A DNA stretch of 63,283 bases, filler included, from Atractiella rhizophila (GCA_021432655.1; 12 parts of 12 records of this genome joined end to end with filler, not necessarily neighbours in it), one strand, 5' to 3'; positions 1-63,283 are shown, counted from the first letter of the whole stretch. A program made the numbers and translations. The notes: generated by a model from the sequence alone, not told the origin.

Positions 1-756
1 AGCTACGAATGGCCTGACAACTGGTAGTGGAGGCGGAGGAGGGATGACGTTTGCGTTGGACGAACCGATGTCGGTGTTTGGGTAGCTTTAGATGATTTGA
101 AGCTTTGGTTCGTCTTGTCACTTGTACAACAGCATTTGCAGCCCTTGTTACCATAAAGTGAAAGTATGTAGGAGTCTAGTCTGTACTCGATCTGCGTTCA
201 TCAAGTCCGACCTGCTCCACCATTCTTGGTCAACGCCTTGTATGCGTCACTCTTCCGCAATGTTTGCATGCCTTGAGGTCACACAGCATGGTGAAGATGT
301 TGTGTCCTTTACAACTTGTTTGAAATGCTCATTTTGAAGGGATGAATTCCATCAGAAACCGCAATTTGGTGCTACCCGCATTTCATCTTGCGTACCACAT
401 ACATTCGCACTGGAGACAGAGCAGAATTGAATAGTAGAATCTTTATTGGAAGGGACCGAAAAGAAGCCCCTGCTTCTTCTTAATACCTCGCCTTCTGCAC
501 CAGCGCTTCATCCGGAGTAAACTTCTTCCAGTTCCTCATTCGTCTCTTAAATATCGTAGAGTGCACAAAGACCGTTTTTAGGAGTTCGATATTCGGGAAT
601 CAAGCAAATTCCAAAACTCTCACTTTTTAAACGAAGTGGAAGAGAGGGCAGAGTTGGCCCTTTACAACCCATGTGGGCCTTTTAAAGCCTAAAGACACAA
701 CTATTGACGACATTGTGTGGAGCTAGAAATCCTACGGACGGCAGCAATTTCCCCTG

Positions 757-1354
757 TTGGTAAAATGTAAAACCCACGCTCCGTTACCTCTCCAGTTCAC
801 GCCTAGAGCACCTAGCTCTCGTCCCCAACCCTCTTTCGTTTACGATACCACATCAATCTCACGCCCAGGAACAGCCGGTGGCTCTCTTCTCGATGTCCCG
901 AGGGCAAGGCATGCGCTCGGCGTGACTCCTATGTCTCCTCTCGTCCTGGATCACGATATGGAGAGGGACAATGTGTTGTTGCGAAAAGCAAGGGAGCTGC
1001 GTATGGAGACAGTACGCCTTCGTCTTTTTTTGATTTAAGATGTAGAGTATGACTCTTTATTATATAGTTATTTTGATGGAACAACTATGAGTTTACCATG
1101 CCCACGCACACGTGTACTATTGCTATTCTCTCTCTGAGCCGTTATCTGCTAACTGACCAGTCAACTGCTAGACTTGCCTCCGTTGTCTCGGCATATTACG
1201 AACTCCTCCAGAAATTACCTCTCTGATGGAACAACAGACCTCGCTGTCCTCTCTTGCCCAAGAGGAGAAGATTGCTTCTATGGATCAATCAATTTCCAAT
1301 GGAAATTGTCAGCCTGCAATTAGTCCTGCAGAGTATGAAGGCAAGGGTTCATGA
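757..1354 (+). CDS. Hypothetical spliced protein (approximate bounds)
   Basis: Protein-like ORF 757-1011 ends at a GTACGC donor. A later branch site GCTAAC and a CTAG acceptor (~1171) open an exon ending in TGA at ~1354. No recognisable domain. Confidence 0.3.
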
Positions 1355-2108
1355 TCGAGTGACCTTTTCGACTGCAATGTCATGATACATGACCCCTACT
1401 GTTTAGGACACTAAAATCGTCCAAAAGTAAGAAAATTTCTCAGAATCAGCCCTTATTGAATGCCTTCAATTAAGTATGTTTAGACTATTCGAAGGACTTC
1501 ATTCCGTCTATAAGCCAAATTTGGTGCATCGTTCTTGTGTTTGGGCATTTTGGGCTTGTAGTACAAGCTACTGCAAAGGTTGACTAATATATTTCCATTG
1601 TTTCATCTGTCGTTTGTGTAGCCTAGCTCCAGCCAGATATATATTTATGACATGCGGTACGACAATTGGAGCAAATTTATGAGCTAGTAATTGAGTACAG
1701 CTAGTATATATAATAAGGTCAGGGAAGTTGTTACTGCACATTGCTGTGCTGCTGAATAGCGACGGGAACCGGCTGTGAGCCGACACTGCTACTGCTGGGT
1801 AAGTATCATGGAAACTTGCTGGGAACTGCCAGGAAAGAGGTGGATAAACGGTATCCTTTTGCGAAACACTTGAATGAGCCGAGGCACAATCAATCTCAGC
1901 CCATAAAACATTGACCTCTGTAACCAGTTCTGTGCAACTGAGCATCTGCTTCCTTGAGTGTTTAATGGTCACATTGATCTTCCAGCGTGTGTTGTGAGTG
2001 TCCTGATTGAGCACCGTACCTCCCCCCCAACTCCTTTCTCTTCTCTTCAAGGTCCTGCTGATTCACTGCATGTCCAACCACCAACCACCAACAGTGAAAT
2101 TACTCAAG

Positions 2109-4422
2109 ATGGAGCCAACTTGTATTCGATGCCAAAACCTCAGGATACACTGCACGCGTAGGCCGCCATCCGTGTCCTGCAAGGCGTGTTACATCGCAAA
2201 GGCATCGTGTGAGTATACTTATCGTGCGGTTGTGCGTCGAGGACGTCAGGGGTGCGAAAACTATCTCATCATACCCGCTCCTCGCGCTTATGGATGGAGA
2301 CTAGAACTGGCGTTGATCTAAAACGACTAAAGCAAGGGTACTCCAGTTCTTCCGCGCTACGGAGCGATATACGATATCAAGTTCAGCCCAATAGAAAGAT
2401 GAAAACCACAATGTCTACTGCCTTGTCGAATACGCTAGAGACAGGATTCCTTGGGAGCCTGAACCTCAGTTTCTCTACGTCAAGCAACCGTCTCCTGACC
2501 CAAGAACGAACAAGAGTCCTCTCTAATCATCTTCTTTTGCTCGCTCATCTTGAAGATGTTACCGAAATTCTCTTCGAGCCCATGATCGCAGGGTCACCTC
2601 TACCATCATTGATTCCATACGAGGACATAGTCCGAGATCCGCGCGCTTTGGATGGATGCGCTAATATTCTCCTCGCACAGTGTATGGCATTGGCAGCGTA
2701 CCTTTCTCCTCACTCCGAGTTGCTGGGCGACCTTGCTCAGCCAATGCCAGAAGGCTCCCATGAATCTTCTGCAAAGGACTATCGCTTCGTCAGCAGGAAC
2801 AGATACGCCGCCGCTACTACTTTGACAAAACATGCCTTCTCCCTGGCACTCGATCCAAAATCTCCACTGCAGAAGCCTACCGAGCGAAGTGTTGCCATTC
2901 TTCTTCGATTGGTGTGCACTTTCTCCCTAGCTTCTGCGTTGCCTTTCGAAGGCTTAGCGGCTCTTACTCTTTGTATTCGACACTTCGACGTGATTTGGGG
3001 ATCCTCAAATTCAACAGAGCGAGAGCGTTTGAAAACCTCCTACCTCGAATATCTAATCCCAGTGAGTCAGTTACCTTCAGCACTGGTACCCTTGGAGGAC
3101 ATACGACATCTTACAGCTCGATTCGGATGTGCATTTTACATTTGGAGGAAACTTGGATCTGTATGTGTTCTCTACACCAATGCTTACATCTGACAAGTCA
3201 TCAAAGGACAGAGAGGCACTACCGTGGATACTATCCATCTGCCGTTTCAAAACCTGATTTTCAAGTTTTTCTGGATCCATCAGCGTTTGCATCCATTCAT
3301 GTACCACCTGATGGTAGCATGACTTCGCTAGATATGTTCTGGGCCAGCCTAGAGTCAGTCCAACGAACGATGTGCACCCTAGGCAAGTGATGACCTTTGT
3401 GCGGATCTGGACCTAATGTCTCCTCAGGCGAGGCGCTGCGCCGAAAGGACGAATCTGCAGTCAGCGAGATGTTGTTGCGCACCTGGCATTCCCTAAACGC
3501 CCTCATCGCTTGGCGAATGAAACATTTAATGTTTCAGTTCAACTTCACGCCGCCAAAAACGTATTCGCTCTACGTATATCGAGAGAGCGGAAAGCTAGAA
3601 AATTCGACCTGGACTCACTTCATCTTGAATCGCCTGCTTAAAGGCTGTTGTCGCTGGTTAAAACGATTTGATGAAGCAACCAAATTGTTCCCAAACAATG
3701 AAGGTGTCCAAGCCTTGGATGATCGAGCGAGACAGTTCAAGACAAACATTATTAAGGAATCTTTACTTTATGCGTTCTCTATTCTGCGTTTCAAACGTTT
3801 GACCAACCATCAGTCCGTTTTCTCGCCGAACAGAGAAAAAGAGCCTCTTTTTGCTGTAAAGCAGTTCCACTACAGGGCGAAGCAAAGACCGTGCTGACGA
3901 TTAACATAGCTTCAAGACATGCCAGGGGGGTTCAGAAACGTTGCTAACTTCCTTCAATCGTTCCCTGGTTTCAGCTTACCCATCGCTTCGTAAGTTACTC
4001 CGCCCACTTCTTATTGCTTTGACGTCGTATAACAGACTAATCAAGCAAATGAAACTTTTGAGCTGGAGATATTCATTCTTAGGAGAAGAGCTAGATGCTT
4101 TTGAAGATGAGCTGTCGTCAAGGACAGTGGCAGATGGACGTGATGACAATTTGGTAGCTCTCGCTTCTGATCACAGTTACGAACTTGACATTGTTGTTAG
4201 TTTGCAGAATCTGAAGCTGGTACACCAAAGCTAAAGGATTTCTGTAGGACTCTTGATTTCCACTGCTCGCATTCTGGCGAGTTCACAGGCGGCCTCTCTG
4301 TTCAGACGACCCCTGGGACCCAGTCGCCTTCCGAACCAGGCGTTTTTGATGAGAGCGAAGCACTGTCACCTACACTGGACGACTTTTCCCTCACACTAGA
4401 AGGCTCCCATCAAAGCTTATAA
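2109..4422 (+). CDS. Zn(II)2Cys6 fungal transcription factor, multi-exon
   Basis: ATG 2109 gives MEPTCIRCQNLRIHCTRRPPSVSCKACYIAKASC (CX2CX6CX8CX2CX6C). An intron starts at 2252 (GTGCGA...CTAG), followed by long exons (ORFs 2252-3193, 3397-3897) and a last exon ending TAA at 4420-4422. Confidence 0.8.
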
Positions 4423-4618
4423 GCATAAACTCCTGTTGAGCTCTACCATGAATGATTTTGGTAGTACAATGATCTTTCTCGATGTCGGGTCGAAGGTAGA
4501 AGAAGGCTTATATAATTAAATGGTGTTCTAGAAATGATCCATACATACTCATTGCTACGACAACATGAGATAACATGCAGACGTAACATTCTCTGTGGGA
4601 CAAATAAGAAGGAGAAAA

Positions 4619-5467
4619 TTAGATGCTGGAATCCAAGGGATGGTTTCCCAAAGGTAATGCCTTCCCCATGAATTCCTTCCAATCGGCCTCGAGGTCTAGA
4701 TCACCGTCAGCAGGAAGTCCAATGTCAGCACTCGGCTCACCAGAGGACTTACCAGACGTAGAAGATGGAAGCTGAGGTATATCTACAAACTCTTTTACAC
4801 TGTCAGTGCCTCCGATCCAATTATCTTGATTTCCTGTCAGGTTCGGGAACCATGCTGAAGTAAAGCTTTGAGGAACTGAAAGGCGACGTGAAATATTGAT
4901 CGGTGGAGCAGAAGCGTCCGTATTTAAAGCTTAAACAGCCGTCAGTCTGTGGAGAATAGGAGAACAATAATCCTACCTATTGGGTTAATCACCTGCTCCA
5001 GCGATCTCATAGCGTCCTGAGGCGTCCATGCAGGGGAGGACATATCCGGCTGCTGAGAAGGAGTAGGTACAACACTGAAGGCTGCCAATTCGTAGGCCTT
5101 TGCATAATAGTGATTAACCGTCTGCTCCAAAGATGTAACAGCATTCCGCATCGTTGACGGAGTGGGGGACTGCATGGGCAAGTTGAGCAGCTGTCGAAAC
5201 AGAGCATCAGCTAGTAGTATGACAGTCAGGTCGCTCGGAGAGAATTCCTCCGTGCGACCTGGATCATCGCTTGGAGAGCCTTCTTCCATGGAGTTCGTGT
5301 CGTCGTTTGAACGGGTCTTTTTCCTGCATCAAACCGAGTCAATGCCCTGGCTGTAGAAACAGAGCGCATATTACACTGCAATGAGCTCAAAGCCTACGTA
5401 AGCCTTCAGTACAACTCGAGCCAGCGCAAAAAGCAATCCATTCATACCTCCTTTCGAAAGGTTGCAG
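4619..5467 (-). CDS. 3' part of a hypothetical protein (5' end cut off by scaffold end)
   Basis: ORF 4942-5289, then an intron, then a terminal exon NTDASAPP...WKEFMGKALPLGNHPLDSSI* with stop at 4619-4621. Confidence 0.5.
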
Positions 5468-5567
5468 NNNNNNNNNNNNNNNNNNNNNNNNNNNNNNNNN
5501 NNNNNNNNNNNTTAATTAATTAANNNNNNNNNNNNNNNNNNNNNNNNNNNNNNNNNNNNNNNNNNNN
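5468..5567. other. Artificial 100-bp scaffold spacer (44N-TTAATTAATTAA-44N), first of 11
   Basis: Identical spacers lie at 5468, 11006, 16536, 22062, 27559, 33047, 38520, 43960, 49398, 54832 and 60264. The linker places stop codons in all six frames. Confidence 0.98.
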
Positions 5568-5779
5568 GGAGGATGAGTGGGAATTGCATGGGCTTAGATA
5601 GTGCGAGTGCGGTGTCGGAAGGATGGGGCCATAGTTCGCTGAGAGGATCGGAGGCAACGATGTGGGCGACGGTATGTGAGGAAGAGGAGGTGGTGCGAGT
5701 GAGTCGGTAGGAGGATGGAAGAGTTTGTCTGAGGCTGAACTAGACTATGATGTCCACGAACAAACGTCAGTCGTCGAGA

Positions 5780-6603
5780 TCAGCTTGAAGGCTGGAAACG
5801 TACTCTAGCTCGAAGAACGCGACTGAAACCTTTCTTCATGCTCCGCATCCACTTGCCCTTCGTCTCAGCACTAACTTTCTCTACACCGCTCTCGCCCTCG
5901 ACTACAGCCTCCTCCGTCGCCGTGGCTTCCAGCAACTCCCTGCTGCTCCCGTCTTCTTTCATAGGCGAGATTCTCCACCTCTCATTTGATAGCGCAATTT
6001 CAGCACGCTCAAGGCCTTCGTATATCATAGGAGGTGTATCGAGCGGCTTGCTTCGCTTCCCACATGGAGGATCCTCGGGCTCTCTTCTCCATCCGGGACT
6101 AGTTTTCGTTGAAGACGTTTCGGTGCCACCGTCGACGTTGTGTGCGGGAGTGGTGGGGAGAGAGCTGACAAATGGATCCGGATGGTTGGAGAAGAATGAA
6201 AGTGTGGAACGCATCTTTCTTACCCGAACGGCTGTCGAGCCCATACTTGAACCTGCAGTGGAACTCGTATCGGATGCATTCGACGCCATTTCTGCGCGTG
6301 TGAGCGAGGTAGAAAGTGGCAGATGAGACGTGTGACGCCAACGAAAGAGTTTAGTTGGCGTTCGAATTGTCTACTCTTACTTTGCTCCTGGAAACACGGC
6401 GGACGAGAGTGCGTCTGAATTATCCAATTGGATAAATGGAGCAGTGGAAGAGAGGCGATGAGAGGAATCGGAGAGGTATTCGCAAGTGGAGTGAGAGGCG
6501 GTAGATGGCAAAGTGGTCGTTCATTAGTGCGTTTTTGAGACGAGGGAGAATTGCGGGAAGGTAAGACATCTCGCCACTTCAGCGGATCCAATCTTACGTT
6601 CAT
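5780..6603 (-). CDS. Hypothetical Ser/Thr-rich protein (start uncertain)
   Basis: ORF 5780-6289. An in-phase GTAAGA...GCAG intron at 6380-6292 can join it to the upstream ORF (first ATG 6603). Confidence 0.4.
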
Positions 6604-6936
6604 GACCGCCTCCCGTCCAGTTCGTATCGGCAAATGAGTGCTGCTACTTGCTGCTGAGCTGCTGGTACATACTACAGCTGGACGTACTTTCACGATCGAC
6701 TAAGTTCTGTTATCGACATTGGGAGACATTGGGAGAGCACCAAGAAAAGGAGGCAAGAGAACAACTGAGAAGCAAAAAGAGGTGGTGTCCTCGATATGTT
6801 TGGTCCGATTGTTTCAACCTCCGAACACCTCGACCAGTTTATCGATACAAGAAATTAAAGAACGGATCAAGAAGGAATGAAGTGTTCATAGACAAGGAAA
6901 CAAGGAAATGGTCATCCATCCAGCATTGAATCTTCG

Positions 6937-8302
6937 TCAATGGTGGATCCCTTCCGCCGATTTCTTCTCCGCGATGACCAAGGCTTCGCGTAAGATCGCC
7001 CCCCATCCGTCCTCCTCTTCTTGGATGTCGAAATCGAACCCAACATCCATATTAACGATACAGGCAACTTGACCTTGTCTGTCCAGCGAGCTGGAGACCT
7101 TGGCCATCACTGGACTTCTCAATACCTCCATCTGCTTGATGTCTACGACTTCGAGGCTGGGGGTTCTGGTGGTAGACGCGGCAGTGGTGGTTGTGCTCAT
7201 TTGGGTCATGGCAGGAGAGAGAGAGGGAGTGCTAGCAATTGTGATGGACTCCGCGAAACTCGTTCTGGGAGGAGCTTGAGTGACGCCAGGTAACCCGGGA
7301 ATATAGTGGCGTGAGGACGCAGTGGAGGCTCGAGCTCGCTGGGGCCGCGGAACTATATGCCGAGGAGAGACTGGCATCTGAGGTGTCGAGCGCTTGGTCA
7401 AGAGTTTACGATCGTAAGCTGAGTTCCTGTTCGCCGATGTAATGGTATTGGAGGAGAACATCGTGGTGTTGGACGTCTATTCCAGTTTTCAGAATAGACG
7501 GAGAACGAGCTGACAAAAGATGCACCATTTTCTTCAAGACTCCGAAAGGCTTCTGCAGAGTAACTGTGAACTTCCTCAACGTCCCCTTCACTTGATCAAC
7601 CTTTGAACCTTCGATTCCGTTCTTATTCCCCGCCTTCAAGCTATCCTTAGATTTATCCTCTTCAACAGCACGCATCAGGGCATCCGCGAATTCCGAATAT
7701 TTCACCACCTTCCTGTCCGAATCGGCACCCTGCTGCTCGAAATCGCCATCCCAACATGAAATCGGGCGATCGCTCCTTTCCTTCCCCAATGTCTTAGCCG
7801 TGGAAGGCCGTGTTCCGTTCGCACGAAGGATTGAGACTTCTGCCTTTTGTGTAGGTATGGCGGGAGGGTCAGCGTTCTCTTCGTTGGCAATAGCAATGGG
7901 AATTACTGGAACGTCGGACCCCCCTTCCCCTCCAGAACGGGACTGGACCAATATCTTGTCGTTCGCATTCGGGAGAGAATCGACGATGCTATTCTCCTTC
8001 GTTGTGGAGATGGTCTGAAAGACGATGTCTTCTTTCATCGCGAAAGCAACATCTGGAACTGGCTTCCTCTTTATGGTTGTGACAGATTGGGCGGATTGCT
8101 TGTTCTTGATCGCGCTCCTGAGGGAGGAAACGGAGACTTGCTTCCTCGTCACTCGGATAGCGCTGACGACGTCTGCATCCCATGTGTCTGAATCCAACAT
8201 TTCTTGAAGGTTGGAAGCCGAAAACGGGAGTTTCGGAGAAGTGAAACTGGGAGGAGGGAGTTGGGGAGCGCTGGATGACACTCTCTCGCCGCCCGTGTTC
8301 AT
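6937..8302 (-). CDS. Hypothetical low-complexity protein, 2 exons
   Basis: ORFs 7406-8329 and 6937-7461 are joined in frame by a 49-bp GTGCAT...ATAG intron at 7525-7477 (KKM|TSNTTMFSS). ATG at 8302. Confidence 0.6.
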
Positions 8303-8988
8303 CTTCAGTTGATGCGTGAACGACTGCAAATTGGAGCTCAGATGGATAATTAGTTTGATGCGCTCGAGCCTGTAAATGAGCGCGTTGAAAAACGTAAGAA
8401 ATTGGGCGAGGCGAGTGGCAGTGGTGTTCGCGGCGATAGAGAGGATTCGCGAGAGACGAAGGTGACCGGTGACGTGAACTGAAAGAGTGAAGAAGTGAAG
8501 AAGTAGTTCGTCCCTTGTGGATGATGGTGGCGGACTGTGTTTGCGATTGGGAAGTTGTTTTTCGGCGGGATCGCCTGCTCATGAGAAAGGGGTCCGTCCA
8601 TAAGGCGGGAAGTGGGGAAAAGATTTTATTTATGTAAGCACCCGTTGGCCAGCATCGTCTCAATGTAAACTAGACTTTCCCCTCAACTTTCTCGTGGGAT
8701 GAGTGCAGTCGCAGTGGTATGCACATACACTCAAATTCAACTAATGTTTTATCGCGAAATCAATCAGTCTCTTCCTTCCTTGCTGGGTTCCAAGGACTCA
8801 AGGTTGCCTGTTGGTCTTATACTGCCCTCAGATTTCTAGAGATAAACTAGACGCATTGAAAACACTGAACCCTCTTTTAAGAAGTCTGCAGATTATGCTG
8901 ATCCTTCAAGGTTTACAGGACAAATAATCGATAAATGGATCTACTACTGATGTTACACCTCGCATCCGGACATTATCAGTCATAAGCA

Positions 8989-11005
8989 TCACGCTTTCTC
9001 AGCATCAATCGGGTCAGCAACGTGATGAGCAGCACTTCCATCCTTCGCTTTGGGGTGTCTCTCTGCCGTAGCTGTATTGAAGATACATCAGCTGGATGGT
9101 AGTGATTGGGTTAGAACCTACCTTCTACTGCATCGGTCATCAGCTCCTTCACGCCAGATAGTAAGGCGACTGAAACTATTCGAGCGGTAAATAAGTCAGG
9201 TTGGTGGTGTAGAGCAAAACTGACTTATTGCAAGCACGATAAACTGCTCCATTGGTCAGTAAAGATGGCTCATAAAGACTAACGACGCACAGGTATGAGT
9301 GTAATCCAAGCAAACCGGTAAGCGTTCGCATAGGTCTGTTGGCTTTGGGAGGTTGCAGCATCCAGGATTGCAGGGGTAATTCCAGGAACAGCTTCGAAAC
9401 CGACTCCGCTCGCAAATGCTGTCAAAAGTGCGGGCACTGATGATGGGGGGAGACCAGCGTTCGTTGCAGCATTACCGACTTTCGAGGCGTAGTCCTTCAG
9501 TCGCGCATTGACAACGACACCGAGGATTGCTGCATGAGGTTTGTCAGTTAACGCGGGATTTATAAAAGAAATAGAACCGACCGCTGCCGAAAGCTCCTCC
9601 AATGGCACGTCCTGAGAAAGCTAGTGGAAAACATTGGTTGTTGGTTCATCCGCATGCGTGAAACTCACCAAGTCCTGTTGCACCGGCGAGATAATGATGC
9701 GGCGCTGTGAACTGCACCACGGCGACCAGAAGGGTTAAAGGTCCTGTCCACTACTTTTACCTTTTATCGAGGTCGCAAATAAAAATCCTACCTGCTTGAC
9801 CAATACCTAATTAAAAGAAGTTAGATGTTATTATCAGGCAGACATTTAAAGAAACAAACCTGACAACACATTTAATGCATACTATCCGAGGGATAAGTCA
9901 GCCTGAAAAAAACAGTCTCGAGCTCCAAATTGACCGACCTGAGCTTTGTTCCACGACGGCTGAATGCAAGAGTAGCAGATCGCAACGACAAGAAACAATG
10001 TGAATGTGATGAGAAGTGGTGATTTAAGGTCTTTGCGCCAAGTTGAGTAGAAACTAATGCGATCGTCAATCAGTGCCAGGGTCGCAATGATGTACATACG
10101 CGACAATTATGCTACCTGCGAGACCCGTTAGCACTTTCGGCTTTATGAGCAGACTATCACTTACACGCAAAGAAGGGGAGCTGATAGGTCAATTGTCGAA
10201 TAGCTATCTTCCACGCGTCGGTTTGGAATCCGAGGTTGAGAATGATTTGGGGAGTGTATCTAGGTATCCGGGTATCAATAAAACAGAGGCACGATAAAAG
10301 GAAAAAGGAAAACACACTGCGCAACCTGTTTTGAACGAAGGAGATTAAGACGATGGCAAAGAGAAGGATAAGCTCCATACCGCTGAATAAAAGATAAACC
10401 CTTCTACGGAGAACGCGAAAACACCCAGAACGAAATTGCGATTGCGTCTGAAGAAGTCATGAGCGACCAGTCCATCCGTTCGTCCTTTCCACTCGTAAAT
10501 GATGAAGCCTAGCAGCATCACGAGCCCAATAACAAGTGGTGCCACTACATGAGCATCAGACCAGTCGTACGTGCTCGTCCAGTCCAAAGCAACCAAGCAA
10601 AGAGTGCTGCCTCCAATAAGCAAAAAGCTGTAACCCACTGTGAGCCAAGATTCGGCAATATGAGCAGGCATTGGACTCACCATCCGATGGGGTCGACAGC
10701 CCAAATTAGCTCTCTGATGGGCATACGGTCGAAATCAGATCGCCTCTGTGGCCAATAACCTGAAATTCGCCTAGGGCTTCAGCTCTATCAAGATATCAAG
10801 AGGGAACAAATTTACATAGCATAATCCCTAGGAACGTTGCTCCATGAAATCCGACTTGTAGCCTAAGGATTTTTCAGATATCAGGGATCCTCATTATCTT
10901 GAGCGAGCGTACCAAAAGATATTCCTCCAACCAGAAGGATTGTTGTTGACCAGAGCACCTCCTCCTAACTGGCCAGCCAAACCACCCAAAGTACCTGCGT
11001 TTTGT
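8989..11005 (-). CDS. MFS drug efflux pump, trichothecene-efflux (TRI12-like) family, 5'-truncated, many introns
   Basis: Exons encode LVALDWTSTYDWSDAHVVAPLVIG, EWKGRTDGLVAHDFF and AATNAGLPPSSVPALL...AYRFAW. Stop TGA at 8989-8991. Confidence 0.8.
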
Positions 11006-11105
11006 NNNNNNNNNNNNNNNNNNNNNNNNNNNNNNNNNNNNNNNNNNNNTTAATTAATTAANNNNNNNNNNNNNNNNNNNNNNNNNNNNNNNNNNNNNNN
11101 NNNNN

Positions 11106-12190
11106 GATCCATATTTCCAACTCCAGTTCCAGCCCAGATAACTTTCCAAGCACTATCATCCTCCCTGTTCCCCTTCTCCAGTCGTCGTTTCACTTCCTCC
11201 TCTCCCACATCATCCCACTCATCGATCATCTTATTCTTCAATCCTCTTCCCTCAATTCCTTCCGGCCATCCCATCGTTCCGCGCGCAATATCGAACTTCA
11301 GCGTCCTCAGCGTACTCACATGGTCGGCAGCTATGAGTGCACGCTTGGCACCTGGAGACAAGAGCGATTCGGACGCAAGACTGAACCGTGTTCCCAGGAC
11401 TATCCCGTCTGCTCCCAATGCCAACAAGGAAGCGAGATGTGCGCCGCCAACGAGACCGCCAGCAGCGAGCAGGGGACATCTTTCTTGTGTGAGAGATGAG
11501 AGGATGGAGGGTATGAGATTGAGAAGAGGTGGAGCTGAACCTGATCCGTGGCCGCCTGCTTCTATACCTGTAGTAACAGTTTGAAAAGGTTTGACATGAA
11601 ATGTGGCAAGGAAAGGTGTGGAGGACTCACCTTGAGCAATGAGCACATCCACTTTCCATTCCTCTACTGCCGTAATCGCTTCTTCCACAGAGTTAATTTG
11701 AACGAAGACCAAAACGTCTGCTCTCGCCTTCCTCGCGATCTCAATCCATCTACCAATTTGCGCTCCAAAGCTGAACCAGACGGCTTTACATTCCCTAGCA
11801 GATCTCTGAACCATCTCCTCGGCTTCATCAACAGGCATAGACTCGAGGATCCAGGCCAGAATTCCAACTCCAATTGGCAGGACGTTTGATTCTGGGAATT
11901 GCGAGCGTGCTATAGAGAGTTCCAAGGAGAGTGTCTCAATGCTTCGCACTGGATAAGAAGACTTTCATCAGTCCGCAATCAATAACGGTTGAGATGACAC
12001 AAACCTCCAATGAATCCAAAGCCACCTGAGAGCGATACCTGAGCAGCAAGCTCACCGCCAGCAGCGTACACCATAGCAGCAGAGACGAGAGGTGTCTTGA
12101 TACCTGCAAACTCACATCGGTCACTTCAGCTATGCTGTACCGGAAAAGAGACAGACCTAACAATGTGGTAAGAGGAGTGTGAATCGTCAT
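11106..12190 (-). CDS. Nitronate monooxygenase / 2-nitropropane dioxygenase family (3'-truncated)
   Basis: MTIHTPLTTLLG start. Motifs VDVLIAQG, EAGGHG, PLLAAGG, LGADGIVLGTRF and WAGTGVG. Confidence 0.9.
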
Positions 12191-13007
12191 GTCGTTCTGC
12201 ATTATACTCTAAACCTGAGCTGGTTGAACTTCGAACCGCGAGCGACTGATGGTCGTTTATTGTCATGACTTCATGCCTACTCTCTTCCGGTAGCTCATAT
12301 GTCATCATGTCAGGGCTCTTACTACTGGCCTGTTGTGCTATCTTTTCCGTAGCTCAGCGGAGACGACCGACAAGTTCCGGTAAGGCGAATCGAAGGGTTA
12401 TAGTAGCGTCTGTAGCGTTGTTGACGACCTTGTTAAAGCCGTTAGGCCTTAGTGTAAATCATGTCGAAAGATGTCAACAAGAAGTTTGAGGAGTATCATG
12501 CAGGTCACGAAGGATCCATTTGACGACTTTATCGAACCCTGGAGGGAGCACTCGTCAGAGTGGAAGGTCAAAAGCCAGTATATGCGATGTGATCGACATC
12601 CCATATAGCACTCACGCACGAGGGTTGCAACGTTGCTAACTTTTATGAAACATGAAAAGTTGGTAGTGATGTTTTCTAGTACTCAAAGAGAGCAGTCGAC
12701 GACAAGACACCTTAATTGCATGCTGCATACTATCCAATTAATCCTATTAACATCTGAGTCCTGCAATCCCAAGCATGAGCTCATATACGCCACGCTGTTA
12801 CCGTTAACGTCAATATCAAAAAAACATTTTCGAACCAGCACTGTCAATGTCCGGCGGTCGGGAATGTTTTGTTTGCCACGACGACTTTGCCTTTTATATA
12901 ACATGAAGCCACGTCCCTCGTCGCGGTAACCGAACTCTGTCCTTTCTCCTTCAAACCTCTCCTTCCTCTACAACGGTAACGTAGCACGAACTGTAGTGAA
13001 ACTCAGA

Positions 13008-14817
13008 AGTAGCGTAGCCAACCCTAACAAGGGGACTTGCGGAACCAGCCTGAGAGTAAAAGAGTTTTTCCCGTTCGTTTCGGACCCAGTACAGGGGGAG
13101 TAGGCAGAGGTAGAACTGAAGGGGTAGGAATTTGGCCCGATAGGCCCGGTGAAGGACGTAGCGGAAGAAGGGAAGTCGTATTGGGTAGTGTAGCAACCGC
13201 TAAGCTGCGTTTAGACGCAAGCGTATGTGGGAGGTAAAGCTAAAGAGAAGAAGAGGTTAACCGGGTGCACTCTAACGGACGACATGAAGGAGTAAGCAAC
13301 AGGCGGTCTAGCGTTGGGAATTCTGGTATGGGAGAGCCACTCACTAGTATTACCATTCTCGTATGACTTCTTACATTTTCTTCCTCTGTATGGTAGGACT
13401 CCCTAGCAGACCCACGCCAGCAAGGTCAGAGCGTTGAAGCTAAGGAGAGGTTAGGCCTAGAAACTCCATTCCTTTGACTAAGGACTAGGACAAGAAGTAT
13501 ACCTTTATCCTGCGAACCCTCACCTTCCACAGCCTACCTTCCAATACTTAAAACTCGACACACCACTTCCCTAGTAGCTAGCCGGTTGCCCACCGCAGTT
13601 AGTCATCAACCTTTCCCGAGACAAGTCTTCTTCACCTCAACTTCTTGGCTTTCCGCCGAAACTTCGCCAGTATCAAAACGGTAAATTCGCGATACGCGAA
13701 AACGAAGTTTACTATTAATTGACTGGACATTCTTCCTCTTTCTCGTAGTCGTGTACCTTCATCTTCAAAGCCAGTAAGGTAATCGCGACCTCGTCCATCT
13801 TTACGTCTTAGAGACGAGTACCTTCCTTCATGTGTATACCCCCGAGTAAAAGTTGCACTCTTACTTGACATTTTCGAATGCCCATTCCACCAGTTTATAA
13901 CACAAAAATTTGTAGATGGAACTGGTCTTACCTTTCCTTTTGTTTTTATAAACGAGTACGTGGCACTAAGGGGTATGCTGACTCCTAGGCGGTCAGGAAA
14001 TGAGTAAACGTAGATGCGTTTGATGTCCGCTGTTAGGGTACCACGTCATAGCTACTGCCAATGGAAGATTGCCCAAGTCCCCTTTTTTCGATGTTGTCTA
14101 CTAGTTTTTGCGTTGAAGATTGTACCAACTGTTCCTCTCGTGAGTCGCAACCGCGTAGAGACCTACTTTGTTTTTTATTGGATACCTACTATAGAGGAGA
14201 GACGGAGACCTAGGTCGTACTGCAAGGTGTGTCCTACACTGGTTCTATCATCCGTATATGTACTCCGTTATACTCTACAAACGTCTCCTACTTTCTTTAT
14301 AAGGCACTTCCACATCTCGTCACACTCCTTTGTTTCTTTTGGGTTCTCCTTTTATTTTGTAGGGGTCGGGTGTGAAACCAAAGGAGCTAACTATTCCTTC
14401 GTAGTAAAACGTGATTACTGCAAGGTTTACACTCACTTCGTCTTTAATTACAAGAAAAGAGTCGTTAACTACCTCTTAGAAGTCGACTTCAAAAGTGCGT
14501 ATAGGTATCATCGTTATTGAGTGGCTTGTTGTTTGCGAAGTCGGGTCAAGAAGTCAGGTAATCGACCTATGGTTTTTAACCTTTACTTGGTAGACACTAT
14601 CCGCCATAGAAATCCATAGCAACGCCCCAGAGATCCATGCTATTTTCAGGTTTTAGGGGACAGTATGTTATACAGTCCAAATAGCATCCGACGTCGTCGT
14701 CTTCGCGGCCACCCTCACTCCCCTTAGCACGCCCTTCATGACCCTCGACTCCTCCCCCTGTGCTTCCAAGCAACTGAGGCAACACCTTTTCCTTCCACTT
14801 GTGTTCCCTCCCTGTCC
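13008..14817 (-). CDS. Hidden spliced hypothetical gene readable only in the REVERSED, NON-complemented sequence (5'-truncated at the gap)
   Basis: Reading the + strand letters right-to-left gives an open exon 14817-14524 (...YDKPDILYDRGFWTFIVPRDP...NWAEAFVV-CG), a GTGAGT donor at 14523, and a GCTGAT branch with pyrimidine tract and CAG acceptor at 13726. A phase-matched stop-free exon 13725-13008 follows (G-SVNYHLKQKRIALKWQNYDRFK...MRVRPRRSGEQSQPMR*). Confidence 0.85.
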
Positions 14818-14981
14818 NNNNNNNNNNNNNNNNNNNNNNNNNNNNNNNNNNNNNNNNNNNNNNNNNNNNNNNNNNNNNNNNNNNNNNNNNNNNNNNNNNN
14901 NNNNNNNNNNNNNNNNNNNNNNNNNNNNNNNNNNNNNNNNNNNNNNNNNNNNNNNNNNNNNNNNNNNNNNNNNNGAACAGC

Positions 14982-15977
14982 TTACTTCTCCTTCGTGACT
15001 GTACCACGGATAAGACCGGTTCTGCGGGCTGCACACGAAGCCAACTATCAGCATCGAACAGAGGAGGGACTAAACGGAGGAAAGAGACCCACCAGCAATG
15101 AGACCTGCTTTTTGACCTGCTGAGGCGTCGCGAGCGATAGTGGAAGCGTGACCGATGTGCTATTCCACAAAACGTCCATGAGCTACGCAAAATTAAGGAT
15201 AAGAGATGCGGACCTGATGGTTACCACCACCATGAGGATGGTCGACAGGGTTCATAGCCACACCTCTAGTCTTAGGCCAGCAGTTCCTCTTCACCCTGTA
15301 CTTGTGGTATGCCCTTCCAGCCTTGAGAAGGGGCTTATCTGGCCTTCCACCACCAGCAACAATACCGACGGTAGCACGCCCGCTTGAAGAGACGGTCTTC
15401 TTAGCTCCAGAGGGGAGACGGATACGAGTCTTGCCATCGTCTCCGTGTCCAATGACAGTGGCGTAGTTCCCAGAAGTACGAGCAAGAGCCCCACGGTCTC
15501 CAACCTTCTCCTCAACATTGCAAACGATGGTTCCTTCAGGCATGATGGAGAGAGGGAGGACGTTTCCGACATTGAGTGTGGCTTTGCGTCCGCAGTACAC
15601 GAAGGAGCCGGTGCTGATGCCCTCCACGGCGATGAAGAGCTGCGTGCGAAGTTTGTAGCGGTAAGGATCACGGAAGACGACTTTTGCGAGTGGGGCTCCT
15701 CTGTATCATCCCAATCATCAATACAATTTCCCTAATGTTGAGCAGAAACGCACCGTCCGGGATCGTGGACTATCTCCTTCACCAACCCGCGAATATACCC
15801 ATTCTTCTCAGCAAAGTCGAGTGGCCTAAGCTTTGCAGCTCCCACTCGATGCTTCTGGTGGGCCTTGAAGATTCCACCTGATTTTCGTTGATTCCTTCAC
15901 ACCAACCGCCACCGCTTCAATGCCACAGCCCTCTTGCTAAAAGAGCTCTGATGTACACACCTAATAACTCGTCCCAT
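14982..15977 (-). CDS. RPL2: 60S ribosomal protein L2 (uL2/L8)
   Basis: MGRVIR start; [34 protein letters not shown]-terminus [15 protein letters not shown]. Several short introns. Confidence 0.97.
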
Positions 15978-17783
15978 GGTCCGCCCTAATACCTACAGTA
16001 ACTAATTTCCGAGAGGAGGCAGAAACGAAAGAGCCTTAATTTGTGATCAGCACAAAAACAAAAGCCCCGTGAAACTTTATTTATTGATTGTACATTTCAA
16101 ATATGCACAAGAACGGCCTCTGGCGCTCTCAGCTTGGCAGCAACCGTGCCAAACGTGTTGATACACGCATAAAGGCTTCAGCGGTTCAGCAATATGCCGC
16201 GTCTTGTCTGCGCCAGATATGCTCATGACCAAGGATCTACCCAGGAGCAATGTGAGACTGCAATTGCCTTTCTTTCCGAGGCTTGGGAACTCCGTGCCCT
16301 TCGTTGCTTTGTGTGCATAATCAAAGGTTCGCCTAGGCCATGGACCGTGTTGCGTATTAACAACTCGGAGAGTACACATCAGTTAGAGCGCAAGAAGCGG
16401 TTCCACATTCTGCACTCGAATCGAAAACTCGGATGGCGCGTCTCTCGCCCCATGTTACCGCTCTCCGTTCATATTGACTGTTCAGAGACACACTCCTACT
16501 CAGACTTCATCCATCAAATTGTGTCTCCCGCCCACNNNNNNNNNNNNNNNNNNNNNNNNNNNNNNNNNNNNNNNNNNNNTTAATTAATTAANNNNNNNNN
16601 NNNNNNNNNNNNNNNNNNNNNNNNNNNNNNNNNNNCTCTCTCATCTGATGACGCCTTGTGCCTACACTCCACACTTCGTCGTCTCCCGATCATGGTGCAG
16701 AGGACGAGTGCGATGAGGTAGAGGAATGGTGCGACTGGGCGTATGGACGTATGAGCTGAGAGTTCGGGTCGTAGAGAGACGGTGGGAGTCGAGATCGCTG
16801 AGAGGTAGATAATTGTTGAGGTGCGGAGATGGAGGCGTCGTCCGCTGACAACATGCTGGGTTCAAGAAATGGAGGATAATAAAGGACCTCTTCTCCGACG
16901 CCGTCAGGCCATATTCGCCCTTGACTCTCTATTCCACCTCCTTCTCTCTCGAAGATTGAACCTCGTACCTGTCCCAAGATGCGCTCACTCGCTCCTCCGT
17001 AAAGATCCTATCCACCTCCTCTCTGAGCGAACCGACCATCGCTTCCATCTCTACACTCACACACTCACACCTTCTACATGCTTGGGAGAGAAATAAGGAG
17101 GATATTGCGGATGTCTAAGGTTGGGAAGAACTAAGCCGGGACACGGCGCGGTAATAAAGGCTCGAGTAAAGACATTTCGATGCACATAGATCATATGTTA
17201 TCCGTGAAATGAAGGTAATACCATCCCACAGTGTGAATACGATACAGTATGAATGCTCCGCCTTCATCGCCGTTTCATTTCCTTGTGCTTTCACTACATC
17301 TACATAATTCGGCGTACTCGACGTTTATGACCGATACGAAAGGGACTGATCCGGGACGTCATAATAGAAGATCCTACTCAGTGGTATCTGCACTAGTTTA
17401 AGTGGATTTGTATGTAAAGAAATGCTGGTAGCAGTAGACAACCACCAAGTTTCAATACACGCTTGCTGCTTCACGTACAACATGCTCTGACAATACATCA
17501 CTAGCCCCACATCGTTCGTCTCGACTTTTGCGTTCGAAAACTACCCATACAGTCGTTTTACCCCCTTACAAGTTCTGAGGGCGAAAATTGTCGTGATCAT
17601 CGTGCCAACTCTAGATAGGCGCCTACACACTGATCAAGGCGCACGCTTTCTTTCGAGCACAAACTTCTCTCCGTGCTAGGTAGCCATTAGGATACAACGA
17701 GACATATCCAGGATGTCTGTCTTCCACAACCTTGCTATCTCCTCTCGGGTCATTGTAAACATTCAAACACAGGCACAGACATT

Positions 17784-18625
17784 TCACAAAGCTTCATACA
17801 TAAAGTCGTCGCTTGAATAAACGAGCCGCGAAGGTAACGTTGTCGAGATCCCAATACTCCTACATAGTGAAAAGAGTTTCTCGTGGGAATGTTGCTTCAG
17901 AAGCTGAGTCACCCAAATATCGATAAAGTCCCTCTTGCAGAAACTGGACCCAACAATAGTGCCAATCTGGATTGACGTGGCAGTCCATCCCAACGACTTC
18001 AATCGTTGATGCAATCGCAGAAAGAAAGACCGATGGAAACATGAAGCCGCGACAGTGTAGTTCCCTGAGATTCTTGAAGTGATCAAGGCCGACACAGACA
18101 GCCCATCCAATCCCACTAAAGTCTCCCCACATCTCAAAGGCTCCGAATCGAAGAGCCTGAAGGGTAGGCGTCGTCACCTCGAAAATTTGCTCTGAAGTCC
18201 TGACCTGGCAGTCCAACCTGACCAGAGACAATGCTTGGAGTTCTGGCGCATTGCGAAGAATGTCGAGCAGGTCGGAAGCATGTGCTTCATCGAGTTTACA
18301 GTGGGACAAGACGAATGTACGCAAGCGAGGGAACACTGGAGGCACCTTCCCATTCCCTTCGATAGCAGTCCATTGTGACAGCTTCAAGTGTCGTAGACCG
18401 CTCAGAGGACGCAGGATGTCCAGCGAGAATTCGAATGGATGGGATGGATCCCAGCATCCCAAGTCGAGCGAGACAAAAGTTTTCATTGACCCGAGAACGT
18501 CGAAAACGGCGTCCGTATTCCCAGTAGCATGCTGCTGGATCACAGGAAAAGTGTTGGAGCGTCGGGCACTCGTTAAGGATACGGATGAACTTCTTCGGAC
18601 CGAAGGAAAAACGCATCAACGGTAA
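17784..18625 (-). pseudogene. Frameshifted, 5'-truncated paralogue of the F-box/LRR gene at 19878-21137
   Basis: Homology to the intact copy is split across three frames (PKKFIRILNECPTLQHFS / LDILRPLSGLRHLKLS...LQALRF / HEKLFSLCRSIGISTTLP...FMYEAL*). The F-box part is missing. Confidence 0.8.
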
Positions 18626-18974
18626 GCTTTCCTGTCATCAGCTTTTCTTGAGTGACTCGGAATGCCGTGGCAGGGGTGAATCTGTCGGATGTGATAAACA
18701 GTCCTTCGACACATTGTAGTATAATTTTAAAGGACGGGTTGAAAGCCCGACAATCTACGTTGCAAAAGAGAGCGATCTGTCAATAAAAAGCTGTACAACT
18801 ACTGGCGGTTTAGAATTACCTTCATGCGTAACGAGGAAGGAGAATAGAGGAGCAATGAGTGAAGTATAAGGGTGGCTTTAATAGCACCCTCACTGTGAGT
18901 GGATATCAGATGGATTCTCTCTTTGCACCAGAACTGATTGTCATCAATAGGAATACATGTTGGACCATGAACAC

Positions 18975-19510
18975 AATGGAACAAGGTTACTGAGCCTAGA
19001 ATTCATCTGGAAGAATTAGACCACGAGGAAGACATTGATCCCCGAGCAAAGCAGAAGCGCTCAAAGCTGAAGGAATGGTGCGTTCCTTCTTTATATGTGT
19101 CTGCAACCAGTTCACTAATTCATTATCCATTGCCTACATATAGCTCATCAAATCAATGGACTCCAAAGCAGCCGGAGGTGCAAAAAACATCGTTGATATG
19201 ACAGCAGAAACCGTCAAAGGCGACCCAGATATCCTAGTTTCAAAGGAGCTACAAGTGCAATTAGCTTATTTGGTTCGTTCCCTCTTACCTCCTGCAGCGT
19301 TCTCTCAAGTGACAAAATCGTTGGTTAGCATGGAGGTTCGCGTGGTCAGTGGGGTGATGCTCTGAAGATCGTCAGAAAGAGTTTTGGAATGAAACTGCTA
19401 GCAATTGCCAGACAGCTTGCTTGAAGAGAGAATCAAACTGGAGGCAGATTGACTTTAACTGGCCCAAGGAGCTTCTTGAAACTCACTCACAACACGACAA
19501 CCAACAGTGA
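18975..19510 (+). CDS. Small spliced hypothetical gene or relic
   Basis: Exon-like blocks are separated by GTGCGT...TAG and GTTCGC...CAG introns. Includes ORF 19156-19365. Start unclear. Confidence 0.3.
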
Positions 19511-19877
19511 GGCTTGGGTGCGCCTTTCCTCTTTCTTGTGTATGGCACTAGTTCGATAAGTGATGAAGAGAATGAAGTGATATGTGAACAATGTCGTATA
19601 GCCGGCTGCTTCAATGCGTGGCGTGCAGTGGGAATATAAGCAAATTATGCTACTCTTTTGCCAAAAACTGTATGATGTCTTTAGCGGTAGAACATGAATA
19701 AATCATGCACGTTAGCAGAGATATATCAATGCTTTCCCTACCTACTTTGTGCATAGAGTGACAAAGGAACGAGAGGACCAATTATTGAAGACAATCGACG
19801 CATCGCAAATCCCACTAAAAGTAGGTTCTATCGCTGGCCCGTCTAGCCATTAGGTACAAACACAACTGATTAACATT

Positions 19878-21137
19878 TCACAAGGTTTCATACAAAAAAT
19901 GGTGGTCGGGACAACGACGGTTGATAGGCGGCAATGTTGTCAATATCCCAAGATCCCTACAGACCGAAAATAATTTCTTGTCGTGGAAATTTTGGTAAAG
20001 ACGCGCATTCACCACCAAACGTCGCAATTGGGGATGGAGTCCATGCAGCAGATCCTGAACCCAGCAATCCCACCATTCCGAGCTGACATTGAAGTCGGTC
20101 CGAATTACTTCGATCGTTGATGTAATCTGAGGAATAAGCCCTGCCGAAAAGGTGGAACCACCACATCGTAGCTCTCGAAGCTGCTTAAAGCGTTGGACAG
20201 CGGTCGTCAAAACCGATCCAACTTCGTCTCCTCCCGTTTCGAAATGCTGGTATCGAAGAGCTCGAAGCGTAGGTGTTGTCGCCAGGAAAATGTCCGGCAC
20301 AGACTCGACAGGACAGTCCAAGCAGTGGAGAGCCAATGCCTGAAGACGGGGCGCATTGCGGAGGATGGCGAGCAGCTCGGAAACTCGTGTTGGACCAACT
20401 TTGCTGCGCGACAAGGCGAATGTACGCAAGTGAGGGAACGTTACAGGCTCTTTATCATGACTTTCGAACGCGGTCCATCCAGAAATCTTCAGATGTTGTA
20501 GACCGGTCAGAGGACGCAAGATATCCAGCGGGAACTGGATTGAAAGACGGGACGGTGAAGGCTTGAAATCAAAGGAGGTGAACGTTTTCATGGCGCCAAG
20601 AAGGTCGAAAACATTACGCAATGGTCCCATTGATTTACGTATGGTTGCGTCTGGCGGATCGAACGAGAGGTGCTGAAGCATCGGACATTGCTTCAGAATA
20701 CGGATGAGCCGTTTCGGATCGACGTAAGGGCAGCGCAAGTCGAGAGATCTTATGAGAGGACCAATATGACTGTTCGCCTCGAGGCGAGCTCTAAAGGTCT
20801 CAAGCTGGTCCGATTCAAGATCGATGTTCTCGTGCATCAAAAGACGTGCGAGAGAGCACCAGGAACGTCGAACTAGTGACAGTTCCGCCAGTTCGATATG
20901 GGCGAACCTTGCGGTCGAGTACCTGGTATAGACAACCATCCGGAAAATTCGAAGGAGGAGTTCCCGCGGTAGCATCGATAAAGACTGGGTGTCGTTATGG
21001 TGTTCCCAGCACTGCGGACCAATCAGCATGGATGTCATTCTGAGATTCTCAATCAAGGAACAAACCATGTCAACATCCTCCTCAGCTTTTGTGGGTGATG
21101 AAGGAGCAAACAAGGAATCGTCGTCACTCGTGTCCAT
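19878..21137 (-). CDS. F-box + leucine-rich-repeat-like protein, intronless, 419 aa
   Basis: F-box motif LSMLPRELLLRIF...LSLVRRSWCSLAR, followed by LxxLxL repeats (LQHLSF, LQHLKI, LQALAL, LRELRC). Confidence 0.85.
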   Translation of the reverse strand: MDTSDDDSLFAPSSPTKAEEDVDMVCSLIENLRMTSMLIGPQCWEHHNDTQSLSMLPRELLLRIFRMVVYTRYSTARFAHIELAELSLVRRSWCSLARLLMHENIDLESDQLETFRARLEANSHIGPLIRSLDLRCPYVDPKRLIRILKQCPMLQHLSFDPPDATIRKSMGPLRNVFDLLGAMKTFTSFDFKPSPSRLSIQFPLDILRPLTGLQHLKISGWTAFESHDKEPVTFPHLRTFALSRSKVGPTRVSELLAILRNAPRLQALALHCLDCPVESVPDIFLATTPTLRALRYQHFETGGDEVGSVLTTAVQRFKQLRELRCGGSTFSAGLIPQITSTIEVIRTDFNVSSEWWDCWVQDLLHGLHPQLRRLVVNARLYQNFHDKKLFSVCRDLGILTTLPPINRRCPDHHFLYETL

Positions 21138-22161
21138 ATCGTCGCATTCGGTGGGATTGCTGGTAGAATATGAACCGATAGTCTGTCTCGAACTCGTCAG
21201 CTACTGCCACAGCCGCAAAAATACGTACTTGTAACGAAAGGGGTGAATTATCCATAAAAGCTGAAGATGGTGGTGCAGGAAAGGTGATCTTGTTGACGCT
21301 ATTTGAAGACTTCTGCTTCCGCACAAATTCGCTCAGTGATCAACTCAATAAGAAGAGAAGAAATCAAACCTCTAAACAAAGAGGGACGTGTGAGACAGGT
21401 GCGAAAGCGAAGGATAAAGGAAAGCTGTACTGGGGAGTTTGGTTGTTGGCTGCCATTGGAACACATGAAGAAACCCCATCCTGGGACGATGTCTCAGTTT
21501 GAAGGTTTCAGTTGTTACCTCTCGACTCACCTGCTGGGCTGATTGGGGCGTAAAGCTCTGCTGCAAATGGTTTCCAAGCTGTGCCTGCGCACAAAGTGGT
21601 TGGAACATCGTGAAAATTAATGGAGTATTGGTCTAGAAAAAGCCTGAGCGGTAACATGCCTTCAGCCACTCCCATCACTAATGAAGGGAATAACTCACCG
21701 TTTGCTCCAATTAATGCAGAAAGTTGCTGTTCTGTGCTTACTGCGCTTACTCTTGCTATCAACAAACCCTGTGGCCGTTCTTGTTGTCGGTTTGGTCGTC
21801 TACAATCTGACAGGGTCTGATTACATAACATGTAAAGTTGTGGTGGTAACACGTGATACCTCGCGTTAACCAGGCACGCGATTTTACAGATTCGATGCCA
21901 CATCTAGCAGAGTACCAGAGCTCCATTGCAACTCAATCCATTAGTGCTATCATACGTGTTGGAGATCGGTAGATGTCATCTGTTTGTTTCGTTTGCCTCA
22001 CGTTCTGGATGCCGTAACAAACATATGCAATATGCACTTCACCACGACCCGGACTTATATGNNNNNNNNNNNNNNNNNNNNNNNNNNNNNNNNNNNNNNN
22101 NNNNNTTAATTAATTAANNNNNNNNNNNNNNNNNNNNNNNNNNNNNNNNNNNNNNNNNNNN

Positions 22162-23082
22162 ACATCTCCTCCCACCTCTCCCACCTCCGCTGCGTCCAGT
22201 ACACGATTCACCGAGCTCTTGACCAAGGCGAAGCGCTCCTTGTCGCTCTCTCGACGTCCCAACACGTCCGGATCCACTAACTCCGGATCCAGCCTATCCT
22301 CCAGATCAGGCTCTCTCTCAGGCTCACTTTCGAGACCTTCGAATCGTTCTAGAGCGAGGAGAGGAAGACAAAGCATCGATGAAGGCGGCACAAGGACGCC
22401 GGAAGCTTATTCGTACATCGGGGCAGAAACGCCGCTTGCTCCTCAAATTCACAAGACCGTGGAACAGAGAGATTCGAAGGGGAGGGATGGAGGGTTGAGG
22501 ACGCCAGATGTCTATTCCTACGCTGAAGGCATTGCGCATCATCCTGCCTCGGCGTTGGTTGGGATGGAAGGGGAGGTTATGGAGAGAGAAGTGAAAGGAA
22601 GAGAGGCTGGACAGAAGGCGCCTGTCACTTATTCTTACGCAGCAGGAATCCCTCCACCTGTTCCACCGCGACCTCCTGCTCCTGCTCCAGTCTCGTCACT
22701 GCCATCGGCCCAAGAGGACAAGCCCCCTATACCGCCGAAAGAGCCCCTTATTTCTTCAGCCTCTCCTCCTCCCGTAGCCCAACCATCCGCTCTTGTCTCC
22801 AATGTGATTCCAGACGCGGAAGAAGACCTCTATCGTCATCCCACCGCCTCCACTATCTCCAATGCGTCCACACCGGGCAAAGGAGGATCAGGAGGTACTT
22901 GGGGAAGGAGAAAAGGGACAATCAAACGATCTGTCGATTTGGGAAGGGACAAAGGAAGGGAAGTGGTGGAGTGGGCGAAGAGGATTAAAGAGCCGAGTGC
23001 AAACGCGGACGGTCATACAGCAGGAGGTTTGGGAGGACTTAGGAGGTGGGGAACGAGGAAGAGGGAGGTGGTCGCCAATTAA
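22162..23082 (+). CDS. 3' part of a Ser/Pro-rich hypothetical protein
   Basis: Frame is open from the scaffold start to TAA 23080-23082, with PPPVPPRP motifs and three YSY-containing repeats. Confidence 0.65.
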   Translation, partial: TSPPTSPTSAASSTRFTELLTKAKRSLSLSRRPNTSGSTNSGSSLSSRSGSLSGSLSRPSNRSRARRGRQSIDEGGTRTPEAYSYIGAETPLAPQIHKTVEQRDSKGRDGGLRTPDVYSYAEGIAHHPASALVGMEGEVMEREVKGREAGQKAPVTYSYAAGIPPPVPPRPPAPAPVSSLPSAQEDKPPIPPKEPLISSASPPPVAQPSALVSNVIPDAEEDLYRHPTASTISNASTPGKGGSGGTWGRRKGTIKRSVDLGRDKGREVVEWAKRIKEPSANADGHTAGGLGGLRRWGTRKREVVAN

Positions 23083-24159
23083 TTGCCATGAATGAGAAGA
23101 TGCATGCATATGGACAAGAATATTGATGACTATTATGGCTTTTGAATCGGTGATTATGACATGGACAGTTCGACAATTTTCTATCATGATGGGTTGGTTC
23201 GATTATCAATAAGTACCCTCGTCCTCAGCTCAGTTTCAATACTGCTGGTGCAGATGATTTTGTGTGTGCATAGACTGAGCTTTGTATTTAGCTGTTACTG
23301 TTAGGATATTGGAAACAAGATATCCTTGACTGTTTGACTTTGCCAATGAGTACCCTGGAAGTTTTCCATCGATAACCTTGGATAATCGGTCGATTGTTGT
23401 TGTAGAAGAACAGTCAGACAAATTTTGGAATCCGTAGGTTGGGAAGTGGCACAGGCAACATCACGTGCTGCTGTAATTCACCCATCCCTCAATCTTCTCT
23501 TTCATACTTTCCTGTACTGTATCTTTTCCTACGTTTCCTTGCAGATTTTGCCCTTGCTGTCGGTTCAAACGACGGTACCGACGACACTATTCAGAACGAA
23601 TCACAGTTTCCACTCTCCGCGACTGCGGCATGGCCCACCCTTCTCTCTTCTCACTGACTCTACTGCCATAACCACAAAGCACGCTGTCAGGCGAATGTCC
23701 ATGGCATTGCGATATCGCTTGTGAATTCGCGAAGTGGAACTCTGACATGATAGGACAACGAGCCCACGGAGCGCTGTCTGGCAGCGTGAGGGAAGGGCCT
23801 CCTCAAACGGCGATTATTTCGTCACGGCCAGCTGAACTTTGAGCGATTCGCGCGAGACGACCACTTATAAAGTGAGGTTTCAGCGTCTCCGCTTGGCAGG
23901 AGGAAGCAGGAGAACACTCTCTGTTACGACGAGCTTTCGTTTCGTGTATTTGTCAGCTTTTTTGTGGAGATCTGAGCTGTCTGGGTATTAGAACCCTCGC
24001 CCAAGTTCTCTCAGCCTTCCCAAAAGTTCCCACCGTTCCAACTCGGTTTGCCCACCGAAACACGAAGCACCCACCCACGTCACGTTGGGCTATATATCTT
24101 GTGCAGTTCTGACCTCTTGACATTGAGCTTGAACGCAGTGTCACTACTCTACAACAAAT

Positions 24160-26312
24160 ATGAATTCTCCCGCCTCTCCTCCTTGCTCCCTCCCCAAATG
24201 TGCACTTGACGACGAGTCCAATGGGCCATCCAACTCTGTTACCACAACAAATGTTGGATCGGGAACACAAGCACATGACGGCGACAGTCCGAAGTCTGCG
24301 GCTGACGGAGCAAAGGAGAACGGCGAGAAGAAGGAAGGAAGAGACGACGCGAGATGGTCCATTGAACGTCTGTTTCAAAATATGATGGAGGTGAGAGAGG
24401 AGAGGGAGATGATCCTCTCTTCCGGTCAGGATGGTGAAGGAGGTAGTGGTAGAGGGGAAGGGAAGGTCCCAGAGTGGTTGAAGTAGGTCTCTCTTCCCTC
24501 TCATAGATCTTTCTCTCTTTAAGTTCCATTCATCCCCATAGAAGAGCACTTCATTATTCGCCTTGAGTTAATTTCCTGCGCAGAACTGACCTGTCTCGGA
24601 ATCAGGGGAACGCTCTATCGTACGGGACCTGCGACCTATAGCATTGATTTGGAAGGCAAGAAAGCAGGAAAGACGTTCGAGATCTCACACTGGTTTGACG
24701 GATTAGGTGCGTTACCCCACGTTCTCATAAACCTTCAAGACTCAATGACGAGCCTTGGGGTGTATAGGCCAGCTTCAAAAGTTCACAATTCGTGATGGCA
24801 AAGTCTTCTATCGCTCGAGAAACACCTGTCCAGATCTTGTCGAGCGAATCAAGAAGAGCGGACAGTACTATGGGATCTCTTTCGGCCAGGATCCTTGCAA
24901 GTCCGTCTTCAGGGGATTCTTCAGTCACTTCTTGGAAGGAGCCCCGAAGAAAGAGGAGATCACAGACGCTAATATTTCGGTGACCTTGCTCGCTAATCCT
25001 CCTCTCTCGTTCCCATCGTCCTCTAAGACTGGAACCAACGGTAAAGTGGAGAAGGACTCACCTTTCGACTCCCTCGTGCTCACCACAGACGCCAACCTCC
25101 TCCTCTCCGTCGATCCAACCACCCTCGAACCAAAAGCAAAGAGCCGTTACCCTTCGCCCGCTCCTCCGAATGGAAAATTGGCCGCTGCACATGCCGCTGT
25201 GGATCCGAGGACGGGAGAGGTGTTCAATTTTGCGATCGAGATGGGAAGGACGACGGAGTGGACCGTATTTGGGTTCGGTGGGGAGAAGGATGAGAAGGGA
25301 AGAGTTCTTGCTAAGATTAAAGATGCGCGTGCTCCGGCGGCGTATTTACATTCGCTTTTGTGCACCGACGAGTATGTTCTTTCTCGCTCCTTTTCGAATA
25401 AGACCGGCAATGACTCTTATGATTCTGTAGCTACGTCGTCCTCACAGTGTGGCAATGCGATTTCTCCCTCAATGGCGCGTCTATATTGCTTAACGTATGC
25501 ATCTCCCTCTTCATCCTGCCGACAACAGCTGACATATTGATGTGATCAAGCGAAATGTAGCGTCTTCGTTCAAGGCTTGGGATCCGAGTCGCAAAACGAC
25601 AATCTTTCTTATCCCCCGCTCTGGCTCTGGAAACGTGTTGAAGTACAGCGCACCGCCGTTCTTCTGCTTCCACTGTATCAACGCATTCCAAGTCGGGAAC
25701 GAGGTCATCATCGACTATTCGGCCTACAAGAATCATGACATCGTTCAGCAACTTTATATTTCGAACATGCGCAAACTCAAGGACACCAATGTCGGTGGGG
25801 TGTTTAAGAGGTTAAAGGTTGTCGTGCAGGAAGGGAAGGTGGAAGGCGTCGCTGAGCAGCTGTTTGAGTTGGGAGACGGGGAAACCATCGAATTGCCGAA
25901 CCTTCATCCGGCTCATGGAGGGAAGGAGTATCGATATGCTTACGGCACCCGCAACTCTTGTCGAGGCAGAGAGAGGAGGACACTTTTCGATTCGCTGATC
26001 AAAATCTCCCTTCCTACCTCCTCACCAGGTGCAAAGGAAGAAATTAAAGTCAAACGCTGGTACCGACCGTTCTGTACACCTTCGGAACCCATCTTCATTC
26101 CCAGACCAGGTGCAGAGCGAGAGGACGACGGAATAGTTCTCAGCGCCGTTTTCGATGCAGGAGAGGGGAGAGGGAAGGAGAAGAGCTTCCTGTTAGGCTT
26201 AGATGCTTTTAGTTTCGAAGAGGTTTTCAGGGCTGAGTTGCCGAAGGAAGAGAAGGGACATGATGGTGTATTCGGGTTGGGATTTCACGGTACCTTTGGA
26301 TTTAAAAGATGA
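24160..26312 (+). CDS. Carotenoid cleavage oxygenase (RPE65/CCO family)
   Basis: GKVPEWLK|GTLYRTGP and SHWFDG. Candidate Fe-ligand histidines in AAHAAVD, AYLHS, CFHCINA and GFHG. Also SEPIFIPRPGAEREDDGIVLS. Confidence 0.93.
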
Positions 26313-27382
26313 ATAATGCTTCTCTGCAAGTAATAGTAGCCCAATGTAACATCTGGCTTCAACCTTCGAAGCTTCGAACTTCAAAGCTTCGAGTTCGACA
26401 AAGCTTGGGACGCTAACATGCAGAATCGATGCAGTCATCGCTTGAACGCGCGTACGCTTGAATCATTGCTATCGCCAGCCAAAGAATTGAAGATCATTAG
26501 TTGAGGGGAAGGAAATAGAAACGGTGTTCCACCTCAAGTGTTTGTCCAGATAGTTGTACCTAACTTCAATTCAGTTGCAATGGAGCCGAACCTTAAAGGC
26601 AACAAGGGAATGTGTCTTGACTCTTGCACCACACCACCTAGTCAACATTGGTGCTTTGTTCTCGGGTCTTCCAAATCCGTTTGAGGATGATTGTCTTGTG
26701 TCATGCTTATTCCTTGACTTTCAATCCGGGACACTTAAGCCAGGAGGAGCGATATCGCCAACGACAGATGGGCCGTCCATTCTTCGAACCTCAGGCTCCT
26801 CAGGCAACCTGTTCGCGTCATGTCCGAAAAGGGTCGGAACGGGAGTGGGCATTCTCACAAATATACAAGTTCTTCACCGTCTTCTTTAACTACCGCTCCC
26901 TCTAATCAATTTTCATATTATTCCCCTTGGTTCGCTAGCTCATTTTGCACTGAGGCGCTGCTTTTTGACTTTACCGCTCTTTGCTAGAATTATGATGCAG
27001 CTAGCGAGGCTGGGAACTGCTCTTTATCTCTTCAGATTTCAAGCTTGGAAGTTTCGTCTAGTTCGTCATGCTGCAGCCTGTGACAGGCTGATACACTGGG
27101 CAAGATGGGATGGATTCGACCTCCTCAGTCTAAAATGTGGAGGTCCAATCAGATCAGTGTGTGTTGTTTCGGTGAAATGAAACCACGGTCAAGCAAAATA
27201 AATGGCAACCCAACGCGGAGCGAGAGTATTGATTAGCGTGGGCTAGGATATTGTGTGCGTATCCTCCACCGATATCCATACAGTATAAAGCCAGTTCGTC
27301 GTCGCTCCTTTCGCTCTGACCATCAAGACCCATCACCACTCTCCTTTGCACTTGTTCACATCCTATAGTAGTGACTATAAAT

Positions 27383-27558
27383 ATGTTTATCCCACTCGCT
27401 CTTTCCCTCTTTGGCTTTAGTTTCTCCCTCCCTCTGTCCGCAAACTCCGCACGAGCCGGATGCGCTAACTTGAGCGTGAATCAGTTACTTGCCATAGCGC
27501 CGTCCACGGCGGTATGTAACTCCTCGGCGACATTTGCTGCAGAGTGCAGGACAGCAGA
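27383..27558 (+). CDS. 5' end of a secreted Cys-containing protein (truncated)
   Basis: TATAAA at ~27284, then a hydrophobic signal peptide MFIPLALSLFGFSFSLPLSA followed by QLLAIAPSTAVC...ECRTA. Confidence 0.6.
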
Positions 27559-27658
27559 NNNNNNNNNNNNNNNNNNNNNNNNNNNNNNNNNNNNNNNNNN
27601 NNTTAATTAATTAANNNNNNNNNNNNNNNNNNNNNNNNNNNNNNNNNNNNNNNNNNNN

Positions 27659-28784
27659 CGCGCGAGACACAAGACCTACGTCTCCAAGGTTATCCAGCAT
27701 CCTGGAAAGGTGGTGGAAGTTCAAATCAAGAAGGAGAAAACCACGGTCCGTCTCGAGCTCCCACTCTAATCTCATGGCTGCGCAAGGCGGAACGATCGCT
27801 GATGCTTGTATTGGATGGGCTAGACAAGAGCTGGACAATACATCTTCCTCAACTGTCCCGAAATCTCCTACTTCCAATGGCACCCCTTTACTCTCACGTC
27901 TGCTCCCGAAGAGGACTATATCTCCGTTCACATCTCTTGCAAAGGTGACTTCACCACCGCCTTCGCGAAAGCCTTGGGATGCGACTGGGACAGGAAGGGG
28001 GACAAGGACAAGGGACCTACGGCGGTCACGCCACCGATCAACAAGGTCCTCCCCCGTGTGATGGTGGATGGTCCTTTCGGCTCTGCTTCCGAGGACGTGT
28101 TCAAGTTTGAGGTCTCGGTTCTGGTGGGAGCCGGTATCGGTGTCACGCCCTTCGCGAGCATCTTGAAGTCCATTTGGTATAGGGCTAACTACCCGCAGGG
28201 GAAGCCGACGAGGCTGAGGAAGGTTTAGTGGGTCCTTTCTCCTCTACCTATGTTGAACATTGTTTGATTGTGGAGTAGCTTTTTCTGGATCTGTGGTGAT
28301 TACTCTGCTTTTGAATGGATCCAATCTTTGCTCCTTGCCATCGAGGCACAAGATCTTGAGAACGTTCGTCTTCACCACGGTTGATTCATGGTTTGGAAGC
28401 TAACAGGCCTGCGGTAGTACATTGAGATCCACACCTATCTGACAAAGGTTAAGCCTGACGATATTACCAACATCGTTGTGCAAGACGTTGGAGGAGAAAG
28501 GGATGCAATCACTGGTCTCCGTGCTCCAACACACTACGGCAGGCCAAACTGGGACCGTATCTTCCAATCGATCAGGGACAAGCACCCGGCCACTGACGCA
28601 GGAGTCTTCTTCTGCGGTCCGAGAGCGTTGGGAAGCACGCTCCATCAGATGTGCAATAAGTGGACGAATACGGGAGATGATGCGACGAGGTTTTTCTGGG
28701 GCAAGGAGGTGCGTCGTCACTTCACTCACCTCTTCATTCTAGCGAGGAACAACTGCTGATACGTTTTGGTGATAGAATTTCTGA
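27659..28784 (+). CDS. noxB: NADPH oxidase catalytic subunit NoxB-type, C-terminal half (5'-truncated)
   Basis: [84 protein letters not shown]. These segments resemble NoxB rather than NoxA. Confidence 0.9.
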
Positions 28785-29524
28785 GCGGGCTCTTGGAATG
28801 AATCGGAGGAGGGACTGAAAGGTGCTGATTGCCTTTCGTTTATTAGTTTTAGACTGCCAATTATGAAGGCTTTTCGAGCTGCTGTCCAATATGGGTGTCG
28901 TGTAGTTGGAAGCAAGATTCACCTGATTATCTTTCTTTCCGCCAGTAACACTGTTGTGTTCATGCGTTTCTCACTTACTCAACTTTGAGAGCATTGCCTG
29001 CTAGAAGCATGAAAGCTTCACTTCAAACGTTCTCTCGCACTAGGCCATCACATCAAGAGGCTTGATGTTCAATGCGTTGTGAAATTCGCTTGTGTGTTAG
29101 GTCGCTCCGAAATTTCGATACTAACTTGAACTCCGAAGGAGCGATGTACCTCGCTTTTTGCCTTCCGTTCGTTTTGTGAGGGAACAGAAGTCTCCAAGGT
29201 GTCCCTCGGATGCTAACCCTGAGCGAAGTCGTGACGTACGTCACAAGCCTCAGGCAAGAGTCTAGTCGGGGTGGGTTAGATGCGTCTTCCAAAGTGGTCA
29301 AACGGGAATGGTCTTTGTTTTCCACTTACACAGCCCAAGCGCTTCCGTGCGGCTTCCCTTCCCTCTGGTGCATACTTATGTACGTTAGATTCCCACTCTG
29401 CCCGCCAGCTGGACCCGCGGCGGCCAAGTATAAAAAACCGTCCAAGCTTTTCCCTCGAATCTCATCGTATTAACGACCACTTCCCAGCGTCGCTTTTGCT
29501 TCAAAACAAGCCCTCGACTCACCT

Positions 29525-30262
29525 ATGGAGAACACAACTTACCCTCCTCAAGACCCCATGTCCATGAACAAGGCTGCCGAAGCCGGTGTCCCTCCTCCTG
29601 ATTATCCCCATCAGGGAACACAAGACAAGGATTGGGACCAAGGACTTTGTGGATGTGGCTTGAAGGAGTTCTGTGTGGCATGTTGGTGTCCGTGCATTCG
29701 TAAGTTGCCCATTCCGCCACTAGGACTCTGAGTTGATGTCTTCGTTCGAACAGAATATGCGAGTTCTTTTCGTTTAACTGGGATGGGTCAGCTCGCTCAT
29801 AACATTATAGGGAAGGAATCAATCGCGTTTCAAAGCACTGAGGGACACTGGCGTACCTCATCCTCAAGGAGGCGAAGGCTGCGGGCAAGACGGTGTGCTC
29901 CATTGTGCCTTGACTTGTGTTGTTGGAGCTGGCTGGATTCTTCAGGTTCGTACTAGTCACCTTGGCATACTCTTCGGCGGAGATCGCGTTAACGGTTTAT
30001 GCTTGCAGTTCATTGCCAGAGGAGACTACAGAACCCGCTATGGGATCAAGGGTAGCACTATCGCAGACTGTCTTACAGCATGTTGCTGCTCGCCTTGCGA
30101 GTTGTCGCAAGAGTCTCATCAAATCCGACTCGAGGAACAGGCACGCGCCAATGTCGTTCACGATGCTGTACGCTGCCACATTCTCCCTTTGACTTTGATC
30201 GAGCACTTACATTTTTCCGATTGCAACAGCCTCCCGCGCCGCAAGCACCAATGTCCTACTAA
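29525..30262 (+). CDS. PLAC8-family Cys-rich protein
   Basis: DWDQGLCGC...FCVACWCPC and RGDYRTRYGIKGSTIADCLTACCCSPCELSQE. TATAAAA at ~29428. Confidence 0.88.
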
Positions 30263-30782
30263 TTCCTGCCCAGCTCTTTGCCATCGTGACTCGGCATGTT
30301 GTTTTGCATCTTAGCTATACAGTTAATCAGTTTCGATGTGAATGTGATTCTTTCCCAATCTGAACAGACTCCAACTGCACAGAGCTGCGGTAAATATTGT
30401 GAAATTTGTACGGGAATGAAGCCTGGACATCAGTTCTACGTTGCCCTCATTACTCAACGTAATCCAGCCAGAGAACTGGACAGTCCTGGTTACAATAACT
30501 ACCTGGGCAGATCAATAGTCTTGCCTTGGGCAGATAGTTCGCGGCGCGATAACAACATTCAAGCTTCACTTAGACTTTCCCACAATCATGAAAGAAACGC
30601 TCCGGTTTCCAGCGGCCCTTTTCTCCATTTTCAATTTGATAGAGATGATGCGTCTGTGATTCTGTGCCGTTCTTGTCTATAACTTTCAAACACAACCAAA
30701 ACAATTGGTTTCGATCACTGTTACTTCTGAAAATTAGCATAAAATCTGCACCAAATCTGCACCGGCACATATCCTATCAGCC

Positions 30783-33046
30783 TCAGTCGTCTCTTTTATT
30801 TTTTGCTCGCCATCTCTCGCCATAGTAGTATAGCCCAATCGGAAAAGGAATTCCTAATACGATAGCAAGGCCTTGTTGGTCCTTATCAACTATGGTCCTC
30901 TACCATGAAGTAATGAACTTGCCAGCGAGTAAAGAGTTTCCACCGCCAATACCGAGCTCATCGAACATTTGTGATGAGAAAAGGGGAAAGGCAAAACCTA
31001 ACAGAGACCTCAAGAGTGATGCAGCGGCGGTAGCGGAAGCTGCAAATTTAAAGGTGTCGACGAGGTAGAGCTGGATTGGAAGACTGAAGTAATTGTCAGT
31101 CCATTTCGCAATAGGAAGAAAATGGTTTTGCTACAAAGTCGACATCATTCCAAACGCGAACACAGCAGTGCCTAGCCAGGTCGGTTCATTATGTATCTTA
31201 ACGAAGAAGATCAAGGAGTACTGACCTAGGATCGGCAAGATCCAGTGAGCCTTTTGATCGGCTGACCAACCGTACCAGCTAGGGTCTATTAGCAAGTGCC
31301 ATGGAGGAGACAGCTTAACGCACAATATTCCGATTGCTAAAGGTTGTGAGTTACCAAACCTCAGAAACTGGATCACCACACTCACGGACGAAAAGGGAGC
31401 CAAAGGTCAGAGCTGGTAACCGAAACTCCGGTTTCCCTTTCCCATCAGGCGTACGGCTTGCGAGCTATCCAGCACCTCTCAGCATTATGATCATCGCCTG
31501 AGGATGAAGAAATAACTCGCCTTATTATAAATCTGGTCCGCTGTTTTTGAACCAAATATCGCAGCCGAAAAGAACCCAACTCCTAGTCCCAAATATGTGA
31601 GACCTCCCACTCCAGCTTTGAAACCATATGTTTCCGCGAAAAAGCCTGTTACCATCAACTTAAGTTTTGTCTTCGGATCGGCTGGGCATCACTCACTTGC
31701 GAACGTTGTAAACATGAGATAATAGACCCCAAACATGAATGCCTGTTATCGGATTAGTGTTGAACAGGTGAAAGAAGACAGAACGCACCATGTACAAACT
31801 CAGAAGAAAGCAGACGACACTGGTGCAAAGAATAATAACAGGTCGTGAGAGGTTGATCCAGAGTGTCCACAACGGTCTCTCTTTCTGGTGCGCAAATTCT
31901 GGATACGTGGCATGAAGCTTCGCTACTGCCTCTGGACCTTCCTGTCGAGCTCTGCGAAGCCGGATGATAGGCGCATAGGTCTCTCGTAAGGTCGGAATTC
32001 CGAAAGCGGATGCCACAGCGGCAAGAGCTAAGTTTTGTAAGGAGGATCGAGAAAGGTAGGCTGGGGGGACTAACAGGAAACAATTATGAAAACGTACTTG
32101 ACACCAATCTCTTGTGTTACAAACCCGCCAACAATCTATGCCAGAACACGAGTAAGGCGACAGCTGCATTTCAACTTGCAGAAGAACAAACCGGTCCAAT
32201 GACAGGGCCAAGCAAAGGACCCAACCTAATCAGCTTTCTTGAGTTTCCTAATGTTGATTGAAGCAGCGTACGTGAATATTGCCATCGCAGAAGCGCGATT
32301 GCGTTCCGAGAAGAGATCACCAATACTTCCTCCCCCAATGGCAACGGGTGCTGATCCGGCAAGACCAGCTATTGAGATACTGAGCAAATGTTATCATTAT
32401 AAGCATAACTACGAACCCAAGAAACGAAGGCCGATCAGTGAGGAGGTAGTAGGTGCCCACGCACAACCTAGATTGAACCATAGAAAAGCGAGGTTGCTGA
32501 TGTGGAGGACCCAAGTTCTACCGTACATTTCTAAAGGAGGAGATATCTGAGCAAATCATGCTGAGAGCAGGAACAGAAGGCACCCGATAGCGGACCAAGC
32601 ACAAGGGGCTAAGCATCTGTGAGGAAGGAAATAAATGGAGGAGTCGACACCGACCCCAATTCCAAATGAGAGAAGGAACACGCAGAGAGTGAGCGCGATG
32701 GTTGTTTTGCTCGAAATGGCATATTTGACTGCAATTTCTGGCAAGCCTGGAAATACCAGTCAGCACTTCAAGATGCTATCCGGCAACATATACCTGGAGC
32801 CATCGTACTACTTGCCAGTGGACTGACCAAGCAGTACAGAGATACCTACAATTGCGTGAGCCTTTGCGCAGCAAAGTGAAGAGCGGGAAGGACTGACGAC
32901 TGAAACAGCTGTCCATTTCTTTTTTGCTGACCAGTTTCTAGCATTTGCGGGGTCACTCTCCCAATCGTCCTGCCCATACTCCCTTCCTTCGATATCTTTA
33001 CCAGCCGACAAGTTGGACTCCCCATGTTGTTCCGGCGTTTGAAGGC
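30783..33046 (-). CDS. MFS drug:H+ antiporter (DHA1-like), 5'-truncated, many introns
   Basis: DWESDPANARNWSAKKKW, LRETYAPII, GKPEFRLP, AASATAAASLLRSLLGFAFPLF. Stop at 30783-30785. Confidence 0.9.
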
Positions 33047-33146
33047 NNNNNNNNNNNNNNNNNNNNNNNNNNNNNNNNNNNNNNNNNNNNTTAATTAATT
33101 AANNNNNNNNNNNNNNNNNNNNNNNNNNNNNNNNNNNNNNNNNNNN

Positions 33147-33616
33147 ATAGAGAAATGGAGAACCTGGCATGTGCGCAATCGAACCTATCTGCTACTCAGA
33201 GAAAAACTCGAGATTTTGTGCTGGAGGAATCTCACGCGCAATATGTTCGTCTGCTTCTGACCTTGTTCGAATAAAACAAAGCCCTGACTGTCTGGTCAGT
33301 GTTACCACATTGGATCCAGGGCATACTGTGAATCGCCTCGAGCTGAAATACCTCGTCGATCCGGCAAATGCATTCATCGACGAGGAAGAAGCTCTCGAAA
33401 TCGACGATGTAGAATGTATGGTCGCAGTCTTGATAGAGCAGGTGGGTATTCATTCCAACTAACGAGATCTAAACCGAATGTATACTGTACTTTTTCATGC
33501 AGGGCTACATCAAAGCCTACATCCACCATAACAACCGTCTCCTCGTTCTACAGAAAGGTCCACAATTCGGATTCCCCTCCCTCTCAACCGTCCGCTCCGT
33601 CACCGTCAGCGAGTGA
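33147..33616 (+). CDS. PCI-domain protein CSN12/PCID2-like, 3' end
   Basis: YLLLREKLEILCWRNL ... DDVECMVAVLIEQ|GYIKAYIHHNNRLLVLQK...FP matches the PCID2/Csn12 winged-helix C-terminus. TGA at 33614-33616. Confidence 0.8.
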
Positions 33617-33618
33617 AC

Positions 33619-34818
<1,200 letters not shown>

Positions 34819-34917
34819 TTATGGCACGAGAAAGAAACACATCAATCAATGCAAGGACGCAGTACAAACAAGAATGAGGTATATCTTCCAACTTAGAGGT
34901 CAGAAATTACACAAGAA

Positions 34918-37900
34918 TCATGCTATGATACAATCTTGAGAGAGCTGCAGACCGAACAACTCCTTCTCTACCTGTTTGTCAACTGTCTTATGTTAGCAAA
35001 CAAGTAGTGTGACTGAGGAAATGCTCACTCTTTTTCCAATCCGTTCGCCGCTACAAGGTCATAGAGAAAATTGTGAGTTCCTGCAACATGGAGGCAAGGG
35101 AACTGACCTGGATGAACTCGTACAAATCTTCCGCCCTCACAGTACCATCATATCGATGAACATCGCGCACCAATTGACCGAGATCCTTTGGTGAGTCTAT
35201 GATGAAAAGCTGTCCAATCATCTTTAAAGCGGTGAAGTAAGCGGTCAACTCCTGTTGTTTAAGGGTGACGATGAAGGCGTGGTAGGCGTTGAGATCTGAA
35301 ATGACTTGGAAACCACCGTGAATCGAGATGATAGAGCGTTTGAGGTGTTTACAGAGAATACTGCTTCCTGGTTAATCTGGTGCATAACAGCAACTGAAGA
35401 CTTACGTGTGTAATCGAATGCCGACTTCTTGGTAGAAAACTTCCAGGATGTGTTTGTCGGTGCTTCCTTTCAACATGTTACAGTGAAAGCGTAGGCATTC
35501 AATCGCTTCCCGACATGCCAGCGTTGGACGGAGCTCGAGATCTTCCACCTCAGGACAGAAATCCCTCGGATCCTGCTTCGAAGTGATGATGTATTCGACA
35601 TTGTTCATGAGGATGCTGACGCCGGAGTGCAAGCCTTGAGCAACTGAGTCATCCAGAGTCTGTTCGAACTTCTTCTTTTCTCGAACGACTGCGTTCAAGA
35701 AATCTGTACGGTTGATGCGGTTTGCCTGCAATGAAATCAGTTTGTTATGGCAGCATCATATTGGAGCCACTCGCCATCTCCTTGTCGAAATAGGCTTGTA
35801 CCATCTGTTGAATCGTGTCCCCAATGTGCACTAACTCGAAAAACTGAACTAAAGGAGCAACATTTTGGCCGTCAGGGGCCACCTCTGGCTTAAAACTAGA
35901 CATTTGCTGGCTCGCCCTGTTCTTCTCATTTAGTAAGGTTATTATCATCAAGGAAGATGCTCACCTCTGAAAAGCTTTCTTGATGTGCCTCTCGTTCAAG
36001 GTCTGCAGTAGAATAATGAAGATCTCCTCCAGCGTATCCCTGACTTTTGCTCCATATGTTCCTGGATACCTCAAGAAAGTTTGAACACGCTTGAGCGATT
36101 CTCGATCGGCCTGTATGAGAGCGAGAGAGGTGTCAAGCGAAAGAAGGAACTGCATCCTCTCAAAGCCCGGATGCACCTTGTTTTCTTTCACGGACGCTGG
36201 ATTCGAACTCGTTGAGATTACAGACTCTGGTCTTGACGGTGCGTCCACATCAGTCGGCATGGTAGAGACGGTAGGGGCGATGGATGAGGCGTCAGTCTCC
36301 GTCCTCAACGTAGAAGTGTCAAGGGAAGCTCGCGGCGTAGTTTGTTGCCACTCCTCCATTGCCGTGGTTCCACCTCCATTCGTGGCCTTAGGGTCTTGTT
36401 CGAGCTTGGCGGGTTTATTGAGTTCCCTCTGAGAAGCAGGCGTGAAGGCTGAACCGAGCGTGTTTCCGAGTTGAGTGACAGTGTTCAAAGCACCGGTGGA
36501 AGTGACCTTGATCACGTTGTAAGTGAGCGAGGCGGTCTTGGGTACAATAGTGATTGGAGCGAGCAGCACTTTCCCGAAACCTTGCAGGACATTTTTCTTC
36601 ACCATCGCCGGGTTCTGGGAGGTGAGGAAAGTGGCGTCCACGGCGGCAGTTTCGTTCGCGACCTTGGTATCCCATTCTGTGCAGATGCCTTCCAGGACCT
36701 CTTTGATCCAGTCCCCCTCTTCTTGTAGGTAGTCGTCCATATGTTGCTCGAACATCCTGAACACAACGTCCTCCGCTCGTTCCCGCGTCACAAACTTCTC
36801 GTTCTTCGGCTCGATCGTGCATACAGTCTCTACTAGACGGTAACATTGAGCAAATGTCGCAGCTGTTGCGAGTAGGAAGAGTGGATGCCGTAGGTTCTGC
36901 GCTGCTGACAACAGGGTTGTCGTGTACTCCGAAAGCTGCGCGCATTGTCAGACGTGGGGACAAGTCAAGGAGAAGTGAGGCAGAGGCATACCACTTCCGA
37001 AGCTATACGGTCAGCAAAGTAGATAAGAACATCGGCCTCTGGTGGAAAAACTCTAGCGATTAGTGACCCATCCTTCTTGACGGTTTCCAAGAGCCATTTC
37101 ATGTATTCGTCCATCGCAGTGAAGTCGATCCCATCCCCCATTTCGCCATTAGGGGAAGGGACTTTCCTGTTTCTTCTCTCAGAACTTTATGTCTCACGAG
37201 CAGTGGCGATGGACAAACACGATGTTTTTTAGTGGATTATGAGCCGTATTGTCATAAAAAACCGGTCTCTTCTCACAAAAGCTCTGAATGACGTTTCCAC
37301 CTCCGTTCAACTCCCAGAGCACTCGACTGGTCTCCTTCATCCCCTTCTCTCCCTCCTCCCCTCCTTTCTCTTCCCACCTGTCAAACTCGGCCAATATGGT
37401 GCTCTCGAAAAAGTCCGTTGCGGACATGAGATTCCTGTAGACAACATGCCGCGAGTGGCTGCTCCGTGTCGGTGAGAGACTTTGGTTGAGAGAGAAGGGG
37501 ATGAGACTGGCGAGGATGTGTGAGCGCAGGACGGGAGTGAGGGATGGTGATCTCGACGTGAAGAGGAGAGAGTTAGTGGTGTATATTTGGAAGGAAAGGT
37601 AGAAGGGAAGGAGGTAGGCGTGCAATGCCATAAAGAGCTCGCGGTAGGTTGTATCAATTGATCCTAATTTGGAAAGTTTGGATTTTGGAGAGGTGGGAGA
37701 GAATACGCCGTTGGGTACGAAGGGAGAGTTTGAACGGGGCGTCGTTGGTTTCACCGCGAGTGGTGGGAGTGCGGCTTTGACTGGCTCTTCAAATGAGAAC
37801 AGGTCAGGAGTTTTGGGCTTTGAAGAAGGTAGAGAGGGTGCGCTGAGATTGGGGGAGAAAGAAGGAGACGAGGCGGTCGCGTCAAAGTTCAGGGAATTCA

Positions 37901-38519
37901 TATCGAATGGATCGGCGTATTGTCGTGATGGGGTGATGGATGGTGTGATGTCCGGTGTGCGAGTTATCCCGTTAATTTGCGGAACTTGGAGTGACGTTGA
38001 ATTGGGAGCCACTAGAGGAGCAGATACGAAGTCGTCGAAGTCGCTGCTGCCATTTGTTGAGATTGGAGTTGCGCTGGTCGATGCCGAACCACTGGAGAAA
38101 GCGCCAAACTCGTCGTCGTCGTCGTCGCCGATGGTGAAAGCTGAAGAGCGAGCGATATCGTTGAAGGATCTTCCCGGAGTAGGAGCGACCGTTGTTGGAG
38201 GTAACTGATGCGAACCGCTCGCATCAATGGCGTTTGTTCCATTCCCATTCTCCTTCTTGCTCCCGATCCCGAGCACTTCATAGGGACCTTTCCATTCCAT
38301 CCACCTCCACTTACGCTTCCACACCCTTTCATCTTTACTAAGTCTTCCTAGCCTGCGGTTACCTCGGGCGAGATTGACAATATCCGGGAGAGGGAGGTGG
38401 GAGAAGATGAGGATGAATGCTTCTTCTGGCAGCCTTCCAATGTGCGACAGCGACCGCGAAGTGTACTTCTGCTGCTTGGCTATTGTTGCAGCCACCGCTG
38501 ATTGCTTCCCCTGCGGCGG
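34918..38519 (-). CDS. RCY1: Recyclin-1: F-box + Sec10-like protein (start at or beyond scaffold end)
   Basis: N-terminal F-box (IGRLPEEAFILIFSHLPLPDIVNLAR), a Sec10-like region (ELVHIGDTIQQMV, KKKFEQTLDDSVAQGL), and a C-terminal CAAX box CIIA*. Confidence 0.9.
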
Positions 38520-38619
38520 NNNNNNNNNNNNNNNNNNNNNNNNNNNNNNNNNNNNNNNNNNNNTTAATTAATTAANNNNNNNNNNNNNNNNNNNNNNNNN
38601 NNNNNNNNNNNNNNNNNNN

Positions 38620-39487
38620 ACCTCCTCTTCCCGCTTCATCTCGGCCTCCCTTTCTCGCTCTTCTTCCAAAAAGTTCTCGGCTATGATTCGAGAATTTTCG
38701 TGCTGAAATTTCTGAATCTTTTTCTCCGTCTCCTTCACCGAAATGTTATGAATAAGATTAAATGCTGCAACATTGTGACACCGTCAGAATAGGAACACAG
38801 GAAGCAACTTCGAAGAGGAGGATGGCGTACTTATTTCCTCCACCAGCTCCAGGTAATCGTTGTACTCTTTAAGTGTAGAAAAATCTTGTTGCCTCTTGTT
38901 GAAAGTCTTCGCAATACGTTTACGTGTGTCCACCTCCCTCTCGACCTTCAAATCCTCAAAGGTCTGAGGTGTGAAGTTAGTCTTTCGGAGAATGAGGTTG
39001 CATCCGTTCGTAGGGCAAGATTCCGGGCCTAGAGTATAGAGGCGAGAGATACATGATTCACACCTTAATTTCAGGCAACGTCAGGTTAACTTTCGGAGGA
39101 GTGAGAGAAGAGCGGACATTTTGTGAAAGCATTTGTTGGAAACGAGCAACCGAAGCTTAGGATTTAGAAACCTATTGGTATGACAAATGGGACACGAATC
39201 ATCTACGCTCTATTGCAGGACCAGCAGTACGTCAGTACCTGTCTAGAAGCACAGCAGAAAGCAAAGAAACGGACCATATACTCTTTTGTCCGCCCAGACG
39301 GATCATTTGGCAAATTCCTCAACTCGCCCTCCTTCAACGGCTTGACCTCCTCCTGCTTCTGCTTTTCCCTCTTCTGTTTCTCAGCAGCAGCGCGTGCTGC
39401 TGCTACTTTTCTAGCTTGTAAGGTAGATTGCGAACTTGAGACGTTGAAGCTGTTCGCGCCACGAATGATGTAGTTTTTGCTCGCCAT
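38620..39487 (-). CDS. TFB3: CAK assembly factor MAT1 / TFIIH subunit (3'-truncated)
   Basis: RING CPICHTNRFLNPKLRLLVSNKCFHKM|CESCISRL...CPTNGC, then QTFEDLKVEREVDTRKRI...YNDYLELVEE. Confidence 0.92.
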
Positions 39488-39678
39488 GCTTTGTAGATTC
39501 TTCCAAAATGGCAGCCGAAGGATTTAAGGCCAAGGTGTCCTTGTGCAAAGTGATGTGGCGAAATGGTCGCTTTGTTGGAGTTGACTCATCGTCACGTTCG
39601 ATCAATTAAGGGCAACGAACGTCCAACATCCCCCTCCGCCACCAAATAGGCTAGTTTAAGAAGAATCAGGAGTGAAGT

Positions 39679-40234
<556 letters not shown>

Positions 40235-41919
40235 TCAACCTATCTCGTACTTGTGTCATTTCGATCTCATGTACCACCAAACCAAGTACGTACGTATTAA
40301 TTAGCATCCAAAGTGATAGAGCAATCAAGTTGTATCGGAGTCAGACAGGATGGCAACATGTCCAATGTCCAGCGTATCTCCACCCTACATATATATATTT
40401 CCTGGACCCCAATAACACCGAAGAGATGATGAAACCCAGCGTAGTCTTGCTTGTTGAAACTGGCGAAATCGCTCCCATAGTACAAGGAGATTATGGACAT
40501 ATTTTCCATTCAAGTTGTACGCCGATTGATCCGAGCTCGAATCATGATGATATTTCTCGCGCCTTCTGTTTGATCTGTTGCACACTCTGGCGTCGGGAAA
40601 CGATGTGCGAGATCGCTACTCAGTACTCCATGTCAATTCAAGTTTTTGTTCGGTTCCCGCGTTTTTCGCAGTGTTCTTCGTAATCAAGCTTTGCACATCT
40701 GTGAGCATGATAGTATGATGCGTTCATGTTGAAATTTGGAAAGATGTTTTGCAGCACATTCGTGGCTTCAGGGATACATGCCATTTACACAAAATGTTCT
40801 CTGAGTCTTTTTTAGCACTTCTTGAGCATCATCCATATCATATATGCTTTTACGATTACTGCGAGCACCTCGGATTCCTATCTTTTCTCGCAGTGACCAG
40901 GCTGAGAAAAGTCTTCATGATCTCTGTTAGTTCGCTCTGCAAATTGTCGTCTAACCCGCCGAACATTAGTTTCATTAGCGAGTGCAGGAGACGACATACC
41001 GGTGCCCGAAGAAACCTTGCCCCAATTAGGCGAAGAGGTGCACTGCGACTATCTGAGGCGTCTCAACAGCGACCCATGTCTCCGGTTCTAAGTGCCTAGG
41101 CTTTTATCTCCCCTTTACTTGATCGACGACGATGGTCGACAATCGTCCAAATTATACTTCGCTCTCTGAGATCGCCACCGACCGACACCATTGCTCTTGC
41201 TGAGACCCTCCAACCACGGCCAAACCTGATGTAGGATTTGGAATGAAAATGACAGAAAAATGACGGAACAACAAATTCTCTTGCCATGCGCGAAACTCCT
41301 CAATCGTGTCTTTCGTGCCTCGAAGATGCGATGTAACTGTCGATTTCTTTGGGCGGAGCCATACCGTCACGCGTAGCGTCAGCTCTCATCTTTTTCTTAC
41401 GAGGCCCTTCCTAGGTCTCTGAAAGTGCACGTCTTGCGGAACTTCTATCTCGTTGCACCTCCCTGGCCCTTTTTCAGTTTATTTCCCCTTGTGCAACCTC
41501 GGGATCTTTGTATTCTCGGCGCGCCAAAGCCTCCTGTACTTTGCCGAATTCAAAGCGACCTCCACCACCCTCATGATATAGAAAGGGAACTCTATTCTCA
41601 AGCGAGTACACATGAATGGAGCTGCTGACATTGCTCCCGTGTCAGTCTGGAGTTGGGGGACAGTAGGATCAAGTTTTCCTAGAGCCTGTGATGGTAGGAA
41701 GATTGTTTGGAGCGAATGGTCTTCCATGTTTTACGGCCTGGGATCGACGAGATGGACGAGAAGCAAGGAATTAATTATGTGTAGAGGTACCTCTGTTAGT
41801 GTGCTTTAGATACACCAAATACTAGAAACAACCAGGCCAGAATTCGCTGATTCGCAACGCATCTCACAGGAGTCTGACAGATATAGTCTGGCAGCTATAT
41901 GACGACCTGGATGAACTGT

Positions 41920-42940
41920 TCATCGGAATCCGCCCAAGTCCAATTCGCCAACTTTCTCTATGGTCTTCTTCCATGCATCCCTAGCATAAACTCTCTCCCT
42001 CCACTCCGCGACTTTCGGGTAGTCTTTCAGACCAGGGGTCATGTTCATACAATCGACTGGGTAGTGCATCATGATATCAGCCGTCGTGAACTTGTCTCCC
42101 GCAAAATAAGGGGTCTTTGAGAGATTGTCTTGGAAGACATGGAGCATCTTCGTTACATCCGGTTGCTAACCACCGAATTTGAGCCTGAGTAGTCAAGAGA
42201 GGGAGCGAGATAAACGGACCACCATCCTGCTGTTCAGAGCGCCGGAAATGCCGTTCACGATGGGACGGATGAGGAGCGGGGTGTTCTTGGGAAGAGCACG
42301 AGCGATAATGGCGATGAGGAGAGGAGGCATGGCGGTTCCCTGTTCCATCACATCCAGCAGTTAGTGTTTTGTCTAATCGTGCAAAGGAAACAGACCTCAG
42401 CCATGTGCATGAAGTAGTGGTAATTGTACTTTTGTTCGAGCGTGGCATTGGAATCGGAGGCGTAAGAGAACTTGTGTTCTTTGTCAAACAGGTCCAAGAG
42501 GACTTCCATGATCGCTTTTCACATGGACAGTAAGAAGACTCGTATGTGTAGGGTAGAGGAAGCGACTAACCTCCAGACTCGGCCAACATCATCTTTGGCT
42601 GCCCAGGGATCTCAACTTCGAGGACGGGAGCCTGCGTCAATGTCATTAACGAATTCGAGTTGGAGAGGAAGAAAAAAGGGACAAACCTTTCCGAGGGGAG
42701 AGAGGGCCGTCAATTCCTTCGGCGCTCTCATATCAGCTCCTCTCTTATATTCCACAAGCTGTTCAAGCGCATAAGCATAAGCAACATCAGCTCACGACTC
42801 ATGTATGAATTGATGGAGGAAAATCGCACGTCATACTCGACTCCCAGCTCCTCGAGCAACCACACGATCCTGTGGGCTCGGCTGCGATTCAGCCAGTGCA
42901 GAGTGAGTTTTGGCTTCGTGGTTTGACTTTCTGAAGACAT
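41920..42940 (-). CDS. Glutathione S-transferase (GTT1-like)
   Basis: LTLHWLNRSRAHRIVWLLEELG, SPLGK, ESG, YFAGDKFTTADIMM. Multiple short introns. Confidence 0.9.
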
Positions 42941-44059
42941 TTTGAGGTGGGACGTAATTTGCGAAGTCCTTTGGAGGGCTGACGAGAGCATAAAGCGACG
43001 AGTTCGTGGTTTTAAGAGAACGCAGCGTGGTCACATCGTCTTGCGGTTTTGTTGTTTCAGTCCGGTCATCCGGTTAACAAGCCGCCGACGGATGTAGAGT
43101 GAGACGATGATGAGACTTGGCCGGCTTCACCCTAGGCTGCACCACTCTCAATGATAACAAGTCTATGACATTCAGCAGCTCGATAGCTGTCGAAAGGCTT
43201 TAGAGTGTCATTCTAACACGGAACCTCGCACAGGAGGATTTTCTCGCGACCCAAAGGGAAACCTAGTGGGTTTCGGTCGGCGGACGAGGAGATTTGTGTC
43301 CCCGACTCGCGCGTTTTACGAGAGGCAGTTCGAGCTTCGTGTCTGCAGAAGGGAGGGTCATCAGGTTTGTAGACTTTGGACCTAAATGGGTGGGTGCCTT
43401 CGTTCTCCAAAACAAATGGCTGCTCGTTTGCCCGAAGAATGCTGCAAAATACAAGTTGTGGCGCAAGAGACATGTCCAATGGTGTTCTGACCTGAGGGTT
43501 ACATTTGCACAGAGGGTTTATTCTGAGGAATGTGGCAAGAGGGCAATCTCGTTGCTGCAGAGAAAATCGAATTGATGTATACGCAGACTTGAAACACCTA
43601 AGAAACTTGAGCCGTTGACTACATCAAATATCATCAGATAAGTGAAAGTAGTCGTGCAGTTTTACCAGATGATTTTGTGGATAGACGGGCAAAGACTTGG
43701 GGTTGTTTTTGAGGGGGCTGGGTTGTAATTGTATCGAAAGGAGACGACCCTCACTGAAGCTTCTGATAGTGTCAGAGGTGGGAATGACTGAGGACCGACG
43801 GACGGTGTTGGAGAGAACATCGCTGCTGAATTCCGAGACTCTTTGATGTTGCCCAAGTATCACTTTGGGGACTACTCGGGATGTAAGGATCAAGTTTTCT
43901 GGTGCTGAGGATATTTTTTGAAGTGAATAGTCTTCGGATTGATTTACGCGCAGAGGTACNNNNNNNNNNNNNNNNNNNNNNNNNNNNNNNNNNNNNNNNN
44001 NNNTTAATTAATTAANNNNNNNNNNNNNNNNNNNNNNNNNNNNNNNNNNNNNNNNNNNN

Positions 44060-45902
44060 CTCTCGTTCAACCTCTCCCGCTTGTAGAGCTCTCCAACGAA
44101 TTCGAAGTGGCTCATCAACCAATCTACATGAAATACATACATATTAGCATATGAAAGCCATAAACATAAATAGGAAATATTTGAATGGCCGGACGTACCC
44201 ATTCCTCCCGCAATCTGCTTTCGTTGCAGATATGCAGCACCTCCCGCCGCTATCAATCCAGCAGCGCCAGCAGCAATCTTATAAGGCATCCATCCACCAG
44301 AAGTAGGAGGGGGACCGCGAGAGCTGGCGACCATTGTACCTGAGGCTGCAGCGGCGGAGGCTGTGCTCGACGCATTACTCGAGAAGGGGGAGAGGCCAAA
44401 GGCATCCAGGATCTGATGACCAGACTGTGCATACGAGAAGTATTTCGATCCTTGGGACGTGATGAGCGAGTGATTTAGTCCATAGTATGGCGTATCGTAG
44501 CTGGTTATGCAGGTCAGTCGGTGGTACTCCAGATCTTTTCTCTAGATCAAATTGGATGCTGCATCCCAGGCTCAAGGGCAACAGGTCAATCGCTCTGTCA
44601 AAAGCTTCACATCATGTGGATCGTGAGAACCGGGAATATGAGCAACCACAGCTCTAATCGTAACAAGCCTGAGATGGGGGAGAGCGGCAAATCAAGACCA
44701 TGAACATGCTCTTTCAGGTCTGCTGAGATGGCAAAAACGGAGGAACTGGCAAGATCTGGGAGAATCCGGCACAATATCGTTACGACCTGAGGCTATTTAC
44801 TCAAGGTGATATTCCCACCATCGCCCAGTTTCGGTCGGGACTCGGTCAGTGGAGGAAGTAACAAGGCGATTTTCGGAATTGGCATATCTCTTTCTGTTCG
44901 TCCGAATGGTCTTTGACCATACTCGGACTCTATCTCGCGGTCGTGACTTCTGTCTCATCAACCTCGAGCATGCATTGGCGAAGGATCGAAGATCCATTAC
45001 CGAACGATTAAACAAATGGAAGGACATTATCAAGGAAGTCAGCGGGCATGCTGCTCCGTACCATGGACTCCAAAGATCAGCACGATTGTCAGCAGGATCG
45101 CCTCAAACACAGTTCTACCTTTCGTGCTTCTAACGTAGAGCAGTAAGACCGGGAGTCAAGCGACGAAATGAAGTGCGGGTGTCCGTCCAATGCTGGACAT
45201 TGAACACCTTTAGAACTAGAAGCAAACTCTGGATATTCCAGCTTAAGACCAATTATAGGAAATTAAAGATGGGGTGAGGCTCCAACGTCGGGTGATGGTT
45301 CACATCTGCTTAGAAAGAACGCAAGGAAAGCAGGTCCAATAAAGCTCCGTCGGCTGTAAGAGGCTAAAATTTTAAGACCTCCAGACTCTTAATAGAGCAG
45401 AGATCTATGTGATGCACTTTGTGCATTGCATTTGTATCGCGTAAGAGAAGTCACGTATCGACATTTTTCCCGATGACATCTCCTCTGTTGGCCTCCAGAC
45501 ATCGTTAAATGCTACGCAGCCAAGTTTCCAGAGAGTTGTCTCCCTTTCAAGAGGGGCTAAAGCTGTCTACATTGTTTTTGTGGGAAGGAGAGCCAATGAG
45601 ACTCTAGTTTAAGTCGACTGCCCCCCCCTATGGTCACATCGCGATGGAAGTGTTATCACACGAGCATATCGCAGTATCGTCAACGGAAAAAAGCTCAGAA
45701 AGGGGAGCGAAGCGAATCTCAGACCGTATGAAGAGACGTACGCAACGACACCGACTATCCCAAGTTCCCTCCACACCCTACTAGCGCAATCTGCCGCCAA
45801 TAAACCACCCATAGAATGTGCGAGTAGGATCGTCCGAACTCTACCCCTGCCCTCTCCAGCGGTAGGGAAGCCATCGGGCCAAACCTCCATCTGTCTCTCC
45901 AC
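44060..45902 (-). CDS. Alpha/beta-hydrolase (lipase-like, DUF676/PGAP1-like), internal fragment with a 1241-bp intron
   Basis: Nucleophile motif ILLAHSMGGLLAAD. VGVVA|YDTPYYGL is restored by splicing 45741-44501. Later exon WLMSHFEFVGELY. Confidence 0.8.
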
Positions 45903-47770
45903 NNNNNNNNNNNNNNNNNNNNNNNNNNNNNNNNNNNNNNNNNNNNNNNNNNNNNNNNNNNNNNNNNNNNNNNNNNNNNNNNNNNNNNNNNNNNNNNNNN
46001 NNNNNNNNNNNNNNNNNNNNNNNNNNNNNNNNNNNNNNNNNNNNNNNNNNNNNNNNNNNNNNNNNNNNNNNNNNNNNNNNNNNNNNNNNNNNNNNNNNNN
46101 NNNNNNNNNNNNNNNNNNNNNNNNNNNNNNNNNNNNNNNNNNNNNNNNNNNNNNNNNNNNNNNNNNNNNNNNNNNNNNNNNTGATGTGACTCTGTATACG
46201 TTTTACATGCTGCTCCACTACCTACACATGAAGTTAGACAATCTGCCTCACGTCAAATTCGTTTTAGAACGACAAGTTTGTCAAGTTCCTTCTTAAGAAC
46301 AGGTCTGCAAACGAAGTAAGAGAGTACTATATCCCGACATTCTTACTGGTTTTCGGGAAGCCTTGTCCGCTCCGAGGACAGAGCCCTTGTGAACATGCAA
46401 TCGTAGGGATGTGTACCGGTTTGTGCTGACAATGGTCTATTTGTAAGTGTAACACGGCAAGTAGGACGAACCTCACGCCCTTGGGGTTAGTAACTATGTC
46501 TGTATTACGTACTTCATCGTCAGAGATCAGAGGCAGTTCAAGTACCAAGTGTTGAAGCCATAAAAGACGTCGGCTTTCCGCGCGACGACCACACACGTAC
46601 ACCTGTGCTTCTGTTGCGCTTCTCATCGTTCTTTTCTCGTATTTGTATTATTACCTGACTTCTTATGCGTTCTTTGTGTGGACCTTACTGTTGGAAAGGG
46701 GACAAGAAGACGTTTTTTACAGTTTTATCTATGGGAAAGGATGAAGAAGCGGACAGTCCCTGGGTCCCTATAGGGGAATTTAAGCAACCAACACAACACG
46801 TGGCGCTAACTGAAAGTCCACCGATAAGTGCACGGTGTAAACGGTTGAAACATGCAGTCTAGGTCGTAACTGTCTTGGTCTTGAAGTATCGAAATAGTTG
46901 CCACAACGAACTGACTCTGGACTTCCCTTACCGTCTGCGGGCTTATCTGCCTTCCTAAAACATGACGATCTAACAAATGCTTTCAACCACGCACAGGGCT
47001 AAAGTTCTCGTAAGCCCACGTGTACGTCCGCTATCAGAAAGTCGGGACAACTACACCCACACTAGGCCAGGTACGTAGACACAGAAGACGAAGACATTAA
47101 GGGCTAGAACTGCACACGGACCTTGCCGCGCGAATTAACAATAACTAAATTACGAGTCGACATGCGATTCCATCACTCGGTTCGTTCTAACTGCGGAGAC
47201 TGACAGGGTACTCTCTGTACCAGACTTAATCCTCATAGTATAAGGCGAGTAAACCTTTGTCTTTGCTTCTAAACCACTTTGACATAAAAGTTACAGTTAT
47301 ATAGCTCACTGTGTATCTTACCTTCCGCAAGGAGAGGAAGTGTAGATTGAGCGAAGAGTATTGGTTTAACCAACCTGTGTTACGTTTTATGCGATCCCTA
47401 AAAAAACGGGTTAGGCGTTATTTGGCTGAAGGCTTAGGACTTCAAAACGTTCGACTTATGTTAACAACCGAATCGCATTTGCCGCATTAGCATTGTCCTT
47501 GCCGGTTCCTGCTTTCTTCCTCCCTGCTTGATACTCGCTACTTCGCGCAGTATGCTTCGGCCAGGGCATCCCTGTCCGACTGAGGTTAGATAAAGCGGAA
47601 AGTGGCCAAACAAGCTCTGGGTTACCCACTTAGACGAAGTGGTAATGGTCTTTTGATAACAAGTTAAATTTTATTTCATTAGAACCTACACCACGACGAG
47701 AAGGATCATACTCATTCATTGACAAAGCAAATTTTCTTCTCGTCTGTATTCAGCATAGAGAAACAAGACA

Positions 47771-48791
47771 ATGTCCAACGCCACCTACCGCATCGTCTTC
47801 TTCCTCTCCACAGCCGGACAGGACCCCTCTGAAGTCTCGATTCCTTGGAAATACCTCACCTCTCAAGGAGTTCAAGTGGAATTTGCGACCGAAGATGGAA
47901 AGCCAGCGACATGCGACCAACGGATGATCAATGGACTTTTGGCCGTCTTGATGGTTTGTGGTCCATTTTATTGTTTTTCTGCAGGACGCTAAGGAGATGA
48001 ATCGTCAAAAGGGGGCGACAGCTGAAGCTAAGCGAGCACACGCCGAACTGGTCCAGACCGAAGCATGGCAGCACCCGCATTCGTGGACCTCCCCAACCTT
48101 CCAAGAAGACCTGAAACAATATGACGGCATCCTGCTACCTGGAGGACACGACAAAGGCATGCGTCAATACCTTGAGTCGACCTCCCTCCAAAAACTGCTC
48201 GCCGATTTTTTCCCACTTTCTTCTCGCTCCGGAAGTGACAAGAAGGTCGTGGCAGCGATCTGTCATGGTGTCCTCGCGCTCGCTCGCTCCAAGAAGGGAG
48301 ACAAAAGCGTACTCGCGATTAACGAGGGAGTAGAGACGACTACCCTACCTGTACATTTGGAAAGGTTCGTCGTACCTCACCCTGGGTACATATCGCAAGC
48401 TGAAGACTGTGCATGATGGAACCCACAGATTCGCTTACGTTGTAACTGCCCCCTTCCTGGGCAAGTACTACAGGACATATGATGCATATTGTGCCACGGA
48501 GGTAATTGCACATCGCTCATCTTTCTCCCTGCATTGACATACATGGAAGGTTCAATCATTGCTCGCCAAACCCTCCCTTTACAAAAGAGGTGGTTTTTTC
48601 GATACCCGTCCTTTCGTTGTGGTGGATAAGAAGTCAGTATTCCCTTCCTCACACACCCCCCTATCGCTGATGTCCTGACATCCTGATGGGATAGCCACTA
48701 TTATGTTTCTGCGAGGTTTCCGGGAGACGCGCAAAAGTTCGCGGAGAACTTTTTACAGCTGTTGAAGGAAGCGAGGGCTGTTTCTGCATGA
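47771..48791 (+). CDS. DJ-1/PfpI (class I glutamine amidotransferase-like) family protein
   Basis: DPSEVSIPW, YDGILLPGGH, nucleophile elbow VAAICHG, YVSARFPGDA. Confidence 0.9.
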
Positions 48792-49016
48792 AACTGGCAT
48801 GTGGCGTCCAAAACTGAGCCAGAGCACCATCCGATGTTTAATTTATTTTGATATTAGTATCTAGATACCTTGGTTACTTGATTCCCTTGTTTTGACCTTA
48901 TGAGGGATTCTTTGCAATTCATGCTTCATAAACATACATTCGACAGTGGCAAGGCATATCAGCTATGATATTCTGCGATTGAACACGGTAGGATCGAAAT
49001 AAATAGGGAGAACAGA

Positions 49017-49397
49017 TCACTCAACCTTCGTAGCGTCCTCATCAAGCTCATCTTTATCCTCGTTCGGAGCTCGACCTCCCTTCTCATCTCCGCTTCCTCC
49101 ATTGAATGAAATTTCATCTTCCGAATAAAAAAACTCTTCAGGCTTGTCAAGTTCTTTCTGTTTCTCCTTCTTCTTTTCCTCCACCTTTTTCGCAGGTTCA
49201 ACCACCACGTTGTCTTCTGCACCAGGATCATTAGAACTTGAATTGAAAGCAGTAGGAGGAGGAGGAGCTGAGGGACCGTTGGTAGAGCTTCCAGGAAGTT
49301 GTATCGTCGACATGTTTTGTACCTGTGCCTCTGGTCGTGGATGCTTTGGTGGTCTTCCTCGCTTCCGCGGTGGGTCTCCAGGCTGTCGACGAGTGTA
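49017..49397 (-). CDS. 3' end of an AT-hook-containing protein
   Basis: The open frame from the scaffold end includes PPRKRGRPPK (AT-hook), then an acidic tail to the stop at 49017. Confidence 0.55.
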   Translation of the reverse strand, partial: YTRRQPGDPPRKRGRPPKHPRPEAQVQNMSTIQLPGSSTNGPSAPPPPTAFNSSSNDPGAEDNVVVEPAKKVEEKKKEKQKELDKPEEFFYSEDEISFNGGSGDEKGGRAPNEDKDELDEDATKVE

Positions 49398-49510
49398 NNN
49401 NNNNNNNNNNNNNNNNNNNNNNNNNNNNNNNNNNNNNNNNNTTAATTAATTAANNNNNNNNNNNNNNNNNNNNNNNNNNNNNNNNNNNNNNNNNNNNTGT
49501 CTTCTTCCAG

Positions 49511-51058
49511 GCGACATCCGGAGCTACCAATAACTGCTCGGAGGGATGTATCGCTGGCTCTTCCTGGTGAGTGATTTTCAACTTCGTTCTACGGCATTCC
49601 AATTCTGACCGGCTTATGGTCAGCAACGATGCCAACGGAATCTGCTATTGGGACAATCCTACCCCTTCATTGGGAAACTGGCGCATTCCAGTTGGAGCGA
49701 CATCGACGATCACTTATGCTGGTCTTGACAACGGCAACAGCGCTGCTTGGTTCGTGCCAACTGTAGTTGATGTTTGCAAGGCTGACATTCTGATGTAGGA
49801 GTGGAAACTTTGCGTATGTTTCCTGCAACTTTTTTCGACCCGGAGGTAACGGCTAGGACAGGTTCTGTGAGGTTGGAACGAGCTGTACCGCCGACGACGC
49901 GACTTGCGAATCTGCAGGGTGCAGTGCCAACGGGCCAGGTATGTTTTCCCCTGGTTTGCTGCGACAAATATACTTAGTCGATCACCACGACTGTTAGGTG
50001 GAAAGGCGGAGTTCACCCTTGTGAAAACCGGCATCGACTACGGAGACCTCTCCAACATCCATGGTCCGCTATTCGACTTTTACCCTCATCGTTTCTAACA
50101 CCCTTGGCCAGGTGTCAACGTTCCCATCTCCATAACCCCATCAGTCACCAACGCAGACTCTGGGAACCCTTACACGTGCGCGAACGTTGGGTCTCCTAAC
50201 CCCAACACCGGACTCGGAGGCGACAGCTGGAAATTTTCTCCTCCTGGGGATGAATACCAGTGGGCTACGGGGGGGAGTCAGGCGTCGTGTTCTTCGAACG
50301 CCGATTGCTCTGGAGGCGAGGTCTGTGGAACCGCCGCCGTCAATGGTCAGCTCGCGAGGGTTTGCGGAGCTCTCAGTGGATACTGGACCGTAAACCAGGC
50401 TTGTGTAGTTGATGGAGACTCGGATATCTTCGGCTGCTCCAATTCTGTGACTAATGGTATCATCTTCGTCACTTTTAAGAACATCCCTCGCTGACCTGAA
50501 AACAGGTGCTTTCACTGGCACGGTCGGTGCGTTCCAAGGTTGTGGGGTTACCTCTGGTGCGTGTTCGGTATCCAGTTTGACATATGCTGATCTACTATTT
50601 CCTTTACTTCAGGATCGTGCTACCAGCCTGGAGCCGATAACGCCTGCTGTGGTTGTGCTCAGTGGGAGAGCATGAACATCGGCGTCCCAGCCTGTTCGTG
50701 CCGCTCTTCCTCCTCTTATCAATCAGTCTGACAGCTCGGAAAGCCACTGGTGACTGCGTCAACTCCTCGCCGGCTTGGACTGAGACAATTCTCCCCACCA
50801 TCCAGTGGCTGAAGACTGGGTCTCCTTCTGGATACACCTTCCGTGCGTCTTTCTCCTCATTCCATTTTGCATGGTAAGAACTTGGAAATATTCGTTATGT
50901 AGCCTACGACGACTTTTCAAGCACGTTCACGTGCCAAAACATCGTATGTGTTCATTATATGCTCCAGACTTGGTGTAACGTCAATGTAGGAGAACGGCTT
51001 CAATACGGAAGGATACACGATCGAACTTTGCCCTAACGGTATTGATTACCTGGCCTAA
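49511..51058 (+). CDS. Thaumatin-like protein (5'-truncated, many introns)
   Basis: KAEFTL...DYGDLSNIHG|VNVPISITP, a Cys-rich core, AYDDFSSTFTC and YTIELCP. Confidence 0.88.
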
Positions 51059-51610
51059 GTTCTCGTGTTGAGGAAAGGAAAGCATCACTAAGTTAATATC
51101 GAAGATTGTTGGATTTTGCAGTCTAGTTTCGTGCCACTCAGTGGCAAAGTCCTTTAGTTTTCTGGAATGTTCTACTATTTTCTAGTTGCCACTGCTGTAA
51201 GCTATATAAACACATAGAATTCCATTTCCTGGTGCTCATGCGTTTGCAAGAGCTCAGCCAAACGTAACCAAGTCGTACTTAGCTCCGCTCCTCAGCCCGT
51301 CGATTTCCAACAAAGATTAATTTGTACTCCCATCTTGTCTTGTCTCTGTATAATGTTCGCGATGAGCCTTGAAATATAACAACGATCGAAGGCACAGCCC
51401 TGGAACAAATCAAATGAAGTGACCTTGTGCCAACTCTCTCTGATCTTCAAGGCGGAAGAAATTAACGGAACCGACACATCAAGGTCGCTCTTCCGAGTCG
51501 ATGGCGATGATTAGTGGGTAATTCCTCTTCTTGATTTGTTAATTGTGTTTGATGGATGCTCCTCGCCGAGCAGGGCTTGATGGGCCATGAAAGGCCACCG
51601 ACACTATCTA

Positions 51611-53536
51611 CACTGCCAACTGAGTTTCAGACGTGAGGGCACTGTACACACGAAAGTAAGCAGATGGACGCACCTCTCTGCACTGGGTTTCGGCTGAGTC
51701 CAGACGCTGAGCCGTAATTTCGACCTATTGAAAGAAGCGTTCAGCGTCAATCTGCCTTTCCCATTCGCATCAGCTGCAATATGACCCGTGATTAAGACTC
51801 CTACATCTGGTCAGAGGCTTGGTTCAAGCTTGACACTAGTTGCCACAGATTGTCACTGAACGAGTGTTGATCTGTGCACGGCCGTTGAGGTTCGACAAAG
51901 TCTGAAAAGCTTCTCCCTCTTCTGTCTGCAGTTGCTTCTGCCCTGGTCGCGTTTGTTAGCATCTCCTTAAGGGAATGCATATCAATGACTTAGAGAAATA
52001 AAATATAGAATCATTTTTCTGGAGGGGTCATTTTCAGTGAACCACCTTCACCGGTGTCTTCATTCATGTCGATATTAATTTCTGCAATGTTATCGCTTTG
52101 AAAGAAATCAGAGGAGGATGAGACTCGAACCCAGGAGCTGTAGAACCAGTTTCGAAGAACTTGAGGGAATGACGACTGAGATAACGGTGCTCACCTGTTT
52201 TCTCATGATGCAACCACGTCTTTGTACCAGAGGGTTCAAATGACTTCAAAAGAATCAAAGTAGCTTAAATAAGCATTCTTCGTCCATTCCTCAATCCCCT
52301 GACTCCCTCATCAGTTGCAATAATGCGCGTTTGTCTCACTGTTCTATCTGTTTCTATCATTGTTCAGTACTGTCCAAATATTTCAAGCAGCGATTCTTCG
52401 TTGCATCATTTATAACCTATCCATTCCAACATATGCCATTCCGTCAAAGTTACCACATCTTTAACTCTATCGGCAAGTTCATAAAGTGTTCAATGATGTC
52501 TCTACGATTTTTCATCATTACACTCTTCTATATATCACTTGAATTTGTTTTGTTACTCTTCCAATTGACAAGTAAATCCTCAACGCAATCCTTTACGTTC
52601 ATATATGTTTCTGTTGTATTTTGTTTGTCGCTCTTCCCATCAAACAGCTCATTGATAAGTGAAAGGTTTTACATAACCCAAGCTGAAATCACAATGAAAT
52701 GATATAGATTAAACAGTACTATCAGACAAACAGGATGTACCAACATCAAACAGGCAAGGTTCATACAGTGAGTTGTGCTTTGGATAACTTCGTCTAATTG
52801 CAACGTTGCAGGTATACACAGGTAGATATTGGTGCTTACGGTCGTTTGTGCAAGCTGAGGATGGCGAACTTTGCTTTGTACTATAGAGCGAGGTGTGGGT
52901 TGTTGCACTTTGTAGTCGAAATAGAGGATGAAAGAAATGAATAACTAACTATTGCTTTGTTCGACTACAAAGCGCAAGACCCCGCTGAGAAAGGACGAAG
53001 CGCTCACCCTAACCGACGAGGATTTGGATAGTACGCTCTATAGACTTGGAGGAAGCAAGGGGACGGTGGGTGGGACTTAAAAAGAGGACACGTATGAAGA
53101 CTGCTCGCGAGTGAGGAGCAGCAGAACTGAGCGTGAGGCGATGGTCGACTTTGCTTGCAAGCAAAGTAAGCGCCTCACGTGCACAAACGCAACTTTCGCT
53201 TCTTTGTGCCTCACTTCACTACTTATGGTCTAGTTAATGCGTTGCAGTTAGCTCGAGACAGGCGCTGTAAGCTGGCAACAGCTGTATGCATTACAATGAC
53301 AAGGTAGTTGGCAGGTTGAGACTTACGGTGTAAGCCTACAACAGCAGTGTGCATTGCATAGACGGATAGGTTGACAGAAGCCAACTGGCGTTGTGAGGAG
53401 AGTGGATCCGTACACGGATCCACTGCGACAATGTGCGCAGTCGACATCGACAGAATGGGGCCGCCTAGCCGAAATTTTGGTCCGTGTCCAGATTTTCAAA
53501 ATTTGGCCGGACACAGGAGATTTTCAGTTGGCAGTG
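51611..53536. mobile_element. Non-autonomous or degenerate TIR DNA transposon, 1926 bp
   Basis: Perfect 13-bp TIRs CACTGCCAACTGA (51611-51623) and TCAGTTGGCAGTG (53524-53536), each flanked by TA (51609-10, 53537-38). Contains an internal decayed ORF and subterminal inverted repeats. Confidence 0.75.
52250..52682 (-). pseudogene. Stop-riddled coding relic inside the TIR element
   Basis: After a TTTCAG acceptor the frame reads AWVM*NLSLINELFDGKSDK...SSDI*KSVMMKNRRDIIEHFMNLPIELKMW*L*RNG..., with many in-frame stops. Confidence 0.55.
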
Positions 53537-54138
53537 TAGGGTAGAAATGATGAAAGATGAAATGAAGCAGCACGGCAGTGAACACAGATTCTTGTCATTC
53601 CCTGACCTTCTTTCTGGGAATTTGCATTCTGAGGACCTTCTATGTTGATCGAAAGTGTAACTTATGTTGATAATGACCCAAAGGGCATTTGTTACTTGGG
53701 ACAATCGAGGTCCACTCTCTAGAGCTGTTGCGTTGCACACAGGAGGCGGCGCGGCGAAAATTGGGATTGTGGAGGTAGGTACTTTGTTAAGGACATACAC
53801 TGGCTTAGGGCCTAGTTGATGGCTTACTCATGGATGCAGAGAAGAAGCCGTGCACTGCATAGCAGAGAGCATCAGAGAGACAATGCGCGTACCCCCTGTG
53901 GAATCGTTGTTAGAAATGCCAGGGAGACATTTACGATTCTCCTTGCCTGTCCACTGTTGCCGGCCCCTCGCCTAGGCAGCCTTAGCAATCTTGTCGCGTA
54001 CCCATAATGAATCAATGGTGACTGGTAATTGCTGCCTCCCAGAACAACCCAATTCTCGCGCTGAAGTTTTGAACAACTTTATGGTCAGGAGCATATAAAA
54101 GCTAGTTTCCTATCCTATGAGCTCCCACACGAGTTGAG

Positions 54139-54831
54139 ATGGCGAACTTGAACGATGAATTGNNNNNNNNNNNNNNNNNNNNNNNNNACTTACAGGTCGA
54201 TGGGCACAGGTCTGGGAGCTGTAGCCCTCAGCGACAAGGGTGTCTTCGCGTCCGCTTTTGCTGGCGTCTACTCCCCGACTGACTCTCGTCCATTGACGGA
54301 TGAGAGCACATTCTGGCTCGCTTCTGTTTCCAAGCTTCCTCTCGCACTCGTCGCCCTCATCCTCGTCGAGAAGTATAAGTTCGACATTGACAGTGTGGAG
54401 GATCTGGCTGCGTTAATTCCTGAATTCGATGCTGCGAGGGGAAAAGGCGCAGGAACGGTTTTTGGGGGTTGGGAGGAGGACGCGGAAGCTGGAAAGAAAC
54501 GGCCCATCTTGAAAGAACCGGAGAGGGGAATCACTCTGAGGCAACTGCTATTACAAACCGGAGGGTTCTGGATGCCCTTCACTTGGGAGGCAGGAGCAGA
54601 TTTGGTGAGATCACGCACTTTTATTGTGGCAAAATGTTGACGGAAGTGCAGGAAGACGCTAACGAGCCATATCTTACGTTCAAAATGCTCGATGTTCCTC
54701 GAGCTTTTGAAGCTGGCACGCAATTCCTGTGTGTCCCTGATTAGACATTGGTGGATGTAGGAATTGATGCTTCCTGGTAAATGGCTTAGGTATGGAAAGT
54801 GCTCGAACTGGGTGGCGGAATTCATCGAACG
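54139..54831 (+). CDS. Beta-lactamase-family serine hydrolase (3'-truncated; spans a small gap)
   Basis: SxxK motif FWLASVSKL; ITLRQLLLQTGG; FEAGT. TATAAAA at ~54094. Confidence 0.85.
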
Positions 54832-54931
54832 NNNNNNNNNNNNNNNNNNNNNNNNNNNNNNNNNNNNNNNNNNNNTTAATTAATTAANNNNNNNNNNNNN
54901 NNNNNNNNNNNNNNNNNNNNNNNNNNNNNNN

Positions 54932-55398
54932 GAGAGGAGAGGCTGACGCGGCAACAGGATGAAGGATCAGAGCTTTCGTTAGCTTGAAGACGAGTTTTCC
55001 GGTAACAGTGGATCCATTCACGGTAAGTTCGTCCAGCAAACCTGCCTTCTCTGTCAGCATAGTCGTCTCACTAACTCGAGAGATTCAAAAAATGCACCTT
55101 TGCTGTATCCAATGTTGCTATTCGTGCACACAGATTTGAATCCATATTGCCTAATGCAGTACCCGAACGATCCAAATGTGACTTTCACCGTCCCTGCCAC
55201 GTTTGTGCGGAAGGTGGCATTCTGGAAGAAGGCTTCCAGAAAGTAGAATCGCTTGACTTCGGGAGCTGTGATGGAAGCTATAACCAACAGCCCTGTTGCG
55301 GCTAGAGCATCGAACCTCTATCAAAGCAGTTTCTTTCATGGTCGAGAGACGAACATACAGAAAAGGAGAAAAATCCCAACGAAAGACAGCCCAGACAT
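54932..55398 (-). CDS. SUR7/PalI-family membrane protein, paralogue 1 (3'-truncated)
   Basis: MSGLSFVGIFLLF|SATGLLVIASITAPEVKRFYFLE...FGSFGYC...C...IGY ... LTKALILHPVAA. Confidence 0.8.
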
Positions 55399-55942
55399 CG
55401 TGAAATCCTGAAAGCGTTGCTACGATCGTCAAAAGTGTGCGGAAAAAGGGGACAGCGACTCAGAATCGTTCCTTCTTTATCGTCTGCCGGATACCCTGTT
55501 ATGGTCTTGAGCGGCAGTGTTGTGCAGTGGAGCCCTCGGTTGACAGTTTCCGTCGTTATCGAAGGATCCAGGAAGGAGGCGCTGCCAACCTAGCGGAATT
55601 ACGCCCATTTGCGACATCGCGCGACCGCTCGCAACAAAGGGAAACCTTTGTGACAGTTTGGAAAAGTTCACACCTGACGGAGCATACAATTTGATGCAGG
55701 TAAGCTTAATAAGAGTCTTGTTCATCGTCAACATACAATTGGAATTGATTAAATTTGGTATTATCATCTCGTTTATCGTTATTGCACAACGCCTTTTCTG
55801 TATCAAATCCCAACCTCAACAAACATCTGTAAGAACGAGACACAATTTATCACATGAAGATCAAAAAAATCTGAAACATTGAAATACACGAAGTTCAGGC
55901 ATTTCTCTGTCAAAAAGCCAATCTGAAAGTCCTTTCGAAAGC

Positions 55943-56833
55943 TTAGTACCTCTGCCACGGCCACCTTCTCCTCTCAGTCATGACGGGTGCGGGAGCCTCC
56001 CTTCGGCTAGCCCTTCTCCTCTTCAAGAAACCGAAGCAGACGAGGAAGGAAGCAAGGAAGGTGAGAATGACGGCGGTCATTACCATCCAGAAAGCGTTTC
56101 CTACAAGAATCGGAGATGAGATCGTGCAAGGACGAAGGGAAGGAAAGATCTGACGAACCTAGTTCCGTGGAGTCGTCGTCTACGTCGTTGATCCTGTTTC
56201 GGGCTGTAATGTAGAGCCCACAGTCGATCCCAAAAACAATTGCGCAGACGATGAACCCGACTGCTAGACGGTGAGCATGCAGTAACCTTGAGAAGCGGAA
56301 GACTAACGAAAAGCAATCGCTGATGCAAGTATATCTACAACGGGATTTGTGGAAAGGGCAAAGATGAAAGCTAGGAATGTGTAAGCTGAGTGTTCATTCT
56401 CAGTACGAATGCCAGCATACCAACAAAGGTGATCCCGGCAGCAATGGGATGCAAAATTTGCGCTTTCGTTAGTCCTCTGATCAACGCGGAAGCTAGTCTT
56501 CCATTGTCATTGATGTTGAGGAAGTCGAGATCGAGTCCGTATCCCAACTTTGCATGAGAACAAGTGGTCTCAAATCCACCAGGTGGGTTGATGCAGTATC
56601 TAGGTTCACACATCCTCTTAAGACCTGGATTCCTTTAAGGAGACTGGAACATACCCCCACATCCCAACCGTGAGCTTCGTCCTTCCAAAAGACTGCCCGG
56701 CGAATTCCACGCCATTGAAATGCGATTCGAGAAAGTAGAAACGTTTAACAACTGGCACAGAGATAGACGCAAGGACGAGCAAAATGGTTGCTCCAAGGAG
56801 GAAAATGATTCCGGGGATGTTTCCGACGGCCAT
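55943..56833 (-). CDS. SUR7/PalI-family membrane protein, paralogue 2
   Basis: PGIIFLLGATILLVLASISVPVVKRFYFL, VGMWG|YC...CSHAKLGY, LTKAQILHPIAAG, GNAFWMVMTAVILTF. Stop at 55943-55945. Confidence 0.85.
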
Positions 56834-57898
56834 TGTTCACGTTTATTTGAGTGATATAGAACACGGACTCGGACTGAAGAGTGGAGGGACTCGTTTGGGT
56901 CGACGTTAAAGGCGTGAGCAGGTCGTTAAAAGGAAAATTGGAGAATGAAGAAGGGAAGAAGGCTTTTATGAGGATGCCTTTGTCCCCTTTGGCTTCCAAG
57001 TCTCCTTGGAGATGCAGTGACCTGCATTGACGCAAGAATCCAAATGCTGTTGATCGTGACGCCAACCTGACCTGGAGCGATCGAGGACCATGCGGAGTAA
57101 GAACTTTTGGTAAATGTTTACAACAGTTTGGAAGGTATGATGTCATGGCAGACTCCGCACTCCGCATTTGCAGGGGATGGGTTGTATTGCTGAGCAGGTT
57201 GGAACACTAGGGGATCTTTACTAGACGGTCTAGATTTTCAACACTCAAAGTGCTCGCAACCTGGAAGTAATTCGCGTAAAACATGTCATGCATGAATGGA
57301 AATACGCTGCCAGCTTCACAGTAAGAGTCCTGCTTGCTGCTGAAGCGCTCAGCCTTTCGGTAGGCTCAGGCCACAGACTACTCTATGAAGGCTTGTAACT
57401 GGCCTCCAGCCTGAGCTGCTGGTGGCTAGAAATGTCTGGGTGGAATATGTAGCTTAGATGGATATATGGAAATGGAAATGGGTCATCCTTCGCTAGCAGG
57501 TCATCACCATCGCTCAAGAATGCCTGAGAACCAGATAATATAATTACTAACGGAGGAGGCTGTAATGCCTTTTTCAAGTCCACTGTTTTCTGAGCGATAA
57601 CGGCTTGATACTCAACTTGAAGAAGAGCCTGAGGAGCGGGTCACGGCATAAGAATGGACACACTGGCACTGTTTGATGGCATGTTATATCGCTATACCTG
57701 CTCCCAACATAGCTCATTTCATCCATATCAAGACTTTGAAGCCTAGCCTGAGCCTGAGTTTGAGATGAGGCAGACGCTGAGGCTGGTGTCATGGAAATTG
57801 GTCGCTTTTGATTCGCCCGGCGAAAGCCGGAATGATGTTTTGCCGGAGTTCGACCCCTTCGTGAAAACAACCACCAGCTCACATCCACTCGCTTCAAC

Positions 57899-58242
57899 AT
57901 GTCCACCTCCCTCGCCTCCTCTGCGTTCCGCGCTTTTCGCCCTAGCGCACGACCTGTACGTCTCCTTTTCTTGTGGGAAAAATGACCAGAAATTGATGAG
58001 CTGTTGTGCTTTTTCTTTCCATGTGGGATGCTTAGTTGGTGGCTACCTGTTCGAGGAGCATCTCGACTACCCCAGTTAACAAACTCGCTACCCCTGTTGG
58101 CGAAACGACAGCCAAGGCTCCGGTGTTGAAAACCTTCCAGATTTACCGATGGGTAAGTTGTACTCATCCTACGGATTGCAAGGTGGTTTATGAGGTGGTA
58201 TTGGTCGCGGTAGAACCCTGATAGGCCGACAGAGAAGCCTAA
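57899..58242 (+). pseudogene. 5' fragment of SDH2 (exons 1-2 and start of exon 3) in duplication copy 1
   Basis: [28 protein letters not shown]...[17 protein letters not shown], then breaks at the duplication junction. Confidence 0.75.
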
Positions 58243-58243
58243 A

Positions 58244-58446
58244 TCCTTTAAGGAGACTGGAACATACCCCCACATCCCAACCGTGAGCTTCGTCCTTCCA
58301 AAAGACTGCCCGGCGAATTCCACGCCATTGAAATGCGATTCGAGAAAGTAGAAACGTTTAACAACTGGCACAGAGATAGACGCAAGGACGAGCAAAATGG
58401 TTGCTCCAAGGAGGAAAATGATTCCGGGGATGTTTCCGACGGCCAT
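58244..58446 (-). pseudogene. 5' fragment of PalI paralogue 2 in duplication copy 2
   Basis: Exon 1 is identical to 56631-56833 and is truncated in intron 1 at the junction. Confidence 0.75.
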
Positions 58447-59500
58447 TGTTCACGTTTATTTGAGTGATATAGAACACGGACTCGGACTGAAGAGTGGAGG
58501 GACTCGTTTGGGTCGACGTTAAAGGCGTGAGCAGGTCGTTAAAAGGAAAATTGGAGAATGAAGAAGGGAAGAAGGCTTTTATGAGGATGCCTTTGTCCCC
58601 TTTGGCTTCCAAGTCTCCTTGGAGATGCAGTGACCTGCATTGACGCAAGAATCCAAATGCTGTTGATCGTGACGCCAACCTGACCTGGAGCGATCGAGGA
58701 CCATGCGGAGTAAGAACTTTTGGTAAATGTTTACAACAGTTTGGAAGGTATGATGTCATGGCAGACTCCGCACTCCGCATTTGCAGGGGATGGGTTGTAT
58801 TGCTGAGCAGGTTGGAACACTAGGGATCTTTACTAGACGGTCTAGATTTTCAACACTCAAAGTGCTCGCAACCTGGAAGTAATTCGCGTTAAACATGTCA
58901 TGCATGAATGGAAATACGCTGCCAGCTTCACAGTAAAGTCCTGCTTGCTGCTGAAGCGCTCAGCCTTTGGGTAGGCTCAGGCTACAGACTACTCTATGAA
59001 GGCTTGTAACTGACCTCCAGCCTGAGCTGCTGGTGGCTAGAAATGTCTGGGTGGAATATGTAGCTTAGATGGATCTATCGAAATGGAAATGGGTCATCCT
59101 TCGCTAGCAGGCCATCACCATCGCTCAGGAATGCCTGAGAACCAGATAATATAATAACTAGCGGAGGAGGCTGTGATGCCTTTTTTCAAGTCCACTGTTT
59201 TCTGAGCGATAACGGCTTGACACTCAACTTGAAGAAGAGGCTGACGCCTGAGGTGCAGGTCACGGCGCAAGAAAGGACACCCGCACTGTTGACGGCATTA
59301 TATCACTATACCTGCTCTCAACCTAGCTCATTTCAGGATTTTGAAGCCTAGCCCGAGCGTGGATTTGAGATGAGGGAGATGCTGAGGCTGTTGTGATGGA
59401 AATTGGTCGCTTTTGATTCGCCCGGCGAAAGCCGGAAGGATGTTTTGCCGGAGTTCGACCACTTGAAAACAACCACCAGTTCACATCCACTCGCTTCAAC

Positions 59501-60263
59501 ATGTCCACCTCCCTCGCCTCCTCTGCCTTCCGCGCCTTTCGTCCTAGCGCACGACCTGTATGTCCCCTTTCTTGTGGGAAAAATGACCAGAAATTGATGA
59601 GCTGTCGTGCTTTTTCTTTCCATGTGGGATGCTTAGTTGGTGGCTACCTGTTCGAGGAGCATCTCGACTACCCCAGCTAACAAACTCGCTACCCCTGTTG
59701 GCGAAACGACAGCCAAGGCTCCGGTGTTGAAAACCTTCCAGATTTACCGATGGGTAAGTTGCACTCATCCTACAGATTGCAAGGTGGTTTATGAGGTGGT
59801 ATTGGTCGCGGTAGAACCCTGATAGGCCGACAGAGAAGCCTAAGATGCAGAGCTATACGATTGATTTGAATGCTTGCGGTCCTATGATTTTGGATGCTCT
59901 AATCAAGATCAAGAATGAGATTGACCCCACTCTCACTTTCCGGTTCGTTCTCTCCTTCTACCTTACGGTGATGGAGTATTGAGAGAGTGTGTGTTGGAAT
60001 GGATAGACGGAGTTGCAGGGAGGGCATTTGCGGGAGCTGTGCGATGAATATTGAGGGTGGAAACACTTTGGCTTGCTTGAAGAGGATTGACAGGGACTCG
60101 TCCGGTGACATCAAAATCTACCCTCTCCCTCACAGTACGTTTTTCCACGCAACTTGTTGGGGACAACTTCAAATGATTTGTTGAACAGTGCACGTCGTTA
60201 AGGATCTGGTTCCCGACCTCACCCAGTTCTACAAACAATACAAGTCCATCGAACCATACCTCA
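59501..60263 (+). CDS. SDH2: Succinate dehydrogenase iron-sulfur subunit (3'-truncated)
   Basis: [49 protein letters not shown]...[34 protein letters not shown]. Confidence 0.97.
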
Positions 60264-60445
60264 NNNNNNNNNNNNNNNNNNNNNNNNNNNNNNNNNNNNN
60301 NNNNNNNTTAATTAATTAANNNNNNNNNNNNNNNNNNNNNNNNNNNNNNNNNNNNNNNNNNNNGCTGCAGACAGGTTGGTATTTGCGCAACGTTTTACTC
60401 TCACATCGATAAATCACCTCACGTTGAGCTTTACGCCACACAGAA

Positions 60446-61266
60446 ATGACCTTGGACCAGCACACATCTAGCTCATCACCTCTGATAGAGTTCATGCACA
60501 TCCTTGAGAACCTGAAGGTGTGTGCAAGCTTTACTACCCTCTCATTGTTTAAAGTAGGTCCTGTATATAGACGACAAAACGCGCTGGCTGGGTCAGAGAA
60601 GGCGTCAAAGAACCTGAATCGATTTCTGACCACATGCATCGTCCGTCTTTCATACTCTTTCATCCTCTCGAAAGATTAATCTAGATGCTGTTTTATCCTT
60701 CGCTAAGGCATGTCCATACTTTGTCTGCTGAGCGAGCGTACCGACATCGATATATCTAAGTCCGTATCCGCCTCCTTCCAGATCGACTACCTTTTTTATG
60801 TCCTTTCTCGAGATGTGTCCTCTTCGCCGTTGTCCACGACCTAGCAGAAGCCACGGTCGGAGATATCACACCAGCTGATGGTATTTCTCGAGAGGAGAAG
60901 ATGCAACGAGAGCGCTCAGCCATGCAACACTACAGCACGCTTCTTCCAAAGAGCGTGGGAGACCGCCTTTTCGGAATCTGGGAGGAGTATGAACGGATGG
61001 ACACACCGGAGGCAAGATTCGTGAAAGACATCGATCGGTTTGAACTCTTGCTTCAGACGGTAGAGTATGAGAAGAAGCAGGGTTTGAAGCATTTGAATAC
61101 GTTTTGGGATAGCACTGTTGGGAAAGTTGAAAATGAGGAGACGAAGAAGTGGACCAGGGAACTGTGAGGCCTCAATTTCTTTCTAGTTCCGAAATGCTTA
61201 CATCACTGACGGTACAGGGAACTGGAGAGAAACGTGTACAAAGCCACGTCGAAGGATCTCCTTTGA
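60446..61266 (+). CDS. HD-domain hydrolase (HDDC2/5'-deoxynucleotidase-like)
   Basis: LENLK|TTKRAGWV...ESISDHM, VHDLAEATVGDITP, WEEYE...TPEARFVKDIDRFELLLQ. Confidence 0.92.
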
Positions 61267-61449
61267 CAGTGTCTGACGTATGCCTCAGTGACATTCCCAT
61301 TTTACTTAGACAACCATTCAACAACCTTGTGTATTGTGTAGAAAGAATAACACAACTAAGACAATTGTGTGTACCTTTCTGAGCAAATCTATAATGGAGC
61401 ATGTCGAATCAGCTCGATCCCCCGCGACGTATGGAAAACTTCAAGATCA

Positions 61450-63283
61450 TTAGTCCAACTGATCGTACAAATGGTCCACTTTCCCACTCAGATTGGTTCT
61501 GACCACCTCCCCGACCTCCCTCGCCTTCCCGCCCTTTCCTCCAAGCTCTTCCACGATTGCCTTATTGCTCATCCCGCTGGGTGGGTTCCACTTTTGCCTC
61601 AGCCTTTTCAGCTTCATGTGATAATCATGCAGCTGGTATTTCAGTCTACGCAGCGCCTCGTCCGTCGCTTTTTTATCATTCTCCAACGCTTCGGCGCTCA
61701 TCGTATCCCGCTTTGGTTCTGTGGAGCAAATCTTGAAAATTTGGGCTTCTGACAGCGCCCACAGACCCTTCATGTTTGATGTCTGCGCAGGGAAGAGGCG
61801 TTCTCCAAAGGGAGCTAGACGCGGTGTTTGCGCCTGGAGATATTGCTATGTGTGACCAATCAGCCGTCATTTCTACACTCCAAGATCACTGATTGTGCTC
61901 ACCAAACACCTTGCTCGCGACCATAAATTTGGGTTTTCTGATTCCATCGATTGACCTGCCATAACCGAGCTCTCCATCCCTTCGTCGACGCTGTCCTCAG
62001 CACTCAACTAGAACTCGTTCACCTCTGACCCGACATCTACCTGGGAAATTACTCACTCGGAAAGGAGTGACATATTTAAGAGTGTTCAGACTATCTTCTA
62101 AATCTATACCACAGGGCGAGAGGCATCCAAGAATGAGCAACCGGCTCTGGCGATTCACGCCACGCTCAAAGACAGAGCGCAGAACCATTGTCAGTTTGGA
62201 GTTACGCCAAGGCACGTGAACTCTCTTGTCCTCCTCAGCAAGAAGTCGACTTCGTATACAATCCTAAAGGCTTGTCAATTTACACGTGTTATGTGATAGA
62301 TAGAGTAGAGGTCACCTTTAACGCTGCCAGACTTTTGTTAGTTTCTATAGACTCCTTCACACGCTCTTGAGACCGATTCTTCGTTAAATACTCGGATCGC
62401 TCAAAACCTGTTTCTCGTCATAAGTACGAAATAACCGTCTCAAAGGTGGCGGCACACCAGCTAGATCTATCATTGTAAAACGAGATGCCACAGATTCCTG
62501 GCCGGGGACGGGATGTAGGACTGTCAAATGGATAACTGCATGTGATCTACCTCGTCATCAGCATTGCCCACCGGCTACGGAAGGACATTCGTACCTGCTG
62601 CTCGTGTCATTCTTTACGGTACTTCGCGTTCTCCTCTCACTGGCAGCCCTATGAATTAGGATTTTCAAATCTTCTTCTGTCCAGACGTCCATGGGAGGAG
62701 AGCCCAATATAGGTAGTCTCCCCGACCGCGTCGCCACCCAATATTTTAACAGGCTGAAGAGACGGAGTGGAGAGAAGATCGAACGCGTGATTTTTGACCG
62801 TCTTGCCGGATTTCAAAGGCTGAGAGAGAAATACGAGTGTTTGGGTCAAGGGATGGCATGCTTTTGAAAATGTCGGCAATGACATAGTCTGCCTCCGAAT
62901 CATGTTGAGGAGCGCGGAATGAGTGCAACAGTGAACGGACCTTCTAATGCAGTCATTGTAAAAGTCTTTCCGGTCCCTGTCTGTCCATAAGCGATAACAA
63001 GAGTGTCGCATCCCTTCCCTCTCTTCGGGACTTCCATCAACTCCTTCACAAAACTCTCCATCTTTGTCTCTCTGTAGACGTCCTCATTACTATCCTCCAT
63101 TCCAAACACTCGGTCGGCAAGAAAATGCTTTAGTCGCAAACCTCCCACCGCTCCAGCGATTTGAAGGCGTCACGACATGGATTTGATCCGACGAGGGAGG
63201 GAAGTAGAAAAGCGAAAGAGCATCTCCCTCGTGCGGAGGAGAGGACGACAACGGAGATATTGGCCACTTTGTCGTTTGCTAAT
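61450..63283 (-). CDS. Kinesin motor-domain protein (5' end beyond window)
   Basis: P-loop AYGQTGTGKTFTM; switch I NDTSSR|SHAV; switch II DLA|GFER; TNKSLAAL; RNSKLTMVLR; LNTLKY. Confidence 0.88.

Follow-up and report, generated by a model that had tools for sequence, protein, structure and literature searches.

A very probably mirror-written block beside an assembly gap in an Atractiella rhizophila scaffold

Does a stretch of assembled sequence that holds a long open frame only when read from right to left, without complementing, represent DNA that exists in cells? Antiparallel templated synthesis yields reverse complements and never plain reversals, and the locus analyzed here raises the question of whether a scaffold can carry a block that was turned around by data processing. 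The window, by which we mean the whole 63,283-base stretch of DNA that was analyzed, consists of 12 pieces of about 5.4 kb in order of descending length (5467, 5438, 5430, ... 5332, plus a cut final piece). They are linked by 11 identical 100-base linkers (N44-TTAATTAATTAA-N44), the usual device for stringing unplaced contigs together. The window copy of the sequence is entirely in one letter case. Piece 3 (11106-16535) is an unplaced, gapped 5.4-kb scaffold that contains the block in question (block A) and the gap at its right edge. This gap had been described as unlinkered in the first-pass annotation, and it is indeed a plain run of N, unlike the 11 linkered gaps. The features discussed below are collected in Table 1.

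Table 1. Coordinates of blocks, gaps, genes and candidate coding features in the window
Feature	Position	Strand or direction	Description
Nitronate-monooxygenase-like gene	11106-12262	-	PF03060, E=3.9e-14; 3 introns; left of block A
Ordinary native intergenic DNA	12263-12919	.	X1 and X2 contigs match the display, in two allelic forms
Block A	12920-14817	.	1898 nt; very probably DNA reversed without complement (equal to complemented without reversal); placed by word statistics, contig break at 12919 and k-mer change point
Hidden open frame	13769->13011	right to left	253-254 codons; stop TGA at 13010-13008; longest mirrored open run
Proposed intron	13726-14523	right to left	798 nt; GTGAGT at 14523, CTGAT branch-like motif, pyrimidine tract, CAG at 13726
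Proposed first exon	14816->14524	right to left	97.7-codon open stretch (293 nt); no ATG; coding status uncertain
Plain N gap, no linker	14818-14974		157 N; right edge of block A
Ribosomal protein L2/L8 type gene	14982-15960	-	PF03947, E=9.4e-46; right of gap
Plain N gap, no linker	45903-46181		279 N; left edge of block B
Block B	46182-~47697	.	Directly follows the 279-N gap; right edge interval 47686-47704
Plain N gap, no linker	54163-54187		25 N

Inverted word statistics in two blocks

We scored reversal as the log-ratio of the frequency of each word to that of its mirror image, with frequencies taken from the other pieces. Since words were counted on both strands, the score is strand-symmetric and only reversal, not strand, affects it. 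At k=4, block A gave -0.079 per base versus a control value of +0.048 +/- 0.011 (52 chunks, 1500 nt each; z=-11.3). In 500-nt windows, the 219 lying outside the segment marked in the first-pass annotation averaged +21.3 (sd 13.7) versus -31.6 for the 8 inside. Negative windows made up 7 of the 8 inside and 13 of the 219 outside; five of these 13 fall in block B and two overlap the marked segment itself. The inverted k-mer signature is coherent over 1.7 kb of block A, and the log-ratio is near 0 in its last ~200 nt (14606-14817).

The same inversion is seen in simple dinucleotide ratios. TA/AT is 1.83 in block A versus 0.67 +/- 0.09 in the control chunks (maximum 0.91, n=52), CG/GC is 1.25 versus 0.92, (AG+CT)/(GA+TC) is 1.18 versus 0.91 (maximum 1.12), and (AC+GT)/(CA+TG) is 1.43 versus 0.82 +/- 0.06 (maximum 0.95). 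All four ratios thus come close to the reciprocals of the corresponding control means, and their own reciprocals (0.55, 0.80, 0.85 and 0.70, in the same order) lie inside the control ranges or on their limits, the minima being 0.43, 0.65, 0.74 and 0.70. The excess of TAG, CTA and ACT words over GAT, ATC and TCA that had first drawn attention to the locus is reproduced: (TAG+CTA)/(GAT+ATC) is 2.93 in block A versus 0.56 elsewhere in the window, and (ACT+AGT)/(TCA+TGA) is 1.91 versus 0.73, both beyond the ranges of 35 control chunks (0.28-1.09 and 0.51-0.98, respectively). Block A is inverted and not merely odd in composition, as only reversal yields a negative image of the host statistics, whereas foreign or random DNA would score about 0.

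Block B, which adjoins the 279-N gap, shows the same pattern (k=4 log-ratio z=-9.5, TA/AT 1.49). It holds no long ORF in either the native or the mirrored reading, so the case for this block is entirely one of composition. That a second mirrored block also adjoins a plain N gap points towards a fault of a systematic kind. By the reversal score, the 25-N gap has no mirrored neighbor and the DNA adjoining it is normal, so any such fault does not strike at every gap.

Edges of block A and the flanking native genes

We searched public sequencing runs with 11106-14817 and aligned the four that it retrieved to 11106-16535 at a likeness of at least 90%. Two (X1 and X2) are DNA runs from one sample carrying the same organism label (share of words 0.37), for which contigs only were used; the other two (X3 and X4) are of a guessed kind, RNA, and gave spliced contigs on the flanking genes only. 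The X1 and X2 contigs match 11106-12919 and 14975-16535 as displayed, in two allelic forms and with few differences (0.3-0.5%, plus indels). Over 12753-12919, two allelic contigs both cease to match at 12919, beyond which each carries 3 unmatched letters, and they end 30 letters past the last variant site (12892). A run of this length would be the expected behavior of a bubble arm in a k=31 graph, and such an ending would place the point at which the true genome leaves the display at 12920, to within about two bases. On the other side, the first 1140 letters of a 2920-letter X1 contig match from 16114 to 14975, and 1780 more run leftwards to a loose end. Given the 157-N gap, about 1600 of these 1780 letters would overlap block A were the display right, and they do not match it. 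An X2 contig likewise enters the gap from 14975 with 144 further letters. Depth in X1 and X2 is 0 over block A versus roughly 180-440 in the flanks, although by our read-mapping rule lacking cover counts as no evidence. X1 and X2 are possibly the assembly's own source, in which case they are not independent support, or come from another isolate.

The k-mer change point lies at 12876 (support interval 12863-12914), close to this contig break. The first-pass annotation had put the left edge of the block near 12270, which is 650 nt off; its observation that the block joins normal DNA without Ns holds at the relocated junction, 12919/12920. The composition of the intergenic stretch between the nitronate-monooxygenase-like gene and block A is intermediate (k=4 log-ratio z=-3.5).

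Both flanking genes are native and of an ordinary eukaryotic kind, with introns. A spliced X3 contig on the left-hand gene ends at 12262 and skips 11566-11628, 11949-12004 and 12102-12154 as reported, which after adjustment to GT..AG boundaries correspond to introns at 11568-11630, 11949-12004 and 12104-12156. The L2/L8 gene shows four spliced joints in X3 and X4, and its C-terminal exon ends in a stop codon (14982-14984) that lies 8 nt from the 157-N gap. The seven RNA-supported introns across these two genes are 53-66 nt long, and all follow the pattern GTNNG...AG on the minus strand.

We also looked for further copies of the blocks. With blastn and tblastx, neither block in native or mirrored form has a paralogue or allelic copy in the 63-kb window, and 30 letters of the loose end left of 14975 are absent from the window in all four orientations at up to 5 mismatches. 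A metagenome search with an exon of the neighboring nitronate-monooxygenase-like gene returned 7 loci, of which the best, on a 1014-nt contig, shows 53% identity; when both blocks, each in both forms, were compared with these 7 loci by tblastx, there were 0 matches.

An open frame in the mirrored reading

Block A contains 10 native-frame ORFs of at least 60 aa, none of which matches Pfam at E<=0.01, and the best native-frame codon score is only 6.7-7.4, in agreement with the earlier view that the six normal frames contain no credible gene. The long frame found when the block is read from right to left scores 16.8-17.0 (0.065 per codon). None of 35 equal-size mirrored control chunks equals it in length or score: their scores peak at 7.8 by ORF scoring and 8.0 by the splice-aware model, and their open runs reach at most 169 codons. 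Across the full 58,447 nt of control DNA mirrored likewise, the longest open run is 208 codons. The codon model is small (15 training ORFs, 4461 codons) and the per-codon score is therefore supportive only, although it falls in the upper half of the leave-one-out range of these 15 real long ORFs (-0.035 to 0.079 per codon). The period-3 signal, which is unchanged by reversal, was ranked against 192 control windows and places the long-frame region at the 84th percentile, 13770-14522 at the 16th and the proposed first exon at the 62nd; by this signal, 13770-14522 looks non-coding. The mirrored frame is probably part of a real gene, which would presumably be expressed.

The first-pass annotation had joined this frame to an upstream exon in a two-exon model. 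The right-to-left landmarks that it listed (the open exon, the GTGAGT donor, the CAG acceptor and the TGA stop) are all present and phase-matched, and the two exons (293 + 718 nt) join into 337 codons with a terminal stop only. The splice model itself fares less well. The intron it requires is ~12 times longer than any of the seven RNA-supported introns, the proposed first exon scores only 2.9 (0.036 per codon) with an unremarkable period-3 signal, and a splice-aware search that allowed introns of 45-95 nt returned the long exon by itself. For these reasons, we regard the two-exon model as doubtful. The acceptor at 13726, with its CTGAT motif, pyrimidine tract and CAG, resembles native acceptors, so a nearer upstream exon that has gone unrecognized is possible. 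A further in-frame GTATGT..GAG intron, which had been suggested within the long exon, is unneeded since the frame is open anyway.

Probable origin of the apparently mirrored blocks

The inverted statistics, the contigs that cease to match at 12919, the 253-254-codon mirrored frame and the recurrence at a second gap together lead us to conclude that 12920-14817 is very probably a processing artefact, a mirror-written block rather than DNA existing in cells. This upholds the central reading of the first-pass annotation, in which data processing reversed a block without complementing it and so hid a coding frame.

The compositional evidence has a biological mimic. Repeat-induced point mutation (RIP, CpA to TpA) in fungal repeats raises TpA/ApT and lowers (CpA+TpG)/(ApC+GpT), as does a reversal, and both classical RIP indices, with thresholds of TpA/ApT >= 0.89 and a substrate index <= 1.03, flag blocks A and B (TA/AT 1.83 and 1.49; (CA+TG)/(AC+GT) 0.70 and 0.81). 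That the blocks are real DNA as displayed, in the form of a RIP-mutated repeat, is nevertheless extremely unlikely. RIP depletes G+C, whereas the G+C of the two blocks is normal (0.466 and 0.453 versus 0.425-0.523 in control chunks), and words on which RIP is neutral are inverted as well (GAT 16.9 to 5.8, TAG 9.3 to 23.2 and AAT 16.3 to 7.4 per kb). At k=3, even the words that contain none of TA, CA, TG and their reversals reach z=-2.9 and -3.0, under the control minimum. A repeat would be expected to have copies, but no second copy, native or mirrored, occurs in the 63-kb window; RIP creates stops rather than a 253-codon mirrored frame; and the reciprocals of the RIP indices are already normal.

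The contig evidence, in turn, would also be compatible with a presence/absence difference between isolates, which would leave block A unmatched in X1 and X2. The block could then be real DNA that is foreign or particular to some isolates, such as an insertion, a contaminant or an accessory segment, and that is missing from the X1/X2 isolate; these runs come from a single DNA sample that is not necessarily the assembled isolate, and their flanks differ from the display by the substitutions and indels given above. We consider this very unlikely, as foreign DNA would score about 0 or mildly positive and not as the host's negative mirror in two blocks (z=-11.3 and -9.5), both blocks have an edge exactly at an N gap, and the native frames hold neither a long ORF nor a Pfam match, whereas the mirrored reading has host-like codon usage. 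Low-quality or chimeric junk, for instance from misjoined reads, with no true counterpart in any orientation, might be expected in an unplaced, gapped 5.4-kb scaffold, and the corrected form of block A is a prediction from word statistics and the open frame. Junk would not, however, keep an inverted k-mer signature coherent along 1.7 kb, nor would its mirrored reading show splice motifs of host type and a 253-codon frame that has both the host's codon usage and a period-3 signal; this origin is extremely improbable.

Under the preferred reading of a processing artefact, a real genomic stretch of an intron-bearing, fungal-type organism would have been written into the scaffold in mirror form. 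The likeliest source would be a gap-closing or contig-extension step in which the added sequence received only half of a reverse-complement operation, given that both blocks lie between a plain N gap and a seamless join, inside multi-contig scaffolds. Such a fault could take the form of a case-sensitive complement or of an extension string assembled the wrong way round. A systematic fault, with gap-adjacent added sequence mirror-written across the assembly and perhaps across other assemblies of the same pipeline, seems to us slightly more probable than not.

Orientation errors are known among deposited sequences, where entries have been reversed only or complemented only instead of reverse-complemented. 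The present case shares with them the half-performed reverse complement, the loss of alignment and the scrambled frames; it differs in that the affected sequence is an internal scaffold block with a seamless join at one edge and an N gap at the opposite edge, and in that two such blocks fall within 63 kb. Inversion misassemblies, in which a contig is misoriented as a true reverse complement, similarly originate in scaffolding or gap closing and have their breakpoints at contig ends or gaps. A true inversion, however, keeps its k-mer statistics, ORFs and read matches, whereas here the statistics are inverted and contigs cease to match at the block edge. Among the literature matches listed, the titles and opening parts of the abstracts make no mention of mirror-written blocks in genome assemblies.

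The blocks carry no biological meaning and reveal no new biology; their use is as a quality flag and a recipe for detection. About 3.4 kb of the 63-kb window (the two blocks) is apparently mirror-written, which scrambles the six standard frames and makes at least one coding frame, of ~253 codons and probably belonging to a gene, invisible to annotation. Read mapping, gene calls, primers and comparative analysis over such blocks would fail silently. At 1.5 kb, such blocks stand 9-11 sd away from controls in TA/AT or in the k=4 reversal log-ratio, a cheap screen that could be applied to public assemblies. If the fault were systematic, many gap-adjacent kilobases would be non-existent DNA, the annotation and the protein databases derived from it would lack a set of real genes, and a strand-symmetric score of words against reversed words would find all such blocks.

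The two forms of the fault predict different repairs. A case-sensitive complement that passed over lower-case gap-filled bases, the example given in the first-pass annotation, would, if the whole scaffold was flipped, be mended by complementing the block in place; an extension string written backwards would be mended by reversing it in place. We hold the two to be about equally probable. End-overlap alignments at the junctions give scores of only 6-7, at chance level. Reversal in place opens a run of 202 codons that crosses 12919 and contains an in-frame ATG at 12903. When native chunks were joined at random 2000 times, 28% of the joins also reached this length, and the native-flank part of the run scores -0.033 per codon. 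The geometry would favor reversal in place only if the proposed first exon is real: because the L2/L8 stop lies 8 nt from the 157-N gap, complementing in place would leave little room for a promoter and start.

A probable second mirrored block

The segment at 46182-47697, directly to the right of a plain 279-N gap, appears to be a second mirror-written block, that is, a stretch whose letters are reversed without being complemented. Its k=4 reversal score, a strand-symmetric log ratio of the frequency of each word to that of the reversed word, reaches z=-9.5 against control chunks of the same window (negative values indicate mirrored sequence), with a TA/AT ratio of 1.49 and a GC content of 0.453. 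We found no long open reading frame in 46182-47697 in either the native or the mirrored reading.

For the first mirrored block (12920-14817), the first-pass annotation had proposed, reading right to left, a 798-nt intron with a GTGAGT donor at 14523 and a CAG acceptor at 13726. In that direction, at 13721-13726, the putative acceptor is directly followed by GTCAGT, and the same site is therefore also a good candidate donor (CAG|GTCAGT).

Intermediate and weakly negative scores

To the left of the first block, DNA contigs match the native intergenic stretch at 12270-12919 in its displayed form, yet it scores z=-3.5 for reversal, an intermediate value, and has a TA/AT ratio of 0.89. Many allelic differences and small indels separate two contig forms here. 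In the two public DNA runs of one sample, two contig forms occur at 12167-12919 and at 16115-16166, distinguished by SNPs and 1-4-nt indels and present at unequal depths (e.g. 123 vs 215). This points to an organism that is either dikaryotic or a heterozygous diploid, or else to a sample of mixed origin.

The reversal score is also weakly negative at 52751-53500, which has no adjoining gap. Over 52751-53250 it amounts to -17.0, compared with a mean of +21.3 across the window (sd 13.7); the segment lies within an A+T-rich stretch (GC 0.39 over 52001-53000). The low score may reflect natural variation along the sequence, or it may mark a third block of small size.

Window make-up and an open intron

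Twelve unplaced contigs or scaffolds, each ~5.4 kb long, make up the window (1-63283); they are ordered by decreasing length and joined by identical 100-base linkers, N44-TTAATTAATTAA-N44. Adjacent pieces are therefore not adjacent in the genome.

Linkers and intron
Feature	Position	Remark
Linkers	5468-5567, 11006-11105, 16536-16635 and so on	
Intron of the nitronate-monooxygenase-like gene	11568-11630	63 nt; in-frame, no stop

Because this intron is open in frame, the minus-strand stop-to-stop ORF at 11050-11964 runs through it uninterrupted, and an ORF-based annotation of the gene would take in 21 false residues.
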